Positions 1 through 64,000 of a stretch of DNA of 64,000 bases are shown piece by piece. A model generated the notes under the pieces. The model had not been told where the DNA came from. It worked only from the letters and a program-made list of their open reading frames with translations, and ran no database searches. Both the position numbers and the translations under genes were made by a program. This DNA is from Hyphomicrobiales bacterium (GTDB lineage: Bacteria; Pseudomonadota; Alphaproteobacteria; Rhizobiales; Beijerinckiaceae): contig JAQGJX010000089.1 of assembly GCA_028290405.1 (NCBI GenBank), positions 12 to 64,011 on the forward strand. The letters are read 5' to 3'. Numbering within the stretch: the first letter of the stretch is position 1; each line of letters opens with the position of its first letter.

Positions 1-224
1 CCGAAGAACAGCAGGAACAATTGCATGAGCAGCGGCGTGCCCTGAAAAAACTCGATCCACAACGCCGCGAACCTGCGGGCGAACGAGAACCGCGACACGC
101 GCGCGAATAACAGCGCGCCGCCCACCACGCCGCCGCCGACGAACGCCGCGAGCGAGAGCGCAATGGTCCAGCGGGTGGCCAGCAGCAGGTTGGAGACGAT
201 GATCCAGAGGCTGAAATCGCTCAT
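1..224 (-). CDS. Amino acid ABC transporter permease (5' part; runs off the window start)
   Basis: ATG at 224-222 overlaps the TGA of the upstream permease. Manual translation MSDFSLWIIVSNLLLATRWTIALSLAAFVGG...IEFFQGTPLLMQLFLLFF is a HisM/GlnP-type permease N-terminus. Confidence 0.85.
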   Translation of the reverse strand, partial: MSDFSLWIIVSNLLLATRWTIALSLAAFVGGGVVGGALLFARVSRFSFARRFAALWIEFFQGTPLLMQLFLLFF

Positions 225-889
225 CAGGCAGGCCCCGGAAACAGGCGCGCGCCAAGGCGGCGCAGCAGCGCCCGGGCGCCGAGCGCCAGCGCGAGATAAA
301 GCACGGTGGCCAGCAGGTAGGATTCGAACGCCCGGAAATTGCGCGACTGCACAAGGTTGGCGGCATACGTGAGGTCTTCGGCCGAAATCTGCGACACCAC
401 GGCTGACCCCAGCATCACGATGACGATCTGCGAGGACAGCGCGGGCCACACCCGGCGTAGCGCGGGGATCAGCAGCACATGCCGCAGGATTTGTAGCCGC
501 GTGAGCGCCAGCGACAGGCCCGCCTCCATCTGCCCCCTGGGGGAGGCCTGCAACCCTGAGCGCACGATCTCGGTGGAATAGGCGCCGAGGTTGATCGACA
601 TGGCGAGGAACGCCGCCTGCGTCTCGTTCATCTTCAGCCCCAGCGCCGGCAGGCCGAAGAAGATGAAGAACAATTGCACGATGAACGGCGTGTTGCGGAT
701 CAGCTCCACGTAAGCGCCGACCAGAACGTCCGACCAGCGCGGCCCGAAGGCGCGCACGCTGGCGCACGCCACCCCGACCCCCACGCCGACAAGCGTGGAG
801 GCGGCGGTGAGGCCGATGGTGAACAGCGTGCCCTCAAGGAACACGCTCCAGTGCGGCAGCAGCTCGCCGAACTGCAGGCGATAGGCCAT
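224..889 (-). CDS. Amino acid ABC transporter permease (HisM/GlnP family)
   Basis: YVELIRNTPFIVQLFFIFFGLP motif and EAA-type loop (GAYSTEIVRSGLQASPRGQMEAGLSL). Confidence 0.93.
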   Translation of the reverse strand: MAYRLQFGELLPHWSVFLEGTLFTIGLTAASTLVGVGVGVACASVRAFGPRWSDVLVGAYVELIRNTPFIVQLFFIFFGLPALGLKMNETQAAFLAMSINLGAYSTEIVRSGLQASPRGQMEAGLSLALTRLQILRHVLLIPALRRVWPALSSQIVIVMLGSAVVSQISAEDLTYAANLVQSRNFRAFESYLLATVLYLALALGARALLRRLGARLFPGPA

Positions 890-893
890 GGGC

Positions 894-1682
894 CTAGAAG
901 CCCGCGGGCAGGGGGGCTTTCAGCCATTTCTCGGAGATTTTGCCCAGCTCGCCGGAGGCCTTCGCCTTGGCGACGATCTCGTTCACCTTGGCCAGCAGGG
1001 CCGGCTCGTCCTTGTTCAGGCCGATGAAGCAGGGGCTGTCCTTGATGACGAACTTCATCGCCGGCGCGCGCGCGGGGCTCTTCTCGGCGATCACGGCGGC
1101 GATGGTGTTGCCGGTCGCGATCAGGTCCACCTGGCCGGAGATGAACGCCGCGATGGTGGCGTTGTTGTCCTCGTAGCGCTTGATGGTGGCGGTGGACGGC
1201 GCCGTCTTGGTGAGTTCCTGCTCCTCGATGGCGCCGCGCGTGGCTCCCACGGTCTTGCCCGCCAGGTCTTCCGCCTTGCTCACCGCCAGAGCGCTCGTGC
1301 CGTAGACGCCCGAGAAGAAGGGCGCGTAGGCCACGGAGAAGTCGATCACCTTCTCGCGCTCGGCGTTCTTGCCAAGGCTCGAGATGACGAGGTCGGCCTT
1401 CTTGGTCTGCAGGTACGGAATGCGGTTGGCGCTGGTGACGGCGATGATCTCGACCGTGACGCCCAGCTCCTTGCCGATGAGGTTGGCCATGTCGACGTCA
1501 TAGCCCACGGGCTTCAGGTCCGGCCCGGCGGAGCCGAACGGCGCGAAATCCTGCGGCACCGCGATCTTGATGGTTTTCGCCTTGATAATGGCGTCCAAAG
1601 CGTCAGCTTGGGCGCCGGGCGCCCCGAAAAGAAGCATGCTGCCGAAAATAGCGGCGGTGGAAAGCGTTTTAATCAAAGACAT
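894..1682 (-). CDS. Amino acid ABC transporter substrate-binding protein (family 3)
   Basis: Signal peptide (AQA-DA), GYDVDMA, NRIPYLQTKKADLVIS and VGATRG motifs; first gene of the permease operon. Confidence 0.93.
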   Translation of the reverse strand: MSLIKTLSTAAIFGSMLLFGAPGAQADALDAIIKAKTIKIAVPQDFAPFGSAGPDLKPVGYDVDMANLIGKELGVTVEIIAVTSANRIPYLQTKKADLVISSLGKNAEREKVIDFSVAYAPFFSGVYGTSALAVSKAEDLAGKTVGATRGAIEEQELTKTAPSTATIKRYEDNNATIAAFISGQVDLIATGNTIAAVIAEKSPARAPAMKFVIKDSPCFIGLNKDEPALLAKVNEIVAKAKASGELGKISEKWLKAPLPAGF

Positions 1683-1752
1683 GATGCACCCCTGCGTGAA
1701 GATTGATCATGGAGGAGCAAAAGGCGGGCCAGCAGGGGCGCTGGCCATGATG

Positions 1753-1961
1753 GAGCCAGACCCAACCCTGCCCCTCCCCTGAGGGGAGGGAACGTAGTGC
1801 TTGCGGGATCAAGCGCCTAGCTGATGAAACCCTCGCACGAACTCCCTCCCCTCAGGGGAGGGCTGGGGTGGGGTAAGCCACGGCGTTTTGCAGGATTGAG
1901 CCAGACCCCACCCTGTCCCTCCCCTGAGGGGAGGGAACGCCGTGCTTGCGGGATGGAGCGC
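1753..1961. repeat. Cluster of three palindromic intergenic repeats (direct-inverted-direct), core CCCTCCCC-TGA-GGGGAGGG
   Basis: Near-identical ~64-bp units at 1753-1816 and 1898-1961 (gagccagaccc..ccctcccctgaggggagggaacg..gtgcttgcgggat..agcgc) and an inverted core copy at 1841-1879. Confidence 0.88.
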
Positions 1962-1973
1962 GTCGCCGACGGC

Positions 1974-2789
1974 TCAGGCGGTTCCCTCCAGCACCGCCGC
2001 CGCCGCCTGCATCTCGGCCCAGCGGCGCTCCCGGCGGGCGGCGGCCTCGAAGTCTTCGCCCCAGTTGCGGATCTGGAAATCCTCGTCCACGTGCGCGGCT
2101 TTCCAGGTCTCCTCAGCGCTCAGGAACCCTTGCGCGAACGCCAGCGCCAGCAGGGCGGAGCCCGTGAGGGTTGTGATGACGTTCAGCGCCGCCAGGCGCA
2201 GCGGGGCGGCGTCCCCCTCGCCGACGCTTTGCGCGACGGCCTTGCGGACGGCCGCCATGGCGGCGTCGCCTTGCTCCACGAACATCACGCCTTCCGCCAG
2301 AATGAAGAACGCGCCGTGGCGCTCGCGCATCCAGGCCAGCACCGGGTCCCACGCGTCGGCCTGTTCGGCCACCAGCGAGCGCGGGTCGCCCGCGCGGTAG
2401 CACAACAGGTCGGAGCCCGCGTACTTCACGATTTCGGCGGCCACCGCCTCCATCTCGCGCGACACGCCGTCGAGCGCCGAATTGACGATGCGCGTCACCG
2501 GCATGGCGGCGGGGTCGATCACGTCCGCCTGCGCCGCCCATTCCGCCGCGATCCGCTCGGCGAGGGCGCGCGAGGGCACGGCGAGTTCGTGGCGGGCGGG
2601 CGTGCGGGCGCGCCGCCCGTCCAGCGTCAGCGCGAAGCGGCCGTTGTCCTCGGCCACCGCAGCTTGCTTGTAGAAGCGCTTTGGGAGCGCTTTCTTCAGG
2701 TCGCGGCGGGCGAGTTCGTGCGGGTCGATTTTTTCGCCCGCGCTCGGGATCAGGGCTTCGGAGAGGTCGATGGGCTCTTTGTCGGTCAT
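1974..2789 (-). CDS. ATP12 family chaperone
   Basis: LPKRFYKQA, LDGRRARTP, IAAEWAAQ, MPVTRIVNSALD, DLLCYRA and AHVDEDFQIRNWGED motifs; conserved position downstream of the HAD hydrolase. Confidence 0.92.
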   Translation of the reverse strand: MTDKEPIDLSEALIPSAGEKIDPHELARRDLKKALPKRFYKQAAVAEDNGRFALTLDGRRARTPARHELAVPSRALAERIAAEWAAQADVIDPAAMPVTRIVNSALDGVSREMEAVAAEIVKYAGSDLLCYRAGDPRSLVAEQADAWDPVLAWMRERHGAFFILAEGVMFVEQGDAAMAAVRKAVAQSVGEGDAAPLRLAALNVITTLTGSALLALAFAQGFLSAEETWKAAHVDEDFQIRNWGEDFEAAARRERRWAEMQAAAAVLEGTA

Positions 2790-2794
2790 GGGCT

Positions 2795-3457
2795 CTATCT
2801 AGCACCTGCGGGCGCTGCGTCGAGCAGGGCCGCGAGCGCGGCGTAATCCTGCGCGATTTCGCGCGCGCCTGCGTCCAGCAGCGCCTGCGGGGCGTGATAG
2901 CCCCACGCGACGCCGATGGCCGCGACGCCCGCCGCGCGCGCCATCAGGATGTCGTAGGTGGAATCGCCGATCATCACCGTGTCGTGCGGCGCGGCGCCGG
3001 TTTCCGCCATCGCCGCCAGCACCATGCCGGGCGCGGGCTTGGAGGGATTGCCGTCCGCCGTCTGCACGGTGCAGAAGTGCCTCTCCCAGCCGGTCTTCTC
3101 GAACAATTGCATCACGCCCTTGCGCGACTTGCCGGTGGCGATGCCCAGCAGCACGTCCTCGCGCGCCGCCAGCGCCTCGATGGTCTCGCGGGCGCCGGGA
3201 AACAGCGGGTCGTCCCATCGCGGGTCGCCGCGCATGTCGTGCCATGCGTCCTTGTAGGATTGCGCCATGCTTTCGCACGGGCCGTCGGGTGCGAGCGTCT
3301 CGAACGCGGTCACCAGCGACAGGCCGACGATGGACAGCATGGCCTCGCGCGAGGGCGGCGCCATGTCGTGCGCGATGAACGCGCGCCGTCCCGCTTCGCA
3401 AATGTAGTTCTGGCTGTCGACGATGGTGCCGTCGACGTCGAAAATGACGAGCTTCAT
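2795..3457 (-). CDS. HAD-IA family hydrolase (phosphoglycolate phosphatase-like)
   Basis: IFDVDGTIVDS motif I, IATGK, SKPAP and MIGDSTYDILMA. Confidence 0.92.
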   Translation of the reverse strand: MKLVIFDVDGTIVDSQNYICEAGRRAFIAHDMAPPSREAMLSIVGLSLVTAFETLAPDGPCESMAQSYKDAWHDMRGDPRWDDPLFPGARETIEALAAREDVLLGIATGKSRKGVMQLFEKTGWERHFCTVQTADGNPSKPAPGMVLAAMAETGAAPHDTVMIGDSTYDILMARAAGVAAIGVAWGYHAPQALLDAGAREIAQDYAALAALLDAAPAGAR

Positions 3458-3493
3458 GATGTCACGACGCCTTGCGGCTTTGCGCCCAAGCGC

Positions 3494-4060
3494 TCATTCG
3501 GGAAATCGCGGCAGGGCGGTCTCGCCGGCCGGGGGCGCGACGCGGGCGACGTTCATGGTCAGCGCCAGCAATTGATAATAGCCGACGATGCCGCACAGAT
3601 CGATTACGCCCTTCTCGTCGAACGCCGCCAGGGCGCGCGCATACGTGGCGTCGCTCACCCGGCGCGTGTTCAGCGCTTCGCTCACGAAGTCCCATACGAT
3701 CTGCTCGTCGTGCGTCAGCGCAGTGGGCCTGCGTCCGTCGAGGATCGCCGCGATCGTGTCCTCCGTGACGCCCGCCGCCAGGGCGTGCTTGCGGTGCGCG
3801 CCCCATTCGAAATCCTGCGTCCAGTGGCGGGCCACCAGCAGGATGGCGAATTCGCTCAGGCGGCCCGAGATCGTGCAGCGGTAGCGCAGGTATTCGCCCA
3901 TGTGCTGCGCGCGCGTCAGCAGTTCCGGCGAGCGCACGAACACGTGCCAGGGGCCCGAGAACCCCACCTTGCGCGTGGCGACGAAATCGTCGTGCGCAGC
4001 CTTCTGTTCGGGCGTGTAGGCGTCGGCCGGCAGGGGCGGCAGGCGGGTCGTGGTCATCAT
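3494..4060 (-). CDS. Carboxymuconolactone decarboxylase/AhpD family protein
   Basis: Likely start ATG 4060 (ATGA overlap with the rluC stop). Motifs RLPPL, GPWHVFVRSPEL, GEYLRY, EFAILLVARHWTQDFEWGAH and GIVGYY. Confidence 0.85.
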   Translation of the reverse strand: MMTTTRLPPLPADAYTPEQKAAHDDFVATRKVGFSGPWHVFVRSPELLTRAQHMGEYLRYRCTISGRLSEFAILLVARHWTQDFEWGAHRKHALAAGVTEDTIAAILDGRRPTALTHDEQIVWDFVSEALNTRRVSDATYARALAAFDEKGVIDLCGIVGYYQLLALTMNVARVAPPAGETALPRFPE

Positions 4061-5343
4061 TCCTCCGGGGCGTCCATGATGGGGTCGTACTGGGCGATGT
4101 CGAAGCCGAACATGTCGAACGTGCGCTTCATGTGCGGGGGCAGGGGGGCGACCACGTCCAGCGTGCCGCCCGACGGGTTGGGAATGATGAGCCTGCGCGC
4201 CAGCAGGTGCAGCTTGCTCTCCACGCCGGCCGGAATGGCGCGCAACGGGTCCGTGCGGCGCGGATCGTTCGCCGCCATGTTCCCGTGGTATTTCGGATCG
4301 CCGATGATGGGATGGCCGATGGCTTCCGCATGGGCGCGCAACTGGTGGGTGCGGCCCGTGACGGGCTTCATGGACAGCCACGCGAGGCGCGGCGCGACCT
4401 TGTCCACCGTGGCGTAATAGGTGAGCGAGTGCTGCGCGTCATGTTCGCCATGCTTGGCGATGCGCATCTTCTCCGGGTCGCCGCCGCCCGCGTAGGCGGG
4501 CCGGCGCGCGCCGCGGTCGTCGCCCATGGCGGCGCCCTTGGCGAGGAACAGCGAGATGCGGCCCTGCGGGGGCTTGGGCACGCCCTCTACGACGGCCCAG
4601 TAGATTTTGCGCGCCTGCCGCGAGCGGAAGATTTCGCCAAGGTCGGCCGCCATGCGCCGCGTCTTGGCGATCAGCAGCACGCCGGAGGTGTCGCGGTCGA
4701 GCCGGTGCACCAGCACGGGCCGCTCGCCCATCTCCTCCGCCATCCCCTGCAGGATGCCGTCGATGTGGCGGGTGGTGCCCGAGCCGCCCTGCACGGCAAG
4801 GCCCCACGGCTTGTTGATGACCATGAGCTTGCGGTCTTCGAACAGGGTGATCTCGCGGATGAAGGCCGAGTCCTGCGCGGAGCCGGCCACCGGGCGCTTC
4901 ACGGCGGGCGAGGCGACGTCAAGCTTCAGCGGGGGCACGCGCACGGCGTTGCCCGCCGCGATCCGGTCGGAGCCTTCCACGCGCTTGCCTTCGAGGCGCA
5001 CTTCGCCCTTGCGGCAGATCTTGTTGAGGTGCGAAAGGCCGAGCGCCGGGAAATGGCGCCGGAACCAGCGGTCGAGGCGCATTCCGTCCTCGTCCTGCGT
5101 GACGATGAGCGTCTGCACCACGCCCGCCGCCTGCTCGTCCGGCGTCAGCGCGATCGGGGCGGGCTCGACGGCGGCGGGCGCCTTCACGGGCGCCTGCTCG
5201 GCCTCGGGGCGGCGCGGCTTCTTGAAGGCGGGGCGCTTGGCGGCGGGTTTCTTGGCGGCGAATTTCTTGGTGTCGGGCTTGCGCGCGGACGTCGCCTTGC
5301 CGGTCGCCGGCCTGCCGGACCGTTTGGGCTTGTTGGGGTTCAC
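4057..5343 (-). CDS. rluC: RluA-family pseudouridine synthase with S4 domain (RluC-like)
   Basis: S4 domain (DGMRLDRWF..LNKICRKGEVR), VHRLDRDTSG and GRTHQLRAH motifs. GTG 5343 overlaps the crcB TGA. Confidence 0.9.
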   Translation of the reverse strand: MNPNKPKRSGRPATGKATSARKPDTKKFAAKKPAAKRPAFKKPRRPEAEQAPVKAPAAVEPAPIALTPDEQAAGVVQTLIVTQDEDGMRLDRWFRRHFPALGLSHLNKICRKGEVRLEGKRVEGSDRIAAGNAVRVPPLKLDVASPAVKRPVAGSAQDSAFIREITLFEDRKLMVINKPWGLAVQGGSGTTRHIDGILQGMAEEMGERPVLVHRLDRDTSGVLLIAKTRRMAADLGEIFRSRQARKIYWAVVEGVPKPPQGRISLFLAKGAAMGDDRGARRPAYAGGGDPEKMRIAKHGEHDAQHSLTYYATVDKVAPRLAWLSMKPVTGRTHQLRAHAEAIGHPIIGDPKYHGNMAANDPRRTDPLRAIPAGVESKLHLLARRLIIPNPSGGTLDVVAPLPPHMKRTFDMFGFDIAQYDPIMDAPEE

Positions 5344-5723
5344 GAGAGACCTCGGATGAGTGACAGCGCGCCCGCGAGCGCGAGAATGGAAAGGAGGACC
5401 GAGCCTGCGACGTAGAGGCCGGCCTGCATGGCCTGCCCACGCTCCCACAGGAGCATGGCGTCGAGCGAAAAGGCCGAGAAGGTCGTAAAGCCGCCCAGAA
5501 CCCCGGTGGTGAGGAACAGGCGCGTGTGCTGCGTCCACGCTTCGCCCGCGCGAAACGCCAGCCAGCCTGCGATCAGCCCCATCAGGAACGAGCCCGCGAC
5601 GTTGACCGTGGCGGTGCCCCACGGAAACTCGAGGCCGCACCAGCGCGCGCAACCAAGATTGACCGCATGGCGCGCCATGCCGCCCAAACCGGCGCCGAAG
5701 AAGATGAGGAGGTAGGCGATCAT
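5340..5723 (-). CDS. crcB: Fluoride efflux channel CrcB/FluC
   Basis: GAGLGGMARH, FPWGTATVNVAGSF and TTGVLGGFTTFSAFS signatures; start MIAYLL at 5723. Confidence 0.95.
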   Translation of the reverse strand: MIAYLLIFFGAGLGGMARHAVNLGCARWCGLEFPWGTATVNVAGSFLMGLIAGWLAFRAGEAWTQHTRLFLTTGVLGGFTTFSAFSLDAMLLWERGQAMQAGLYVAGSVLLSILALAGALSLIRGLS

Positions 5724-5844
5724 GCGCTCTCTATAGACGCAGCAGGCCCCCGCGTCATCTCGCCAGAGCGCCGGGCGGCCCCTGCGCCATTGCGTTGGTC
5801 CGCGCGGCGGGCCATCTTGGCGCAAATTCCGGGGAGACGCGCAC

Positions 5845-6483
5845 TTGGCTCAGGTTGAAATCATCGGCTCGCCGCTCAGCAATTACGTCTGGAGCGTGCG
5901 CATCGCGTGCGCCGAAAAGGGCGTTCCCCATGTCTCCCGGCCCGCACGCCCGCATACTCCGGAGGTGGACGCCATTCATCCGCTGGGCAGGATCCCCGTG
6001 ATGCGCCATGGCGACGTGTCTTTGTTCGAGAGCCGCGCCATCTGCGCCTATCTGGACCGCGCGTTCGAGGGCCCGATGCTCGTGCCCGGCGACGCCGCGC
6101 AGGCGGCGGGGGTCGAGCAATGGGTGTCGTTCGCCATCACGGCCGCCGATCCGGCCATCGTGCGCGCCTATGTGCTGGCCTATCTGTTTCCCGGCACGCC
6201 CGACGGCGCCCCTGATCCCAAGCGGGTGGCGGCCGCGTTGCCGGCGCTTGAAAAGCTGCTCGGCGTGCTGGACGCGCAGATCGGCAAGGCCGGCTATCTC
6301 GCTGGGGCGTCGTTCACCCTGGCGGACATCTATCTCGTTCCAATGCTGGCGGTCGCCAACCGGCTGCCCGAGAGCAAGCAGATGCTGGCCGGTTCCGCGA
6401 ACCTGTCGGGCTATCTGCAACGCCAGCTTGCGCGCGACAGCGTGAAGAGCACAGCGCCTCCGCCGCCGCCCCCGAAGGGCTGA
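5845..6483 (+). CDS. Glutathione S-transferase family protein
   Basis: HPLGRIPVMRHGDVSLFESRAICAYL GST N-domain and YLAGASFTLADI; TTG start after GGGGAG. Confidence 0.9.
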   Translation: MAQVEIIGSPLSNYVWSVRIACAEKGVPHVSRPARPHTPEVDAIHPLGRIPVMRHGDVSLFESRAICAYLDRAFEGPMLVPGDAAQAAGVEQWVSFAITAADPAIVRAYVLAYLFPGTPDGAPDPKRVAAALPALEKLLGVLDAQIGKAGYLAGASFTLADIYLVPMLAVANRLPESKQMLAGSANLSGYLQRQLARDSVKSTAPPPPPPKG

Positions 6484-6492
6484 GCGGCGACG

Positions 6493-7803
6493 TCAGCTCT
6501 CGCCGCGCTCCTTGCGCAGCTTCGCCCAGTAGTCGAGCCGCTTGCCGATCTCGCGCTCGAAGCCGCGCTCCACGGGCTTGTAGAGCGATTGACGGCCCAG
6601 CGCGTCGGGCCAGTAGTTCTGGCCCGAGAAGGCGTCCGGCGCATCGTGGTCGTAGACGTAGTTCTCCCCGTAGCCTTCCTGCTTCATCAGCTTGGTGGGC
6701 GCGTTGAGGATTGTCTTGGGCGGCATGATGGAGCCGTGCTCCTTGGCGAGGCGCTGAGCGCCCTTCCAGGCCACATAGACCGCGTTCGATTTGGGCGCGG
6801 TGGCGACATAGACCACCGCCTGCGCCAGCGCGAGTTCGCCTTCAGGCGAACCAAGGAAGTCGTAGGCGTCCTTGGCGGCGTTCGCGATCACGAGCGCCTG
6901 CGGGTCCGCCATGCCGATGTCCTCGACCGCCATGCGCACGACGCGGCGCGCGAGGAACAGCGGGTCTTCGCCCGCGTCCAGCATGCGCGCGAGATAATAC
7001 AGCGCCGCGTCCGGGTCCGAGCCGCGCACGGTCTTGTGCAGCGCGCTGATGAGATTGTAGTGCCCCTCCTGGGCCTTGTCGTAGATGGGCGCGCGGCGCT
7101 GCACGATCTCCGCGAGCCGCGCCACGTCGAAGCTTTCGTCGGGCCTCGCCGCGCGCCAGATCTCCTCCGCCAGCGTCAGCGCCGCGCGCCCGTCGCCGTC
7201 CGCCATGCGCACCAGCGCAGCGCGGGCGTCCGCGTCCAGCGGCAGGGGCTTGCCTTCCAGCGCTTCGGCGCGCGCCAGCAGTTTCTCGATGGCCTCTTCG
7301 TCAAGCGCCCTGAACGTCATCACGCGGGCGCGCGAGAGCAACGCGGCGTTGAGTTCGAAGGAGGGGTTCTCGGTCGTGGCGCCGATCAGCGTGATCGTGC
7401 CGTCCTCCATCACGGGCAGGAAGGAATCCTGCTGCGCGCGATTGAACCTGTGGATCTCGTCCACGAACAGCAGCGTGCCGCGCCCCATGGCGCGCCGCTT
7501 GCGCGCTTCCTCGAACACCTTCTTGAGGTCCGCCACGCCCGAAAAGATGGCTGATATCTGCACGAACTCGAGGTTCGTCTCATGGGCGAGCAGGCGGCCG
7601 AGCGTGGTCTTGCCGGTGCCCGGCGGCCCCCAGAAGATCAGCGAGCCCAGCGATCCGCTGGCGATCAGCCGCGTCAGCGCGCCGTCCTCGCCGAGCAGAT
7701 GATCCTGTCCCGCAACGTCAGCCAGCCGCGCGGGCCGCAGCCTGTCGGCCAGCGGACGCGGCGCGCTCTTGTCGAAACCAGCGGCGGAGAAGAGATCGGA
7801 CAT
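6493..7803 (-). CDS. rarA: Replication-associated recombination protein A (RarA/MgsA)
   Basis: PLADRLRP, WGPPGTGKTT, FVDEIHRFNRAQQD, GATTENPSF, ISALHKTVRGSDPDA and APKSNAVY. Confidence 0.96.
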   Translation of the reverse strand: MSDLFSAAGFDKSAPRPLADRLRPARLADVAGQDHLLGEDGALTRLIASGSLGSLIFWGPPGTGKTTLGRLLAHETNLEFVQISAIFSGVADLKKVFEEARKRRAMGRGTLLFVDEIHRFNRAQQDSFLPVMEDGTITLIGATTENPSFELNAALLSRARVMTFRALDEEAIEKLLARAEALEGKPLPLDADARAALVRMADGDGRAALTLAEEIWRAARPDESFDVARLAEIVQRRAPIYDKAQEGHYNLISALHKTVRGSDPDAALYYLARMLDAGEDPLFLARRVVRMAVEDIGMADPQALVIANAAKDAYDFLGSPEGELALAQAVVYVATAPKSNAVYVAWKGAQRLAKEHGSIMPPKTILNAPTKLMKQEGYGENYVYDHDAPDAFSGQNYWPDALGRQSLYKPVERGFEREIGKRLDYWAKLRKERGES

Positions 7804-7936
7804 GATGGCGCATCTTCTGTTTCGGCCTGCGGCGCAGTGGCTTTTTCAACTCATGGGCTCGCCCGGCAGGCGCCGGCGCCGCGCTCGGCGGCCCCCGGAA
7901 TGGTGAGTCTTCCGAGTCACACTTCGACCTTTTGGG

Positions 7937-7962
7937 TTACAAACACCTTAGGGCATGGTTAA
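7937..7962. promoter_or_regulatory. CtrA-like binding array TTAC-N7-TTAG-N7-TTAA (minus strand reads TTAACCAT)
   Basis: ttac aaacacc ttag ggcatgg ttaa: three half-sites at 11-bp period in the rarA/parA divergent intergenic region. GANTC sites at 7905, 7914 and 7972. Confidence 0.6.
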
Positions 7963-8082
7963 TTTTGTTGCGACTCAACGGCTTTTCAACTTAGCTGAAG
8001 TACGGATCGGGCTTAGTTCGTGTTGCGTGCTCGACCAGGGAATGTGGGCTTGCGGCGGCGGCCCGGATCAGGGGACACTACA

Positions 8083-8826
8083 ATGCGGACGATAGCACTT
8101 GTCACCCAAAAGGGCGGCTCAGGAAAAAGCACGATAGCCTCATCGCTTGCGGTGGCGGCGCATGAGGCCGGCGAACGCGTGTTCGTCATCGACATGGACC
8201 CGCAGGCTTCGCTGCTGCGCTGGTACAAGCTGCGCGAGGACAAGAGCATCGCCGTGGAGGCCGTGAGCGCCGCCAAGCTGCCGGCCGCGATCGCCGCGCT
8301 GGCGAAGTCCGGCGTCACCCTCGTCATCATCGACACGCCCGGCTCCGATTCCGCCGTGTCGCAGGCCGCCATGAAGGCGGCTGACCTTTGCATCATTCCC
8401 TCCCGTCCGAACGCGTTCGACCTGTGGGCCAGCGAGTCGACGCGCCAGATGCTCAAGTCGCTGAAGAAGGAGTTCGTGTTCCTTCTCAACCAGTGCCCGC
8501 CCTCGCAGCAGAGCGCGCGCGTGCAGGACGGCGCCAAGGCGCTCGAGGCCATGGGCGGCATCATCACGCCGCTGGTAGGCTCGCGCGTGGACTTCCAGGA
8601 AGCGGCCCGCTACGGCTGGGGCGTGACGGAGATCAACCCGGCCGGCTATGCGGCCGACGAAGTGCGCAAGCTCTGGAGCTCGTTGAAGCGCCGCCTGCCC
8701 AAGGCCGTGAAGGCCGCGCCCGCCAAGCCTGCGGCGGCGCCTGCAAAGCCCGCGGCGGCGCCCGCAAAGCCGGTCGCCAAGGCGCCCGAGCCCGTGCGCC
8801 AGGACAATCGCAAGAAAGCAGCCTGA
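8083..8826 (+). CDS. Orphan ParA-family ATPase with C-terminal Ala/Pro/Lys repeat tail
   Basis: Deviant Walker A QKGGSGKST, DMDPQAS and IIDTPG; start MRTIAL at 8083 after GGGGA; no parB adjacent. Confidence 0.9.
   Translation: MRTIALVTQKGGSGKSTIASSLAVAAHEAGERVFVIDMDPQASLLRWYKLREDKSIAVEAVSAAKLPAAIAALAKSGVTLVIIDTPGSDSAVSQAAMKAADLCIIPSRPNAFDLWASESTRQMLKSLKKEFVFLLNQCPPSQQSARVQDGAKALEAMGGIITPLVGSRVDFQEAARYGWGVTEINPAGYAADEVRKLWSSLKRRLPKAVKAAPAKPAAAPAKPAAAPAKPVAKAPEPVRQDNRKKAA
8716..8778 (+). repeat. In-frame 21-bp tandem repeat x3 (APAKPAA APAKPAA APAKPVA)
   Basis: gcgcccgccaagcctgcggcg / gcgcctgcaaagcccgcggcg / gcgcccgcaaagccggtcgcc. Confidence 0.85.
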
Positions 8827-8854
8827 GCGGCCTTCGCTCATCGTGACGCGTCTC

Positions 8855-8880
8855 GCGCCGCCCTTCGGGGCGGCGCTTTT
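8855..8880 (+). terminator. Rho-independent terminator after the parA-like gene
   Basis: gcgccgccc-ttcg-gggcggcgc followed by tttt. Confidence 0.85.
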
Positions 8881-8889
8881 CGTTGGCGG

Positions 8890-10296
<1,407 letters not shown>

Positions 10297-10386
10297 GAAA
10301 AGGCTCCGGGGGAATGGCTGCAAGAAGCCTCAGATATAAGGGCTCGCGGCTTCGCCCGCAAAGAACGCGGCGCGCACGGCGGCGGT

Positions 10387-11118
10387 TCAGCCCGCTGGCC
10401 GCGTGGGTCCGAAAACCTGCTCGAACGCGCCGCGCAGCACGCTGTCGGCTTCCGCCATCGTCACCGGCAAGCCAAGGTCCACGAGGCTGGTGACGCCATA
10501 GCGCCGCTCGGAGATGCCGCACGGCACGATGCCGGAAAAGTGCGACAGGTCCGGCTCGACGTTCAGCGACACGCCGTGGAACGTGACCCAGCGGCGCACG
10601 CGAATGCCGATTGCGGCGATCTTGTCCTCCGCGCCCGCGCCCTTCTCGGGCCGCCGCACCCACACGCCCACGCGGTCCTCGCGCCGCTCGCCGCGCACGT
10701 TGAAGCCCGCCAGCGTGGCGATGATCCAGTCCTCCAGCGCGCACACGAAGGCGCGCACGTCCGGCTGGCGCCGCTTCAGGTCCAGCATCACGTACGCGAC
10801 CCGCTGGCCCGGGCCGTGGTAGGTGAATTGTCCGCCCCGTCCGGTGGCGTGCACGGGAAAGCGCGCGTCCTTCAGGTCGTCCGGCCGCGCGGACGTGCCC
10901 GCCGTGTAGAGGGCAGGGTGCTCCATCAGCCAGACGCACTCGGGCGCCTCGCCGCGCGCAATCGAATCGGCCCGCGCCTCCATGGCGGCGACGGCTTGCA
11001 CATAGGGCGTGAGCCCCTCCCGGATCGACCATTCCACCGGGCCTGCGCCTTCGCGGGCCGCCATCGCGCTGGCGAGGGCGCCGCGCTGGGGGGAAGCGTC
11101 GCTGGAAGGGTTCGACAC
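10387..11118 (-). CDS. lipB: Lipoyl(octanoyl) transferase LipB (start codon uncertain)
   Basis: [27 protein letters not shown] and [17 protein letters not shown] motifs. Alternative starts at 11064 or 11235. Confidence 0.92.
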
Positions 11119-11349
11119 GGGCGTGTTCCGGGGCGAGGGGCGTGGAGCGCGCGCTGGAGCGCCCGCCCGGACAGCACATACATCCGCCGCGCGGATTCCG
11201 CTATCTTCAGCTTTGTCGGCAGAAAGCGCGTTCACGCGCTTGTCACCGCCCCATCCATTTGTTAGACGAGCGCTCGCCGGCGTTCGGGGGCTCCAAGGAG
11301 CGACGACGGCGCGGAGAGCGGGGTTTAAGCCCGGTTTCCGAAGCCCTAT

Positions 11350-11436
11350 GCGGCCATGGCGGAATTGGTAGACGCGCTAGCTTGAGGTGCTAGTCCTGTA
11401 ACAGGGGTGGAGGTTCGAGTCCTCTTGGCCGCACCA
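11350..11436 (+). tRNA. tRNA-Leu (GAG), CCA encoded
   Basis: Acceptor stem GCGGCCA/TGGCCGC, D-loop AATTGGTAGA, anticodon arm CTAGC-TTGAGGT-GCTAG, long variable arm and GGTTCGAGTCC T-arm. Confidence 0.97.
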
Positions 11437-11476
11437 CTCTCATTCATGAGATGGTGCGTTGATTTCTTCAGCAAAC

Positions 11477-11506
11477 ACGGCGCCCTCCGGGGCGCCGTTT
11501 TGTTTT
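11477..11506 (+). terminator. Rho-independent terminator after tRNA-Leu
   Basis: acggcgccc-tccg-gggcgccgt followed by tttgtttt. Confidence 0.8.
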
Positions 11507-11585
11507 GCGCGCTTGACGTTCCGGCTTGCGCGGGGCCCGATTACGTCTAGAAGCGGGTCAAGCATCGCCTTGCGGACCGCCCCCC

Positions 11586-12998
11586 ATGACCGCTTCGAAC
11601 GAGCCACTTCTGGCCCCTGCGGCCCTTGAACTGCGCGACGCCGACGGCGACGTGCAGCGGGCGTTCATCGACACGGCGGCGGACGCCATTCGCCGGGGCG
11701 ATTCCACCTTCGTGCTCGACATGCTTGGCGACCTGCACGAGTCCGACCTTGGCGCCGTGCTGGAGGCGCTGGAGCACGACCTGCGGCCCCGCCTCGTGGA
11801 GCTGATGGGCCGCGATTTCGACTTCGCGGCGCTCACCGAGGTCGACGATTCCGTCCGCGAGGACATTCTCGAGGAATTGCCGACCGAGACCATCGTGGAG
11901 GGCGTCCACGAGCTTGAAAACGACGACGCGCTCACGATTCTCGAGGACCTTCCGGCGGACGAGCGGCGCGAGGTGCTGGACGCGCTGCCCGCCATCGAGC
12001 GCGTCGCGCTGCGCCGCTCCCTCGATTACCAGGAGGGCTCCGCCGGGCGCCTCATGCAGACCAGCATGGTGACAGCGCCGCCTTTCTGGACCGTCGGCCA
12101 GTTGCTCGACCATATCCACGATGCGCTGAGCGAGGACGCCCCGGAGACGTTCTTCGACGTCTTCGTGGTGGATCCCGGCTACCGCTTCCTGGGCAACGTC
12201 TTCCTCGACAAGCTGCTGCGCGCCCGGCGCAGCGAGCGGCTCGACGAACTCATGGACACCGAGCGCCACCGCGTCCATGTGGACGACGACCAGGAGGCGG
12301 TCGCGCGCCTGTTCGAGCGCTACAACCTCGTCTCCACGCCCGTGGTGGACGAGGGCGAGCGGCTGGTCGGCATGATCACCATCGACGACATCGTGGACGT
12401 GATCGAGCAGGAGGCCGACGAGGACATCAAGGCCCTCGGCGGCGTGAGCGCCAGCGAGCAATTGTCGGATTCCGTCTGGTGGATCGCCCGCAGCCGCTTC
12501 CTCTGGCTCATGGTCAACCTTGTGACCGCCTTCGCGGCGGCCTCGGTGATCGCGCTCTTTGAAGGCCAGATCGAGAAAATGGTGGCGCTGGCCGTTCTCG
12601 TTCCCATCGTCGCCAGCCAGGGCGGCAACGCCGCCACCCAGACCATGACGGTGGCCGTGCGCGCGCTGGCCACGCGCGACCTCACCCAGTCCAACGCCGG
12701 GCGCATCGTGCGCCGCGAGGTGATGGTGGGGCTCATCAACGGGTTGGGCTTCGGCCTCATCACCGGGGTCGTGGCGGGCGCGTGGTTCGGCCTGCCGGGC
12801 CTCGGCCTGATGATGACGCTCGCCATGGTGACCAACCTCGTGTGCGGCGCGCTGGGGGGCATTTTGATCCCCATGGTGCTGGAGCGTTTCGACGCCGACC
12901 CGGCGGTCGCCTCCAGCCCCTTCGTCACCACGGTGACGGACGTGGTGGGCAATCTGTCGTTCCTGGGCTTCGCGTCGCTCTGGTTTGGATTGACTTAA
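11586..12998 (+). CDS. mgtE: Magnesium transporter MgtE
   Basis: MgtE N-domain, CBS pair (SAGRLMQ, RYNLVSTPVVD, GMITIDDI), SQGGNAATQ and DPAVASSPFVTTVTDVVG. Confidence 0.95.
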   Translation: MTASNEPLLAPAALELRDADGDVQRAFIDTAADAIRRGDSTFVLDMLGDLHESDLGAVLEALEHDLRPRLVELMGRDFDFAALTEVDDSVREDILEELPTETIVEGVHELENDDALTILEDLPADERREVLDALPAIERVALRRSLDYQEGSAGRLMQTSMVTAPPFWTVGQLLDHIHDALSEDAPETFFDVFVVDPGYRFLGNVFLDKLLRARRSERLDELMDTERHRVHVDDDQEAVARLFERYNLVSTPVVDEGERLVGMITIDDIVDVIEQEADEDIKALGGVSASEQLSDSVWWIARSRFLWLMVNLVTAFAAASVIALFEGQIEKMVALAVLVPIVASQGGNAATQTMTVAVRALATRDLTQSNAGRIVRREVMVGLINGLGFGLITGVVAGAWFGLPGLGLMMTLAMVTNLVCGALGGILIPMVLERFDADPAVASSPFVTTVTDVVGNLSFLGFASLWFGLT

Positions 12999-13007
12999 CC
13001 CTTTCCA

Positions 13008-13022
13008 TTAACGCGTCGTTAC
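13008..13022 (+). promoter_or_regulatory. CtrA-like site TTAA-N7-TTAC upstream of the GH25 gene
   Basis: ttaa cgcgtcg ttac; an extra TTAACC at 12995. Confidence 0.45.
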
Positions 13023-13028
13023 CCGGTC

Positions 13029-13850
13029 ATGGCTAATTTCCCTCCGATGTCGAAACGCTCCGGAAACCCTTTCGCCCTCGTCTCCCGCCTTGCCGGGGCC
13101 TGCCTGCTCGTTCTCGGCCTCTCGGCGTGCGGCGGCGGAATACCGATGATCGACCACGGACGTGGGGAAGCCGCCAAGCCCGGCGCGGGCAATGAGCATT
13201 TCACCGGCATGCATCCGGCGGATTTCGCCGTGCACGGCATCGACGTGTCGCGTTATCAGGGCGACATCGACTGGCAGACCGTGAAGGCCTCGGGCATCAA
13301 GTTCGCATGGATCAAGGCCACCGAAGGCGCCGACCACCTCGACGAAAAATTCGCGCAGAACTGGAATGGCGCGAAGGCCGCCGGCGTGCCGCGCGGGGCC
13401 TATCATTTCGTGTACTGGTGCCGCCCGCACCACGAGGAGATCAACTGGTTCAAGCGCAACGTGCCGGTGGAGGCGGACGCGCTGCCCCCCGTGCTGGACG
13501 TGGAGGCGACGCCCACCTCGCGCACCTGCAAGCGCACCCTCCATCGCGAGGAAGTGGTCGCCCAGATGCGCGAAATGCTCCTCGACATGGAGCGCCATTA
13601 CGGCAAGAAGCCGGTGATCTACGTGACGGTCGACTTCTACGAGTCGATCATGCACCCGAACGAGTTCAGCGATTATCCGGTGTGGGTGCGCTCCACCAAG
13701 TACGCCCCGCACGTGAAGTATCCCGGCCGCAAGTGGCACCTCTGGCAATACCAGTCCGACGCGCGCATTCCCGGCATTCGCGGCAAGGTGGACCGGAACG
13801 CCTTCCACGGCACCACGGGCCAGTGGAGCGCCTGGCTGGCGAGCCGCTGA
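13029..13850 (+). CDS. GH25 muramidase/lysozyme, predicted lipoprotein
   Basis: Lipobox [36 protein letters not shown] and WHLWQY..VDRN. Confidence 0.9.
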
Positions 13851-13914
13851 CCGGAGCCCCTTTGCCCGGCCGAAATCTGCGCTAATCTGCGTCCTCCAGA
13901 CGGAGGCGCCGCGC

Positions 13915-15087
13915 ATGATCTCCACCTCGCCGCTCCTGTTCGACTTCGACCTCGGCGAGACGGCCGATCTCATCCGCGAGACGGCGCGCGCCTTCGCGCG
14001 GGACGAGATCGCCCCGCGGGCCGCCGAGATCGACCGCACCAACACGTTCCCGCGGGACCTTTGGCCAAGGCTCGGCGAGCTGGGCCTGCACGGCGTGACC
14101 GTGGAGGAGGAGTACGGCGGCTCGGGGCTCGGCTATCTCGAACATTGCATCGTCATGGAGGAGATCAGCCGGGCGTCCGCCTCCGTCGGCCTGAGCTATG
14201 GCGCGCACTCCAACCTCTGCGTGAACCAGATCCGCCGCAACGGCACGGACGCCCAGAAGCGGCGTTACCTGCCCGCGCTGCTGCGCGGCGACCACGTCGG
14301 CGCCCTCGCCATGTCGGAGGCGGGGGCGGGGTCGGACGTGGTCTCCATGACCACGCGCGCCCGGCCGCAGGGCGACGCTTTCGTGCTCAACGGCGCGAAG
14401 ATGTGGATCACCAACGGGCCCGTGGCCGACACGCTGATCGTCTACGCCAAGACGGACTTCGAAGCTGGCGCGCGCGGGATCACGGCTTTCATCGTCGAAA
14501 AGGGCATGGCGGGCTTCACCGCCTCTCCCAAGCTCGACAAGCTGGGCATGCGCGGGTCCGACACGTGCGAACTGGTGTTCCAGGATTGCGAAGTTCCGGC
14601 GCACAACGTGCTCGGCGAGGTGGGGCGCGGGGTCAACGTGCTGATGTCGGGACTTGATTACGAGCGCGCCGTGCTCGCTGCGGGGCCGCTGGGCATCATG
14701 CAGGCGGCGCTCGACGTGGTGCTGCCCTTCGTGCACGAGCGGCGGCAATTCGGCCAGGCTATCGGCGAGTTCCAGCTCGTGCAGGGCAAGGTGGCCGACA
14801 TGTACGTGGGCCTGAACGCCTGCCGGGCCTACGTGTATGCGGTGGCCAAGGCGTGCGACCGGGGCCGCACCACGCGCGAGGACGCAGCCGGCGCCATCCT
14901 CTACGCGGCCGAGAAAGCGACCAAGGCGGCGCTCGACGCCATCCAGCTTCTCGGCGGCGTCGGCTACACCAACGATTATCCCGTCGGGCGCCTGCTGCGG
15001 GACGCCAAGCTCTACGAGATCGGCGCCGGCACAAGCGAGATCCGCCGCATGCTCATCGGCCGGGAGCTTTTCGGCAAAACGGCGTGA
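13915..15087 (+). CDS. ivd: Isovaleryl-CoA dehydrogenase
   Basis: [58 protein letters not shown]. Confidence 0.92.
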
Positions 15088-15105
15088 GGCCGCTTCGCCA
15101 GCAGG

Positions 15106-15855
15106 TCACGCCGGGGAGCGATAGCTCAGGATCGCGCCCGTCGGGACGTCGAGGATCTTGCCGGTTTCGGTCCAGTCGGCCGAGCAGGCGGCCAGGATCC
15201 GGGGCGCGATCTCCTCGGGCGTCGGCAGGCTCAACGGGTCCTCCCCGGGCATCAACTGGGCGCGCATGCGCGTGCGCACATGGCCGGGCCGAACGAGCGT
15301 CACGCGCACGCTGGAGGTGTTGCGGGTCTCGGCCGCATAGGTGCGGGCCAGCGTATCAAGCGCGCTCTTGGAGACCGCGTAGGGGCCCATGTAGGGCGCA
15401 AGGTCCGCCTTGCTGCCAGAACCCGAGGTAATGAACACCGCGCGCCCGGCAGGCGAGGTCCGCAACGGAAGGTCGAGCGAGCGGATGAGCCGGTAATTGG
15501 CGGTGACGTTGACGGCCATCACCTCGTCCCATTGCGGCGGATCGAGATGGGCCAGCGGGGTGACGGGGCCGAGCAGGCCGCCGTTGCCCAGCAGCACGTC
15601 CAGGCGGCCCCAGCGCTCGTGAATGGCGAGACCCAGCCGGTCGAGGCCCGCGAAGTCCTTCAGGTCGCACGGAACGAGAGTCGCTTCGCCGCCCATGGAG
15701 CGGATCTCGTCGTCCAGCGCCTCGAGCCCGCCCTGGGTGCGCGCCAGCGCGATCACGTGCGCGCCCTGGCGCGCAAGCTCCACCGCGCAGGCGCGGCCGA
15801 TGCCGCGCGAGGCGCCCGTCACGAGGGCGATGCGGTTCTCGAAGGGAAGGGACAT
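15106..15855 (-). CDS. Short-chain dehydrogenase/reductase (YciK-like)
   Basis: VTGASRGIG and YAVSK motifs. Confidence 0.9.
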   Translation of the reverse strand: MSLPFENRIALVTGASRGIGRACAVELARQGAHVIALARTQGGLEALDDEIRSMGGEATLVPCDLKDFAGLDRLGLAIHERWGRLDVLLGNGGLLGPVTPLAHLDPPQWDEVMAVNVTANYRLIRSLDLPLRTSPAGRAVFITSGSGSKADLAPYMGPYAVSKSALDTLARTYAAETRNTSSVRVTLVRPGHVRTRMRAQLMPGEDPLSLPTPEEIAPRILAACSADWTETGKILDVPTGAILSYRSPA

Positions 15856-15907
15856 AGACAGGCTCCGGCGCTGCGACGGGCCTCAGCGCCCCTCGCGTGG
15901 CGCGTGC

Positions 15908-17431
15908 TTAACCCGCTTCCGCCAGCAGCGACAACTGCTGCCGGGTCGGCTGCCCGGCGATGTCGGTCAGCGAGGTGGGGTAATCCCCCGTGAAGCAATG
16001 GTCGGTGAACTGCGGCCGCACCGGATCGCGCCCCTCGTAGCCCATGGCGCGGTAGATTCCATCGACGGAGAGGAACGCGAGCGAATCGGCGCCCATGTAT
16101 TTGCGCATGCCCTCAAGGTCGATGACCCCGTCCTTGGACATCTGCGCGGCGAGCAGCTTGTCCTTCTGGGGCGTGTCGATGCCGTAATAGTCCGGGTGCG
16201 TGATAGGCGGGGAGGAGATGCGGAAATGCACCTCTTTCGCGCCCGCGTCGCGCATCATCTGCACGATCTTCACCGACGTAGTGCCGCGCACGATGGAATC
16301 GTCGATCAGCACGATGCGCTTGTCTTTCACCACGCAGCGGTTCGCGCTGTGCTTGAGGCGCACTCCAAGCTCGCGGATGGATTGGGTCGGCTCGATGAAC
16401 GTGCGGCCCACGTAGTGGTTGCGGATGATGCCAAGCTCGAACGGCACGCCCGATTCCTGCGCGTAGCCGATGGCGGCGGGCACGCCGGAATCGGGCACCG
16501 GCACGATCACGTCGGCGTCGATATGCGCCTCGCGGGCCAGCTGCGCGCCCATCTTGCGGCGCACGTCGTAGACCGACCGGCCATGCACGATGGAATCGGG
16601 ACGTGCGAAATAGATGTATTCGAAGATGCACGGGCGCATGGGCTGCGGCGGGAAGGGCTTGTGGCTCTCCAGCCCTTCGTCCGAGATCACCACGACCTCG
16701 CCGTTCTCCACGTCGCGCACGAAGCGGGCGCCGATGATGTCGAGCGCGCAGGTCTCCGACGCGAGAATGTAGCGGCCGTCGAGTTCGCCCAGCACAAGCG
16801 GGCGGATGCCGAGCGGATCGCGAGCGCCGATCAGCTTCTTGTTGGTGAGCGCGACGAGCGAATAGGCGCCCTCGATCTGCCGCACCGCCTCGATGAAGCG
16901 CTCAAGGATGCGCGAGCGGCGGCTGCGGGCGACCAGATGCAGGATCACCTCGGTGTCGGACGTGGACTGGTAGATGGCGCCGTCGCGGATCAGCTCGCGG
17001 CGGATCGACAGAGCGTTGGTGAGGTTGCCGTTGTGGGCGACCGCGAAGCCGCCGCTGTCGAGTTCGGCGAAGAGCGGCTGCACGTTGCGCAGGATGGTCT
17101 CGCCGGTGGTCGAATAGCGCACGTGCCCGACGGCGGCCGACCCCGGCAGGCGCTCGATCGTGGCGCGCTGGGAGAAATGCTCGCTCACGAGGCCCATGCG
17201 CCGCTCGGACGAAAAGCGCCGTCCGTCGAAGGTGCAGATGCCCGCCGCCTCCTGGCCGCGATGCTGGAGCGCATGAAGGCCAAGCGCCGTGATGGCGGCG
17301 GCGTCCGGATGGCCGAAGATCCCGAAGACGCCGCACTCCTCGCGCAGCCTGTCGCCGTCCAGATCCCAATCGTCGTTTCGGCTGGACTCCTGGTCCGCCA
17401 AGAACACGTCAGAGCCGGTCACGTGCGCCAT
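15908..17431 (-). CDS. purF: Amidophosphoribosyltransferase
   Basis: EECGVFG processing site, LQHRGQEAAGI, GHVRYST, AHNGNL and VLIDDSIVRGTT. Confidence 0.97.
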   Translation of the reverse strand: MAHVTGSDVFLADQESSRNDDWDLDGDRLREECGVFGIFGHPDAAAITALGLHALQHRGQEAAGICTFDGRRFSSERRMGLVSEHFSQRATIERLPGSAAVGHVRYSTTGETILRNVQPLFAELDSGGFAVAHNGNLTNALSIRRELIRDGAIYQSTSDTEVILHLVARSRRSRILERFIEAVRQIEGAYSLVALTNKKLIGARDPLGIRPLVLGELDGRYILASETCALDIIGARFVRDVENGEVVVISDEGLESHKPFPPQPMRPCIFEYIYFARPDSIVHGRSVYDVRRKMGAQLAREAHIDADVIVPVPDSGVPAAIGYAQESGVPFELGIIRNHYVGRTFIEPTQSIRELGVRLKHSANRCVVKDKRIVLIDDSIVRGTTSVKIVQMMRDAGAKEVHFRISSPPITHPDYYGIDTPQKDKLLAAQMSKDGVIDLEGMRKYMGADSLAFLSVDGIYRAMGYEGRDPVRPQFTDHCFTGDYPTSLTDIAGQPTRQQLSLLAEAG

Positions 17432-17650
17432 GGCTTACTCCTGGTCACTTCAGTCTGAGGCTGGGGGCGCGCCTCGCGGGGAAGGCGACTTCCAGCACTA
17501 CATAAACCCGCAGGGCCCATTTGTCAGGCTATCCGCTTTGTCGCAGGACCCCCAATAAACACAAGGATCTTCATACGCATTCACGCGGTTGCGCACACCT
17601 GCCATGATCGCGGCGAGCCAAGCCGCCTCGGCGCGCGGGCCGGGCGAACG

Positions 17651-18232
17651 TCAGCGGCGCGCGGGCGGGGCGGGGGCGGCGCGCCCGTCGGACTCGCCGT
17701 CCGGCGGGGTCTCGTCCTCGCGGCCGCGCTTCATGCGTTCCTGGAACGCGTTCAGCGGATCGTCCGGCAGGACCGATTTCAGGTATTCGCCGCCATCCGC
17801 CAGCCAGGGCCGGGTCTTGGCGGTCTTCACCCACTCTGGCTGCGTCTTGTCCGGCACCAGCCAGTTGAAGAACAGGAAGGCCACCACGCACAAGAGCACC
17901 CCGCGTGCGGCGCCGAAGACGAAGCCCAGCGAGCGGTCGAGCGCGCCCACTTTCGAATCGAGGATCGCGTCCGAGATCCGCACCGTGATGAGCGATACGA
18001 GCACCAGCGTCACGAGGAACACGGCCCCGATGGCCACGCCCAGAGCGATCGAATCCTTTGCGATGTGCGGCTTGATGTAGGGCAGCAGCAGCGGATGGAA
18101 GTAGAACGCCGCGAACGCCGCAGCCGCCCAGGAGGCGATGGCGAGAACCTCGCGGGTGAAGCCCCGCAACATCGAAAGCAGGCCCGAAACGAGCACGACA
18201 GCGATAAGACCAAGGTCGAGATAAGAGGGCAT
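17651..18232 (-). CDS. cvpA: CvpA family (colicin V production) membrane protein
   Basis: RGFTREVL and LDRSLGFVFGAARG motifs; lies directly upstream of purF. Confidence 0.92.
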   Translation of the reverse strand: MPSYLDLGLIAVVLVSGLLSMLRGFTREVLAIASWAAAAFAAFYFHPLLLPYIKPHIAKDSIALGVAIGAVFLVTLVLVSLITVRISDAILDSKVGALDRSLGFVFGAARGVLLCVVAFLFFNWLVPDKTQPEWVKTAKTRPWLADGGEYLKSVLPDDPLNAFQERMKRGREDETPPDGESDGRAAPAPPARR

Positions 18233-18381
18233 CGAACGGGATTCCGCACTGGGGGCGAAGGAATGAGGATGCTGCGTGCGCCGCTCAGGGCAAATCAATA
18301 AACGAGTCGCGCGTGGGTCTTATACATACGTGACGTCCGAGCGTCACCCCGCCGTTCACAAACCGGCGCCCCCGGAAAGCA

Positions 18382-19872
18382 TTACTCCCTGTCAGCGCCG
18401 GCCAAGGCGGGCCTGCGGCCGCGGGGCTCGCCCCTTTGCGCGCCGCGTTCGTCCCTGTCTCGTCCATCGTCCCTGTCTCGCCCGCTGTCCCCGCGCGGCC
18501 GCGAGCGCGCGGCGATCTCGGCCACGAGCTGGGCGATATGGGCGCAGGTCGCCACCGCCAGCGGTCCTTTCTCCTGGCCCTCCAGCGAGCCGGGCGGCGC
18601 GACGGCGGCGCTGAATCCCAGCTTGGCCGCTTCCTTCAGTCGCTGCCCGCCGTGGGCGACCGGGCGCACGGCGCCCGACAGGCCGATTTCGCCGAAATAG
18701 ACGCCGTCGCCCGGCAGGACCGCGCCGGTGAGCGAGGACACGAGAGCGGCCGCGGCCGCCAGGTCCGCCGCCGGCTCGTCGATGCGCAGGCCGCCCGCCA
18801 CGTTGAGGTAGATGTCGTGCTGCCCGAGCCTGAGGCCGCCATGGGCCTCCAGCACCGCCAGCACCATGGAGAGGCGCGAGGGATCCCAGCCGACGACCGC
18901 CCGGCGGGGCGTGCCCAGCGACGTCGGGGCCACGAGGGCCTGGATCTCCACCAGCATGGGGCGAGTGCCCTCCATGCCGGCGAACACGGCCGCGCCGGGC
19001 GCGGAGGCGTCCCGGCCCGACAGGAACAGGGCGGACGGGTTGCCGACTTCGCTCAGGCCCGCGCCGGTCATTTCGAAGACGCCGATCTCGTCCGTCGGCC
19101 CGAAGCGGTTCTTCACCGCGCGCAGGATGCGGAAATGATGCGCGCCGTCCCCCTCGAAGGAGACGACCGCGTCCACCATGTGCTCCACGACGCGGGGACC
19201 GGCGATCTGGCCGTCCTTCGTCACGTGGCCCACCATGATGACGCACGCGCCCGTGGTCTTGGCGTAGCGGATCAGCGCCTGCGCGGAGCTGCGCACCTGC
19301 GTCACCGTGCCAGGCGCGGCCTCCGCCATGTCGGTCCACATGGTCTGGATCGAATCGATCACCACCAGGGACGGGCAGGGGCCGCGCTGAAGGGTGGCGA
19401 CGATGTCCTCGACGCTGGTTTCCGCCGCCAGCTCCACGGGCGCGTCCGACAGCCCAAGCCGCGCGGCGCGCAGGCGCACCTGCGCCACCGCCTCTTCGCC
19501 CGAGATGTAGGCCACCCGGCGGCCCAGCAACGCCAGGCGCGCGCAGGCCTGGATGAGCAGCGACGATTTGCCGATGCCCGGCTCGCCGCCGATGAGGATG
19601 ACCGAGCCCGGCACGAACCCGCCGCCCGTCACCCGGTCCAGCTCGCCGATGCCCGACAGGATGCGCGGCGCTTCCTTGTTGGCGCCCTGGAGCGACTCGA
19701 GCGCGAAGACGCGGCCCTTGCCGGCTCCCCGCACCGCGCGCGCGCCGATGCCCGACGAGCTGGCTTCCTCCGTCATGGAGTTCCACTCGCCGCAGCTTTC
19801 GCACTTGCCCTGCCACTTCTGGGCGACGGCGCCGCAATTCTGGCAAACGTAGGAGGCGCGCGCCTTGGTCAT
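18382..19872 (-). CDS. radA: DNA repair protein RadA/Sms
   Basis: Zn finger CQNCG..KWQGKCESC, GGEPGIGKS, KNRFG motif and Lon-like C-domain. Confidence 0.96.
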   Translation of the reverse strand: MTKARASYVCQNCGAVAQKWQGKCESCGEWNSMTEEASSSGIGARAVRGAGKGRVFALESLQGANKEAPRILSGIGELDRVTGGGFVPGSVILIGGEPGIGKSSLLIQACARLALLGRRVAYISGEEAVAQVRLRAARLGLSDAPVELAAETSVEDIVATLQRGPCPSLVVIDSIQTMWTDMAEAAPGTVTQVRSSAQALIRYAKTTGACVIMVGHVTKDGQIAGPRVVEHMVDAVVSFEGDGAHHFRILRAVKNRFGPTDEIGVFEMTGAGLSEVGNPSALFLSGRDASAPGAAVFAGMEGTRPMLVEIQALVAPTSLGTPRRAVVGWDPSRLSMVLAVLEAHGGLRLGQHDIYLNVAGGLRIDEPAADLAAAAALVSSLTGAVLPGDGVYFGEIGLSGAVRPVAHGGQRLKEAAKLGFSAAVAPPGSLEGQEKGPLAVATCAHIAQLVAEIAARSRPRGDSGRDRDDGRDRDERGAQRGEPRGRRPALAGADRE

Positions 19873-19876
19873 CGGA

Positions 19877-20089
19877 TCAGGCGCACAGGCGCGCGTCGGC
19901 GCCGACGCGGATATAGGCCCGCAGGTCCGCCAGCTGGGTGTCGAGCGCCGCCTCTGCGGCGCGCAATTCGTCCAGCGCCGCCTGGATGGAGGCGGTGGCC
20001 TCCGAAAAGCTGCGGGGCGGCGGCAGGCGGCGGGAGAAACGCTCCGCGCACGGAATGACGCTGTGGTTGACTGAATCCGGGCCGGACAT
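19877..20089 (-). CDS. Small hypothetical protein (70 aa), predicted amphipathic/coiled-coil C-half, in front of radA
   Basis: Strong RBS GAGGAG 6 nt before ATG 20089; stop 4 nt before the radA ATG; sequence MSGPDSVNHS...SIQAALDELRAAEAALDTQLADLRAYIRVGADARLCA. Confidence 0.7.
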   Translation of the reverse strand: MSGPDSVNHSVIPCAERFSRRLPPPRSFSEATASIQAALDELRAAEAALDTQLADLRAYIRVGADARLCA

Positions 20090-20119
20090 GCGCGCCTCCT
20101 CGTCGAATCTCGATGTTGA

Positions 20120-20149
20120 GAACATTACCGGAACAAACCCCGCTGGCAA
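20120..20149 (-). promoter_or_regulatory. Sigma70-like promoter (TTGCCA-N16-TAATGT) overlapped by an alphaproteobacterial LexA box GTTC-N7-GTTC
   Basis: Plus strand GAAC-attaccg-GAAC at 20120-20134; -10 at 20127-20122 and -35 at 20149-20144 on the minus strand. Confidence 0.8.
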
Positions 20150-20264
20150 GCCCTTTCGCGCACCCTCGCCGGGCAGGTTGTTCAACCCTCGCTTTTCCGG
20201 CTACACACGAGCCAGAAGGGGCCCCGCGCAGAGGCTCCGCGGCGTATGATCAGGCGAGGAAGCA

Positions 20265-21311
20265 ATGCAGATCGGATTATTCGACCATCTCGAGCGCAGC
20301 CCGGACAGGCCTTTGTCGACCCAGTTCGACGAGCGGCTCGAGTTCGCCGTGGCGGCGGACGACGCGGGCTTCTACGGCCTGCACGTCGCCGAACACCATT
20401 GCTCGCCGCTGAACACCATTCCGGTCCCGGGCGTGTGGCTTGCGGCGGTGGCGCGCGCCACCAAGCGCCTGCGCTTCGGGCCGCTGGTCTACCTGCTGCC
20501 GCTCTATTCGCCGCTGCGACTGGCGGAAGAAATCTGCATGCTGGACCACCTCAGCCGGGGCCGTTTCGAGTGCGGCGTGGGACGCGGCGTGTCGCCGTTC
20601 GAGCTCGCCTACCACAAGATCAAGCACGAGGATTCGCGCGACATCTTCAAGGACGCCTACGAGTGCCTGAAGGCCGCCCTGGGCAACGAGACGTTCAGCT
20701 ACGAAAGCGAGCGCTACCAGTACAAGAACGTGCCGATGCCGCTGCGCCCGTTGCAGCAGCCGTGGCCGGCGTTCTGGTACGGTTCCTCGAACGAGGAAGG
20801 CTCCATCTGGGCCGGCGAGCAGGGCATGCACTTCACCACGAACGGCCCGCCCGAGCGCGCCAAGACCAACATCGACGCGTACCGCGCCGCGCTCGCCAAG
20901 CGCGGCGGCGCTGCGCAGCCGAAGGCTGACTTCGCAGGCGGCGCGGCCATCGGCATGATGCGCCACATCGTCGTGGCGGACACCGACGCGGAAGCCGTGC
21001 GCATCGCCAAGCCCGCTCTGGAGCACCACGCGGGTTCGCTCAACTGGATCCGCAAGCTCAACGGCTCAAGCGAGTTCACCAATCGCACCAATGTGCATCG
21101 CGGCGAAAGCTTCGAGAGCTGGCGCGACATGGGCATGGTCATCGCCGGTTCGCCCGAGACCGTGGTGCGCGAGATCACCAAGCAGGTGGGCTTCACCGGC
21201 GTCAATTATCTCATCACCTACCTGTTCTTCGGCACGATGTCGGCGGCGGACGCGCACCGCTCGCTGCAATTGTTCCGCACGCAAGTGATGCCGAAGATCA
21301 AGGATCTTTAG
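20265..21311 (+). CDS. LLM-class flavin-dependent oxidoreductase (luciferase-like monooxygenase)
   Basis: AEHH, PLYSPLRLAEEICMLDHLSRGRFECGVGRG motifs. Confidence 0.9.
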   Translation: MQIGLFDHLERSPDRPLSTQFDERLEFAVAADDAGFYGLHVAEHHCSPLNTIPVPGVWLAAVARATKRLRFGPLVYLLPLYSPLRLAEEICMLDHLSRGRFECGVGRGVSPFELAYHKIKHEDSRDIFKDAYECLKAALGNETFSYESERYQYKNVPMPLRPLQQPWPAFWYGSSNEEGSIWAGEQGMHFTTNGPPERAKTNIDAYRAALAKRGGAAQPKADFAGGAAIGMMRHIVVADTDAEAVRIAKPALEHHAGSLNWIRKLNGSSEFTNRTNVHRGESFESWRDMGMVIAGSPETVVREITKQVGFTGVNYLITYLFFGTMSAADAHRSLQLFRTQVMPKIKDL

Positions 21312-21334
21312 GCCGGGGGCTGCGTCGCGATCGT

Positions 21335-21359
21335 CCTTCTCCCGCGCGGCGGGAGAAGG
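21335..21359. repeat. Palindromic CCTTCTCCC..GGGAGAAGG element between convergent genes
   Basis: ccttctcccgc-gcg-gcgggagaagg; same core as the arms at 27032-27169. Confidence 0.7.
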
Positions 21360-21370
21360 CGGCCGGCGGC

Positions 21371-22510
21371 CTACGCGCCCAGATACACCCGGCAATACCT
21401 GCGCCCCAGGGCGGTCAGGATCTCATACCCGATGGAGCCTGCGCGGGCCGCCAGATCGTCCACGCCGATCTCGTGGCCCAGCAGTTCCACCAGCGCGCCG
21501 GGGGCGGCCGCATCCTGCGGCGCCTGAGTGACGTCGAGCACGATCAGGTCCATCGACACGCGGCCGACGAACGGGCAGCGCACGCCGGCCAGCATCGCTT
21601 CGCCGCCGGGCCTGCCGTCGACGCCCGACGCAGCGCGGGGAATCCCGTCCGCGTAGCCGACGCCGATCGTCGCCAGCGTGCGGGGCCCGGGCGCGTGCCA
21701 TGTCGCGTTGTAGCCGACGCTCGCCATCGCCTCCACGCGGCGCACCTGCAGGATGGGCGCTTGCAGGCGCACCACGGGCCGCATGGGGTTTGGCGCTGCG
21801 GGCGTGGGGTTTCCGCCATAGAGCGCGTAGCCCGCGCGCGCGAGGTCGTAATGCGGCCGCGCGCTCAGGAACACGCCCGACGAATTGCTCATGCTCGCCC
21901 GCGCCCGTGGGAACAACGCGCGCGCCCGCTCGAAAAGCGCGATTTGCGCCGCGTTGAGCGGTTCGTCCGCGACCTCCGAGGACGCAAAATGGCTCATCAC
22001 GAGATCGACCGCGCCGGCGTTGGGGTCCGCGGCGACCTGCGCCGCCTCGTCAAGGCTCATGCCCAGCCGGTTCATGCCGGTGTCCACATGCAGCGCCGCC
22101 GGAGCGCCGGGCGCGCAACGCAGCCAGGTCTCCCATTCCGCCAGCGAGCCGATGACGGGCCTTGCGGCGCACGCCAGCAGCGCGGCGGCGCCGGCCGCCC
22201 CCCAGGCGATGCCGTTCAACGCATAGACGCGCGCATGCGCGAACGCCGACAGCGCGGCGCGGGCGCGGGCGGCTTCGCTGGCGTGGGCGACGAAGTACGT
22301 GGCGCAGCCCGCCGCCGCGAGCGCCTTCGCGGCAGGCTCAAGTCCGATTCCATAAGCGTCCGCTTTGACGACGGCGGCGCATTCCGCCGGGGCCGTGCGG
22401 GCCGCCATGGCGCGCCAGTTGTCGACCAGCGCCGCAAGGTCGATGGTGAGGATGGCCTGCGCCTGCTCCGGCGCGATGGCGTCTCGCGGAAAGGCTTGCG
22501 GCGCAGGCAT
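21371..22510 (-). CDS. alr: Alanine racemase
   Basis: AVVKADAYGIG PLP-lysine motif, LHVDTGMNRLG, GYADG and GRVSMD. Confidence 0.96.
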   Translation of the reverse strand: MPAPQAFPRDAIAPEQAQAILTIDLAALVDNWRAMAARTAPAECAAVVKADAYGIGLEPAAKALAAAGCATYFVAHASEAARARAALSAFAHARVYALNGIAWGAAGAAALLACAARPVIGSLAEWETWLRCAPGAPAALHVDTGMNRLGMSLDEAAQVAADPNAGAVDLVMSHFASSEVADEPLNAAQIALFERARALFPRARASMSNSSGVFLSARPHYDLARAGYALYGGNPTPAAPNPMRPVVRLQAPILQVRRVEAMASVGYNATWHAPGPRTLATIGVGYADGIPRAASGVDGRPGGEAMLAGVRCPFVGRVSMDLIVLDVTQAPQDAAAPGALVELLGHEIGVDDLAARAGSIGYEILTALGRRYCRVYLGA

Positions 22511-22511
22511 T

Positions 22512-24014
22512 TTACATCCGCTCCGGCAGCGCGTCCTCGCGCGCTAGATTGGAGAAGCGCGTCACTTCCGCATCGAACTGGAGGTCCACCGTGCCCGTGG
22601 GGCCGTGGCGCTGCTTGCCGATGATGACCTCCGCGCGCCCGTGCGCGCGCTCCATCTCGGCCAGCCAGTTGGTGAACTCCTCGGTGCCTTCGCGCGGCTG
22701 CTTGTTCTTGATGTAGTACTCTTCGCGATACACGAACATCACCACGTCGGCGTCCTGCTCGATGGAGCCGGATTCGCGCAGGTCCGAGAGTTGCGGGCGC
22801 TTGTCGTCGCGCGATTCCACCTGGCGCGAAAGCTGCGACAGCGCGATCACCGGCGCGCTGAGCTCCTTGGCCAGAGCTTTCAGGCCCGTGGTGATTTCAG
22901 TGAGCTCCTGCACGCGGTTAGAGCCCGCGGATTTGGAGCCCGACAACAACTGGAGATAGTCCACCACCAGCACGTCGAGGCCCTTCTGGCGCTTCAGGCG
23001 CCGCGCGCGCGCCACCAGCTGCGCGATGGAGATGCCGCCGGTCTGGTCGATGTAGAACGGGATCTGCTGCATCTCGCGCGCCGCTTCCGAGATGCGGTGG
23101 AACTCGTGGTCCTGGATGTCGCCGCGGCGGATCTTGTAGGACGGCACGCCCGATTGCTCGGCGATGATACGCGTGGCGAGCTGCTCGGCGGACATTTCCA
23201 GCGAGAAGAAGCCCACGATGCCGCCGTTCTTGGGCACGTGCACGCCGTCTGGGCGCACTTCGTACTCATACGCCTTGGCGATGTTGAAGGCGATGTTGGT
23301 GGCCAGCGCCGTCTTGCCCATGCCCGGGCGGCCGGCGACGATGACAAGATCGGACTGTTGCAGGCCGCCCAACTTCGCGTCGAGGTCGGTCATGCCGGTG
23401 CTGATGCCCGACAGCTTGCCGTCGCGTTCATAGGCGCGCGCAGCTGTGTCGATGGCCGTCGTCAGCGCTTGCGAGAAGGACTGGAAACCGCCGTCGTAGC
23501 GGCCCTGTTCGGCGATCTCGTAAAGCCGGCGCTCGGCTTCCTCGATCTGCGCGCGCGGGTTGAGGTCGACGGGCGAATCATAGGCGGTGTTGACGATCTC
23601 CTCGCCGATGCCGATGAGGTTTCGCCGCACCGCGAGGTCGTAGATGGACCGACCGTAGTCCTCCGCGTTGATGACCGTGGTGGCTTCCGCCGCAAGGCGC
23701 GCGAGGTATTGCGGCACCGTCATGCCGCCCAGATCGTGTTCGCCCAGGAAGGTCTTCAACGTCACCGGCGAGGCGATCTTGCCGGCGCGGATCAACTGCC
23801 CGCCGACCTCGAACACGCGGCGGTGGATCTCTTCGTGGAAGTGCTCGGCGCGCAGGAAGTCGGACACGCGGTCGAAGGCGTCGTTGTTGACGAGAATGGC
23901 GCCCAGCAGCGCCTGCTCCGCCTCGATGTTGTGCGGCGCGAGGCGATAGGCGGGCTGATCCGCCGGGTTGGGCAGAAGAGCGAACCTGCTGGCGATTTGT
24001 TCGACGGCGGCCAT
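22512..24014 (-). CDS. dnaB: Replicative DNA helicase (no intein)
   Basis: APHNIEAEQALLG, AGRPGMGKT, FSLEMSAEQL, VDYLQL and LSDLRESGSIEQDAD. Confidence 0.97.
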   Translation of the reverse strand: MAAVEQIASRFALLPNPADQPAYRLAPHNIEAEQALLGAILVNNDAFDRVSDFLRAEHFHEEIHRRVFEVGGQLIRAGKIASPVTLKTFLGEHDLGGMTVPQYLARLAAEATTVINAEDYGRSIYDLAVRRNLIGIGEEIVNTAYDSPVDLNPRAQIEEAERRLYEIAEQGRYDGGFQSFSQALTTAIDTAARAYERDGKLSGISTGMTDLDAKLGGLQQSDLVIVAGRPGMGKTALATNIAFNIAKAYEYEVRPDGVHVPKNGGIVGFFSLEMSAEQLATRIIAEQSGVPSYKIRRGDIQDHEFHRISEAAREMQQIPFYIDQTGGISIAQLVARARRLKRQKGLDVLVVDYLQLLSGSKSAGSNRVQELTEITTGLKALAKELSAPVIALSQLSRQVESRDDKRPQLSDLRESGSIEQDADVVMFVYREEYYIKNKQPREGTEEFTNWLAEMERAHGRAEVIIGKQRHGPTGTVDLQFDAEVTRFSNLAREDALPERM

Positions 24015-24208
24015 TTTGATCCAGTGCGCAAGACGTTCGGGACCAGCGGAGCTGGTCTTTGGGGAGACGTGTCACGACGACTCAAGGCAGGCAACGATAG
24101 CCCATGCCTGGCCGGCGCAGAACGGGGTTTGCCATGCGCCGCGCGTGGCGCCGAGTGGCGGAAATGTCGGATCGGTTAATGAATGCGTCCCGCCGCAATC
24201 CGGCCCCA

Positions 24209-24217
24209 TTATACACA
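24209..24217 (+). promoter_or_regulatory. DnaA box TTATACACA upstream of dnaB
   Basis: Matches the TTWTNCACA consensus and overlaps a TATAAT hexamer on the minus (dnaB) strand. Confidence 0.55.
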
Positions 24218-24349
24218 GGGTCGAATTCCTCTCGCTTGACGACCTTTCGCAAGCCGCGTCAAAGCCATAGCCGAGCCTGTGCAGTGTCCACGCGCCTGTT
24301 GCGCAAGGCGAATCATGTGCGGCGGCGCGGGCCCGCAAGGACCCGCGAA

Positions 24350-24378
24350 TCAAAACGCCCGCGATTTCTCGCGGGCGT
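24350..24378 (-). terminator. Rho-independent terminator after rplI
   Basis: Minus strand acgcccgcga-gaaa-tcgcgggcgt followed by tttga. Confidence 0.75.
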
Positions 24379-24403
24379 CCTGACGCGTTGGAAACCTGGC
24401 GGC

Positions 24404-24973
24404 TTAGCGGTCGCCGAGGCTGCCGTCGGATTCGGCCAGCGCAGCGCCGATTTCGAGGCCGAGGTCGTCCATCGAGGTCTCTTCGCGCGTCGAGAGCTCT
24501 TCGCCCTTGAACTGGCGCTCGGCTTCCTGGGTGGAGCGGGCGACGTTGATCGTCACCGTGGCTTCCACTTCCGGATGCAGCTGCACCAGCACCGCATGCA
24601 GGCCGATGGCCTTGATGGGGGTGGTGAGCGGGATCTGGTTGCGGTTGACCGAGACGCCGCCGGCGGTGACCGCCTCGGCGATGTCGCGGGTGGAGACCGA
24701 CCCGTAGAGCTGGCCGGTTTCGCCCGCCTGGCGGATGATCACGTAGGTCTGGCCGTCGAGCGTGGCGTGGACCTTCTCGGCCTCAGCCTTCAGCTCGAGG
24801 TTGCGGGCCTCAAGCTGCGCGCGCTGGTCGTCGAAGCGCTTGCGGTTGGACTCGGTGGCGCGCAGCGCCTTGCCGCGCGGCAGCAGGAAGTTGCGGGCGA
24901 ACCCGTCCTTCACCTTCACTTTTTCGCCCATCTGGCCGAGCTTGGGAACGCGCTCCAGCAAAATGACTTCCAT
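24404..24973 (-). CDS. rplI: 50S ribosomal protein L9
   Basis: [27 protein letters not shown] and [10 protein letters not shown]. Confidence 0.97.
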
Positions 24974-24988
24974 GACTAGTCTCCTCTT

Positions 24989-25999
24989 TCAGGTTTTCGG
25001 GTTGGTGGGCGCGACCGGGGGCCGGACGCGCGGGGTGAACATCGCCGACAGGCCCATGGCGGCGAAAACCGGCAGGGGCAGCGGGAAGAGAACCAGCAGC
25101 ACCATGTAGACTGCCGAGAGAACGAGGGTGCGCGTCGCCAGCGGGCGGGTCGCGACGTGGACGCTGGCGAGCCCCTTCATGGCCAGCACGGCGCCGATGC
25201 TGGCCGCGATCGCGGCGCCGATGGCGCGCGGCAGGCCGTCCAGCAGGCACAACGCGAGGGACGCCGCCAGGATGGGCCCCATGGCGCGGGGCAGGTCGAA
25301 GTGTTCGGGCAGGTCGAGCCACGGGCGGCGCAGGCTCTTGGACACCAGCGCGATGCGCCCGGCGAGCCACAGATTGAGCGCCATGCAGGCGACCGTCCAG
25401 GCGGCCATGACGGCGGGCGTCGCCATGATGAAGGTGCGCGCGAGGTCTTCCGGCGCGACGTTGCCGGGCAGGGGGCTGTCCTTGCCGCCGAACACGGCCT
25501 CGATCACGGGCACGATGCGGCGGACGGATTCGGTGAGGAACGCCTCGAACGAGCCCCAGCGCGCCACGGCGATCAGGAGGCCCACGATGGCGGCGGCGGC
25601 GGACATGCCGACCATCCAGCCCACGAGCCGGCCGATGGGATACCACACCAGGCCGTCAGGGGCGGGCGTCTCTCCTTCGCGCGGCGGGCGGCCCAGCCAG
25701 GCGAGCCGGGTGAGCTGCCAGGCCGGGAGGGCGGCGGTGGCGGCGAAAAAGCCTGCGAAGACGAAGGCCGGAAAGGCCTCGACGTCCGCGAAAGCCATGA
25801 GGCCGACGAACAGCGCGAGCGTGCCGGCCACGGCGCCGATCAGCGCGGCGGCGGGGCTGAAGGCCAGCCCGGCGATCATCAAGGGGAGGGCAGAAAACAG
25901 CGCGAGCGTCATCGCGAACGCCGTGCCCTTCACCGGAATGAAGAACAGCAGGGCGGCGGCCAGTCCGGCGCCGATCGCAATGGAAACGTTCTGCAGCAT
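24989..25999 (-). CDS. DUF2232/YybS-family membrane protein
   Basis: Polytopic hydrophobic protein in the conserved rpsR-rplI position; WYPIGR and NLWLAGRI..RRPW motifs. Confidence 0.8.
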   Translation of the reverse strand: MLQNVSIAIGAGLAAALLFFIPVKGTAFAMTLALFSALPLMIAGLAFSPAAALIGAVAGTLALFVGLMAFADVEAFPAFVFAGFFAATAALPAWQLTRLAWLGRPPREGETPAPDGLVWYPIGRLVGWMVGMSAAAAIVGLLIAVARWGSFEAFLTESVRRIVPVIEAVFGGKDSPLPGNVAPEDLARTFIMATPAVMAAWTVACMALNLWLAGRIALVSKSLRRPWLDLPEHFDLPRAMGPILAASLALCLLDGLPRAIGAAIAASIGAVLAMKGLASVHVATRPLATRTLVLSAVYMVLLVLFPLPLPVFAAMGLSAMFTPRVRPPVAPTNPKT

Positions 26000-26130
26000 C
26001 GCCTGGGTGTCCCGCCTTTCGAGCGGTTAGGAGGGGATCGGGGTCCGCTCCAGCCTGACCGCGCCGGACCATCCGGGCGGCGGAGATAAACGGGGACGTC
26101 TCCCCGCCCGGAGGCGGGGAGACGAATAGC

Positions 26131-26367
26131 TTAGCGGATCACGTAGGGCAGCAGGCCCATGAAGCGCGCGCGCTTGATGGCCTGGGCCAGTTCACGCTGC
26201 TTTTTGGCGGAAACCGCCGTGATGCGCGAGGGCACGATCTTGCCGCGCTCGGAGATGTAACGCGACAGCAGGCGCGTGTCCTTGAAGTCGATCTTCGGCG
26301 CGTTCGGGCCCGTGAACGGGCAGGTCTTGCGGCGACGGAAGAAGGGGCGGCGGGGTGCGGAAGCCAT
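26131..26367 (-). CDS. rpsR: 30S ribosomal protein S18
   Basis: [30 protein letters not shown] and [13 protein letters not shown]. Confidence 0.97.
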
Positions 26368-26801
26368 TAGTACGCTCCTTCGCTGGCGTCATCACGGGGA
26401 CGGCGGGGACGGTCAGGGCGGTCGCCCCGGTCGCCGCGCGGCCCACGGCGCTCGCCGCGGTCGTCACGGTCGCTGTCTTCGCGCTTGCGCATCATGGCGG
26501 AGGGACCTTCCTCCAGCTCTTCCATGCGGATCGTCATGAAGCGCAGGATGTCTTCATTGATGCCCATCTGGCGTTCCATCTCGGTGATGGCGGCCGGGGG
26601 AGCGTCGATGTTGATGAGCGTGAAGTGCGCCTTGCGGTTCTTCTTGATGCGGTACGCGAGCGTCTTCACGCCCCAGTACTCGATCTTGCCGATCTTGCCG
26701 CCGCCAGCTTCGATGACGCCTTTGAATTGCTCCGTCATCGTTTCCACCTGCTGGGCGGTCACGTCCTGACGGGCAAGATAAATGTGCTCGTAGAGAGCCA
26801 T
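26367..26801 (-). CDS. rpsF: 30S ribosomal protein S6
   Basis: [13 protein letters not shown] and [20 protein letters not shown]. Confidence 0.97.
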
Positions 26802-26977
26802 TGGATCTGCCTTTCTCTAAACTCGCGATAACCCCGGCGCGGAGCCCTCCGAGCCCGGAGAAAGGCTCGACGGAACGCTAATCGAAGGCGGAGACACGGG
26901 AAGACGAGGGTCGCCCCTCTGCCGCTCGCCCACAGGGGCGCACGACCTTCCGTTCAGCCCCCGGCCGGAGCTGCGAA
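26802..26977 (-). ncRNA. Structured rpsF 5' leader (candidate S6:S18 autoregulatory element)
   Basis: About 175 nt between a predicted promoter and the ATG, with pairings ctccggc/gccgggg, gctga..gaagg/ccttc..ttagc, cgcccct/aggggcg and cgagcc/ggctcg. Confidence 0.45.
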
Positions 26978-26983
26978 GCGCGC

Positions 26984-27011
26984 TTTATACGCGGTTTCAG
27001 GGTCGATGCAA
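26984..27011 (-). promoter_or_regulatory. Sigma70-like promoter of the rpsF operon (TTGCAT-N16-TATAAA)
   Basis: Read directly on the minus strand. Confidence 0.6.
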
Positions 27012-27031
27012 TGGGCAAGCCGCCCCTTGTT

Positions 27032-27169
27032 CTTCTCCCGCTCACGGGAGAAGGTGTCGCGCCGCAGGCGTGACGGATGAGGGCGTAGCTGGTGAAGCGC
27101 CACGTCTGGAATCTCCCCGATCCGACCCTTGCTGACGCGATGCCACGTTCTCCCGCGCGCGGGAGAACG
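27032..27169. repeat. Two-armed palindromic intergenic repeat (CIR/RIME-like) with an internal GANTC
   Basis: Left arm cttctcccg-ctca-cgggagaag..ggatgaggg, right arm cgttctcccgc-gc-gcgggagaacg, GAATC at 27109. Confidence 0.75.
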
Positions 27170-27192
27170 ATTTGCGCTCCAGCTTACGGCGA

Positions 27193-27663
27193 TCAAATCG
27201 CGCTGTCGGACGGCCTTGGCGAACTCGCGGCGGTTTCGCTTTCGCGGCCCGCGTCCGTGCGGCCGGGGCGGCGGGGGCGCGGGGAGGGGTAGCGGTAGCG
27301 CGAGGGATCGAAGCCCGCGCGGGAGATCGCCTGGGTGACGGGCCGGTAGGCCATCCACAGGGCGAACGCGCTCACGGCGGCGATCGCCACCCAGAGCTGC
27401 GTGGGATTGTCGTGCGCCCAGCGCGAGACCTGCCGCTGGCCTTCGTCCATGTAGCGCCGGCCGGAGCGCCAGGCGTCCTCGGCGTAGTCCGCGCCCTGCG
27501 CCGCCAGCCTGCGGCCGCGCTCGGCGGCGGTCTCCATCAGGCCGCCGTCGTCCTCCATCTCGGGATCGTAGCTGTGGCCCGACGCGCGCGGATGATAGGG
27601 GCCGAGGTCGGATTCGGCGGTGGGGATCGCCGCGTTGGCGGGAATGCGCGTCTCTGTCGCCAT
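27193..27663 (-). CDS. Hypothetical protein, ElaB/YqjD (DUF883)-like with one C-proximal TM segment
   Basis: Charged helical region followed by WAHDNPTQLWVAIAAVSAFALWMAYR; GGAGG RBS before ATG 27663. Confidence 0.65.
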   Translation of the reverse strand: MATETRIPANAAIPTAESDLGPYHPRASGHSYDPEMEDDGGLMETAAERGRRLAAQGADYAEDAWRSGRRYMDEGQRQVSRWAHDNPTQLWVAIAAVSAFALWMAYRPVTQAISRAGFDPSRYRYPSPRPRRPGRTDAGRESETAASSPRPSDSAI

Positions 27664-27691
27664 GGGGAAAGGCCTCCGTGTGTGTGCGGTC

Positions 27692-27716
27692 AACGCGGCG
27701 CGCCCACGGGCGTTCC
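27692..27716 (-). promoter_or_regulatory. Sigma-EcfG (general stress response) promoter GGAAC-N16-CGTT
   Basis: Minus strand GGAAC gcccgtgggcgcgccg CGTT, about 28 nt before the ATG at 27663. Confidence 0.75.
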
Positions 27717-27719
27717 CCC

Positions 27720-28172
27720 TCAATAGCCGCGCCAGAGCCCCGGGGTGGCGAGTTCGAGCAGGTGCCCGTCCGGATCGCGGAAATAGACGCTGACGCCGCC
27801 GCGCGGCCATGTCGCGCGCGCCTCGATCTCCACGTTGTGGAGCGCCAGGCGCCGCTCCCACGCTGGCAGGTCCTCGGCGGCCACCGAGAAGGCGACGTGC
27901 AGCGGCCCCGCGCCGTCATGGGGCGGGATCATGCCGCCGGGCGTCTCGATGACGCGCAGGGATTCGCCGCGTCGGAACAGCAGCAGCACGCCGCGCCCGC
28001 CGATGTCGTACGCCCGCATCCGCGCGTCCGAATGGATGGGCGTCAGGCCCATCACGTCCTCATAGAAGGCCTGCGTGCGGGCGAGGTCGTCCGCGTACAG
28101 GCAGGTCTCCAGCACGCCTGCAAGGCGCGGGGCGGCGGTCCGGTCGGTCTGCGGCTCAGCGAGGGCGCTCAT
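27720..28172 (-). CDS. VOC family protein (glyoxalase/bleomycin resistance)
   Basis: VLETCLYADDL..AFYEDVMGL, PPHDGAGPLHVAF and SVYFRDPDGHLLELATPG. Confidence 0.9.
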   Translation of the reverse strand: MSALAEPQTDRTAAPRLAGVLETCLYADDLARTQAFYEDVMGLTPIHSDARMRAYDIGGRGVLLLFRRGESLRVIETPGGMIPPHDGAGPLHVAFSVAAEDLPAWERRLALHNVEIEARATWPRGGVSVYFRDPDGHLLELATPGLWRGY

Positions 28173-28229
28173 CGCAGGACCAATGCGCCGCCGGGGCCCC
28201 GGTTCGGCCCCGCGCGAAAATAAGCCGCC

Positions 28230-28255
28230 GGAACCGCTCCCGCGCGGCGCTCGTT
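28230..28255 (+). promoter_or_regulatory. Sigma-EcfG promoter GGAAC-N17-CGTT
   Basis: GGAAC cgctcccgcgcggcgct CGTT, 25 nt before the PRC-barrel ATG (RBS AGGAG). Confidence 0.75.
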
Positions 28256-28280
28256 CTGCCTGCGACACAGGAGCTGAACC

Positions 28281-28715
28281 ATGCCGACGCAATTGCCCGT
28301 CGATCCCAATGAACACCGCCTGCGCGAAGCGGGCTCCATGGAGCTGGACCCCTCCGGAGAGGGCGTGGCGGTGGAGGAAACGGTGCGCCTCATCGCCTCC
28401 AACAAGGTGGAGGGCGCGCCGGTCTACAATGCGGCCGGCGAGGAGCTGGGAACCATCCATAACCTCATGCTCGACAAGTACACCGGGCAGGTGGCCTACG
28501 CGGTCATGCTGTGCGGCGGCTTCCTGGGACTGGGCGGAACCCACCATCCGCTCCCCTGGAAGGCCCTGAAGTACGACCCGAAGGTGGGCGGCTACGTGGT
28601 TAGCGCCGACGACCAGCGCCTGATGACCGCGCCGCGCTATTCCGCCAGCGAAGACCCCTTTGCGGATCCCCAGTTCGCCGGCCGGGTGGACGCGCATTAC
28701 GGCGAGCCGGGGTGA
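28281..28715 (+). CDS. PRC-barrel domain protein
   Basis: LIASNKVEGAPVYNAAGEELGTIHNLMLDKYTGQVAYAVM..GGFLGLG..HHPLPWKALKYD. Confidence 0.9.
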   Translation: MPTQLPVDPNEHRLREAGSMELDPSGEGVAVEETVRLIASNKVEGAPVYNAAGEELGTIHNLMLDKYTGQVAYAVMLCGGFLGLGGTHHPLPWKALKYDPKVGGYVVSADDQRLMTAPRYSASEDPFADPQFAGRVDAHYGEPG

Positions 28716-29026
28716 GCGCGGACGCCCTGCGGGAGGCCTGGCTCATCGAAATCTTCGTGCCCCTTGGCGATCCCCCGCCGAGCCTCGAGGAATTGAGGCG
28801 CACGCTGACCGAACGCTTCGGGGGCGTCACGGCCTTTGAGCGGGCGCCCGCGCGCGGCTTCTGGGCGGCCGACGACGGAAGGGTGGAGGAGGACCGGATC
28901 GTCGTGCTCGAGGTGATGGCGGACGCCTACGACGCAGCATTCTGGGGCGGCCTCAAGCGAAACCTTGAGCGAACGCTACGACAGGAGGAGGTTCTTGTCA
29001 GGGTCACGAAGACCGCACGCGTCTGA
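28712..29026 (+). CDS. Conserved hypothetical protein (104 aa)
   Basis: GTGA overlap with the PRC gene. Pattern LTERFGGVTAF.RAPA.GFW..D.IVV.EVMA..W..L.RNLE..RQEEV.VR resembles an uncharacterised family I recall from Proteobacteria. Confidence 0.75.
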   Translation: MSADALREAWLIEIFVPLGDPPPSLEELRRTLTERFGGVTAFERAPARGFWAADDGRVEEDRIVVLEVMADAYDAAFWGGLKRNLERTLRQEEVLVRVTKTARV

Positions 29027-29031
29027 TTGCC

Positions 29032-29092
29032 GAACACACAGAGAACAAAGCGCGTAACCCCCGCTGACGCAAGGGGAGAACTATTCGTGAAC
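29032..29092. promoter_or_regulatory. Two tandem LexA boxes GAAC-N7-GAAC in a convergent intergenic gap
   Basis: GAAC-acacaga-GAAC (29032-29046) and GAAC-tattcgt-GAAC (29078-29092). Confidence 0.7.
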
Positions 29093-29123
29093 GTTCCGGT
29101 CGCTGCGCTTTCCACGGCGCTTT

Positions 29124-30059
29124 TCAGGCCTTGGCGGGCGCGCCCGGAACCGGCTTTCGCCGGCGTTCCGTGACGACCAGATACAGTGACGCGGCCATGA
29201 TGAGCCCCATGCCGGCGAAGCTCCAGGGGCCGGGCGTTTCGCCGAACAGCAGCCAGCCGAGCACGGCGGCGTAGATCACGCGGGCGTAGTCCAGTGGCGC
29301 CAGCGCCGTGGCGTCGCCCATGCTCAGCCCGTGGGTGATGAGAGCTTGCCCGCCCATCCCGGTGACGCCGATGAGCGCCAGCAGAGCCAGTTCATGGCCC
29401 GTTGGGGCGATCCACGTGAAAGCCGCCGGAAGCGCGGCGAAGAACGCGTTCCAGAAGGCGTAGTAGAACATGATGACGCGCGTGGATTCGCTCGTTTGCA
29501 GGTTCTTGATCGCAAGCATCACCAGGGCGGCGAACAGCCCGCCGAACGCGCCCACGATGGCGTTCGGGTCGAACCCCTCCGTGAAGGGGCGAGCGTACAG
29601 CAGGATGCCCGCGAAGCCCACCACCGCCACCGCGACCCGGCGGAAGCCCACGACCTCCGACAGGAAGCACAGCGCCAGCGGAATCATCCAGAGCGGCCGC
29701 GAGAATTGCAGAGCCAGCGAATCCGCCAGCATCATGTGCGTGATGGTCCAGAAGAAGCAGGCGTTGCCGCCAGCCCCGACCAGCCCGCGGAAGAAATGCG
29801 CGCCCGGACGCTTCGTGCGCAGCGGCTCCATCAGGTCCGCGCGAAACACCCACAGGGCGCAGATGAACCCGACCGCGGAGCGGAAGAACAGGATCTCGAA
29901 CGGCGGCAGCCTCTGGCCGAGGTATTTCGCAAGGGCGGCCATGAGCACGAGGCCGAAGGAGCCCAGCGACACGAGCGTGACCCCGCGCGCAATCAGCGGC
30001 ATGGCCGCCCAGCGCGCGTCGATGGGGGCGCGCAGCCGCGCGGACAGGGGAAGACTCAT
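29124..30059 (-). CDS. DMT/EamA family transporter
   Basis: FEILFFRS, two EamA repeats and LAPLDYARVIYAAVLGWLLFGETP; start MSLPLS at 30059. Confidence 0.9.
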   Translation of the reverse strand: MSLPLSARLRAPIDARWAAMPLIARGVTLVSLGSFGLVLMAALAKYLGQRLPPFEILFFRSAVGFICALWVFRADLMEPLRTKRPGAHFFRGLVGAGGNACFFWTITHMMLADSLALQFSRPLWMIPLALCFLSEVVGFRRVAVAVVGFAGILLYARPFTEGFDPNAIVGAFGGLFAALVMLAIKNLQTSESTRVIMFYYAFWNAFFAALPAAFTWIAPTGHELALLALIGVTGMGGQALITHGLSMGDATALAPLDYARVIYAAVLGWLLFGETPGPWSFAGMGLIMAASLYLVVTERRRKPVPGAPAKA

Positions 30060-30188
30060 GGCTTTTCCTCGAACGTGAGCCTTTATGCGCGTGCCCCAAA
30101 GGGGCGGCAAGAGCGTAAGCGGCAATCCGTGTGGGCCGCCGGAGCGTCCGTGGTAGCGTAGCGCGTTCAAGTCACCACGCGAGGGGCG

Positions 30189-30893
30189 ATGTCGAAGCGG
30201 AGCGCGATCTGGGGAGCCTGGGCGGTGCACGCCTTCACGGCGTCGGGCGCGGCGCTCGGCCTCATGGCGCTCGAGCGGGCGTTCGAGCGCGACTTCGTGG
30301 CGTGCTTCGCATGGCTGGCGGCGGCGTTGGCGGTGGACGGGATCGACGGGTCCTTCGCCCGCGCCCTCAGGGTCAAGGAGCGGCTGCCGCACATCGACGG
30401 CGACATCCTCGACTACGTCGTGGATTACCTCACCTACGTGATCGTGCCCGCGGTGGCGTTCCTGCGCTCGGACCTGGCCCCCGCATGGCTCGACACCCCG
30501 CTGGCGCTCGCCATCGCGGCGAGTTCGGCGATCTACTTCGGCGACGCGCGCATGAAAACCGCGGACCACTGGTTCCGGGGCTTTCCGGCGTTGTGGAACG
30601 TGCTGGTCTTTTATCTCATCGTGTTCGCGCCGCCCGCCTGGGCCTGCGCGGCGTTGATCGTGGCGGCCATCGCGGCCATGTTCGCCCCCATTGTATTCGT
30701 GCATCCCATGCGGGTGACGCGGCTTCGCGCCGTCACACTCGCGGCGTTGGGGCTGTGGGCGGCCAGCGCCGCGCTGGCGCTGGCGAGCGGAATGACCCAG
30801 AGCGGTATTGCCCGCGCGGGCCTGCTGGCCTCCGCCGCTTACTTTCTGGCGCTGCCCTGGCTGACGCGCCGGGGGCTCAAGCCGGCTCCTTAA
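30189..30893 (+). CDS. pcs: Phosphatidylcholine synthase
   Basis: VHAFTASG, DGIDGSFAR..VKERLPHIDGDILDYVVDYLTYV and FRGFPALWN motifs. Confidence 0.88.
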   Translation: MSKRSAIWGAWAVHAFTASGAALGLMALERAFERDFVACFAWLAAALAVDGIDGSFARALRVKERLPHIDGDILDYVVDYLTYVIVPAVAFLRSDLAPAWLDTPLALAIAASSAIYFGDARMKTADHWFRGFPALWNVLVFYLIVFAPPAWACAALIVAAIAAMFAPIVFVHPMRVTRLRAVTLAALGLWAASAALALASGMTQSGIARAGLLASAAYFLALPWLTRRGLKPAP

Positions 30894-32611
30894 GCGGCGG
30901 CGGGCGCGCGCGCCACGCGCTTGCGGGCGTCCTCCACCGAGCGCGCGTATTTCACCATGTGGCGGGTCAGCCCCGCCCGCAGCAGGGTGCGCACTACGGT
31001 CCGCGACGCGCCCGCCACGAACACCTGCGCGCCGCTCTTGCGCGCCTTTCTGGCGAACGACATCAGCGTCTGCGCGCCGGTCTCGTCCGCCAGCGGCACG
31101 CGCGAGAGGTCGAGGACGTAGGCGCGCGGCGGCGTATCGATCTGCTCGATCACCGCCGCGATCTGGCTCGCCGCGCCGAAGAAGAACGGTCCCGCGATGC
31201 GGTAGACGATGACGTCTCGCTCCATCCCCTCATAGGGCCCGCGCCCGTCGATCGAGTCGGGCTGGTCGGTCTCGATCAGCGGCTGGTGGGCGGTCACTTC
31301 CACCATCTGCGCCATGCGGTGCATGAACAGGATGGCGCCCATCACGACGCCGACCGCGATGCCCTCGGTGAGGTCGCGCAGCACGGTGAGCGCGAAGGTG
31401 GCGAACAGCACGGCGGCCTCGCCCCGGTCCGCCCGCACGATGGCGGCGATATGCGCGTGCTCCACCATGTTCCACGCCACGATGGCCAGCACGGCGGCCA
31501 GCGACGCCAGCGGGATCCAGGACGCCAGTGGCGCCGCGAGCAACATGAAGCTCAGCAGGAAGACCGCGTGCAGCATGCCCGAGACTGGCCCGTGGCCGTT
31601 GGCCCGCACGTTGGTGGCGGTGCGCGCGATGGTGCCGGTGACGCACATGCCGCCGAAGAGGGCGCTGCCGATGTTGGCCCAGCCCTGCGCCACAAGCTCG
31701 CAATTGGAGCGATGCCGCCGCCCGGTCATGCCGTCCGCCACCACGGCCGAGAGAAGCGATTCGATGCCGCCCAGAAGCGCGATGGCGATGGCGGCCGGGA
31801 TCAGGTCCGCCAGCGCCGCAAAGCCCACGTCCGGCAGGCCTGGGGCCGGCAGGCTGCGCGGAATGCCGCCGAACTTGCTCCCGATGGTCTCGATGGGCAG
31901 CCCCAGCGCAAAGGTCAGCGCCGCGCCCAGCGCCACGGCGGCCAGCATGCCGGGAAAGCGCGGCGCGATGCGGCGCAACACGAGGATGACCGCGAGGCTC
32001 GCCATCCCCACCACCGCCGCCGGCCAGTTGATCGTGCCCAGCGCGCCCCAGAGCGCCGGGATTTTCTGCAACAGCGGCCCGGGCTCCTGGGCCAGCGTCA
32101 GCCCGAGGAAATCCTTGATCTCGCCCGAGAAGATGATGACCCCGATGCCCGCCGTGAAGCCCACCGTCACCGAGTGCGGGATATACTTGATGTACGTGCC
32201 CAGCCGCATGTAGCCGATGGCCAGCAGCACCAGGCCCGCCATGATGGTCGCGGCGAGAAAGCCTTGGTAGCCGTGCTTTTCGATGGTGGCCGCCACCAGC
32301 ACGATGAAGGCGCCCGCCGGACCGCCGATCTGGAACCGGCTGCCCCCGAGGGCCGACACGAGGAAGCCCCCGACCACCGCTGCGATGAGCCCGTGCTCGG
32401 GCTTCGCGCCCGAGCCGATGGCGATTGCCATGGAGAGCGGCAGGGCGACGATGGCGACCGTGAGGCCCGCCAGCGCGTCCGCCTTCAGGTGCGCCAGCGT
32501 GTAGCCCTCCCGCAGCACGGTGACGAGCTTCGGGGTGAACATGTCGGCGAACCCGGCGCTGGGCCGGGCAGGGCGGGGCGCGGGGGCGCGGAGGCTGGCG
32601 GCGTCGGTCAT
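30890..32611 (-). CDS. SulP family inorganic anion transporter with STAS domain
   Basis: DALAGLTVAIVALPLSMAIAI, GGSRFQIGGPAGAF, ELVAQG and a C-terminal STAS (YRIAGPFFFGAA). Confidence 0.94.
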   Translation of the reverse strand: MTDAASLRAPAPRPARPSAGFADMFTPKLVTVLREGYTLAHLKADALAGLTVAIVALPLSMAIAIGSGAKPEHGLIAAVVGGFLVSALGGSRFQIGGPAGAFIVLVAATIEKHGYQGFLAATIMAGLVLLAIGYMRLGTYIKYIPHSVTVGFTAGIGVIIFSGEIKDFLGLTLAQEPGPLLQKIPALWGALGTINWPAAVVGMASLAVILVLRRIAPRFPGMLAAVALGAALTFALGLPIETIGSKFGGIPRSLPAPGLPDVGFAALADLIPAAIAIALLGGIESLLSAVVADGMTGRRHRSNCELVAQGWANIGSALFGGMCVTGTIARTATNVRANGHGPVSGMLHAVFLLSFMLLAAPLASWIPLASLAAVLAIVAWNMVEHAHIAAIVRADRGEAAVLFATFALTVLRDLTEGIAVGVVMGAILFMHRMAQMVEVTAHQPLIETDQPDSIDGRGPYEGMERDVIVYRIAGPFFFGAASQIAAVIEQIDTPPRAYVLDLSRVPLADETGAQTLMSFARKARKSGAQVFVAGASRTVVRTLLRAGLTRHMVKYARSVEDARKRVARAPAAA

Positions 32612-32753
32612 TGGGCTATATTGGCCTGCTGCGACTCAAAGCGCAGAGTCGGTGAATTACAAACCCACCGTGGCGCCATCGCAACGGGTAAGCTATGCGC
32701 TGGCGCAAAGAAGCGCATTCGGGTTTCCGGGCGCAGGCAGGAGAGGGCGGATC

Positions 32754-33725
32754 ATGGTCAAGGCAGTCGTCATTCACGAAACCGGCGGGCCGGAGGTGAT
32801 GCGCATCGAGGACGTGCCGGTGGGCGCGCCGGGCGCCGGGCAGGTGCGGGTGCGCAACCACGCCATCGGGCTGAACTTCATCGACACCTATTTCCGCGCC
32901 GGCGCCTACAAGGCCCAGACCCCCTTCGTGCTGGGCAACGAGGGCGCGGGCGAGATCGTGGAGCTTGGTCCCGACGTGCAGGGGTTCAAGGTCGGCGACC
33001 GCGTCGGCTACACGTCCACCCTCGGCTCCTACGCCGAAGAGCGCCTGATCGAGGCGCGCCTGCTGGTGAAGCTGCCTGACGCCATCACCTACGAGATGGC
33101 CGCCGGGATGATGCTGAAGGGCCTCACGGCCCAATACCTGCTGCGCCGCACCTTCCCGGTGAAGGCGGGCGACACGATTCTGGTGCATGCGGCGGCGGGC
33201 GGCGTGGGGCAATTGCTCTGCCAATGGGGCGCCGCGCTGGGCGCGACCGTGATCGGCACGGCGGGCTCGCCCGAGAAGGCGGAGATCGCCAGGGCGGCGG
33301 GCGCCCATCATGTCATCCTCTACAACCAGGAGGATTTCGCCGCGCGCGTGAAGGAGATCACCGGCGGAAAGCTCTGCGACGTGGTCTACGACGGCGTCGG
33401 CAAGGCCACCTTCGCGGGCTCGCTCGACTGCATCCGCCCGCTCGGCATGTTCGTGTCCTACGGGTCGGCCTCGGGCCAGGTGGAGGCGTTCAACCTCACC
33501 CTGCTCAGCCAGAAAGGTTCGCTCTTCTGCACGCGCCCCACGCTCTACACCTACATCGCCAAGCGCGAGGACCTCGACGCCATGGCGGCGGACCTGTTCG
33601 CCGTGGTGTCGTCCGGCAAGGTGAAAATCCCCGTGAACCGCACCTTCCGGCTCGACCAGATCGTCGAGGCGCACAAGACCCTGGAGGGCCGGGAGACGAC
33701 CGGCTCCACGGTCATCATCCCCTGA
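32754..33725 (+). CDS. qor: NADPH:quinone oxidoreductase (zeta-crystallin/MDR family)
   Basis: HAIGLNFIDTYFRAG, LVHAAAGGVG, VVYDGVGK and TTGSTV; start MVKAVV at 32754. Confidence 0.92.
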   Translation: MVKAVVIHETGGPEVMRIEDVPVGAPGAGQVRVRNHAIGLNFIDTYFRAGAYKAQTPFVLGNEGAGEIVELGPDVQGFKVGDRVGYTSTLGSYAEERLIEARLLVKLPDAITYEMAAGMMLKGLTAQYLLRRTFPVKAGDTILVHAAAGGVGQLLCQWGAALGATVIGTAGSPEKAEIARAAGAHHVILYNQEDFAARVKEITGGKLCDVVYDGVGKATFAGSLDCIRPLGMFVSYGSASGQVEAFNLTLLSQKGSLFCTRPTLYTYIAKREDLDAMAADLFAVVSSGKVKIPVNRTFRLDQIVEAHKTLEGRETTGSTVIIP

Positions 33726-33821
33726 GGGCGAAAGGGTGACGCTGCGGCAGCGTCCAAGTCTTTGACTAAAAGCCTAATTCGCCGCCTCGAAATGAGGCGG
33801 CGACTCGGCTACGATCGCAAC

Positions 33822-33912
33822 GCTGCGGTGAGAGGTCCTCCCCCTCAACTTCATCGAGGCCGCCTGAACCCGCCCGGCCACGTTGCGTTCAACTCGGCCG
33901 GGTTTTCTTTTT
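33822..33912 (+). ncRNA. Candidate trans-acting sRNA with anti-SD motif (suhB/alpha-r8 MmgR-like or cuckoo-like)
   Basis: TCCTCCCCCTCAACTT motif, then GGCCGC, then terminator cccggcc..ggccggg-ttttcttttt that is not at the end of any CDS. The 5' end is estimated from a TACGAT -10. Confidence 0.55.
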
Positions 33913-33926
33913 GGCCCGGCGCCGCC

Positions 33927-34346
33927 TCACGTCCATGGCGCGTATTGTCCGTTGTCGAAGATGCGCCATGACTTCAGGCCCGACTTGGCGACCACCGTGC
34001 GGCCCTCCTTCGCCTTGCTGACGAGGAACTTGAACACCAGCGCGTTGGTGCGCCACGCCATTGGCGTCGAGGGGTCCACCACGGCCTGGTACTCGTCGGA
34101 GTCCGCGTCTTCCTGCAGGATGACGTTCGTGCGGTCCGGCCGCAGGAGCGGACCCATGGAGCGCTCCATCATCCAGTCGCACTCGTAGTCCCGGCACACG
34201 TCCGGGCGGGTCTCGTAGATGGTGCAGCCGGTCTTGTTGGCGCAATGCTGGCAGAGGATTCCGGCGTCCTTCTTGAAATGGTCGATGACCAGCACCTTGC
34301 AGCACATGGTGCAGGAGCCGCAGCTCTTGCCGGGGATGGTGGCCAT
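33927..34346 (-). CDS. Cysteine-cluster protein (CxxCxxCC, YkgJ-like)
   Basis: SCGSCTMCCK..LCQHC...GCTIYETRPDVCRDYECDW. Confidence 0.8.
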   Translation of the reverse strand: MATIPGKSCGSCTMCCKVLVIDHFKKDAGILCQHCANKTGCTIYETRPDVCRDYECDWMMERSMGPLLRPDRTNVILQEDADSDEYQAVVDPSTPMAWRTNALVFKFLVSKAKEGRTVVAKSGLKSWRIFDNGQYAPWT

Positions 34347-34525
34347 GGTGTCGTCCTCTGCCGGGCGGGCGAATCGCGCGTTGCGACCGGGTTAAACAAT
34401 GGTGGTCCGCCTGTCATGGCGCGTGCAACCGGCCGGGCGGGCTGTGCACACCCTTGGGGCCGCGCACTTGACACCCCTGCGCGCGGGTGCGACTCGCAGC
34501 CCCGATTTCAGGCGGGGATAAGGTC

Positions 34526-35479
34526 ATGGCGCGCGCGTTCATCTTTCCGGGGCAGGGCTCCCAGGCGGTCGGCATGGGCAAGGCGCTCGCGGACGCCTTT
34601 CCGGCGGCTCGCGCCGTCTACGCCGAAGTGGACGACGCCCTGGGGCAGAACCTCTCCGGACTCATGTTCGAGGGCCCGGAGGCCGAGTTGACGCTCACCT
34701 CCAACGCCCAGCCCGCCCTGATGGCCGTCAGCCTCGCGGTCGTGCGCGTGCTGGAGGCGGAGGCGGGGCTGGATCTGGCCACGGAGGCGGCGTTCGTCGC
34801 CGGGCATTCGCTGGGCGAATATTCCGCGCTCGCCGCCGCCGGGGCGTTCACGCTGGGCGACACGGCCCGCCTGCTGCGCTTGCGCGGCGACGCCATGCAG
34901 AAGGCCGTGCCGGTGGGCGAGGGCGCTATGGCGGCCCTGCTGGGGCTCGACCTTGAGTCGGCCCGCGAGGCGTGCGCTGAGGCCGCGGCCGAAACCGGCC
35001 TCGTGTGCCAGATCGCCAACGACAACGGCGGCGGCCAGGTGGTGGCCTCCGGCGCCAAGGCGGCCGTGGACCGCGCCATCGAGATCGCCAAGGCGCGCGG
35101 CGCCAAGCGCGGCATCCTGCTGCCCGTGTCGGCGCCCTTCCATTGCGCCCTGATGCAGCCCGCCGCGGAGGCGATGGCGCAGGCGCTGGCCAGTGTGACG
35201 ATCCGCAAGCCCAAGGCGCCGCTTGTGGCCAACGTGCTCGCGGTGGCCATCGACGACCCCGAGGAGATCCGCGCACGGCTCGTGGAGCAGGTGACCGGCA
35301 CCGTGCGCTGGGCCGAGTCCATCGCCTGGATGGCCGCGAACGGCGTTGATTCATTCTATGAACTTGGCGCAGGCAAGGTGCTGTCCGGCCTCGTGAAGCG
35401 CATCGTCTCCGACGCCACGGGCACCCCCGTCGGGGCGCCCGCCGACGTGGAGCTCTTCAAGCAGCGCGCGAAGGCGTGA
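34526..35479 (+). CDS. fabD: Malonyl-CoA:ACP transacylase
   Basis: FIFPGQGSQ, GHSLGEYSAL and PVSAPFHCALM. Confidence 0.96.
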   Translation: MARAFIFPGQGSQAVGMGKALADAFPAARAVYAEVDDALGQNLSGLMFEGPEAELTLTSNAQPALMAVSLAVVRVLEAEAGLDLATEAAFVAGHSLGEYSALAAAGAFTLGDTARLLRLRGDAMQKAVPVGEGAMAALLGLDLESAREACAEAAAETGLVCQIANDNGGGQVVASGAKAAVDRAIEIAKARGAKRGILLPVSAPFHCALMQPAAEAMAQALASVTIRKPKAPLVANVLAVAIDDPEEIRARLVEQVTGTVRWAESIAWMAANGVDSFYELGAGKVLSGLVKRIVSDATGTPVGAPADVELFKQRAKA

Positions 35480-35529
35480 CGCGCTGAATCGTTTTAGCGA
35501 CTTTTGCCTCTATCACCTTGGAGACGCAC

Positions 35530-36267
35530 ATGTTTGACCTTACTGGCCTGACCGCCCTCGTGACCGGCGCCACCGGCGGGCTGGGGGGCGCCATCGCCCG
35601 TTCCCTGCATGAGCGCGGCGCCGTGGTGACTCTGTCGGGCACCCGCGCGCAGGCGCTGGAGGAGCTGGCGGGCGAGCTGGGCGAGCGCGTGCACATCGTG
35701 CCCTGCAACCTTGGCGACAAGGATCAGGTTGAGGCGCTGGTGCCCCACGCCGAGAAGGCCATGGGGCAGCTCGACATTCTCGTGAACAACGCGGGCATCA
35801 CCCGCGACGGCCTGTTCATGCGCATGAAGGACGAGGACTGGGACCAGGTGCTGGCGGTGAACCTCACGTCGGCGTTCCGCCTGTCGCGGGCCTGCATGCG
35901 GGGCATGATGAAGCGCCGCTTCGGCCGCATCGTCTCCATCACGTCCATCGTGGGCGTCACCGGCAACCCCGGCCAGGGCAATTACGCCGCCTCCAAGGCC
36001 GGCATGATCGGCATGTCGAAGTCGCTGGCGGCGGAAGTCGCCAGCCGCAACATCACCGTGAACTGCGTGGCGCCCGGCTTCATCGCCAGCCCCATGACGG
36101 ACGCGCTGAATGAGAAGCAGAAAGAGGCCATCATGGGCACGATTCCAGCCGGCCGGCTGGGCGAGGGCGCGGACGTGGCCGCAGCCGTGGTCTACCTTGC
36201 GAGCCGCGAGGCCGGATACGTCACCGGACAGACCTTGCACGTGAACGGCGGAATGGCGATGATCTGA
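35530..36267 (+). CDS. fabG: 3-oxoacyl-ACP reductase
   Basis: VTGATGGLG, NNAGITRD and GNPGQGNYAASKAG. Confidence 0.96.
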   Translation: MFDLTGLTALVTGATGGLGGAIARSLHERGAVVTLSGTRAQALEELAGELGERVHIVPCNLGDKDQVEALVPHAEKAMGQLDILVNNAGITRDGLFMRMKDEDWDQVLAVNLTSAFRLSRACMRGMMKRRFGRIVSITSIVGVTGNPGQGNYAASKAGMIGMSKSLAAEVASRNITVNCVAPGFIASPMTDALNEKQKEAIMGTIPAGRLGEGADVAAAVVYLASREAGYVTGQTLHVNGGMAMI

Positions 36268-36527
36268 GAAGGTTCCCAAGCCACTCTCCCGGCGGCCTCG
36301 CCTCTCGCCATCAATTCTGAAGTATGCTACGAGGCGCGAAATCTGCAGGGGAAGCGGGTACTGGAAGCGAGAGATGCGCCGGGGCGATCCTGGCGAATCC
36401 GATCCGGTCCCTCGGACATTGGGATTGTGAGTTTGGGGGTCGCCGCAGGCGGTCTGGCGGGGCGCATTGAGGCGCCCGGTCCAATCGCCCGGTCGGCTCA
36501 CGATCGACGGTAACAGGGAAAATCAAG

Positions 36528-36767
36528 ATGAGCGATGTGGCCGAGCGGGTTAAGAAGATCGTTATTGAACATCTCGGCGTTGACGCCGACAAGGTCGTCG
36601 AAGGCGCCAATTTCATCGACGACCTCGGCGCCGACTCGCTCGACACCGTTGAGCTGGTGATGGCGTTCGAAGAAGAGTTCGGCGTGGAGATTCCGGACGA
36701 TTCGGCCGAGACCATCACGACCGTCGGCGACGCCGTGAAGTTCCTCGAGAAGGCTTCCGCGGCCTGA
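36528..36767 (+). CDS. acpP: Acyl carrier protein
   Basis: [20 protein letters not shown]. Confidence 0.97.
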
Positions 36768-36966
36768 GCCGCACAGTCCTCCGCATGACATTGAATCGCG
36801 GGCGTCGCCCCGCGTGCGAGGTTGAGGGCCGGATTTCCGGCCCTCGGCGCGTCTGGGGCGTTGGCCTCCAAAATTGGCGCGTTGCAATTAGGGCTGGCGC
36901 CTTTAGTCCTTACACGGCGCGCGGCGTCTGCGTGACGAAGTCGGGGCACATGACTGGAGAATGCGC

Positions 36967-38229
36967 GTGAGAAGGGTTGTCGTCACCGGAATCGGCATGG
37001 TCTCCCCGCTGGCGGGGTCGGCCGAGGAGACCTGGTCCAGGCTTCTCGCGGGCCAAAGCGGCGCTGGCCGCATCGAGAATTTCGAAGTTTCGGACCTTCC
37101 CTGCCAGATCGCCTGCCAGGTTCCCCGCGGCGACGGTTCCGCCGGCACTTGGAACGCCGACGCCTGGATGGAGCCCAAGGAGCAGCGCAAGGTCGATGAT
37201 TTCATCATCTTCGCGGTGAGCGCTGCCACGCAGGCGCTGGCCGACGCGGGCTGGGCGCCCAAGACGCCCGACGAACAGAATTCCACCGGCGTGCTGATCG
37301 GCTCCGGCATCGGCGGCCTTGGGGGCATCTACGAGGCCTCCCTGGTGCTGAAGGAGCGCGGCCCGCGCCGCCTCTCGCCCTTCTTCGTGCCCGGACGCCT
37401 CATCAACCTGGCCTCGGGCCACGTGTCGATCATGCACGGGCTGAAGGGCCCGAATCATTCCGTCGTGACCGCGTGCTCCACCGGCGCCCATGCGCTGGGC
37501 GACGCGGGCCGCCTCATCGCGCTGGGCGATGCGGACGTGATGGTCGCGGGCGGCGCCGAGTCGGCCGTCAACCGGCTTGGCATGGCGGGCTTCGCCGCCT
37601 GCCGCGCGCTATCCACAGGTTTCAACGACGCGCCCCAAAAGGGCTCGCGCCCCTACGACAAGGACCGCGACGGCTTCGTCATGGGCGAGGGCGCCGGCTG
37701 CGTCGTGCTGGAGGAATACGAACACGCCAAGGCGCGCGGCGCCAAGATCTACGGCGAACTTATCGGCTACGGCATGTCGGGCGACGCCTACCACATCACC
37801 GCCCCGGCGGAGGACGGCGACGGCGCCTTCCGCTGCATGAGCGCGGCCATCAAGCGCGCGGGCGTGTCGGCCTCCGACCTCGATTACATCAACGCCCACG
37901 GCACCTCGACCCCGCTGGGCGACGAGATCGAGCTTGGCGCCGTGCAGCGCGTGGTCGGCAATGCGGCCGCCACGGTCTCCATGTCGTCCACCAAGTCCGC
38001 CATCGGCCACCTTCTGGGGGCGGCGGGCGCGGTGGAGGCGATCTTCTCGCTGCTGGCGATCCGCGACAACGTGGCCCCGCCCACGCTGAACCTCGACAAC
38101 CCTTCAGTCCAGACCGTGATCGACCTCGTGCCGCACACGCCCCGCAAGCGCGAGATCAACACGGTCCTGTCGAACTCCTTCGGGTTCGGCGGCACGAACG
38201 CTTCGCTGGTGTTCCGGCGGGCGAGCTGA
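36967..38229 (+). CDS. fabF: 3-oxoacyl-ACP synthase II (GTG start; alternative ATG 36961)
   Basis: RRVVVTGIG, TACSTG, YINAHGTSTPLGD, GHLLGAAG and SNSFGFGGTN. Confidence 0.96.
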   Translation: MRRVVVTGIGMVSPLAGSAEETWSRLLAGQSGAGRIENFEVSDLPCQIACQVPRGDGSAGTWNADAWMEPKEQRKVDDFIIFAVSAATQALADAGWAPKTPDEQNSTGVLIGSGIGGLGGIYEASLVLKERGPRRLSPFFVPGRLINLASGHVSIMHGLKGPNHSVVTACSTGAHALGDAGRLIALGDADVMVAGGAESAVNRLGMAGFAACRALSTGFNDAPQKGSRPYDKDRDGFVMGEGAGCVVLEEYEHAKARGAKIYGELIGYGMSGDAYHITAPAEDGDGAFRCMSAAIKRAGVSASDLDYINAHGTSTPLGDEIELGAVQRVVGNAAATVSMSSTKSAIGHLLGAAGAVEAIFSLLAIRDNVAPPTLNLDNPSVQTVIDLVPHTPRKREINTVLSNSFGFGGTNASLVFRRAS

Positions 38230-38428
38230 TCCGCGCCGTCCGGCGCTGGCCGATCGCCCGAAGTCGTTCAAGATTGTGGGTTAACCAGATTTCGCCATAA
38301 TGAAGGTTAGGGTAGGGTTGGCGCGTTCGCGTCCAGATTGCGCCGGGGTGTTTGTCCCGGCGTTCCAGTTCAGCGGAAGTCGAAGGCTGGTTGGCCATCG
38401 AGTCGATCTCCGAACGTCAGAGTGAGGA

Positions 38429-40354
38429 ATGTCCGACTCCATCGATACGAACCTTGAGGCGCCGGAACGTCCTCCAGCCCGCTTCTTTTCGCGCCGCGCC
38501 ATGCGCAGCCCGCAGGAAGCCCTGCATCCGGACGCCGCGCCCCCGCCGCCGCCGCCCGAGCCGCCGAAGCGTCGGCGCCGTGGCGGCCTCAGCTCGTTCA
38601 GCGGCTTCCTGTCCTTGCTGATGCTGCTCGCGCTCGCCGCCGCCGGCGTGCTCGTCGCCAGCCAGCGCCAGCTCGACGCGCCGGGCCCGCTGAACGCGGA
38701 CCGGGTGGTGTTCATCGCGCCGCGCACCGAGGTGGTCGATATCATCGACCAATTGGGGCAGGCGGGCGTCATCGACCGTCCGACGCTGCTCAAGGCGGCC
38801 CTGTGGGCGGAGGGGCGCTGGTCCAGCGTGAAAGCGGGCGAGTACCTGTTCAAGAAGGAAGCGAGCCTGCGCGACGTGATGGACACGCTCGTGTCCGGCC
38901 GGCAGCTTCTGCATTCCGTGACCATCCCCGAAGGCCTCACCAGCGAGCAGATCGTCCAGCGGCTCATGGAAGTGGACGTACTGACGGGGGACGTGCGCGA
39001 GCAGCCCCGGGAAGGCTCGATCCTGCCGGAGACCTACCGGGTGCCGCGCGGCATGACGCGCAACGAACTCATCCGCAAGATGCAGCAGGACCAGAACAAG
39101 GTCGTGGACCAGATCTGGGCGCGGCGCGCGCCAAACTTGCCGATCCACTCCAAGTTCGAGCTGGTGACGCTGGCGTCCATCGTGGAGAAGGAGACGGGCC
39201 GGGCGGACGAACGCACCCGCGTCGCCTCCGTGTTCCAGAACCGGCTGAACCGCCGCATGCGCCTGCAATCGGATCCGACGATCGTCTACGGCATCGTGGG
39301 CGGCAAGGGCACGCTGGGCCGCCCGATCCAGCGCGCGGAAATCACCAAGCCCTCCCCGTACAACACTTACGTGATCGAGGGCCTGCCGCCGGGCCCCATC
39401 GCCAACCCGGGCCGCGCCGCCCTGGAGGCGGTGGCCAACCCCTCGCGCACGAAGGACCTTTATTTCGTGGCCGACGGCACGGGCGGGCACGTCTTCGCCG
39501 AAAACCTCGAACAGCATAACCGCAACGTCGCCCGCTGGCGGGAGATCGAGCGCGACGCCAAGGCGAAGGCCGCCACGGGGGCGGGCGGCGCCCCGGCGGC
39601 CGGAGACGTGGACCGCGCCGCGCCGCTTGACGACCTGACGCCCGCGCCCGCTCCCTCGCCGGTCGCCGACCCTGCGCGCAAGCCTCCGCAGCGCCGCGGC
39701 GACCTGCTGACCGACCCGGTGTATGGCGGCTTGCCGCGGCTCGACGTCGTCGCCGCCCCGGGGTCTCTCGCGACCCTTAGCCCGCTGGGCGCAGATCCGC
39801 TGCCGGACCTCGCCCTTGACGAGGCCCCCGGCGCAAAGCTGGACGCCAAGGCGCGCAAAGCCCTCAAGCGCGAGACCCCCGAACGGGCGCGCGACAAGGC
39901 CGCGCAGGCCATCGCGGTCGCGCTCGCAAAGCCCGCGCCCCCCAGCCTGCGCCCGCCTGCGGGCGTCACGGCGTTCGCCTCCTTCAAGTTCGGGCCTACG
40001 GTCGATCAGCTCGGCCTCGAATTCCGCCCGCCCGGCGAGGCCCGTCCGAACCTGCTCGACGGTCCGGTGGACATGGCGGACGCGTCCGAACCGGCGGTGG
40101 ACCTCTCGGTGGTTCCGGTTTCCGACAAGCGCCGGGCCGAGATGGCCGCCAAGGCGGCGAAGTTCGGCTCCGCGCTCTCGCCCGAGCCGCTCCCGGCTGA
40201 GTTGCAGCGCCGCGTCATGTCGGCCTCCGCCGTCACCGAGGCCGCGCCCGGGCGCCGCGTCATCCTGGACGCCTCAGAGGGGACGGAGCGCGACCCCCTG
40301 CTGAGCAAGAACTGGGATCTCAACGCCGCGCAGGTCATTCCCGCGTTCCGCTAG
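38429..40354 (+). CDS. mltG: Endolytic transglycosylase MltG with a long C-terminal extension
   Basis: TM anchor, VTIPEGLT, LASIVEKET, MRLQSDPT, SPYNTYVIEGLPPGPIANPG and LYFVADGTGGHVFA, then about 270 extra residues. Confidence 0.93.
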   Translation: MSDSIDTNLEAPERPPARFFSRRAMRSPQEALHPDAAPPPPPPEPPKRRRRGGLSSFSGFLSLLMLLALAAAGVLVASQRQLDAPGPLNADRVVFIAPRTEVVDIIDQLGQAGVIDRPTLLKAALWAEGRWSSVKAGEYLFKKEASLRDVMDTLVSGRQLLHSVTIPEGLTSEQIVQRLMEVDVLTGDVREQPREGSILPETYRVPRGMTRNELIRKMQQDQNKVVDQIWARRAPNLPIHSKFELVTLASIVEKETGRADERTRVASVFQNRLNRRMRLQSDPTIVYGIVGGKGTLGRPIQRAEITKPSPYNTYVIEGLPPGPIANPGRAALEAVANPSRTKDLYFVADGTGGHVFAENLEQHNRNVARWREIERDAKAKAATGAGGAPAAGDVDRAAPLDDLTPAPAPSPVADPARKPPQRRGDLLTDPVYGGLPRLDVVAAPGSLATLSPLGADPLPDLALDEAPGAKLDAKARKALKRETPERARDKAAQAIAVALAKPAPPSLRPPAGVTAFASFKFGPTVDQLGLEFRPPGEARPNLLDGPVDMADASEPAVDLSVVPVSDKRRAEMAAKAAKFGSALSPEPLPAELQRRVMSASAVTEAAPGRRVILDASEGTERDPLLSKNWDLNAAQVIPAFR

Positions 40355-40409
40355 CGCATCGTCCCGCCCATTTTCACGAAAATCTGCGCTCCCTTCCGCC
40401 GCGTGAGGA

Positions 40410-40438
40410 TTGAGCGCTTCGCGCCCGCGACCTATGGT
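40410..40438 (+). promoter_or_regulatory. Sigma70-like promoter of yicC-gmk (TTGAGC-N17-TATGGT)
   Basis: Read directly from the sequence. Confidence 0.5.
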
Positions 40439-40519
40439 GCGCGCCCCGGCGCCGCGCGCGCCGTCGCATGATTCCATCTGGAGCGGCATAGGCAGCATGA
40501 GCAGCACGGGCGCACTGGC

Positions 40520-41407
40520 ATGACCCTGCACAGCATGACGGGCTTCGCCCGCTCGCAGGCCGTCGCGGCCCCGTGGCGGCTTGCGTGGGAAATCAAGACC
40601 GTGAACGCCAAGGGCCTCGACCTGCGGCTGCGCGTGCCCGCGGGCTTCGATTCCATCGAGCAGGAGGTGCGCGCGCGCCTGTCCGGCCGGCTCACGCGCG
40701 GCGCCTGCTACGCCACCCTGACGGCCCAGCGCGACGCTGGCGCGCCGGACGTGCGCGTGAACGAGGCGGCGCTGGCCGCCCTGCGCGCCGCCATCGCCCG
40801 CGTGCCGCTCGACGCCAATCTCCAGCCCGCCTCCCTCGACGGACTGCTGAGCGTGCGCGGCGTGATCGAGGTGGTGGACAGCGTCGACGACGAGGACACG
40901 ATGGCGCGGGTGTTCGCCGCCGCTCTCGCGAGCCTCGACGAGGCGACGACGGCGCTTGTGGCGATGCGGGCCAGCGAGGGCGCCGCGCTCGCGGAGGTGC
41001 TGACCCGTCGCCTCGACACCTTGGCCCATCTGGCCGAAGCCGCCGACGCGTGCCCCGGCCGCAAGCCGGAGGCCGTGCGCGAACGCCTTGCGCAATCCAT
41101 CGCCACGCTCGCCGCCGCCTCAAGCGCGCTCGATCCCGTGCGCCTGCATCAGGAAGCGATCCTCATCGCCGCCAAGGCCGACATCCGCGAGGAGCTGGAC
41201 CGGCTGAAGGCCCACGTGGCGGCCGCGCGCGAGCTGGTCGCGTCCGGCAAGCCCGTCGGCCGCCGGCTCGATTTCCTCGCCCAGGAGCTGGGGCGCGAAT
41301 CCAACACCCTGTGCGCGAAATCGAACGACGCGGAACTGACCCGCATCGGGATGGAGCTGCGCGTCGAAGTCGAGCAATTCCGCGAGCAGGTCCAGAACAT
41401 CGAATGA
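40520..41407 (+). CDS. yicC: YicC/YloC family endoribonuclease
   Basis: SMTGFAR, EIKTVNAKGLD, DIREELDRL and GRRLDFLAQELGRESNTLCAKS. Confidence 0.93.
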   Translation: MTLHSMTGFARSQAVAAPWRLAWEIKTVNAKGLDLRLRVPAGFDSIEQEVRARLSGRLTRGACYATLTAQRDAGAPDVRVNEAALAALRAAIARVPLDANLQPASLDGLLSVRGVIEVVDSVDDEDTMARVFAAALASLDEATTALVAMRASEGAALAEVLTRRLDTLAHLAEAADACPGRKPEAVRERLAQSIATLAAASSALDPVRLHQEAILIAAKADIREELDRLKAHVAAARELVASGKPVGRRLDFLAQELGRESNTLCAKSNDAELTRIGMELRVEVEQFREQVQNIE

Positions 41408-41417
41408 CGAGCGCCGC

Positions 41418-42092
41418 ATGACCGAACCCAACGCCGCCCCCAGCGAAAGCCCGGACTCCATCCGGCGTCGCGGCTTCATGCTCATCCTGTCCTCCCCCTC
41501 GGGGGCGGGCAAGAGCACGCTCACCCGCGCGCTGTTGCAGGATCGCGAGCTGGATCTCACCCTGTCGATCTCGGTGACCACGCGGCCCCGGCGCAGCAGC
41601 GAGTTCGAGGGCATCCACTACAATTTCGTGACCCGGCAGGATTTCGAAAAGCTGCGCGCCCATGACGACCTGCTGGAATGGGCCGAGGTCCACGGCAATT
41701 ACTACGGCACCCCGCGCGGGCCGGTGGAGCAGGTGCTGGCCAGCGGCCGCGACATGCTGTTCGACATCGACTACCAGGGCACCCAGAAGGTGCGGGCGAA
41801 AGCCGCGTCCGACACGGTGACGATCTTCATCCTGCCGCCCTCCATGCGCGAATTGCGCTCGCGGCTGGAGCGCCGGGCGGAGGACGCCCCGGAGGTGATC
41901 GCCAAGCGGCTCGAGAACTCGCGCAACGAGATCGCCCGCTGGACGATGTACGATTACGTCATCGTCAACGAGGACGTGCAGCAGGCGCTGGTGGAGGTGA
42001 AATCCATCCTCGTGGCCGAACGCCTCAAGCGCTCGCGCAGCGAGACGGGCATCGCGGATTTCGTCGCAAAGCTGCTGGACGAGCCGTTCTAG
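41418..42092 (+). CDS. gmk: Guanylate kinase
   Basis: SSPSGAGKST, SVTTRPRR, EWAEVHGNYYGTP and IFILPPS. Confidence 0.96.
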   Translation: MTEPNAAPSESPDSIRRRGFMLILSSPSGAGKSTLTRALLQDRELDLTLSISVTTRPRRSSEFEGIHYNFVTRQDFEKLRAHDDLLEWAEVHGNYYGTPRGPVEQVLASGRDMLFDIDYQGTQKVRAKAASDTVTIFILPPSMRELRSRLERRAEDAPEVIAKRLENSRNEIARWTMYDYVIVNEDVQQALVEVKSILVAERLKRSRSETGIADFVAKLLDEPF

Positions 42093-42099
42093 CGCCGGT

Positions 42100-42741
42100 T
42101 CAGGTTTCGATCGAAACCCGGTCCTCGCCCAGCACCCTGGCGCCCTCGGCGGTCAGATAGAGCTTCAGGCCCGTGAGCTTGCGCAACCGCGCCGCGATGC
42201 GCGTCAACTCGGCCTTTCCGGAGTCGTCCAGCTCCGGGCTGGTGCGCACCAGCCGAAAGAGCGCGATGCTGGGCAGGTCTTCGCGCTCGGGCGCGCCGCC
42301 CGGCTCCTCGTCTTCCAGCAACCGGCCGATCTGGCGGTCGTCCAGCATCGGCGTGAGCCGTCCGCTTTTGGCGAGGCTTTGCAACTGCGCGCGGTTCAGG
42401 TCGGTGAGTTGATAGATGGCGTTGTAGCGCGGAGGCAGGCAGGCGGCCACGTCGCGAAAGTTCTGGTACTTGCCGCCGATAACCAGCAGTTTCTTCTGGA
42501 TGGCCGCCGAGATGATGCGCTCGTCGTGAAGCTGCCGGGACAATTCGGTCCAGTGCTGGCGGTCCTGCGCGTTAAGGGCCGCGCGGGCTTCGTGAAGGTC
42601 CTTGGACACGCGCAGAATGCCCTCGGCGGCGGCCTTCCAGGACGCGGCGATCTTCAGCTTCCAGCGCGTGACGTCGGACCGCGCCTCCGCCTCGATCTCG
42701 CCGGGCGCAAAAAGCTCGAGCGTGAGTTCGCTGCCCGCCAT
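42100..42741 (-). CDS. Hypothetical protein resembling phage-associated DUF3102-type helical domains
   Basis: Start MAGSEL at 42741 (GGGGA RBS). Pattern IAASWKAAAEGILRVSKDLHEARAAL...LPPRYNAIYQLTDL...GRLTPM; resemblance judged from memory only. Confidence 0.6.
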   Translation of the reverse strand: MAGSELTLELFAPGEIEAEARSDVTRWKLKIAASWKAAAEGILRVSKDLHEARAALNAQDRQHWTELSRQLHDERIISAAIQKKLLVIGGKYQNFRDVAACLPPRYNAIYQLTDLNRAQLQSLAKSGRLTPMLDDRQIGRLLEDEEPGGAPEREDLPSIALFRLVRTSPELDDSGKAELTRIAARLRKLTGLKLYLTAEGARVLGEDRVSIET

Positions 42742-42927
42742 GCTGTCCCCGATACTAACTAACAGCCTGCTTATATCGCCCTCCCGCCCCGGGGCGAAAG
42801 CCTGCATCGGGGCGTGGACGATGATTTCGTTGGACGATTTGGGGAAAGTTGGGGCTTTTTGCTGCGCGGGCGCCTGTAAACAACGAATGTGTACTCGTTC
42901 AGCTTCGCCCCGGCCGCGCGCGCCTCT

Positions 42928-43806
42928 TCAGGAAGACGCGTCGCTGAAGGCCTGCGCCAGCGCCACGAAGCCCGGCACATCGATCTCCTCGGCGCGGGCC
43001 GTAGGCGTGAGGCCGGCGGCGTCGAGCAGCGTCGCCGGATCGACCCCGAGCCCCTTGAGGGATTGTCGCAGCATCTTCCGGCGCTGGCCGAAGGCGGCCT
43101 GCGTCACGCGCGCGAGGGCGCGCCGGTCGCAGGGCAGGGGCGCCGCGCGGGGAATGAGCTCGACGACGGAGGACGTGACTTTCGGCGGCGGCGTGAACGC
43201 CTCGGGCGCCACGTCGAACAGGATGCGCGCCTGAGTCAGCCATCCGCACAGGACGCCCAGGCGCCCATAGTCCGCGCGCGTCGCGGGCGTCGCCACGATG
43301 CGCTCGGCGACTTCGCGCTGGAACATCAGCACCAGCCTGTCCCAGAACGGCGGCCAGCCGCCGGTCTCAAGCCACCCGGTCAACAGCGGCGTGGCGATGT
43401 TGTAGGGCAGGTTGGCCACGATCCGCACGGGCCCGCCCGCGCCATGCTCCTGCGCCAGCGCGACGTAGTCGGTCTCCAGCGCGTCGCCCGCCACCACGTG
43501 CAGCCGGCCGGGACACGCAGCCGCGATCTCCGCCAGCGCCGCGAGGCATCGCTCGTCGCGCTCGATGGCCACGACCTTGCGGACGCCCGCCGCGAGCAGC
43601 GCCCGCGTCAGCCCGCCAGGACCCGGCCCCACCTCGATGACCGTGACGCCCGCCAGCGGGCCCGCGGCCCGGGCGATGCGGCCCGTGAGGTTCAAATCAA
43701 AAAGGAAGTTCTGCCCCAGCGCTTTCTTTGGCATGAGATCGTGCTGGCGCACGACCTCGCGCAGCGGCGGCAGGGCGTCGAGAGCGTCCGTATCGGATGA
43801 ACTCAC
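42928..43806 (-). CDS. rsmA: 16S rRNA dimethyladenosine transferase KsgA/RsmA
   Basis: [35 protein letters not shown] and [10 protein letters not shown]. Confidence 0.96.
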
Positions 43807-44840
43807 GCGCCCGCGTCCGCGTTCGCCAGCCGCGCCGCGAGATGCAACGCCGCGATGAGGCTCGCGGGATCGGCCTTGCCGGAGCCGGCGATGTCATAGG
43901 CCGTGCCATGGTCCGGCGAGGTGCGGATGAAGGGCAGGCCCAGCGTCACGTTGACGGCGCTGTCGAACGCCAGCGTCTTGATCGGGATGAGCGCCTGGTC
44001 GTGATACATGCAGATGGCGACGTCGTAGCGCGCCCGCGCGGCCGCATGGAACATGGTGTCGGCGGGCAGCGGGCCGCGCGCGAGGACGCCCTCGGCGGCG
44101 AGGCGCGCGACGGCGGGCGCTATGATGTCGATGTCTTCGCGGCCCATGCTGCCGTTCTCGCCCGCATGGGGGTTCAGCCCCGCGAACGCGAGGCGCGGCT
44201 GGGCGATCCCGAAGCGGCTCGCGAGGTCGCGCGCCACGATGCGCCCGGTCTCCACCAGCAGGTCTTCGGTGAGGTCGCTCAACACCCGCGAAAGCGCGAC
44301 GTGGATCGTGGCGGGCACGACGGCGAGCTGAGGCGACCACAGCAGCATGACGGGGCGCGCCTCGACGCCATAGTCGCGCAGCGCGAGTTCGCCGAGAAAC
44401 TCCGTATGGCCGGGGTGCTTGAAACCCGCCTTGTAGAGGTTGTCCTTCGAGATCGGATTCGTGACCAGCGCGTGCGCGCGGCCTTCGCGCACAAGCGACA
44501 CGCCCCGCTCGATCGCCTCGATGGTGGCGGCCGCGTCGGCGGGCGAGGGCGCGCCCGGGCGCCCGTCCACCTTGTTGGCCAGGGGCACGACGGGCAACGC
44601 GGCCGCGAACGCGCCCGCGGCGTCCTGCGGCCCCACGGCCGCGACGGGCGCGTTCAGCCCGATGCTGGCTGCGACGCGCCGCAGGTGGTCGGGATCGCCA
44701 AGCACGAAGAACGGACGGTCGCCGGGCGTGCGGCGCATCCACGCCATCAGGGCGATCTCGGGACCGATGCCCGAGGGGTCGCCCTGCGAGAGCGCCAGCG
44801 GAAGGTCGTGCGACCAGGGCGTCGGCGCGCGCGCGGTCAT
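43803..44840 (-). CDS. pdxA: 4-hydroxythreonine-4-phosphate dehydrogenase
   Basis: [35 protein letters not shown] and [14 protein letters not shown]. Confidence 0.96.
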
Positions 44841-44844
44841 GGGC

Positions 44845-45768
44845 TTACCGGCGAACGATCACGGCCCGCTTGCGCAGGGGCTGGTACAGCTTCTCGCCGT
44901 CGCCCTCAAGCTTCTTGGCGAGCAGGGACTGCCGGATTTCCTGCGCCGCGGCGCCGTCGCTGCCCTCTGCGCCCTTGCCGCAGATGGCGAGCATCTCAAC
45001 GCCCGTGGCGCCGCGCTGGGGCGGCGTGAGGCGTCCGACGGGCGTGCGCTCCAGCACGTTGGCGAGTTCGTCCGAGAGGCTCGCGGCGCTGCGCGACATC
45101 TGCTCCTTCACGGCGACGTCCTTCAGGGCGCGCGCAAGGCGCAGGCCGTTGTCGCAATCGGTGAAGCGGGTGCGCAGGCCCTCCGCCTCGCGCATGCGCG
45201 CCTCAAGAGCGCCCGCGCCGGCCGAGCGGGGCACCACCAGGATCACCTGGCGCATGCGGTACTCGTTGGTGTTCTTCTTGCCGCCGCGCTTGGTCAGTTC
45301 CTCGCGCACTTCGGTTTCGCTGACGCCCACGTTCTTGTTGAGCGCGCTCACCAGCCCGCGCCAGCCCACCTGCGCGCGCCCGTGCTCCTGCCAGTGCTTG
45401 GTGTCCACCTTGGCCGCCTGCATGGCGCCGCCCAGCGATTGCGGCGGGATCTTCTTTTCGGCCGCGATGCGGGCGATCTCGCCGGCGGCGTCCTGGTCGC
45501 TCGGCTTCAGGCCGTACTTGTTGATTTCCGAGAGCTTGAGGCGGTCCTCGACGATGCTTTCCAGCGCCGCGTCGCGGGACGCGTTCTGGCGCAGGACGCG
45601 CAGCAGCTTCATGCGCTGCTCAAGGTCGTAATTGGTCACCGGGCTGTCGTTGACCGTCGCCACGATGGCCTGCGCCCGCACGGGCGTGGGCTGCGCCGTG
45701 ACGGCGCCCACGGCGAGCAGGGCGCCGAGCGCGAGGGCGGCGGGATTGAAAACGCTTCTACCTGTCAC
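44845..45768 (-). CDS. surA: SurA-like periplasmic chaperone
   Basis: Signal peptide, IVATVNDSPVTNYDL SurA N-domain; conserved lptD-pdxA position. Confidence 0.82.
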   Translation of the reverse strand: MTGRSVFNPAALALGALLAVGAVTAQPTPVRAQAIVATVNDSPVTNYDLEQRMKLLRVLRQNASRDAALESIVEDRLKLSEINKYGLKPSDQDAAGEIARIAAEKKIPPQSLGGAMQAAKVDTKHWQEHGRAQVGWRGLVSALNKNVGVSETEVREELTKRGGKKNTNEYRMRQVILVVPRSAGAGALEARMREAEGLRTRFTDCDNGLRLARALKDVAVKEQMSRSAASLSDELANVLERTPVGRLTPPQRGATGVEMLAICGKGAEGSDGAAAQEIRQSLLAKKLEGDGEKLYQPLRKRAVIVRR

Positions 45769-45792
45769 GGCATCTTCTCCTGGGAGCGCTGG

Positions 45793-48495
45793 TCAGCGCG
45801 CCGAGCTGGCCGTCAAGCCATCCTGCACGCGGATTTCGCCAAGGCTGGAGCGCAGGCGCGTGTCGCCCAGCGTGCGCAACTGCAGCTGGAGGGTCAGGGT
45901 CTGGTTCCGAGTCTGCGAGTTCGCGTTATTGTTTTGCAGAATCGACGTATATTGTACAGCGACCGTCGTGCATTCGTCCGTGTATCCGGCGCCGATCCCA
46001 AGTCCTGCGACAGAGAACAGCGGGGCGCGCTTCAGCGGATCGCCGTTCACGGCCGTGTAGAGGTGCCGCGACATGTCGGTGATGACGTTGCCGGTCAGGA
46101 AGACGTTCTCGTTCACCTTGTACTTGGCGCTGGCCACGAAGCCTTCGCGGCGCTTGTCGTAGCCGATGAGCGGCTGCGCCTCGTACCGCGCATACTGGAG
46201 GGCCGCCTCCACGGTGCCGAAGTTGGCGTTCGCGATCAGGTCGAGGCGGCGCATCGAGAAGTCGGTGGGATCGAAGCGCCCCTTGGCGATGAAGCTGTAA
46301 GTCGAGTTCGGGGCGAACGCCGCGCGCGCCACATAGTCGGAACGGCGCGTGTCGAGGCCTGACCCAAGGCCGACGTTGGCCACGTCCGGGTTGGCGTAGG
46401 AGTTGGGTCCGAGCAACTGGGTGGACTGGCCGACCAAAAGGTTGGCGTAGCCGCCCTTGGCGAAGACGGCGCTATACTGCAGGCCCATGTTGGTGCGCGT
46501 GCCGCCCTCGAAACGGTCATAGCCGGAATACTTCGACCATTCGAACAGGTTGGTGTCGTCGAACACCAGGCTCTGCGCGTCCTCGTTGACCAGCGAGCGG
46601 TTGCGGGTGGTGGCGGGGCGCGAGATCACCTGCACGATGGGTTCGAGCACGTGCGTCACGTTGTGCGAATAGGCGATCAGCGGATAGCGGTATTCAAGGC
46701 CTACGCCCGGCGTGATCTGGCCCAGGAAATTCTGGTCGATGTTGCCGAAGAAGTTGCTCTGGTCGGCGTTGCGCAACACGGAGCAGGGCTGGCCGGGAAC
46801 GAGGGGGTCGCAACCCGGGGCGCCGAAGAACGCCGTCTGGTTGAAGTTCAGGTTCATCCACGCGCCGTTGACGTGCGCGAACGCGAACGGCGTCCACACC
46901 TGTCCGATCGGATCGATGAACTTGCGCTTCCACGAGAGGTTCGCGGTGGCGCGCGTGTAATTGCCGCCCATGCCGCGGATGAGGCAGGAGTCGCGGTTGT
47001 ACGTGCGCACGCCCGCCGTGGTCTCGCAGACGTCGTAGAGCTGGTAGGCGCGGTCGAGACGCCGTCCGCCGATGGCCTCGAAGGAGGCGAGTTCGCGGGC
47101 GATGTTGGTGAAGTTGAAGTCCACCTCCACCTGCCCGCCGATGCCGGCGGTGCGGCTGGGGGAGAGATCGAATGTCTTGTTGTAGTCGAGCAGCGGCGCC
47201 ACGAGAGGCTGCTGCGCCTCGAGGTCGGCGCTCGACAGGCCCTGGAACTTGTAGCCGCGCAGGTCGAAATAGCCCCGGTCCGCCTGGCCGGTCAGGTAGA
47301 CGGTGGAGATGGCTTCCTTGAAGTAGGTCGAGCTCAGCACCTGGCCGTTGAGCCGGTAGTCCTGCAGGAACCAGCGGTCGCTCAGCACCGTCACGTCCCA
47401 GCCAAGGCGCCACTTCTCGTTGATGTGGAACTGGCCGTTGCTCTCCAGCGAGCCGCGGAACCTCTGGTTGCCGGACCCGTACGGGGCGCCCAGGAAGGCG
47501 TCAGGGTCCTGCTGGAAAATGCCGGACGCGCGGACGTTGTAGGCGCCGTCCAGCAGCTTGTGCCGCCAGATCGCCGTCCCCAGCGCGCCCTGGCGCGAGA
47601 GGATCGTGGGCGTCACGGTGAGGTCGTAATTGGGCGACAGCGCCCAGTAGAGCGGCACCGAGGCGCCGACGCCCAGCTTGGAGTTCGCGATGTAGCGGGG
47701 GGCGAGCACGCCGCTCTTGCGCTTCACGGACGGGTCCGGCGACGAGAAGAACGGCAGCCAGGCGATGGGCATGCCCCAAAGCTCCAGCGTCGCGTCCTCG
47801 TAGTAGATCGTCTGTTCGGAGTTCTTGTGGATGATGCGCTTGGCGCGCACCCGCCACAGCGGCGGCTTGGTGGGGTCTTCCTTGCACGCCTCGCAGGCCG
47901 TGTACGTGCCGTTCTCAAAGACCGTCACGTCGCCCGCGATGCGCTCGGCCCGGCCGGCGCTGAAATAGGTCTTGTCGGCCGTCTCCGTGCGCAGGCTGTC
48001 GATGAAGCCTTCGCGGAAGTCGTCCGTCAGTTCGAAGCGCTCGGAATAGGCGACCGTGCCGTCCCGCTCGGTCATCTTGGCGCGGCCCTCGGCGAGGACG
48101 CGCTTGGTGGTCTGGTTATAGGTGACGCGGTCCGATTGCAGCGTGCGGCCCTGGTAATAGAGCTGCACGTTGCCCGAAGCCGAAATGGTGTTGGCGTCGC
48201 GATTGTAGACGAACTCGTCCGCGTCCACGAGCAGGCGGTCCTGCGCCTTCTCGCCCTGCGCCTGGGCGCCGCCCGGCTTGGCTTTTGCGGACCGGGTGAG
48301 ACGGTCCGTCAGCGTCTGCGCGCCGGCGGGCGCGGCGCTGAGCAGCGCGCCGGGGGACGAGGGCAGGAGCGGGGACAGGCAGAGGCTTGAGACGCTCAGC
48401 AGCAGCGAAGCGAGCAACGAACAGCGCACGGAGCCACGACGCCCGGACGCGATGTCCTTGCGCGACGTCGGGATGGGGGCTGTGAGGCGCCCCAT
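45793..48495 (-). CDS. lptD: LPS-assembly protein LptD
   Basis: OstA-like N-domain (LLVDADEFVYN), YTACEAC..PPLW, KRKSGVLAP, YDRFEGGTR and C-terminal YTDECT..LRTLG. Confidence 0.94.
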   Translation of the reverse strand: MGRLTAPIPTSRKDIASGRRGSVRCSLLASLLLSVSSLCLSPLLPSSPGALLSAAPAGAQTLTDRLTRSAKAKPGGAQAQGEKAQDRLLVDADEFVYNRDANTISASGNVQLYYQGRTLQSDRVTYNQTTKRVLAEGRAKMTERDGTVAYSERFELTDDFREGFIDSLRTETADKTYFSAGRAERIAGDVTVFENGTYTACEACKEDPTKPPLWRVRAKRIIHKNSEQTIYYEDATLELWGMPIAWLPFFSSPDPSVKRKSGVLAPRYIANSKLGVGASVPLYWALSPNYDLTVTPTILSRQGALGTAIWRHKLLDGAYNVRASGIFQQDPDAFLGAPYGSGNQRFRGSLESNGQFHINEKWRLGWDVTVLSDRWFLQDYRLNGQVLSSTYFKEAISTVYLTGQADRGYFDLRGYKFQGLSSADLEAQQPLVAPLLDYNKTFDLSPSRTAGIGGQVEVDFNFTNIARELASFEAIGGRRLDRAYQLYDVCETTAGVRTYNRDSCLIRGMGGNYTRATANLSWKRKFIDPIGQVWTPFAFAHVNGAWMNLNFNQTAFFGAPGCDPLVPGQPCSVLRNADQSNFFGNIDQNFLGQITPGVGLEYRYPLIAYSHNVTHVLEPIVQVISRPATTRNRSLVNEDAQSLVFDDTNLFEWSKYSGYDRFEGGTRTNMGLQYSAVFAKGGYANLLVGQSTQLLGPNSYANPDVANVGLGSGLDTRRSDYVARAAFAPNSTYSFIAKGRFDPTDFSMRRLDLIANANFGTVEAALQYARYEAQPLIGYDKRREGFVASAKYKVNENVFLTGNVITDMSRHLYTAVNGDPLKRAPLFSVAGLGIGAGYTDECTTVAVQYTSILQNNNANSQTRNQTLTLQLQLRTLGDTRLRSSLGEIRVQDGLTASSAR

Positions 48496-49584
48496 TCAAC
48501 CATCCTCCTGGTGCAGCAGAACGAGCGTACCCAACATGCTTCCAACTATGGCTGGCGACCATGCGGCCACCGGCGCGCTTAAAAGACCTGCTCCGCCTAG
48601 ATCGCCCGCGAGCTTCGTCGCCACATAAAGCACGAAGCCCGCAGCCACGCCACCCGAAACCATCCGGCTGATCCCACCAAATCGGAAGAATCTTAAGGAA
48701 ACGCTCGCCGCAATGAAAACCATGGCGACCAATAGCAAAGGTCGTGCCAGAAGCGTCTGATATCGAAGCCGGTACCCGGTTGCGTCAAGCCCGGCCGATT
48801 CCGTTCGCCGGGTGACTTCCCGTAGGCTCCAGAAGGGCACGGAGGCGGGCGGAACGAACGATTGCGTGACCTGCTCGGGCGTCAGGTTCGTCGCCAGCGC
48901 ATAGGAACCGACCGAGAGCGGCTCGTCTTCGGGCGACACCACGCGCGCGTCCTCGAGCGTCCAGAATCCCGGCAGCAGCCGGGCCCGCGCGGCCTCCACC
49001 CGTTCCATGAAGCGGCCGTCCGGCTCGTACACGTAGGCCGTCACGCCCGACAGGACCGAGCCGCCGTCGCTCGACCGCTCGGCCCGGATGATCGCCTGTC
49101 CGTCCACGCTGCGCTGGCGGATCCACAGGCTGGTGTCCGCGTCCGCCCGGCTCGTGCGGCCGAAAATCCGCGTCTCGATGCCGTCGGCGCGCTGCTTCAG
49201 CGCCGCCGACAGGGGATTGTAGACCGTTGTCGCCAGCACCCCGATCAGCAGGACGATCATCACCGGAGGGGTGAGGAATTGCCAGACCGAGACGCCCGCG
49301 GCCCGCGCGATGACCAGTTCGAGACGGCGTGACAGGGCCACGAACGCGAACATCGACCCGCCCAGCACCGCGAACGGCAGGATCTGCTCGGAGATCGCCG
49401 GCACGCGCAGCAGGGTCAGGAACGCGATCGCCCCGGTGGACACGCCCGGCGCGTCGCCGGCGCGCCGGATCATCTCGACGAAATCGCCGATGAAGATGAT
49501 GGCGAACAGAACCGCGAAAACTGCCCCGATGGTGCGCAGGAAGCGGCCCGACAGATAGCGCCCGAGCGTGGAGAACAGCATCAT
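48496..49584 (-). CDS. lptG: LPS export ABC transporter permease LptG
   Basis: TLGRYL, LSRRLELVIARAAGVSVWQFL and LLHQEDG end; ATGA overlap with lptF. Confidence 0.92.
   Translation of the reverse strand: MMLFSTLGRYLSGRFLRTIGAVFAVLFAIIFIGDFVEMIRRAGDAPGVSTGAIAFLTLLRVPAISEQILPFAVLGGSMFAFVALSRRLELVIARAAGVSVWQFLTPPVMIVLLIGVLATTVYNPLSAALKQRADGIETRIFGRTSRADADTSLWIRQRSVDGQAIIRAERSSDGGSVLSGVTAYVYEPDGRFMERVEAARARLLPGFWTLEDARVVSPEDEPLSVGSYALATNLTPEQVTQSFVPPASVPFWSLREVTRRTESAGLDATGYRLRYQTLLARPLLLVAMVFIAASVSLRFFRFGGISRMVSGGVAAGFVLYVATKLAGDLGGAGLLSAPVAAWSPAIVGSMLGTLVLLHQEDG
48760..48789 (-). promoter_or_regulatory. Candidate internal promoter for lptD-surA-pdxA-rsmA (CTTGAC-N18-CGATAT) inside lptG
   Basis: Close to the rhizobial sigma70 consensus CTTGAC-N17-CTATAT and made with rare codons (CTT GAC GCA...CTT CGA TAT). 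Confidence 0.55.
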
Positions 49585-50723
49585 GCGCGGCCCGCCACCG
49601 GCGCCCCGCGCGTCAGCGCAGGCCCGCTGCGCCGCCACGGCGGGAAGATGTGCAGGAACGCCCCCAGCACGCCCGCCAGCGGCAACCCGTAGACCAGCAG
49701 CAAGGCGCCGGGCGCGCGGGTCGAAAGCCCGGAGACGCCGAAGCCCGCGATGCGCAGGGCCAGCATGACGGCCACCGCCGCCAGGATCGCCATGCCGCGG
49801 CCCTGCCGCGTGGTGCGCGGCTGACCCAGGGCGGCGAATCCGATGAGCGCGAAGGCCAGCACGTACAGCGGCCCCGCGAACCTGTCGTGCAACTCGGCCC
49901 GGTAGCGCCCGAAGTTCGCCGTCGTGGCCGGGTCGGCCGTGTTGCGGTCCAGCGCCATCAACTCCAGCGTGGTGCGCTCGCGCGGCTTCAGCGCGGCGCC
50001 TTCCCCTGAGCCGGCGAACTGGGCGAGGTCGAGCGCGTAGCGTTCGAACTGCACCATGGCCGGGTCGCGGTCGCCCTTGCTCTGGCGCTGCACGTAGCCC
50101 TTCTCGAGCACCAGGAAGTTGTTCTCGGCCTGCTCAATGGTGACTCCGGCCTCGGCGATGTAGGTGTTGATGCGCTCGGGGTCCCGCCTGTCCTGGATGA
50201 AGATGCCCAGCAGGGCGCCGCCGCCGCCGCGCTCGCGGTAGTGGAACACGAAGCCCTGGTCGAGCGTGACGAACTGCCCCTCGCGGACGATGAAGGTGAG
50301 GAAGTCCGCCCGCACCTTGCTGAGGATGTCGCGGATTTGCCGGAAGCTCGCCGGCATGGCCCACACGGACATGAGGCCGACCAGCAGCGTGACCACCAGC
50401 GCCAGAGCCAGAAACGGCTTGATGAGCCGCGCGGGGGAGAGCCCGGCGGCGCTCATCACCACCATCTCGCTGTCGCCATTGAGCTTGTTGAGCGTGTAGA
50501 GCACCGCCGCGAACAGCGCGATGGGCGCGATGATCGTCACCAGCGAGGGAATGGTCAGCCCGGTCACGGACAGGAAGAGCAGGATGGTCTGCCCCTTGCC
50601 GGTCATCAGGTCGACCTCGCGCAGCGCCTGCGACACCCAGACGATCGCCGTCAGGACGAACAGGCTGGCGACGAACGCCAGCAGCCCGGTCCTGAAGATA
50701 TAGCGTTCGAGGATGCCCATCAT
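49581..50723 (-). CDS. lptF: LPS export ABC transporter permease LptF
   Basis: [31 protein letters not shown] and GQPRTTRQ. Confidence 0.92.
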
Positions 50724-50974
50724 TCGTATCTGTCGCGCTTGCGCCTGGAATCGTCCGGTTATACGCCGCCCCGCGCGGCCGCGCGACTGTGGCGCCAAAG
50801 CTTCGCCGCCCATGTTCCGGCGGCGGCGTGCGAATTGGCGCTTGTCATGTGGATTCGCCTCGCGGCGAATTGATGGCTGGCGCGTTCAGCTGCGCCGTCT
50901 CTATTGCTTATGCGGCGGGCGCTTCCCATGATGGCGCCGAACGCTCGCAGAATCGCGCCCCCAGAGGTCCGTTA

Positions 50975-52552
50975 ATGTCATCCAAGCTCTCGATCGATTT
51001 CGTCGCCGTGAAGGACGCGGGCGCAGGCAAGCCCGCCAAGGCCGCAAAGTCCGCCGGGAAGGCCGCCAGGAAAGCCGCGCCGGCGTCGCAGCCGCGCACG
51101 CTCGTGGTGTTCGCCGGCGCGGACGTGTCGTTCAGCGCCGCCGCGAGCGATCTTCTGGGAGACAGCGTCGAAACCATTCGCCGGGCCGCCGCCTCGGCGT
51201 CCTTCAAGGGCCGCGCCTCCTCGGTGCTGGAGCTGTGGGCGCCCGAGGGCGTGCCGGCCGACCGGCTGCTCGTCGTTGGCACCGCCCCCAAGCCGCCGCC
51301 GGCCAGCCCCGCGCCGACCGATCACGTGTCGCTGGGCGGCTACGTCATGGGCAAGCTCGGCGGCCGGGGCGAAGTCGTCATCCTGTTCGACCTGCCCGAA
51401 GCGCCCGAGCATCCCGCCCAGGCGGCCGCGGACCTGACGCTGGGCCTGCGCATGCGCGCCTACAAGTTCGAACGCTACAAGACTAAAAAGAGCGAGGATA
51501 ACGAGCCCGAGGGCGCGCTCGACGTGCGCGTCGCCATCGCGGACCCCGCCGCCGCCAGGCGCGAGGCGAAGTCCCGCGACGCCGTCGCGGAGGGCGTGAA
51601 CATCGCCCGCGACCTCGTCAACGAACCGCCGAACGTGCTCTATCCGGATGAATTCGCCAAGCGCGCCAAGGCGCTCGAAAAGCTGGGCGTCGAGGTGGAG
51701 ATCCTCGACGAAAAGGCGATGCAGAAGCTCGGCATGAACGCGCTCCTGGGCGTCGGGCAGGGCTCCGTCCACGACAGCCGCATGGTGGTGATGCGCTGGA
51801 ACGGCGCGAAGAATTCGAAGGCCCGGCCGGTGGCCTTCATCGGCAAGGGCGTCACCTTCGACACCGGCGGCATCTCCATCAAGCCCGCGGGCGGCATGGA
51901 GGACATGAAGGGCGACATGGCGGGCGCGGCGTGCGTCGTCGGCCTCATGCATGCGCTCGCCTCGCGCAAGGCGAAGGTCAACGTCATCGGCGCCATCGGC
52001 CTCGTCGAAAACATGCCCGACGGAAAAGCGCAGCGCCCCGGCGACATCGTGACCACCATGTCCGGCCAGACGGTCGAGATCATCAACACGGACGCCGAAG
52101 GCCGCCTCGTGCTCGCCGACGTGCTGTGGCGCATCCAGTCCGTCTACGAGCCCGAGTTCATGGTGAACCTCGCCACGCTGACGGGCGCGATCCTGGTGGC
52201 GCTGGGGTCCGACCATGCCGGCCTGTTCTCCAACGACGACACGCTGTCGGAGCGGCTGCTGCAATCGGGCAAGGACACGGGCGAAAAAGTCTGGCGCATG
52301 CCGCTCGGCCCCGCTTACGACAAGCTGCTGGAATCCAAGTTCGCCGACATGAAGAACGTCGGCGGGCGCCATGCGGGCTCCATCACGGCGGCGCAGTTCC
52401 TCCAGCGGTTCGTGAACAAGCGGCCCTGGGCGCATCTCGACATCGCCGGAACCGGCATGGCCTCGCCCACGACCGACATCAACCAGACGTGGGGCTCAGG
52501 ATGGGGCGTGCGCCTTCTCGACAGGCTCGTCGCCGACCATTACGAGTCGTGA
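50975..52552 (+). CDS. pepA: Leucyl aminopeptidase (M17)
   Basis: [19 protein letters not shown] and NTDAEGRL; start MSSKLS at 50975. Confidence 0.96.
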
Positions 52553-52591
52553 CCCAAGGCCCGTTCCACCGCACCTCTGAAAGGACATCCG

Positions 52592-53137
52592 ATGCGCCCC
52601 GCGCGTTTCGCGGCCGTCATGGCATCCGTCATCGTCGCTTGCGCGGCCCTGTCGGCGCGCGCCCACGCGGCCACGACCTGCACGGCGTTCATGGAGACGT
52701 TCCTGCGCTCTGCGCCTGACATCAAGGCCCAGTTCGTCCGCACCGTCGTCGTGACGCGCGGGGCGGGGGACGGTTCGACGGAGGCGCGCGACCTGGTGTC
52801 CGACTTCAACGTCGACGCGCGCCTGTTCTGCAACGCGGGCCGCTTCCTGCGCTTCGAGGCGCAGGTCTCCGCCCGGGCGGATTCGAAGCTGCGGGAAGGC
52901 TTTTTCCTCATCCAGGAAGCAGCCGCCATGGCCGCGCTGCGCTGGCCCCGCGCCAGGGCCGCCCAGGCGTTGCACGCCATGACGGCGGAAACGTCCGAGT
53001 ACCTGCGCGGCTCGCTTGAACGCGGCGACGTCTACGTGTCCGGCAAGACCGAGCGCCATGCGGGCCGCGACGGCGACCTCGCGATGATGTGGACAGAGCG
53101 CGATCGCAGCTTCGTCGTGCTTGCAGCGAGCGAGTAG
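52592..53137 (+). CDS. Hypothetical secreted protein
   Basis: Sec signal peptide ending AHA-A, two Cys, AAGGA RBS; stop 6 nt before holC. Confidence 0.75.
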   Translation: MRPARFAAVMASVIVACAALSARAHAATTCTAFMETFLRSAPDIKAQFVRTVVVTRGAGDGSTEARDLVSDFNVDARLFCNAGRFLRFEAQVSARADSKLREGFFLIQEAAAMAALRWPRARAAQALHAMTAETSEYLRGSLERGDVYVSGKTERHAGRDGDLAMMWTERDRSFVVLAASE

Positions 53138-53143
53138 CAGGAC

Positions 53144-53608
53144 ATGCCGGAAATCTGGTTTTATCACCTTGTGGGGCGCAAGCTCGAAAGCGTGCTGCCG
53201 ACGCTGCTCGAGAAGGCGCTCGAACGCGAGTGGAACGTCGTCGTGCAGTTCACGTCCGACGAACGGCTCGCCGCCATGGACGAGCACCTCTACACGTGGT
53301 CCGACGAGAGCTTCCTGCCGCACGGCTCCGCGCGCGACGGCGACGCCGAGGAGCAGCCCATCTGGCTGACGCTGGGCGACGACAATCCCAACGGCGCCAA
53401 GCTGCGCATCTGCGTCGACGGGGCCCGCGCCGAGGACGCCGCCAAGGCGAGCGGCGACATGTACGACCGCATCATCCTGATCTTCGACGGCGGCGACGAG
53501 GCCGTGCTGCTGGATTCCCGTGCGCAATGGAAAGCCCTTAAGGCGGCGGGTTATGCGCTGTCCTACTACCAGCAGAACGAGAACGGCGGCTGGGACAAGA
53601 AGGCCTGA
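53144..53608 (+). CDS. holC: DNA polymerase III subunit chi
   Basis: EIWFYHL, LLEKAL, LYTWSDESFLPHG, RIILIFDG and RAQWKAL. Confidence 0.93.
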   Translation: MPEIWFYHLVGRKLESVLPTLLEKALEREWNVVVQFTSDERLAAMDEHLYTWSDESFLPHGSARDGDAEEQPIWLTLGDDNPNGAKLRICVDGARAEDAAKASGDMYDRIILIFDGGDEAVLLDSRAQWKALKAAGYALSYYQQNENGGWDKKA

Positions 53609-53626
53609 GAGCCTGAGGATACGCAT

Positions 53627-54817
53627 GTGAGTACAGTATCGGCGTCCCGGCGGGACGCGCAGGCCTTCGCGGCCGGCTTCATCGACGCCCGCGCGCGCTA
53701 CGAGTTCTTCGCCATGTGCGCGGCGGGGTTCCTGTTTTCCGTCACGCACAATTACTCGGCGTTGTTCGCCATCGTGTTCGAGCGGGCGGGGCACTCGCTG
53801 GCGGAAATCGGCCTGCTGCTCTCGCTGTTCGCCATCCCGGCCATCGCGGCGGCGCTGCTGTCCAGCGCGGCGGTGGCGCGTTTCGGGGCCCTGCGCACCG
53901 CGCGCTGGTCCATCCTGCTGACCCTTGTGGGCGTGGGTTCGCTGGCGTTCACGCGCGATCATTTCTTGCCTGCGCTGCTGTCGCGCATCGTGCAGGCGGC
54001 GGGGGTCGGCATGTTCCTGCCCGCCGGCATGGTTTACATCCAGAGCCGCATCACGCGCGCCAACTTCGTCTATTTCGTCACCGTGTTTTCAGCCGGCATT
54101 CCGCTTGCCGCCGCCGTCGCGCCGCCGCTGGGCGCATGGACGCTGGAGCGCTTCGGCGCCACGGCGTTGTTTCTCGAAGCCGCTGCGCCGGCGGCGTTGG
54201 GCATCGCGCTGACCTATGGCTTGCGCGTGCTGCCGAGCGCCGGCGCGGCCTCGGGCCTTGCGCTGTCGGGCGCGTTTCGCAATGCGTTCATCCTGCCTTA
54301 TGCGGCGGTGCTGATGGGCGGCGCGCTGTACGGCTTTTCGGTGAGCTATCTGGCGGCGGACCTGCACGGGCGGGCCATCGCGCTGGCGGCGTTCTTCGTG
54401 CCCTCGTCCATCGCCATGGTGGCGGTGCGCTTCGTGGGCATGCGCTGGATGGCGAAATTGCGCCCGCCGCTGCTGGTGGCCGCGAGCCTGCTGATCTACG
54501 GGCTGGCTTTCGTGCTGATCGCCGTTGCGCGCGAGCCCATCGTGATGGCGGCCGGGGGCGTCGCGTTCGGCCTTGGCAACAGCATCATGTTCCCGGTGGT
54601 GTCCGCGTGGCTCGGCGAAGGCCTCAGCCCGGCCGAGCGCGCGGGCCCCCAGGCCGTGGGCACCGCGAGCTTCTATTTCGGCATCTACGCCATTCCGCTG
54701 CCGCAGACGTTCATGATCGGCGCGTGGGGATTCTTCGCCACCGAGATCATTTTCGCCATCGCCGCCGTGGCGATGGCCGCCACCGTGGTGGCGCTGGCGC
54801 GGCGCCCGTCAGCCTAG
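53627..54817 (+). CDS. MFS transporter
   Basis: About 12 hydrophobic segments; AVARFGALR and SRIVQAAGVG motifs. Confidence 0.85.
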   Translation: MSTVSASRRDAQAFAAGFIDARARYEFFAMCAAGFLFSVTHNYSALFAIVFERAGHSLAEIGLLLSLFAIPAIAAALLSSAAVARFGALRTARWSILLTLVGVGSLAFTRDHFLPALLSRIVQAAGVGMFLPAGMVYIQSRITRANFVYFVTVFSAGIPLAAAVAPPLGAWTLERFGATALFLEAAAPAALGIALTYGLRVLPSAGAASGLALSGAFRNAFILPYAAVLMGGALYGFSVSYLAADLHGRAIALAAFFVPSSIAMVAVRFVGMRWMAKLRPPLLVAASLLIYGLAFVLIAVAREPIVMAAGGVAFGLGNSIMFPVVSAWLGEGLSPAERAGPQAVGTASFYFGIYAIPLPQTFMIGAWGFFATEIIFAIAAVAMAATVVALARRPSA

Positions 54818-54827
54818 CTTTGGCGTT

Positions 54828-56918
54828 TTAGCCGGTCCTGCGCCGCATCCAGACGTGGTTGTCATGGAACGCCGCGCCGCCGAACGGGGCGGGCGAATCC
54901 GCGCCCGTGAGCGTGTTGACGCCGCGTCCGTCCTCGAACGCGTCGTTGGGCCAGATGCCTTCGGACACCAGCACGCCGCGCTGCACGCCCTCGAACAGCT
55001 TCGCGTGCAGGCGCACCTCGCCGCGTGCGTTGCCCAGGATCACCCGGTCGCCGTCCTCGACGCCGAGCCGCGCCGCGTCCGCAGGATGCACCAGCACGCA
55101 GGGGCGCCCCTCGCGGGCCCGCGACGAGGGCGTTTCGTTGAACGATGAGTTGAGGAACGAGCGCGCCGGGGAGGTCGCGAGCCGGAACGGATGCGCCTCG
55201 TCGGCCTCCTCAAGGACGTTCCAGTGGTCGGGCAGGCTCGGCATGTCGCGCCAGGGTCCCGACAACTGCCCCTTGAACGGCGTCTGCGCCCAGTCCGCCC
55301 GGAACCGGTACTTGCCGTCCGGCCACGCGAATCCGTCGAGGAAATGCGCGGTGCGGAAGTCCACCTGCACGTCGCGCCAGTTCGCCCTCGCGAGTTCGTC
55401 GTAAGTGCCAAAGCCGATCTCGCGCAGCGTCGTGTCGATCAGCGCCCGCGGGCTCATCTCGAATCCGGGATGGCGCGCGCCCACGCGCGGCGCGAGTTCG
55501 CAGATCACCTCATGGTTGCTGCGGCATTCGCCGGGCGGCTCGACGAGCTTTTGCGCCAGCTCCACATAGGAATGGCCGCCGCCCGTGTAGACGTCGTCAT
55601 GCTCGAGGAACATGGTCGCGGGCAGCACGATGTCGGCCATGCGCGCCGTCTCGGTCATGAACTGCTCGTGCACGACCGTGAACAGGTCCTCGCGCGCAAA
55701 GCCCCGCCGCACACGCGTCTGGTCCGGCGCCACCGACATCGGGTTGGTGTTCTGGATCAGCATGGCGTGAACCTGAGGCCCGCCCTGCAACGCCTCCGCG
55801 TCGCCGCACAGCACGGCGCCGACGCGCGACTGGTCGAGCGCGCGAACGCTCGGGTCCATCACGTCCGAGCCGTCGATCATCGGCTGGCGCCACTTGTAAA
55901 TAGCGCCATTGTTGTGGAACGCGCCGCCCCCCTCATGCCGCCATGCGCCCGTCACCGCCGCGATGCTGGTGGCGGCGTGCATGTTGACCGAGCCGTTGCG
56001 CTGGCGCGAGAAGCCATAGCCCAGGCGGAAGAACGTGCGCTTGGTGTTTCCAACGAGATGCGCGAACGCCTCGATGTCCGAGACGGAAAGCCCTGTGACG
56101 CCGGCCGCCCATTCGGGCGTGCGCGTCGCCAGGTGCGCCTCAAGTTCATGCGGCGCGTCTGTGTATTTTTCCAGATAATCCCAGTCCGCCAGCCCGTCGC
56201 GAAACAGCACATGCATGACCGCGCAGGCGAGAGCGCCGTCGGTTCCCGGCCGCAAGCACAGGGCCATGTCGGCCTGCTTCATGGTGTCGTTGCGATAGAT
56301 GTCGATGACGACGAGCTTGGCGCCGCGCTCCTTGCGGGCCCGCAGCGCGTGGGTCATCACGTTCACCTGCGTGGCGACGGCGTTCGTGCCCCATATGACG
56401 ACGCAGTCCGATTGCGCCATCTCGCGCGGATCAGGCCCCGCGAGGCGCCCCGTGCCGGCGATAAAGCCCGGCCAGGCGAGGTTGATGCAGATGGTGCCGT
56501 TGTGGCGCGAGTATTTCTTGGCGTGCGCCAGACGGTTGATCCCGTCGCGCATGACCTTGCCCATCGTGCCCGCGTAATAGTTCAGCCACACGCTCTGGGC
56601 GCCGTGGACGCGCTCCGCGTCGAGAAACCGGCGCGCGATCTCCTCGAACGCCTCGTCCCACGCAATGCGTTCGAACGCCCCGGAGCCCTTGGGGCCGGTG
56701 CGCCGCAGCGGATGCAGCAGCCGGTCTGGATGGTGGATGCGCTCGGAATAGCGCGCGACCTTGGCGCATACGACGCCGGCCGTGTAGCTCTGGTCCTGCG
56801 CGCCATGGATGCGCCCGATGGTCCGGCCGTCGATCACCTCCACGTCCAGCGCGCAGGCCGACGGGCAATCGTGCGGGCACACGGAGGGGCGATGTTCGAT
56901 GCGGGGCGCGACGGTCAT
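54828..56918 (-). CDS. Cytoplasmic molybdopterin-dependent oxidoreductase (DMSO reductase superfamily, unknown substrate)
   Basis: CPHDCPSAC..VCAKV Fe-S motif, RLLHPLRRTG, IAWDEA, DIVLPAT..E and a C-terminal molydopterin-binding domain; no Tat signal. Confidence 0.9.
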   Translation of the reverse strand: MTVAPRIEHRPSVCPHDCPSACALDVEVIDGRTIGRIHGAQDQSYTAGVVCAKVARYSERIHHPDRLLHPLRRTGPKGSGAFERIAWDEAFEEIARRFLDAERVHGAQSVWLNYYAGTMGKVMRDGINRLAHAKKYSRHNGTICINLAWPGFIAGTGRLAGPDPREMAQSDCVVIWGTNAVATQVNVMTHALRARKERGAKLVVIDIYRNDTMKQADMALCLRPGTDGALACAVMHVLFRDGLADWDYLEKYTDAPHELEAHLATRTPEWAAGVTGLSVSDIEAFAHLVGNTKRTFFRLGYGFSRQRNGSVNMHAATSIAAVTGAWRHEGGGAFHNNGAIYKWRQPMIDGSDVMDPSVRALDQSRVGAVLCGDAEALQGGPQVHAMLIQNTNPMSVAPDQTRVRRGFAREDLFTVVHEQFMTETARMADIVLPATMFLEHDDVYTGGGHSYVELAQKLVEPPGECRSNHEVICELAPRVGARHPGFEMSPRALIDTTLREIGFGTYDELARANWRDVQVDFRTAHFLDGFAWPDGKYRFRADWAQTPFKGQLSGPWRDMPSLPDHWNVLEEADEAHPFRLATSPARSFLNSSFNETPSSRAREGRPCVLVHPADAARLGVEDGDRVILGNARGEVRLHAKLFEGVQRGVLVSEGIWPNDAFEDGRGVNTLTGADSPAPFGGAAFHDNHVWMRRRTG

Positions 56919-56983
56919 AAAAAATCTCCGCTCGCATCATGGCGAGCGGAGACGAAAGAGCAACCCGTAAAGGCGTAGGGCGA

Positions 56984-57406
56984 TCAGCCGACGATTTCGT
57001 TGCCGGCGAACCACTGGGCGATTTCGATCGCGGCGGTCTCGGGGGCGTCGGAGCCATGGGCGGAGTTTTCGCCGACCGAGAGGGCGAATTCCTTGCGGAT
57101 CGTGCCCGCGTCGGCGTTCGCCGGGTTGGTGGCGCCCATCACGTCGCGATAGGTCTTGATGGCGTTCTCGCCTTCCAGAACCTGCACGACCACGGGGCCG
57201 GCGGTCATCGTCTCGACCAGTTCGCCAAAGAAGGGACGCTCGCGGTGCACGCCGTAGAACGTCTCGGCCTGCTCGCGGGTCATGCGCACGCGCTTCTGGG
57301 CGACGATGCGCAGGCCGGCCTTCTCGATCACGGCGTTGATCGCGCCGGTGAGGTTGCGGCGGGTCGCGTCGGGCTTGATGATGGAGAAAGTGCGTTCGAT
57401 CGCCAT
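56984..57406 (-). CDS. ndk: Nucleoside diphosphate kinase
   Basis: [32 protein letters not shown] and NSAHGSD. Confidence 0.97.
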
Positions 57407-57532
57407 GGCGTTGAATCTCGTAGCTGCTGGGGTGAAGAGAGGGGCGCTTATAGCTGCGGCTGCTGCGGCGCACAAGGCGGCCTTGAGCGAGAGGCGTCCG
57501 GCGCCCGGCCGCCTGCGTCATTGTCTGCGCCT

Positions 57533-57566
57533 ATTGAACCACGCTATATTGATCGTCCCCAACGAT
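57533..57566. promoter_or_regulatory. Candidate OxyR autoregulatory site (ATTG-N7-CTAT and ATCG-N7-CGAT)
   Basis: Two LysR T-N11-A type dyads ending 10 nt before the oxyR ATG. Confidence 0.5.
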
Positions 57567-57576
57567 CAGGCGCGCC

Positions 57577-58494
57577 ATGAACCTGCGAGACCTCCAGTAC
57601 ATCATCGCCGTCGCCGAGCATGGCCACTTCGGCCATGCGGCCACTGCCTGCAACATCAGCCAGCCGACGTTGAGCGGGCAGATTTCCAAGCTCGAGCAGG
57701 AGCTTGGCGTGGACATCTTCCACCGCGTCGGCCGCGGCGTCCGCCTGACGGAGGCGGGGGAGCAGATCGTCGCCCACGCCCGCCGCGCCGTGTCGGCCTC
57801 CCAGGACATCGTCGAGACCGCCCGCGCCAACCGCGATCCGCTCAGCGGGCGGCTGCGGCTGGGTGTCATCCCCACCATCGCTCCGTATCTCATGCCCTAC
57901 GTGCTGCCGCTGGCGGCCGAGAAGCTGCCCGATGCGCCGCTGGTGCTGGTGGAGGACATGACGGCGCATCTGGTGCCGCTGGTGGCGGAGGGCAAGCTCG
58001 ACGCCGCGCTCATCGCCACCCAGGAGGACAATCCCGAGATCGCCTCCATCGATCTTTACGACGAGCCCTTCTGGGTGGCGTTGCCCGCCAACCATGCGCT
58101 GTGCGCCCGCAAGGAGATCGCGGCCAGCGAGATCGACCCCAAGGCGCTGCTGCTGCTGACGGACGGCCATTGCCTGCGCGACCAGGCGGTGGACCTTTGC
58201 AACCATCCGCAGATCGGCGAGGGCGTGATGGCGGACATGCGCGCCACGAGCCTCGAAACGCTGCTGCACCTGGTGGCCGCCGGCCACGGCGTCACCCTGC
58301 TGCCGCAGCTGGCGGTGGAATGCGGCAGGGCGGAGACGGACCGGCTGGCGACGCGGCCGTTGGCGGGCGCCCACGCGTCGCGCCGCGTGCGCCTCATCCA
58401 CCGCCGCCGCAGCCCGCGCGCCAAGGCGCTCATCGAGCTGGCGCGCATCATCCGCGCGTCCCTGCCGGCGAGCGTGCGCACCCTGAAATCCTGA
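57577..58494 (+). CDS. oxyR: Hydrogen peroxide-inducible LysR regulator OxyR
   Basis: LysR HTH, GVIPTIAPYL, the redox cysteine pair GHCLRDQAVDLC (C-x8-C) and RATSLETL. Confidence 0.92.
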   Translation: MNLRDLQYIIAVAEHGHFGHAATACNISQPTLSGQISKLEQELGVDIFHRVGRGVRLTEAGEQIVAHARRAVSASQDIVETARANRDPLSGRLRLGVIPTIAPYLMPYVLPLAAEKLPDAPLVLVEDMTAHLVPLVAEGKLDAALIATQEDNPEIASIDLYDEPFWVALPANHALCARKEIAASEIDPKALLLLTDGHCLRDQAVDLCNHPQIGEGVMADMRATSLETLLHLVAAGHGVTLLPQLAVECGRAETDRLATRPLAGAHASRRVRLIHRRRSPRAKALIELARIIRASLPASVRTLKS

Positions 58495-58500
58495 TGCATC

Positions 58501-58537
58501 ATCGGGCATCCCTATGGGTTTCATCGGGCGCGTCGAT
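58501..58537. promoter_or_regulatory. OxyR operator ATCG-N7-CTAT-N7-ATCG-N7-CGAT
   Basis: Exact 4 x (4+7) spacing of the ATAG-N7-CTAT-N7-ATAG-N7-CTAT consensus, upstream of rubrerythrin. Confidence 0.75.
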
Positions 58538-58555
58538 CACCGGGCGCGCATTGAT

Positions 58556-58569
58556 TTGAATTAGATCAA
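58556..58569. promoter_or_regulatory. FixK/FNR box TTGA-N6-TCAA
   Basis: TTGA attaga TCAA; a perfect TTGACA follows at 58598-58603. Confidence 0.6.
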
Positions 58570-58705
58570 AAACAAACTGGGCCGCACTGCGCCCGCATTG
58601 ACAAAGCGTGGCCGGGATCATCTCTAAGTTGCGAACGCCCAGTGGTCCGACCCGGCCCGGGACGCGTACCTTGAGCGTTGCAACGATCTTTTCAGGAGGT
58701 GAGCC

Positions 58706-59125
58706 ATGGCTCTCAAGGGCAGCAAGACCGAAGACAATCTGAAGGAAGCGTTTGCGGGCGAGTCGCAGGCCAATCGCCGCTACCTGTATTTCGCCCAGAA
58801 GGCTGACGTCGAAGGCTTCAACGACGTCGCCTCCGTGTTTCGCTCCACCGCCGAAGGCGAGACCGGCCATGCGCACGGCCACCTCGAGTATCTCGAAGAG
58901 TGCGGCGATCCGGCCACCGGCCTGCCCATGGGCAAGACGGACCTGAACCTGCAGTCGGCCATCGCGGGCGAAACCCACGAGTACACCGACATGTATCCCG
59001 GCATGGCCCGCACGGCTCGCGAAGAGGGCTTCGACGAGATCGGCGACTGGTTCGAAACGCTGGCGAAAGCCGAGCGTTCGCACGCCGGCCGCTTCCAGCG
59101 CGCCCTGAACGAGATGGCCAGCTAA
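58706..59125 (+). CDS. rbr: Rubrerythrin (short, lacking the rubredoxin domain)
   Basis: [30 protein letters not shown] and AERSHA di-iron motifs; no C-terminal CxxC. Confidence 0.93.
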
Positions 59126-59234
59126 GCGGCCCATTGGTTGCAATTCTGGCCGGCCGGGGCGTCAAGCTCCGGCCGCGCCTGCTTCAAGCCAGGGCCCATC
59201 CGCGCGCCGATGGCGGCAAGGAACAGAGGACAGC

Positions 59235-60578
59235 ATGAGAGAGGGTAGTCTTGAAGCTCCGATCCGGCATCCGCTGGACTGGCACAACCCCGATTTCTAT
59301 GACGAGGCGAAGCTCGACGCCGAGATGCATCGCGTCTTCGACATCTGTCACGGCTGCCGCCGCTGCTTCAACCTGTGCGACTCGTTCCCGCAATTGTTCG
59401 ACCTCATCGACGAGTCGAAGACCGGCGAGCTCGACAGCGTCGACAGCAAGGATTTCAAGCCCGTCGTGGACGCGTGCACGCTTTGCGACATGTGCTTCAT
59501 GACCAAGTGCCCCTACGTGCCCCCGCACGAGTTCGGGCTCGACTTTCCGCACCTGATGCTGCGCTACCGCGCCGTCGAGGCGAAGAAGGGCGAGACCACG
59601 TTCATCGACGGGCAACTGGCGCAGACAGACCGCAACGGCATGATCGCCGGGGTCGTCGCGCCGCTCGCCAACTGGGCGTCGAGCACGAAGAACAAGTTCA
59701 CCCGCGGCGTGCTGGAGAAGGTGGCGGATCTCGATCCGCGCGCCGAGCTGCCCGAATACGCCCGCACGCCGCTGACCAGCCAGGCGAAGGCCACGACGCC
59801 GGAAGTGAACCGCGAGGCGCCGGGGTTCGGCCGCAAGGCGGTGATCTACGCCACGTGCTTCAACAACTACAACGACCCGTCCGTGGGCCTTGCGGCGCGC
59901 GCGGTGCTGGCCCGCAACGGGGTCGAGACCGAAGTGGTGCATCCCCATTGCTGCGGCATGCCGATGCTGGAGCAGGGCAAGCTCGAGGAAGTCGCCAAGG
60001 CCGCCAAGACCGTGGCGGACGCGCTCGTGCCGTGGATCGAGAAGGGCTACGACGTCATCGCCCTCGTGCCCTCGTGCTCGCTGATGATGAAGTTCGAATG
60101 GCCGCTGATCGTCACCGACGACAAGAACGTGAAGACGCTGGCGCAGAACACGTTCGACATCAGCGAATACATCGTGGACATCGCCAAGAAGAACGGCCTC
60201 GCGCCGGGCATGACGCCCGTGCCGGGCGGCGTCTCGCTGCACATCGCGTGTCACTCGCGCGCGCAGAACATGGGCCAGAAGGCCACGGAGATGTTGAAGC
60301 TGCTGCCTGAGGCTGACGTGCACGTGGTCGAGCGTTGCTCGGGCCACGGCGGCGCCTGGGGCTTCAAGAAAGGCAATTTCGACCTCGCCATGAAGGTGGG
60401 CCGACCGGTGGCGAAAGCCACGCGCGACGCCGGCAAGGCCTATGTCACGTCCGAGTGCCCGCTGGCTGGCGTGCACATCGCCCAGGGCATGGACGCGCAG
60501 AAGAGCGACAAGCCGAAACCTGCGCTCGTGAAGCATCCGATCCAGATCTTCGCGCGTAGCTACGGCATCGAAGTCTGA
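59235..60578 (+). CDS. Fe-S oxidoreductase (GlpC/HdrD-like, CCG domains)
   Basis: CHGCRRCFNLC, CTLCDMCFMTKC, HCCGMP and CSGHGG. Confidence 0.9.
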   Translation: MREGSLEAPIRHPLDWHNPDFYDEAKLDAEMHRVFDICHGCRRCFNLCDSFPQLFDLIDESKTGELDSVDSKDFKPVVDACTLCDMCFMTKCPYVPPHEFGLDFPHLMLRYRAVEAKKGETTFIDGQLAQTDRNGMIAGVVAPLANWASSTKNKFTRGVLEKVADLDPRAELPEYARTPLTSQAKATTPEVNREAPGFGRKAVIYATCFNNYNDPSVGLAARAVLARNGVETEVVHPHCCGMPMLEQGKLEEVAKAAKTVADALVPWIEKGYDVIALVPSCSLMMKFEWPLIVTDDKNVKTLAQNTFDISEYIVDIAKKNGLAPGMTPVPGGVSLHIACHSRAQNMGQKATEMLKLLPEADVHVVERCSGHGGAWGFKKGNFDLAMKVGRPVAKATRDAGKAYVTSECPLAGVHIAQGMDAQKSDKPKPALVKHPIQIFARSYGIEV

Positions 60579-60621
60579 AATGCGCGTGAGCGCTTTTCGC
60601 AAGCCAGAGAACGGGAATACG

Positions 60622-61215
60622 ATGATGGCCAATCGACACGAGATCACCGCTGCCGACATCATGCCGCTTCCGGACTACATGAAGGTGCGCAACGAAACGC
60701 GCAAGAAAATGGCCGCCCTGAAGCGCGATCGCCGCGTGGACGTGGGCCCGCACATCACGTTCTACTTCGAAAGCTGGGACACGATGTGGATGCAGGTGCA
60801 GGAAATGCTCTACATCGAAAAGGGCGGCGAAGAGCAGATGCACGACGAACTGGCGGCCTATAATCCGCTGGTGCCCAAGGGTCGCGAGCTCTGCGCCACG
60901 TTCATGATCGAGATCGACGATCCCGATCGCCGCAAGCGCATCCTGGGCCGCCTTGGCGGCATCGAGGAAACGACGTTCATGACCGTGAACGGCGAGCGCA
61001 TCGCCGGGCAGGCGGAAGAGGACACCGACCGCACGAGCGCGGAAGGCAAGGCCTCGTCGGTGCAGTTCGTGCACTACAACTTCACGCCTGCGCAGATCGC
61101 AGCCTTCAAGACGCCGGGCGCCCAGGTCGTGGTGGGCGTGTCGCACGAAAACTACAACCACATGTCCGTGCTGCCGGACAACGTGCGCGCCGCGCTGGCG
61201 GCGGATTTCGACTAG
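60622..61215 (+). CDS. DUF3501 family protein
   Basis: FYFES..T.W.QVQEMLYIEKGG, ELAAYNPLVP..ELCATFMIE and ASSVQFV; third gene of the rubrerythrin cluster. Confidence 0.88.
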   Translation: MMANRHEITAADIMPLPDYMKVRNETRKKMAALKRDRRVDVGPHITFYFESWDTMWMQVQEMLYIEKGGEEQMHDELAAYNPLVPKGRELCATFMIEIDDPDRRKRILGRLGGIEETTFMTVNGERIAGQAEEDTDRTSAEGKASSVQFVHYNFTPAQIAAFKTPGAQVVVGVSHENYNHMSVLPDNVRAALAADFD

Positions 61216-61276
61216 CTCGACTCAAGGGCGCTCCTTCCCCGGTAAGGCGCGCCGTCCTGGCCGCTAAGGCGATCAT

Positions 61277-61335
61277 CCACGGCAGGCCACGCGCTTCATG
61301 GCCTGCCGTGGGTCCCGGCCTTGGCCGGGATGACG
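61277..61335. repeat. CGTC-tagged REP-like element with an adjacent 13-bp hairpin
   Basis: Minus strand CGTCA-TCCCGGCC-AA-GGCCGGGA-CCCA plus ccacggcaggcca-N9-tggcctgccgtgg, between convergent genes. Confidence 0.75.
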
Positions 61336-61365
61336 CTCCGTATCGTTGAGTTTCGCGAACCCCTC

Positions 61366-62280
61366 TCACCGCTTCCCCACCCCGCGCGCCGCCCCGGCCC
61401 CCAGGGCGAACGCCGAGTACAGCACAACGCCCAGCAGCGCGGGCGTGGACCAGTCGATCTTCGGGTCCACCAGTTCCAACGCGAACACCGCCACCGGCCC
61501 AAGGGCGCGCAGGACCTGCGCGGTGAGCGCGGGGGTGAGCGAGATGCCGACCTGGAGCGCGTAGAGCGGCAGCGCGATCAGCGGGGCGGCGACCAGCGCC
61601 AGCCACGCCCAATCCCAGGGGCCAGCGAGTCCGGTCGCCCGGCCGCCGCTCAGCGCCCCGAGGGCCATGGCGACGATCAGCAGGTAGCGCACGGCCGTCA
61701 CTGCGTTGGCGCTGAGCCCCAGATCGTTCAGCCGTTTCGCAAGCAGGTGGCTGAGCGTGATGGAGACCCCGCTGACGATCAGCGCGCAAAGGCCGAAGAC
61801 GGCGTCGCCCACCGTGAAGTCGAGACGCCCCGAGCGCCCGTCCAGCACTACCAACCACAGGAAACCCAGCGTAGCCGCAAGCCCTGCGTAACAGAGGCTT
61901 TCCACCCGGTTCCAGTTCTGCGGACCAGCGATCTTGAAGCCCGCGAGCCCCAGCGCGACCACCGTGAGCGGCCCAAGGCCGCTGTGCAGCGCGTTCACCA
62001 CGGAAGGCTGGATGGCTTTCAGGCCGAAGAAATACGACGTCCACGCCAGCGCGGTCGTCACGTTCATGGCCGCCACCACGCGCCAGTGCTGGCGCAGCCG
62101 CGCCATGCCGGCCCGGTCGCGCCAGAGGCCCAACGCGCCGAACGCCAGCGCCATGGGCAGGAAGGCGGCCACGATCGTGGCGAACACGTCCACGCTGCGG
62201 AAGACGTGCGCGAGGTAGACGTCGCGCAGCGCTTGCGAGACCACGAAGGCGAGGATGAGGCCGGGGCCGAGGAGGGACAT
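61366..62280 (-). CDS. DMT/EamA-like membrane protein
   Basis: About 10 hydrophobic helices and NVTTALAWTSYFFGLKAIQPSVVN; start MSLLGP at 62280. Confidence 0.7.
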   Translation of the reverse strand: MSLLGPGLILAFVVSQALRDVYLAHVFRSVDVFATIVAAFLPMALAFGALGLWRDRAGMARLRQHWRVVAAMNVTTALAWTSYFFGLKAIQPSVVNALHSGLGPLTVVALGLAGFKIAGPQNWNRVESLCYAGLAATLGFLWLVVLDGRSGRLDFTVGDAVFGLCALIVSGVSITLSHLLAKRLNDLGLSANAVTAVRYLLIVAMALGALSGGRATGLAGPWDWAWLALVAAPLIALPLYALQVGISLTPALTAQVLRALGPVAVFALELVDPKIDWSTPALLGVVLYSAFALGAGAARGVGKR

Positions 62281-62398
62281 GGGTTTTCCTGCGAGTCGCG
62301 GGCACTTTGGCCCCCGCGCCCGCGGCCCGCCACCCGTTTTCGCGCGCCGCGCCCATGCTGCACTTGCGCTGCGCGTCCGGAACCCCCAGAACATCCCC

Positions 62399-64000
62399 AT
62401 GCTGAATATCGACGACCTCACGTATCGGCTCGGGCCGCGGCTGCTCTTTGACCGCGCCAGCGCCTCCATCCCCATCGGGGCCAAGATCGGCTTCGTCGGC
62501 CGCAACGGCGCGGGCAAGACGACGCTGTTTCGTCTGGTCGCGGGGGAGATTTCGCCCGAGGGCGGCGGCGTGTCCTATCCCAAGGCGGCGCGAATCGGCC
62601 GCGTGGAGCAGGAGGCGCCCGGGGGGCCCGGCAGCCTCATCGACTTCGTGCTGCTGGCGGACGTGGAGCGCGCGGCGCTGATGGAGGAGGCCGAGACGGC
62701 CACCGACCCGACCCGCATCGCCGACATCCAGATCCGCCTCGCCGACATCGACGCCCATTCCGCGCCGGCGCGGGCGGGCACGATCCTGTCCGGCCTCGGC
62801 TTCGACCATGAGGCGCAGCAGCGCGCGCTGAGCGAATTTTCCGGCGGCTGGCGCATGCGAGTCGCCCTCGCGGCCGTGCTCTTCTCCAAGCCCGACCTGC
62901 TGCTGCTCGACGAGCCCACCAACTACCTCGACCTTGAGGGCACGCTCTGGCTGATCGACTATCTGGCGAAATACCCAGCCACCATCGTGGTCATCAGCCA
63001 CGATCGCGACATGCTTGACGACGTGGCCGATCACATCCTGCATCTGGACCAGGCGAAGCTGACGCTCTGGAAAGGCAATTACACGAGCTTCGAAAAGCAG
63101 CGCCGCGAGCAGATGGCGATCCGCATGAAGCACGTGAAGAAGCAGGAGACGCAGCGCGACCATCTGCAGGCGTTCGTCGACCGCTTCCGCGCCAAGGCCA
63201 GCAAGGCCCGGCAGGCCCAGTCGCGCCTGCGCATGCTGGAAAAGATGGAGCCCATCGAGGCCATCGTCGACACCGACGTGCAGCCCTTCAACTTTCCCTC
63301 GCCCGCCAAGCCCCTGGCGCCGCCCATCGTGGCCATGGAGGGCGTGAGCGTGGGATATGACGGCCGCACGGTGCTGTCCCGCCTGTCGCTGAACATCTCC
63401 AACGACGACCGCATCGGCCTGCTGGGCTCCAACGGCAACGGCAAGTCCACCTTCGCCAAGCTGGTGGCGGGCCGGCTGGATCCCATGGGCGGCGAGCTGC
63501 GGCGTTCCTCGCGCATGGAGGTCGGCTTCTTCGCGCAGCACCAGATCGACGATCTCGACGTGCGCGGCACGCCCTATTCCCATGTGGCCGAACTCATGCC
63601 CGATGGCACGCAAGCGAAGATCCGCGGCCGCTGCGCGCAGATCGGCTTTCCCAACGTGAAGGCGGACACGCGCATCGACCTCCTCTCGGGCGGCGAGAAG
63701 GCGCGCCTGCTGATGGGGCTCGCGACGTTCGGCGGTCCGCACCTCATCATCATGGACGAGCCCACGAACCATCTCGACATCGACAGCCGCGCAGCGCTGA
63801 TCGACGCCATCAACAGCTACGACGGCGCCATCATCCTCGTCTCGCACGACAGGCATCTGCTGGAGGCGTGCGCCGACCGGCTATGGCTGGTGGGCAACGG
63901 GACGGTGACGGATTTCGACGGCGACATGGACGACTACCGCCGCCTGATTCTGGATTCCAACAGCGGCAAGGATCGCAAGCCGCGCAAGAACAAGGGCGCC
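62399..64000 (+). CDS. ABC-F family ATPase (YheS-like), truncated by the window end
   Basis: Manual translation MLNIDDLTYRLGPRLLF..GRNGAGKTT, FSGGWRMR, LLLDEPTNYLD, GSNGNGKST and LSGGEKAR; no TM segments. Confidence 0.93.
   Translation, partial: MLNIDDLTYRLGPRLLFDRASASIPIGAKIGFVGRNGAGKTTLFRLVAGEISPEGGGVSYPKAARIGRVEQEAPGGPGSLIDFVLLADVERAALMEEAETATDPTRIADIQIRLADIDAHSAPARAGTILSGLGFDHEAQQRALSEFSGGWRMRVALAAVLFSKPDLLLLDEPTNYLDLEGTLWLIDYLAKYPATIVVISHDRDMLDDVADHILHLDQAKLTLWKGNYTSFEKQRREQMAIRMKHVKKQETQRDHLQAFVDRFRAKASKARQAQSRLRMLEKMEPIEAIVDTDVQPFNFPSPAKPLAPPIVAMEGVSVGYDGRTVLSRLSLNISNDDRIGLLGSNGNGKSTFAKLVAGRLDPMGGELRRSSRMEVGFFAQHQIDDLDVRGTPYSHVAELMPDGTQAKIRGRCAQIGFPNVKADTRIDLLSGGEKARLLMGLATFGGPHLIIMDEPTNHLDIDSRAALIDAINSYDGAIILVSHDRHLLEACADRLWLVGNGTVTDFDGDMDDYRRLILDSNSGKDRKPRKNKGA

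What the first reader, a model, noticed from the sequence alone, without database searches (positions are those of the whole stretch)
19877..20149. SOS-boxed 70-aa protein inserted in front of radA, putting radA under LexA control
The usual alr-radA junction is interrupted by an LLM gene and a small ORF with a strong RBS. A perfect GTTC-N7-GTTC box covers the -10 of a TTGCCA-N16-TAATGT promoter. The ORF stops 4 nt before radA, so radA is probably co-transcribed. The C-half (SIQAALDELRAAEAALDTQLADLRAY) has heptad periodicity. Small SOS-induced proteins are often division inhibitors or repair modulators, and I cannot assign this one to a family. It is a candidate new SOS effector, possibly a RadA partner.
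Basis: partly seen in the sequence, partly recalled or inferred. Interest (0 to 1): 0.72.

Follow-up and report, generated by a model that had tools for sequence, protein, structure and literature searches.

The report
SOS-boxed small helical gene coupled to radA
A real, conserved 70-residue single-helix protein of no known family sits behind a LexA (DNA-damage) operator and is read just ahead of the repair helicase gene radA in an uncultured genus of Beijerinckiaceae, so both genes are probably switched on together by DNA damage; what the small protein does is untested.

Summary
On the minus strand: TTGCCA-N16-TAATGT, a perfect GTTC-N7-GTTC box (20120-20134) over the -10, GAGGAGG, a 70-aa ORF (19877-20089), then radA 4 nt after its stop.

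- **The ORF is a gene.** Homologues lie directly upstream of radA in 18 of 24 same-genus genomes. In-frame dN/dS is 0.38. The helix core is 57% identical; the tails 14-15%.
- **The box is functional-looking.** It is perfect in all 23 aligned orthologous promoters, while flanks are about 50% conserved. Perfect boxes with an AT-rich spacer, as here, precede recA, uvrA, comM and two radical-SAM repair genes in this genome.
- **radA depends on this unit.** radA lacks its own Shine-Dalgarno in 16 of 19 loci, and the stop-to-start gap is -1 to 33 nt.
- **radA is a target.** One sister species lost the ORF but kept the box 45 nt before radA.
- **The LLM gene is separate.** It is a clade-specific insertion.
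- **No family.** Pfam, NCBIfam, PHROGs and PDB give nothing; only about 50 clusters exist among 1.84 billion representatives.

LexA control and co-expression are well supported. A role as RadA partner is only inferred. No expression data could be obtained.

The parts
20144..20149 (-). -35 hexamer TTGCCA of the operon promoter
   Evidence: Read directly. A CT(T/C/A)GCCA- or TGGACA-like hexamer lies 16-17 nt before the -10 in most orthologous loci.
20120..20134 (-). LexA operator, alphaproteobacterial type GTTC-N7-GTTC (GTTCCGGTAATGTTC). It contains the -10 TAATGT at 20122-20127.
   Evidence: Found. Perfect in 19 of 19 genus loci and in 4 further loci. The 8 fixed bases are 100% conserved against about 0.46-0.51 for the flanks, and the N7 consensus is cTGTAtT. 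Perfect boxes, likewise with AT-rich spacers, lie upstream of recA, uvrA, comM and two radical-SAM repair genes in the same genome. lexA is present.
20105..20109 (.). GATTC (GANTC, the CcrM methylation motif) in the predicted start-site and 5' leader region
   Evidence: A GANTC lies within 35 nt after the box in 16 of 19 genus loci, and at 7-16 nt in 15 of them. The genome density predicts about 0.05 per 35-nt window. It is also present in the diverged and box-only loci.
20095..20101 (-). Shine-Dalgarno GAGGAGG, 5 nt before the ATG
   Evidence: Read. A GAGG- or GGAG-like element sits before the start codon in most orthologues.
19877..20089 (-). Small ORF of 70 aa (P0001). It has a disordered N-terminus, one long amphipathic helix (residues 26-69), and an invariant face L42 R43 E46 L49 Q52 L53 R57.
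   Evidence: Translation. Homologues in 18 of 24 same-genus genomes, always directly upstream of radA. Alignment A1. dN/dS 0.38 in frame. Core identity 57% against 14-15% for the tails. AlphaFold2 model. No Pfam, NCBIfam, PHROG or PDB match.
18382..19872 (-). radA/sms (496 aa). It starts 4 nt after the small ORF's stop and has no Shine-Dalgarno of its own.
   Evidence: TIGR00416 at E 1e-161. The junction has no SD-like motif here, nor in 15 other loci of the 19; the stop-to-start gap ranges from -1 to 33 nt. No promoter-like site between or inside the two genes, and the only terminator-like hits lie deep inside radA at chance level.
20265..21311 (+). Divergent luciferase-like monooxygenase gene. 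It is context only: a clade-specific insertion between alr and the SOS promoter.
   Evidence: PF00296 at E 2e-50. Present only in L001, L011, L015, L016 and L033-L034; other same-genus loci have alr directly before the promoter.

Best explanation
This is a LexA-repressed two-gene unit, small ORF plus radA.

**Proposed mechanism**
1. A sigma-70-type promoter has its -10 inside a GTTC-N7-GTTC LexA operator. In undamaged cells LexA occludes the promoter.
2. After DNA damage, RecA-stimulated LexA cleavage releases the promoter.
3. The transcript has a short leader, about 20 nt as inferred from the -10 position. It carries a conserved GANTC and a strong Shine-Dalgarno.
4. The 70-aa protein is translated first.
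5. Ribosomes that terminate 4 nt before the radA ATG re-initiate there, because radA has no Shine-Dalgarno of its own.

In this window the opposite-strand LLM gene cuts radA off from alr. The SOS promoter is therefore probably radA's only promoter.

**The product**
It is a soluble, mildly acidic protein. It has a fast-evolving disordered N-terminus, one conserved five-heptad amphipathic helix, and a variable tail. The most likely role (inferred, about 35-40%) is a coiled-coil accessory factor. It would act with RadA, or with RecA-RadA, at recombination intermediates, and would be made in fixed proportion to RadA.

**Shown by sequence and comparison:** the gene is real, the operator and promoter layout are conserved, and the link to radA is obligate.

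**Inferred:** LexA binding, damage induction, translational coupling and the protein's target.
For: - **Anatomy:**
- **Gene conservation:** homologues in 18 of 24 same-genus genomes, all immediately upstream of radA.
- **Distribution:** 57 hits at E<=0.001 among 1.84 billion representatives, of which about 50 are small family members.
- **Diverged members:** the 100-115-aa forms lie in the same alr-small-radA-cvpA-purF order where the contig extends that far. Each has a box starting 44-49 nt before its ATG, leaving a gap of about 29-34 nt.
- **Coding test:** dN/dS 0.38 in frame against 0.8-1.7 in the other two frames of the same strand, where those frames are open at all. GC3 is 0.89.
- **Operator:** box perfect in all 23 aligned loci, with flanks only about 50% conserved.
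- **Regulon coherence in this genome:** perfect boxes with AT-rich spacers precede recA, uvrA, comM/yifB and two repair-linked radical-SAM genes. lexA is present with a one-mismatch box.
- **Coupling:** radA lacks an SD in 16 of 19 loci and gaps run from -1 to 33 nt.
- **radA as target:** G019, the sister of an ORF-bearing species on the RadA tree (99/95 support), lost the ORF but keeps the box 45 nt before radA.
- **Protein-level constraint:** helix core 57% identical against 14-15% for the tails, with invariant polar residues. A confident single helix in the model.
Against: - There is no expression, LexA-binding or interaction evidence.
- The promoter matches the E. coli consensus at only 8 of 12 positions and is not called by the scan.
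- Perfect boxes occur at about chance frequency genome-wide, so the case rests on conservation.
- The ORF was lost at least twice within the genus: G019 keeps the box, and G022 lost the whole module. RadA therefore does not strictly need it.
- A single helix gives no structural clue to a partner.
- radA also lacks an SD where no small ORF precedes it, so the absence of an SD is not specific evidence for coupling.
Confidence: 0.7

Rival explanations
1. The small ORF is mainly a cis-acting translational coupler or leader. Its translation delivers ribosomes to the SD-less radA start, and the peptide has no function in trans.
For: - radA has no SD in 16 of 19 loci, and stop-to-start gaps run from -1 to 33 nt.
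- Elsewhere in the family radA sits 3-50 nt behind alr, so it is habitually coupled to whatever lies upstream.
- The ORF was lost in G019 with the box retained.
- The N- and C-terminal parts evolve freely.
Against: - A pure coupler needs no particular amino-acid sequence. Here a 32-residue helix is 57% identical, with invariant L, R, E and Q positions. Most of them persist in the diverged long forms, where only E46 stays strictly invariant. dN/dS is 0.38.
- The conserved block ends 10 or more codons before a variable-length tail. That does not fit a stop-proximal arrest peptide.
Confidence: 0.15
2. The small protein is an SOS effector unrelated to RadA biochemistry. It could be a division or replication checkpoint inhibitor, the functional analogue of SulA, SidA or YneA. 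It would sit at the radA promoter only because that promoter is LexA-controlled.
For: - It is small, LexA-boxed, lineage-restricted and fast-evolving outside one motif, like known checkpoint peptides.
- No SulA homologue was noticed in the window, but this was not searched genome-wide.
Against: - It has no hydrophobic or transmembrane segment. GRAVY is negative in 18 of 19 orthologues, and the helix is amphipathic. SidA, DidA, YneA and ChiZ are membrane proteins (my own knowledge).
- There is no Pfam hit to SulA or any other division family.
- It is a single copy and is never found away from radA.
Confidence: 0.12
3. The box is not a working LexA site. It would be conserved because it is simply the promoter's -10 region, and the unit would be constitutive or cell-cycle controlled through the GANTC site via CcrM or GcrA.
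For: - The -10 lies inside the box, so the two constraints cannot be separated by sequence alone.
- A GANTC is conserved shortly after the box.
- Perfect boxes occur at about the chance rate genome-wide.
Against: - Both GTTC half-sites are invariant in 23 loci. That includes the upstream half, which lies outside the -10.
- The same direct repeat marks recA, uvrA and comM in this genome.
- Unrelated Hyphomicrobiales lineages independently carry an AT-rich-spacer box 46-69 nt before radA.
Confidence: 0.05

Closest known systems
Alphaproteobacterial LexA regulon promoters (GTTC-N7-GTTC direct repeat, as described for Caulobacter, Rhodobacter and Sinorhizobium; motif cited in bioRxiv 10.1101/2025.01.26.634973)
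   Same: Same operator motif, placed over the -10. The same genome uses it at recA, uvrA and comM.
   Different: radA is not a usual member. Most Beijerinckiaceae and about 90% of the other Hyphomicrobiales sampled have no box before radA. The first gene of the unit is an unannotated orphan.
recA-recX, and DinI: small SOS-induced modulators of a RecA-family ATPase
   Same: A small protein under LexA control that is expressed with, or acts on, a RecA-fold recombination ATPase. Co-transcription with the ATPase gene resembles recA-recX.
   Different: No sequence relation. No Pfam hit at E<=0.1 for any of 44 members. The small gene lies upstream rather than downstream. The fold is a single coiled-coil helix, not the RecX helical repeat or the DinI alpha/beta fold (those folds are from my own knowledge).
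radA-disA operons of Firmicutes and Actinobacteria, where RadA has an operonic protein partner
   Same: radA is co-transcribed with a non-enzymatic-looking partner gene.
   Different: DisA is a roughly 360-aa diadenylate cyclase located downstream of radA. This protein is a 70-aa helix located upstream. There is no homology.
SOS checkpoint peptides (SulA, SidA, YneA, ChiZ)
   Same: Small, LexA-controlled and lineage-specific.
   Different: No transmembrane segment, no SulA domain, and an obligate linkage to radA.

Membership tests
LexA (SOS) regulon, alphaproteobacterial type | GTTC-N7-GTTC direct repeat in the promoter region | tested here: met
   Perfect box at 20120-20134 overlapping the -10.
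LexA (SOS) regulon, alphaproteobacterial type | Operator conserved at the orthologous position in related genomes | tested here: met
   19 of 19 genus loci plus 4 further loci. Fixed bases are 100% conserved against about 50% for the flanks.
LexA (SOS) regulon, alphaproteobacterial type | The same motif precedes canonical SOS genes in the same genome, and lexA is present | tested here: met
   recA, uvrA, comM and two radical-SAM repair genes carry it. lexA is at C204 with a one-mismatch box.
LexA (SOS) regulon, alphaproteobacterial type | LexA binding and DNA-damage induction | not testable with these tools
All carriers seen are uncultured MAGs.
DinI / RecX / SulA families | Match to the family profile (Pfam DinI, RecX, SulA) | tested here: not met
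   No Pfam family for P0001 at E<=1. None of these families appears among the weak hits of 44 members. No NCBIfam hit.
Membrane SOS division inhibitors (SidA / DidA / YneA type) | A transmembrane segment | tested here: not met
   GRAVY is negative in 18 of 19 orthologues. The only structured element is an amphipathic helix with charged residues throughout.
Regulatory leader peptide / coupling uORF | A short ORF whose stop abuts the start of the regulated gene, with that gene lacking its own RBS | tested here: met
   Gaps of -1 to 33 nt. No SD before radA in 16 of 19 loci.
Regulatory leader peptide / coupling uORF | Peptide sequence unconstrained, or constrained only next to the stall or stop site | tested here: not met
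   The conserved 32-residue helix is separated from the stop by a variable 7-24-residue tail. dN/dS is 0.38.

The most novel reading that the evidence does not exclude
The 70-aa helix would be the founding member of a taxonomically restricted family of dedicated RadA/Sms accessory factors. It would be born in the LexA-controlled 5' leader of radA and made in fixed ratio with the helicase. It would load, gate or target RadA on RecA-made recombination intermediates. This would be the first such partner for RadA in Proteobacteria. Its promoter would integrate LexA with CcrM/GcrA methylation state through the conserved GANTC.
Probability: 0.25. Interest if true: 0.65.

Novelty: new variant of a known kind. 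Interest (0 to 1): 0.45.

Why it matters
- **RadA regulation is poorly understood.** RadA/Sms is a widespread branch-migration helicase whose regulation and partners are little known outside Firmicutes. A conserved small protein that is SOS-controlled and translationally tied to radA is a concrete candidate regulator.
- **It shows LexA regulon rewiring.** radA is recruited into the regulon in some Hyphomicrobiales lineages and not in others.
- **It may show orphan-gene birth.** The small gene appears between a promoter and the gene that promoter serves.
- **The reach is limited.** The family is confined to one uncultured freshwater Beijerinckiaceae genus and its closest relatives. It was lost at least twice there, so the general significance is modest.

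Tried and rejected
- **Family assignment.** Pfam, NCBIfam, PHROGs and PDB-sequence searches of the protein and of a 44-member alignment gave nothing credible.
- **Rosetta-stone fusions to RadA.** The three long hits of the profile search (521-934 aa) are repetitive coiled-coil or TPR proteins, not RadA.
- **RNA element.** Rfam finds nothing in 19700-20400.
- **Wider distribution.** The family was not found in 300 genomes of the order. Two weak hits there lie inside large ORFs; one was checked and is not beside radA. It was not found in 400 genomes of the class either. These first-look searches scored only 14-19 candidates per genome, so they are not exhaustive.
- **Genome-contig scan with the single protein.** It found nothing. 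A 5-sequence alignment found 10 loci, all in MAGs.
- **Literature.** No paper in the library links radA to a LexA box or a small upstream ORF in Alphaproteobacteria.
- **Fold search.** Not run, because the model is a single helix and matches would be meaningless.
- **AlphaFold on a natural read-through fusion of the small ORF and RadA.** Considered and dropped. The tool returns no contacts or PAE, so docking could not be judged.

Full report
**Anatomy.** The minus strand of the window reads dnaB (22512-24014), alr (21371-22510), a gap, the small ORF (19877-20089), radA (18382-19872), cvpA (17651-18298) and purF (15908-17431). A luciferase-like monooxygenase (LLM) gene lies on the plus strand at 20265-21311, between alr and the small ORF. 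Upstream of the small ORF the minus strand reads TTGCCA (20144-20149), 16 nt, then TAATGT (20122-20127). The perfect direct repeat GTTCCGGTAATGTTC (20120-20134) encloses the -10. GATTC follows at 20105-20109, GAGGAGG at 20095-20101, and ATG at 20087-20089. The ORF ends TGA at 19877-19879, and radA's ATG is 4 nt further on.

**Is the box more than chance?** On its own it is not. The window holds 5 matches against 1.5 expected. The genome holds 97, about the rate the window shuffles predict when scaled up. Conservation settles the question. A whole-genome search found a homologue of the 70-aa protein in 18 of 24 same-genus genomes. In all 19 loci, this one included, the ORF lies directly upstream of radA, and a perfect GTTC-N7-GTTC lies 248-302 nt before the radA start. 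The gap between box and small-ORF ATG is 24-35 nt in 18 of them. With 23 promoters anchored on the box, the eight fixed bases are 100% conserved. The spacer consensus is cTGTAtT, with four positions at 91% or more. The flanks show only about 0.46-0.51 top-base frequency. A -35-like CTTGCCA or TGGACA sits 16-17 nt before the -10 in most loci.

**Does the motif mark the SOS regulon in this organism?** Among intergenic perfect boxes with AT-rich spacers are those before recA, uvrA, comM/yifB, a PA0069-family radical-SAM gene and a 'DNA modification/repair radical SAM' gene. lexA is present, with a one-mismatch box 108 nt upstream.

**Is the ORF a gene?** Yes.
- The alignment of 19 orthologues (A1) shows M1 and an invariant set L42, R43, E46, L49, Q52, L53, R57.
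- Pairwise identity is 57% over residues 29-60, against 14-15% in the N-terminal 20 residues and the C-terminal tail.
- Codon analysis gives dN/dS 0.38 in frame. Third positions vary most. The two other frames of the same strand are mostly closed, or score 0.8-1.7 where open. GC3 is 0.89 here.
- AlphaFold2 on a 44-member alignment gives a disordered N-terminus and one helix at 26-69, with pLDDT 97-99 over residues 31-60.
- Hydrophobic residues F28, V35, L42, L49 and L56, with A38-L39, A45-E46, Q52-L53 and Y59-M60, make five heptads.
- The protein is soluble and mildly acidic, with no hydrophobic segment.

**What family is it?** None that is known.
- Pfam, NCBIfam, PHROGs and PDB-sequence searches are empty for the protein and for all 44 members.
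- A profile search of 1.84 billion representatives returns 57 hits. About 50 are 65-135-aa proteins of this family, and three are spurious repeat proteins.
- No source gives any member a name other than 'hypothetical protein'.
- Named carriers are all MAGs labelled Beijerinckiaceae, Rhizobiales or Hyphomicrobiales, many of them from lake bins such as Umea and Erken.
- Diverged 'long forms' of 100-115 aa lie in the same alr-small-radA-cvpA-purF order. Each has a perfect box starting 44-49 nt before its ATG, a gap of about 29-34 nt.
- On a RadA tree the two long-form loci included (L035, L036) group inside the same radiation, sister to L007 and L012 with 100/98 support. The family is therefore confined to this genus-level clade.
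- It was not found in 300 genomes of the order or 400 of the class. Those first-look searches scored only 14-19 candidates per genome.

**Relation to radA.**
- The small ORF's stop lies -1 to 33 nt from the radA start in all 19 loci.
- Sixteen of the 19 have no SD-like motif before radA, while the small ORF has a strong one.
- No promoter-like site lies between or inside the two genes. The only terminator-like hits are deep inside radA, at chance level.
- Co-transcription and termination-reinitiation coupling are thus the simplest reading.
- One caution applies. radA also lacks an SD where it follows alr by 3-50 nt, and in G019. SD-less coupling therefore appears to be radA's habit in this family.

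**History.**
- In most Beijerinckiaceae genera sampled, alr and radA are 3-67 nt apart and there is no box.
- The LLM gene is present only in a sub-clade (L001, L011, L015, L016, L033/L034). Other same-genus genomes have alr followed directly by the promoter and small ORF. The LLM insertion and the small ORF are therefore separate events.
- A box directly before radA, without the ORF, occurs in four other genera of the family at -40 to -148. It also occurs in three of 40 genomes from other families of the order at -46 to -69. A fourth has an inverted GC-rich-spacer match at -46.
- It also occurs in G019, whose RadA is sister to that of ORF-bearing G017 (99/95 support). G019 keeps the box and the GATTC 45 nt before radA. 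That is a recent loss of the ORF with LexA control of radA retained.
- G022 lost the whole module, and G013 keeps only a one-mismatch box.
- Two conclusions follow. radA is itself a selected target of the operator. The small protein is dispensable in some backgrounds.

**Mechanism.**
- *Well supported by comparison:* a LexA-occluded promoter drives a bicistronic small-ORF-radA message. In this window the opposite-strand LLM gene isolates radA from alr, so this is probably radA's only promoter.
- *Inferred:* translational coupling.
- *Hypothesis:* the helix acts with RadA or RecA. The support is obligate single-copy linkage to radA and a conserved mixed polar and hydrophobic helix face. That pattern argues for a protein-level interaction rather than a mere coupling ORF.
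- *Rivals:* a cis-only coupler, an unrelated SOS checkpoint effector, or a non-LexA promoter element. These are weighed in their own sections of this report.

**An extra feature.** A GANTC (CcrM) site lies within 35 nt after the box in 16 of 19 genus loci, and at 7-16 nt in 15 of them. It is also present in most box-only and long-form loci. GANTC is rare in this genome at 1.57 per kb, which predicts about 0.05 per window. This suggests a second input linked to methylation or the cell cycle, or a constrained start site.

**Limits.** There is no multimer prediction and no cultured carrier. The paper library holds nothing that links radA to a LexA box or an upstream small ORF in Alphaproteobacteria.

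**Verdict.** The regulatory interpretation is supported with two corrections. The functional interpretation remains open. This is a new orphan protein family in a known regulatory frame, of moderate interest.

Noticed in passing
window 20105-20109; also L002-L019, L029, L033, L035, L036, L038, L064, L067, L068: A GANTC (CcrM methylation motif, usually GATTC) is conserved between the LexA box and the start codon. It lies within 35 nt after the box in 16 of 19 genus loci, against about 0.05 expected from the genome density. This is a possible methylation or GcrA input, or a constrained transcription start.
   Followed up: partly
window 29032-29046 and 29078-29092 (minus strand): Two more perfect GTTC-N7-GTTC boxes lie 46 bp apart. 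The crude gene map also puts them outside long ORFs.
   Followed up: no
window 18382-18520 (RadA residues about 452-496): RadA carries a C-terminal Arg/Asp/Gly-rich low-complexity tail of about 45 residues. It lies beyond the end of the TIGR00416 match (residue 448). Relatives align only to about residues 455-482.
   Followed up: no
G000 contigs C71:14037 and C112:4409 (loci L050, L052): Perfect LexA boxes precede a PA0069-family radical-SAM gene and a TIGR03916 'DNA modification/repair radical SAM' gene. These appear to belong to the SOS regulon of this organism. A 265-aa ORF (L053) and a 173-aa ORF (L050), both without any Pfam family, are also boxed.
   Followed up: partly
L030 (G022, same genus): In this species the box and small-ORF module are absent. 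Other short ORFs lie immediately upstream of radA, with the stop overlapping radA's ATG. They were not identified.
   Followed up: no
L036 about 3860-3900: A tandem 11-nt repeat (GTAGTTCGCCT, three copies) upstream of the promoter creates two extra GTTC-N7-GTTC matches in one long-form locus. They are probably incidental.
   Followed up: no

Follow-up and report, generated by a model that had tools for sequence, protein, structure and literature searches.

The 97-bp gap between two convergent genes of an uncultured member of Rhizobiales (Hyphomicrobiales bacterium, GCA_028290405.1, contig JAQGJX010000089.1, here termed G000) appears to hold a selectively maintained regulatory block that works at the DNA level, in which two predicted LexA operators surround a core of 25 bp and are anchored to a gene encoding an EamA transporter. 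Gating of a non-coding transcript would be the most likely function of this putative control block. All coordinates given without a locus prefix refer to the window, i.e. the stretch of 64,000 nucleotides of this contig that was analyzed, and genes were called from open reading frames, third-position GC and Pfam matches.

The gap (29027-29123) extends from the stop codon of a 104-aa gene on the plus strand (28712-29026) to that of an EamA/DMT permease gene on the minus strand (29124-30059; 311-aa product, Pfam EamA 3e-21), the orthologs of which in seven relatives have 81-85% identity. Exact plus-strand matches to GAAC-N7-GAAC are present at 29032-29046 (box 1) and 29078-29092 (box 2). Their starts are 46 bp apart, both flanking genes terminate at the gap, and there is no gene downstream of the boxes in either direction; the coordinates thus bear out what the initial annotation had said of two exact boxes at this distance in a place where both neighboring genes end. 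The 104-aa gene has no Pfam match and is the last gene of an operon with a PRC-barrel gene (28281-28715, plus strand; Pfam PRC 8e-12), whose stop it overlaps by 4 nt. It is probably co-transcribed with the PRC gene from an EcfG-type promoter. A match to such a promoter, GGAAC-N17-CGTT, was indeed found ahead of the PRC gene on the plus strand (28230-28255, 25 nt before the ATG), in line with the earlier description of the PRC operon as EcfG-driven. Copies of the 104-aa gene occur in G023 and one lake MAG; G008, G001 and G009 lack it. Among the named genomes outside the genus, the sole relative found for its product is the truncated copy in the lake MAG, an uncultured Rhizobiales, with 59% identity over residues 6-54.

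The conserved block spans 62 bp (29032-29093) and has a GC content of 0.55 as compared to 0.68 for the window. It consists of box 1, six to seven variable bases, the core, four bases, an A plus box 2 and a final G. The core (29053-29077) reads CGTAA-n-CC-n-CGC-n-G-n-C-n-CAA and contributes 16 columns that are invariant in four genomes; for the block as a whole, 33 of 63 alignment columns are invariant in these genomes.

Shuffled sequences contained 1.56 matches to GAAC-N7-GAAC per 64 kb, in rough agreement with the previous estimate of about one chance match in a stretch of this length. The entire G000 genome (4.07 Mb, 68% GC) has 97 matches, which is no excess over the 83-107 obtained for other spacings when codon-periodic spacings are excluded from the comparison. 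By chance, the genome should contain about 0.14 pairs of exact matches within 60 bp, and two pairs were observed within 120 bp. The accompanying argument that two boxes in one small gap are unlikely to be random therefore holds in part only: by itself, the pair would be suggestive but short of decisive, and its real support lies in conservation among relatives. The other two matches in the window, at 20771-20785 on the minus strand and at 53222-53236 on the plus strand, have GC-rich spacers and lie within coding sequence, one of them in a luciferase-like monooxygenase gene and the other in another open reading frame, and look like chance matches.

A pattern search recovered the block in four of the 65 genomes of the genus, i.e. 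G000, G023, G008 and G002. A fifth genome, G016, has retained only an exact GAAC-N7-GAAC that aligns with box 2. When the search was extended to 400 genomes of the order, matches occurred at no more than the level of a reversed-pattern control, and in G000 the block, core included, is present as a single copy. Among the four genomes, the block has a pairwise identity of 60-78%. Fourfold-degenerate sites of the EamA gene next to it reach 44-57%, and on both sides of the block the sequences of the relatives are unalignable. Within the boxes, the relatives are identical to G000 at 52 of 56 half-site positions (93%) and at 17 of 49 spacer positions (35%), a difference for which Fisher's test returns p = 1.5e-10, a value that is overstated owing to the shared ancestry of the genomes. 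All inner half-sites read GAAC, and the outer ones differ at the second base (GTAC, GTAC and GCAC in box 1, GTAC in box 2 of G002). Box 1 of the relatives can accordingly be written as GTAC/GCAC-N7-GAAC, and box 2 is found as AGAAC-N6-TG(A/T)ACG in G023, G008 and G002. The core is as well conserved as the half-sites and does not resemble a LexA site.

In an EamA tree, the genomes with a block or a remnant of it form a clade of eight with 100/100 support together with the block-less G001, G009 and G004. Block-bearing genomes span the base of this clade, and the block-less pair G001 and G009 is nested among them. The simplest history would be one old gain followed by several losses, in G001 and G009, in G004 and, for most of the block, in G016. 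Because of these losses the block must be regarded as dispensable. The genomes of the clade are mostly metagenome-assembled.

The box motif, written as GTTC-N7-GTTC or GAAC-N7-GAAC, is cited as the SOS box in PMC6237742 from da Rocha (2008) and Erill (2004). G000 has a single lexA gene (LexA_DNA_bind) with its own box, and exact boxes also precede recA, uvrA/ssb, comM, radA and a probable imuA, the uvrA gene having a second box on its divergent side that probably serves ssb. Further exact boxes are found at two radical-SAM genes, one of which encodes a helix-hairpin-helix domain, at a metallophosphoesterase gene and at a divergent DUF3750/DUF3072 pair; these predicted members of the regulon are located on contigs C112, C71, C66, C218 and C193 (loci L038, L044, L043, L041 and L040). 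The exact boxes of the SOS genes have A/T-rich spacers. The radA box lies inside the window at 20120 and has the flank GAACAAA in common with box 1, as had been noticed previously. With a LexA matrix of 23 columns that was built from 12 regulon sites of G000 and used to rank 2501 candidates genome-wide, box 1 reached 19.7 bits (rank 15), just above the box of lexA itself. Box 2 reached 12.6 bits (rank 42), which falls into the zone of chance hits but is about the score of the lexA box upon leave-one-out. On the same G000 matrix, the boxes of the relatives scored 2-6 bits (box 1) and 4-12 bits (box 2), and the single box of G016 remained below zero (-1). All five genomes have a T directly before the second GAAC of box 2, a base seen there in none of the 12 matrix sites.

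Nearly all SOS promoters of G000 have a clear CTTGnn -35 element with the box covering the spacer or the -10 region, and several have two boxes 19-25 bp apart. In the tandem arrangements at recA and on contig C144, GAAC reads in the direction of transcription. The recA promoter (C75:22560-22605, L045; relatives L062-L064) is composed of box A, a CTTGCG -35 element and box B, GAAC-N7-GTAC, whose GTAC half-site doubles as the start of a TACATT-like -10 element. This layout, GTAC included, is kept in G000, G008, G002 and G001, and the spacer of the second operator is free to vary. As GTAC is conserved in the second recA operator of four genomes of the clade, the GTAC-containing boxes of the block are plausible LexA sites. 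The arrangement on C144 (C144:3005-3045) combines GAAC-N7-GTAC with GAAC-N7-AAAC about 60 nt ahead of the start codon of a gene. Taking together the use of the motif in the regulon, the score of box 1 and the conservation of half-sites but not of spacers, we follow the initial annotation in considering the boxes non-random and very likely true LexA operators. That the pair as predicted is a real operator pair maintained by selection appears probable. On these comparisons, the block is an element acting at the DNA level and under purifying selection in several lineages, with the predicted footprint of alphaproteobacterial LexA sites and without a protein-coding gene as its target.

EamA is the sole constant neighbor of the block, and in each of the five genomes 8-31 nt separate the EamA stop codon from the end of box 2. 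To the left, G000 and G023 have the 104-aa gene, and in G008 the PRC gene is directly adjacent. In G002, a low-GC insert (about 50%) with a GNAT acetyltransferase gene of the toxin-antitoxin type is found in this place (L054:7700-8420); it contains a near-perfect hairpin of 44 nt followed by a T-run, which is oriented for a minus-strand RNA and located about 100 nt to the left of the block. The left side of G016 is occupied by AT-rich DNA without clear genes (L008:1-500). In the block-less G004, an HbpS-like gene lies to the left of the EamA 3' end along with AT-rich DNA devoid of clear genes (L007:1230-1495), and in G001 and G009 PRC and EamA converge without a block. In none of the eight clade genomes is the position of the block occupied by an SOS gene, the neighbors being PRC, the 104-aa gene, GNAT, the HbpS-like gene or AT-rich DNA. 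This answers the question raised at the outset of whether relatives keep the boxes or carry an SOS gene here. G002, G016 and G004 show that the site directly to the left of the block, or of the EamA 3' end, is a hot spot for insertions. In G023 (L036:1197-1505), the homolog of the 104-aa gene continues across box 1 as far as the TAA of the invariant CGTAA, where it stops, such that one operator lies within coding sequence.

A consensus scan of positions 28500-29700 detected neither a sigma-70 promoter nor an intrinsic terminator, and specifically no plus-strand terminator downstream of the block. Likewise, the scan and inspection by eye of the four-genome alignment revealed no conserved sigma-70 -35/-10 pair on either strand, which reproduces the earlier failure to identify a convincing one. 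On the plus strand, a -35-like CTGAC element is present without a -10 partner. On the minus strand, a candidate -35 element, CTTGCG (29068-29073), equals that of recA and has a TTG that is invariant in four genomes; 17 nt after it, a weak candidate -10 element, CTTTGT, can be read from the sequence (29045-29050). The latter is plausible in G000 only, the corresponding position being GC-rich in G023, G008 and G002. When the gap was compared by hand with the 12 SOS promoters of the genome, this leftward pair was the one plausible candidate, and no conserved element emerged for either direction. When the core was read as an ECF/EcfG promoter, GnAC-N17/18-CGTAA fitted the invariant columns but without the AAC that is usual in such -35 elements, and readings as a sigma-32 promoter (with CCCC as -10) or a sigma-54 promoter gave partial fits; none of these readings is supported. 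Phased half-sites in an 11-bp register were sought in the core and none was convincing.

A structured small RNA or known RNA family was ruled out. An Rfam scan of the whole window returned tRNA only, with nothing in the gap, and folds of the block on both strands in three genomes had z-scores between -0.26 and +1.58, no better than shuffled sequence. Since the fold scores are weak and an Rfam match is lacking, the element should act as DNA and not as a structured RNA. A small SOS-induced protein of the SidA, TisB or DinQ type was rejected as well. An open reading frame of 28 codons starts from a GTG within box 2 (29087-29173, plus strand) and is preceded by a Shine-Dalgarno-like GGGGAG run, and four genomes retain an (A/G)TG in this place. 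However, the resulting frames differ in length (28, 41, 17 and 24 codons), share no similarity after residue 2-3 and encode Arg-rich peptides that are not hydrophobic. Nor is the block a repeat or mobile element (REP, MITE or att): it is single copy, order-wide matches stay at control level, and the variable DNA to its left, although suggestive of such an element, contains no second copy.

We tentatively propose that the block contains a LexA-gated non-coding promoter that fires to the right and yields RNA antisense to EamA at its 3' end. In undamaged cells, LexA bound to the block would keep a weak promoter of non-canonical type, located within the core or next to it, silent. Upon DNA damage, RecA-stimulated self-cleavage of LexA would free the block, and a non-coding transcript would then begin between the boxes, head rightward across the EamA 3' end in antisense orientation and lower or truncate expression of the transporter. 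An action on EamA is favored because the block is constantly anchored to this gene. The direction of the transcript is the weakest step of the mechanism. A rightward course is suggested by EamA as the constant neighbor, by the retention of box 2 beside EamA in G016, by the unalignable left flank and by the orientation of the tandem boxes at recA and on C144. The mechanism has against it that there is no conserved -35/-10 pair and no plus-strand terminator, that the boxes of the relatives are weak, that the block has been lost repeatedly and that the conserved core could bind another protein. A role in tuning the DMT/EamA transporter during DNA damage, with the block serving either as promoter-operator of a LexA-controlled cis-antisense RNA or as an SOS-gated roadblock, is conceivable, if rather doubtful. 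Both a rightward antisense RNA to the DMT gene and a LexA roadblock had been listed initially as alternatives to a leftward transcript; they turned out to fit better than the latter, the EamA 3' end being the sole constant partner.

A LexA roadblock or insulator without any promoter, which we regard as unlikely, would consist of LexA dimers past the EamA stop that halt RNA polymerase arriving from EamA and from the convergent PRC operon; collision and antisense read-through would be limited in undamaged cells and this limitation would be lifted in the SOS response. Such a device would agree with the failure to find a promoter on either strand and with the position of box 2 at 8-31 nt past the EamA stop in five genomes, which leaves no space for a terminator. 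Moreover, neither convergent unit has an intrinsic terminator in G000, the only strong minus-strand terminator of G002 lies beyond the block, so that EamA transcripts must cross it, and G016 retains just the EamA-proximal box. The roadblock leaves the equally conserved core between the boxes unexplained, though, block-less relatives cope with the same convergent arrangement, and we know of no established mechanism of LexA roadblocks at gene ends. A LexA-repressed promoter firing leftward, with its -35 element by box 2 and its -10 and start site under box 1, comes close to the reading preferred in the initial annotation, namely an RNA antisense to the PRC/104-aa operon and possibly sense into the VOC and ElaB-like genes; its product would be antisense to the left neighbor, here the 104-aa/PRC operon. 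Evidence on the G000 minus strand is the sequence CTTGCG-N17-CTTTGT, in which CTTGCG corresponds to the recA -35 element and is placed beside a LexA box as in recA, and the invariant TTG and the strong hairpin with T-run about 100 nt to the left in G002 would fit a minus-strand RNA. We nevertheless consider this promoter decidedly unlikely and abandon the leftward preference: the -10 position is GC-rich in every other block-bearing genome (G023, G008 and G002), the left neighbor and the unconserved left flank vary by lineage and offer no conserved RNA body or target, and G016 dropped the core including the TTG and yet kept box 2.

The GAAC repeats might also merely mimic LexA boxes and serve another factor or function; the block would then be, for example, the target of a different regulator that binds direct repeats, a promoter of the ECF type (GnAC-N17/18-CGTAA) or a hot spot of recombination or insertion. 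In this direction point the core, conserved like the boxes and not LexA-like, the fixed T of box 2 that is absent from the 12 true sites, the low scores of the relatives' boxes, the foreign or low-GC DNA that G002, G016 and G004 have immediately to the left of the block, and the invariance of G-n-AC and CGTAA at an ECF-like spacing. Four GnAC/GAAC half-sites in two exact N7 pairs with free spacers are, on the other hand, the signature of alphaproteobacterial LexA, and the conserved recA operator contains a GTAC half-site. The AAC that an ECF -35 element usually requires is missing in three of the four genomes, and the core is single copy and does not exceed control level elsewhere in the 400 genomes of the order. 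We judge an unrelated factor to be about as improbable as the leftward promoter. The least probable explanation, and a very unlikely one, is a chance pair or a functionless relic of the promoter of a long-lost SOS gene. It would account for the missing target gene and the loss of the block in several lineages, and close pairs expected at about 0.14 per genome are not vanishingly rare. It is at odds with 33 invariant columns out of 63 next to EamA synonymous sites that are near saturation (44-57%) and flanks that defy alignment. Furthermore, SOS genes are absent from this position throughout the clade; for this reason it is unlikely that the boxes are simply what is left of an SOS gene lost in recent times, another of the alternatives offered at first.

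Small or non-coding units under direct LexA control in gene-free gaps are known from Escherichia coli, where tisB/istR and dinQ/agrB are SOS-controlled type I toxin/sRNA loci, and from Caulobacter, where SidA is an SOS-induced division inhibitor of 29 aa. The block is similar in its setting but differs in that its small open reading frames are unconserved in length and sequence and do not encode hydrophobic peptides. In the excludon of Listeria, an example of antisense regulation between convergent genes, a regulated transcript overlaps its neighbor; that proposed here would likewise overlap the convergent neighbor and could lower its expression, although the constant partner of the block is EamA and not the stress operon considered initially. 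Also comparable are the tandem operators of alphaproteobacterial recA and lexA, which likewise pair two boxes of this direct repeat and tolerate GTAC as a half-site. The likeness to recA extends to the CTTGCG found beside a box on the minus strand of the G000 block. In contrast to these operators, the block has no downstream gene and no conserved -10 element, and the distance between its boxes is 46 bp instead of 19-25 bp.

Nine mitomycin-induced sRNAs of Caulobacter all lack a GTTC-N7-GTTC box near the start (PMC6237742), and so there is no precedent for a LexA-boxed sRNA in Alphaproteobacteria. Orphan LexA sites are known elsewhere, since ChIP-seq of Mycobacterium tuberculosis LexA yielded peaks at two sRNA genes as well as sites without apparent regulation (PMC3381160). 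The peak at MTS1082 has an SOS box and the gene is not significantly induced by damage, and the peak at MTS2823 has no identifiable SOS box (PMC3381160). As with the block, the annotated protein gene nearest to these sites is not under their control; unlike the block, these sites were demonstrated by ChIP, while the block is a prediction from DNA sequence, and motif and phylum differ. So far, the alphaproteobacterial SOS regulon has been described almost wholly as a set of protein-coding repair and mutagenesis genes. If the proposal is correct, the block would provide the first described example in Alphaproteobacteria of a non-coding regulatory unit under LexA control, with a non-canonical promoter core between two operators. 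LexA control in this class would then extend to non-coding or 3'-end regulation, and DNA damage would be tied to membrane transport. Being small, single copy and naturally missing in sister species, the block lends itself as an easy test case, and even if LexA does not bind, the 62 bp would still constitute a conserved non-coding element.

Two exact boxes are also close together elsewhere in G000, at C209:232-314 near a contig end, where they lie on opposite strands and 68 bp apart. On the far side of EamA, G000 has a divergent 234-aa open reading frame on the plus strand (30189-30893) with a third-position GC of 0.94 and no Pfam match. This frame is missing at the equivalent position in G023 and G008, and a short-chain dehydrogenase gene on the minus strand takes its place in both genomes.

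Follow-up and report, generated by a model that had tools for sequence, protein, structure and literature searches.

The oxyR-rbr-RFO-DUF3501 region of the window (the whole 64,000-nucleotide stretch that was analysed) is an ordinary, genus-wide peroxide-defence locus, which is probably under the control of OxyR. Operators of the OxyR type, each consisting of four half-sites, are present at oxyR itself and at peroxide-defence genes, and they are conserved in the genus. As judged from sequence comparison, the low-oxygen input to rbr that was proposed in the earlier note is probably not real, and the FNR/FixK-like site in the rbr promoter looks coincidental.

All four genes, i.e. oxyR (57577..58494), rbr (58706..59125), RFO (59235..60578), and DUF3501 (60580..61215), are encoded on the + strand, and the identities and coordinates previously given for them were correct. 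The same-direction order of oxyR and rbr, which had been regarded as unusual, is the rule in the genus and recurs in some Gammaproteobacteria, and is therefore not special. The gene divergent from oxyR is ndk (nucleoside-diphosphate kinase; 56984..57406, - strand), whose conserved frame was picked by tblastn against relatives and which matches NCBIfam NF001908 (204.7 bits versus a cut-off of 155); a 194-aa ORF divergent from oxyR lies in the wrong frame. The stretch CTTATA ... GCACAAGG located 5' of oxyR is kept across the genus and may represent the ndk promoter (TTGTGC-N17-TATAAG; 57447..57475, - strand). An EamA-family gene converges on DUF3501 from the right, and a perfect 11-bp-stem hairpin (61278..61310), read from the sequence, is located 3' of DUF3501 between the convergent genes. 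An Rfam search of positions 56900-61400 returned zero matches.

The OxyR protein contains LysR HTH and substrate-binding domains (PF00126, 83 bits; PF03466, 136.8 bits) and is of the two-Cys type, as had been stated: both redox cysteines, equivalent to C199 and C208 of Escherichia coli OxyR, are kept in GHCLRDQAVDLC, which aligns with the DGHCLHDQIVDLC stretch of Corynebacterium glutamicum OxyR (6g1b). The top PDB matches of the protein are all OxyR, with both cysteines aligned, and its best NCBIfam match is NF008361 (259.2 bits, below the equivalog cut-off of 329). This is the sole OxyR of the genome, the only other LysR-type match being 28% identical. H2O2-dependent DNA binding and activation by this protein are predicted.

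A predicted extended OxyR operator, O1 (ATTG-N7-CTAT-N17-ATCG-N7-CGAT; 57520..57566, + strand), lies over a candidate oxyR promoter identified by a promoter scan (TTGTCT-N18-TATATT; 57521..57550, + strand), and the central spacer of O1 contains a conserved TAnnnT -10. The genome has no other perfect match with a gap of 17. Upstream of oxyR, the O1 pattern scores 12/12 in 25 of the 26 genus-level regions, relatives without rbr included, with a gap of 15-17 and at 49-66 nt before the ATG. A similar extended operator is present 5' of ahpCD. In the whole genome, perfect four-half-site matches with gaps of 7, 16, and 17 were confined to rbr, ahpCD (two copies), and oxyR, versus 0-1 such matches in shuffled genomes; the half-sites here read ATyG/CnAT. 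The extended-spacing operators at oxyR and ahpCD rule out an OxyR dedicated to rbr only.

The predicted operator of the rbr operon, O2 (ATCG-N7-CTAT-N7-ATCG-N7-CGAT; 58501-58537, + strand), is compact and begins 6 nt past the oxyR TGA. The perfectly spaced four-repeat OxyR site that had been proposed at this position is thus borne out, is conserved, and exceeds chance expectation: O2 is the sole match in the window at one mismatch or fewer (0.06 expected), no second perfect four-half-site match with compact spacing occurs anywhere in the 4.07-Mb genome, and O2 is the top match of a matrix built from the relatives' sites without the window's own site (28.1 bits versus 21.0 for the locus ranked second). 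Same-genus rbr loci retain O2 at 11-15/16, it stays with rbr in two loci without an adjacent oxyR, and three relatives with oxyR but without rbr lack it 3' of oxyR. These comparisons indicate that O2 is a genuine, conserved OxyR operator that belongs to rbr, not oxyR. It could instead be read as a 3' element of oxyR (a terminator, roadblock, or autoregulatory site), given its start so close to the stop codon and the overlap of its last half-site with a weak terminator-like hairpin (58528..58549, + strand). However, that reading is already contradicted by the distribution of O2 with rbr rather than with oxyR, and the hairpin is not above shuffle frequency and, by eye on the alignment, apparently not conserved in relatives; we consider it extremely improbable. 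Downstream of O2, a candidate -10 (TTAGAT/TAGATC; 58561..58567, + strand; +24..+30 after O2) may belong to an OxyR-dependent promoter, P1, which has no recognisable -35 and whose -10 is weak relative to the sigma-70 consensus. The OxyR-type rbr loci of other lineages carry a -10-like hexamer at +23..+30 after the site, and in one sub-clade of the genus TACTTT or TATAAG occupies the P1 position. The TTGACA previously described after the FixK/FNR box is present at 58598..58603 (+ strand) and would be the -35-like hexamer of a second candidate promoter, P2. Its TTGAC is conserved across the genus, at 58-62 nt after O2 in 14 of 18 loci (59-60 nt in 10), at 72 nt in two, and at 51 nt in one, and it is absent in one. 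The P1 model does not account for the strongly conserved TTGACA and its fixed spacing of 59-60 nt from O2. O2 might act at a distance on the TTGACA promoter, with the operator centre at approximately -114 and without a promoter immediately downstream of O2: nothing in the intergenic region is better conserved than TTGAC, which keeps a fixed distance from O2 although the intervening sequence diverges, the 72 nt of the two loci correspond to about one additional helical turn, and P1 lacks a -35. We nevertheless regard such action at a distance as unlikely, because known OxyR sites abut the -35 region, at least eight OxyR-type rbr promoters of other lineages have the -10 at +23..+29 and no distant TTGACA, the in-genus sub-clade carries its TACTTT or TATAAG directly in the P1 position, and the -10 following TTGACA is poorly defined in the window.

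The FNR/FixK-like palindrome TTGAATTAGATCAA (58556-58569; TTGA-N6-TCAA) matches TTGAT-N4-ATCAA at 9/10, so that the box claimed in the earlier note does exist in the sequence, but it occurs in no relative examined and is not beyond chance at the window level (at least one match in 22 of 100 shuffles of 64 kb). Among 19 genus-level rbr promoters scored, the FNR-like box reached 7/10 or less in each, and the exact TTGA-N6-TCAA was found in none of approximately 28 close loci (24 from the genus, two from a metagenome scan with 79-80% OxyR identity, and two from further relatives). The same positions contain a decayed ICE (Irr-box)-like element, ATTAGATCAAAAACAAA (58560..58576), which scored 8-9/14 against the ICE consensus TTTAGAA-N3-TTCTAAA (PMC1698941), a score reached at >5000 places in the genome. 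In the closest relatives, the ICE-like element scores 10-12/14 at the same offset from O2 (best, TTTAGAACAAATCTAAG) and overlaps the -10-like element at its usual distance from the OxyR site; the window copy of the ICE reads TTGA-N6-TCAA. Only the left TTGA of the FNR-like box is new, because the right half lies within this conserved ICE-like/-10-like element. Low-oxygen tuning, the second input proposed earlier, thus lacks comparative support because the box is unique to the window and overlaps both the decayed ICE and the candidate -10. A promoter on which OxyR (peroxide) and an FNR/FixK-type activator at TTGAATTAGATCAA (low oxygen) both act through TTGACA is nevertheless conceivable. TTGA-N6-TCAA is rare in the genome, with 25 copies versus 6-9 in shuffles; FnrL-like, FixK-like, and FtrB-like regulators are encoded (all below equivalog cut-offs), one of them with a box upstream of its own gene; and a transcription start about 35 nt past TTGACA would place the box centre at approximately -70.5, a plausible class I position. 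The genes beside the other intergenic boxes, i.e. those for a serralysin-type protease, MlaE/Hsp20, a Mo-hydroxylase with a c-type cytochrome, LigB with an NMT1-family protein, DUF2849, and NUDIX, include no classical low-oxygen marker, and together with the lack of the box in relatives and its frequency in shuffles this makes such dual control quite improbable. A further possibility is that the A/T-rich segment 58556-58576 is still a working Irr box, which would place rbr of the window under both peroxide and iron control. Boxes of the ICE type lie 5' of rbr in 52 of 81 distant loci, Irr is encoded in the genome, which also contains a few other ICE sites scoring 12-13/14, and Irr control of a rubrerythrin has been predicted in other Alphaproteobacteria (Rodionov et al. 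2006, PMC1698941). The low and commonplace score of the window copy argues against a working box, which we consider very improbable. In the preferred reading, the FNR-like box would be peculiar to this strain and a by-product of the decay of an Irr/ICE iron box lying over the P1 -10.

The three downstream genes form the known rubrerythrin/RFO/DUF3501 cluster (Cardenas et al. 2016, PMC5114695; bpss1837-1839 in Burkholderia pseudomallei), as had been recognised; rbr is accompanied by DUF3501 (PF12007) and by an Fe-S oxidoreductase of the COG0247/CCG kind, and this order is common to the large majority of 80 related loci. Rbr is an aerobic-type rubrerythrin without a rubredoxin domain (139 aa, PF02915 only, a single Cys) and scores 243 bits against the B. 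pseudomallei Rbr structures 4di0 and 9onm, with a close resemblance by eye in the alignment. A GC-rich hairpin between rbr and RFO (59148..59179, + strand) is a candidate attenuator or transcript-stabilising stem; it is present in most genus relatives, where it is usually followed by a T tract, which is weak in the window. This hairpin, O1 over the oxyR promoter, and the extended operator 5' of ahpCD were absent from the earlier note. RFO, an Fe-S oxidoreductase, carries two Cys4 cluster motifs plus two domains of the CCG type (Pfam CCG) and is GlpC-like but below cut-offs. Its description as membrane-linked is unsupported, as the protein lacks a transmembrane segment (hydropathy over 19 residues reaches at most 1.4), and a sequence search of the PDB returned no relative. 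DUF3501 matches PF12007 at 210.9 bits, and its true start may be Met14/15. Its PDB relative is 3fjv, which was also the only match of the predicted model (pLDDT of 90) in a fold search at E <= 0.001; the search thus returned only the structure of its own family and gave no functional lead, and the adaptor role suggested for this orphan fold remains a guess. The expected H2O2 induction is supported, by analogy, by the induction of the orthologous trio in B. pseudomallei (PMC4175613). In the literature consulted, no published reconstitution of an RFO/DUF3501-dependent peroxidase activity was found, and the biochemical roles given here to RFO and DUF3501 are wholly an inference. KatG, haem catalase, and cytochrome c peroxidase were not found in the genome, in keeping with the catalase-independent system that had been envisaged, but a Mn catalase, AhpCD, and six AhpC/TSA-family proteins were, and these rule out a catalase-less organism.

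Taken together, a single two-Cys OxyR would be transcribed from its own promoter, over which O1 is placed. The extended geometry of an operator corresponds to reduced OxyR and the compact geometry to oxidised OxyR in the E. coli model, on which our assignment of the two forms rests. In O1, an additional helical turn separates the two dyads (N7-N17-N7), as expected for reduced OxyR, which suggests that OxyR bound over the oxyR promoter probably represses its own gene. O2 (N7-N7-N7) has the geometry of oxidised OxyR and would serve rbr; with a -10-like element approximately 24 nt past it, as in other bacteria, H2O2-oxidised OxyR most likely activates P1, and the conserved TTGACA, 60 nt farther downstream, may mark a second promoter, P2. 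The transcript would contain, in order, rubrerythrin, the hairpin, RFO, and DUF3501, and the position of the hairpin between rbr and RFO suggests that Rbr would be more abundant than its partners. Rbr is expected to be a di-iron H2O2 reductase, for which RFO, judged by its cluster motifs and the strict co-occurrence of the genes, most plausibly takes over electron donation from the absent rubredoxin domain.

We further propose, tentatively and with slightly less than even confidence in the two parts jointly, that the two OxyR binding modes have been naturally separated and that the rbr trio has switched regulator in evolution. The extended form (N7-N16/17-N7) at oxyR and ahpCD would be used by reduced OxyR for repression or poising, and the compact form (N7-N7-N7), found only at rbr, by oxidised OxyR. 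Control would have passed from the Irr/ICE-type iron box of most Alpha- and Gammaproteobacteria to OxyR in this genus, with a vestigial ICE kept over the -10 of the new promoter. The rbr gene is 81-93% identical behind OxyR-type and Irr/ICE-type promoters, which would make this a neat example of one regulator replacing another. Control by one OxyR whose operators are clean and separable would also provide a simple genetic handle for inducing an aerobic-type rubrerythrin trio and for testing the contributions of RFO and DUF3501, a task that the lack of KatG and haem catalase in this organism should facilitate. The locus leaves current understanding unchanged.

The E. coli OxyR operator reads ATAG-N7-CTAT-N7-ATAG-N7-CTAT, and a single shared oxyR-oxyS site serves both binding modes. 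The system described here shares with that of E. coli a two-cysteine sensor (although one scoring below the NCBIfam equivalog cut-off), four half-sites with 11-bp phasing, a predicted autoregulatory site over the oxyR promoter, and ahpC in the predicted regulon. Unlike in E. coli, the extended and compact geometries are found at separate promoters (oxyR and ahpCD versus rbr), KatG is absent, and the half-sites read ATyG/CnAT. Compared with the known rubrerythrin cluster (PMC5114695), the same three genes are present in the same order, with an Rbr lacking the rubredoxin domain, a GlpC/HdrD-like CCG protein as RFO, and a DUF3501 of the 3fjv fold, but here they lie directly 3' of the sole oxyR with a compact OxyR operator, whereas in most Alpha- and Gammaproteobacteria the cluster has an Irr/ICE-type 7-1-7 box instead. 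As in Irr/ICE control (PMC1698941), Irr is encoded and an ICE-like element is kept in the rbr promoter of the closest relatives; in contrast, the window element has decayed and OxyR is the apparent main regulator. In Rhodanobacter, likewise an aerobic proteobacterium, rbr has been placed in the predicted OxyR regulon together with ahpCF, catalase, and dps (bioRxiv 10.64898/2026.06.06.730518); that assignment was made largely by comparative genomics, and the gene order and dual-operator layout found here were not reported there.

Both the placement of four ORFs and the description of the oxyR-rbr intergenic sequence in the earlier note were correct: all four genes were found at the positions it gave, and a compact OxyR-type site, an FNR-like box and a TTGACA are all present between the first two. 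The first gene, oxyR (57577-58494), encodes a protein that combines a LysR HTH with a LysR substrate-binding domain; OxyR is its top NCBIfam match (259 bits, under the 329-bit equivalog cut-off), all of its best PDB matches are OxyR proteins, and in the PDB comparison GHCLRDQAVDLC lines up with both redox cysteines. The genome encodes only this one copy of OxyR. The gene rbr (58706-59125) specifies a 139-aa rubrerythrin without a rubredoxin domain, which matches the Burkholderia pseudomallei Rbr structures 4di0 and 9onm with 243 bits. It is followed by the gene for a CCG-type Fe-S oxidoreductase (RFO; 59235-60578), which carries two Cys4 iron-sulfur motifs along with two CCG-type domains and is GlpC-like, yet under the cut-offs, and by a DUF3501 gene (60580-61215; family match of 210.9 bits), the AlphaFold model of which (pLDDT 90) has the uncharacterised structure 3fjv as its sole structural match. 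As its divergent neighbour, oxyR has ndk (56984-57406); a 194-aa ORF considered for this position was rejected as lying in another frame. Downstream of ndk, a 696-aa molybdopterin oxidoreductase (Fdh-alpha / NasC-like) is encoded on the minus strand (54828-56918).

The compact operator O2 (ATCG-N7-CTAT-N7-ATCG-N7-CGAT; 58501-58537) begins 6 nt past the oxyR TGA. With up to one mismatch allowed, it is still the window's sole match (0.06 expected); across the 4.07-Mb genome, it is one of two sites that score 13/16 or better and the only perfect ATNG-N7-CNAT-N7-ATNG-N7-CNAT. With a matrix built from the sites of relatives, O2 itself being left out, it ranks top at 28.1 bits. The next locus, at 21.0 bits, lies on the minus strand of the window (approximately 15494-15534), possibly within coding sequence. 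The gene rbr is present in 20 of 36 sampled same-genus genomes, and a four-half-site match (11-15/16) was found 178-226 nt before the rbr ATG in 18 same-genus loci. This rarity and conservation bear out the OxyR site that had been proposed after the oxyR stop. The operator is kept upstream of rbr in two genomes in which oxyR is not beside it (G004 and G016) and is absent after oxyR in three relatives lacking rbr (oxyR 78-79% identical; best score 9/16), and O2 is therefore assigned to rbr as what appears to be a genuine OxyR site.

A second operator, which the earlier note had overlooked, is O1 (ATTG-N7-CTAT-N17-ATCG-N7-CGAT; 57520-57566), an extended form overlying the predicted oxyR promoter (TTGTCT-N18-TATATT). 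Of 26 regions upstream of oxyR at genus level, 25 match its pattern 12/12, among them those of relatives without rbr, and in each case the central gap is 15-17 nt long and holds a TAnnnT -10. It is possible that O1 affects ndk as well as oxyR; a conserved promoter-like TTGTGC-N17-TATAAG for ndk is located 45 nt from O1 on the minus strand (57447-57475). When gaps of 7, 16 and 17 nt were allowed, four perfect four-half-site matches were identified genome-wide, compared with 0-1 in shuffled genomes: one at rbr with a gap of 7, one at oxyR with a gap of 17, and a near-identical pair upstream of ahpC-ahpD with a gap of 16. One of this pair is a perfect extended ATCG-N7-CAAT-N16-ATCG-N7-CAAT (C44:2464-2509, locus L223); the other (C126:23810-23855) lies at a contig end and may reflect either another copy of ahpC or overlap within the assembly. 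Given these matches and the single OxyR, the predicted regulon consists of oxyR, ahpCD and the rbr operon, with the compact geometry at rbr only. In E. coli, oxidised OxyR binds the compact geometry and reduced OxyR binds a form with one extra helical turn; by analogy, O2 and O1 would be bound by the oxidised and reduced forms, respectively.

In OxyR-type rbr promoters of other lineages, the -10 hexamer (TATAGT, TATCAT, TATGCT and similar) starts 23-25 nt past the operator, and one sub-clade within the genus carries TACTTT or TATAAG in that place. Because the -10 is placed there in these groups, the equivalent TTAGAT/TAGATC of the window (58561-58567) is proposed to belong to an OxyR-dependent promoter, P1, which would start near 58573. 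The TTGACA (58598-58603) may mark a second promoter, P2: of 18 genus loci, 14 have TTGAC(A) at 58-62 nt past O2 (10 of them at 59-60 nt), two at 72 nt and one at 51 nt, and the intervening sequence (58538-58603 in the window) diverges across the genus though the spacing is approximately fixed. Palindromes of the TTGGAAT-A-ATTCCAA type were also found in the rbr promoters of some relatives, after TTGAC in L091, L092, L093 and L096 and before it in L090 and L095, and the window's genome has comparable sequences at other places (C214:30252 and C156:23665).

The FNR/FixK-like box (TTGAATTAGATCAA; 58556-58569) had been read as a low-oxygen operator. The genome encodes FnrL-like, FixK-like and FtrB-like regulators, and TTGA-N6-TCAA is a rare sequence in this genome, with 25 copies (6-9 in shuffles). 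However, its single copy in the window is matched in 22% of shuffles, the box is missing from every relative checked (24 genus loci, two close loci from metagenomes and two further relatives), and 19 rbr promoters scored against TTGAT-N4-ATCAA all reached 7/10 or less. A strain-specific FNR input at the rbr promoter is improbable, with nothing beyond the sequence match speaking for it. Were such a regulator to bind, its site would cover the P1 -10, which suggests repression more than tuning.

At the same offset from O2, the closest relatives carry a 10-12/14 match to the Irr iron-control element (ICE), the consensus of which is TTTAGAA-N3-TTCTAAA (PMC1698941); the best such element is TTTAGAACAAATCTAAG, and the copy in the window reaches only 8-9/14. 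Irr, Fur and Zur are all encoded in the genome. Among 81 rbr loci of other Alpha- and Gammaproteobacteria (L003-L081), scanned within 250 nt upstream of rbr, a TTAGA-N5-TCTAA box was found in 52, an OxyR-type site in 16 and both types in only three. The 7-1-7 palindrome of these lineages, which often adjoins a TTGACA, takes the form TTAGAAT-N-ATTCTAA (Irr/ICE type) in Alphaproteobacteria and TTAGACT-N-AGTCTAA in Gammaproteobacteria. The supposed low-oxygen operator of the window is most likely a coincidence, a chance reading of what looks to be a decayed ICE-like element.

The codirectional order of oxyR and rbr, which the earlier note contrasted with a divergent one, is the genus norm, since oxyR lies directly upstream of rbr in the same direction in most rbr-bearing same-genus genomes; it recurs in several Gammaproteobacteria, including Chromatiaceae. 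Three same-genus loci (L234, L235 and L236 in G001, G026 and G028) contain oxyR with O1 but lack the rbr trio; in two, an ABC-F ATPase gene, which in the window is situated past the trio and an EamA gene, directly follows oxyR, so that the trio (with EamA) acts there like an insertion or deletion.

Past the rbr stop codon lies a GC-rich hairpin (59148-59179); genus relatives also have one there, in most cases with a T tract after it. It points to a greater abundance of the Rbr transcript than of the RFO/DUF3501 transcript, and probably acts as a partial terminator or stabiliser, setting the ratio between them. The suggested catalase independence holds in part: searches of the 99.65%-complete assembly found neither KatG nor a haem catalase or cytochrome c peroxidase, but a Mn catalase is encoded. 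Because this enzyme and AhpCD are also present, the rubrerythrin system is predicted to be one among several H2O2 scavengers. That RFO is the electron donor is a reasonable inference; its proposed membrane linkage gained no support, no transmembrane segment having been found in its sequence, nor did the analysis support DUF3501 as an adaptor.

The trio corresponds to the aerobic-type rubrerythrin cluster of Cardenas et al. (PMC5114695), the orthologous bpss1837-1839 of B. pseudomallei are induced by H2O2 (PMC4175613), and for Rhodanobacter there is a prediction that OxyR controls rbr (bioRxiv 10.64898/2026.06.06.730518). The gene cluster is of a known kind, and this member appears to be genuine, well conserved and regulated by OxyR; the separate extended and compact predicted operators and the apparent replacement of Irr by OxyR before an rbr gene that hardly varies deserve mention but are unsurprising.
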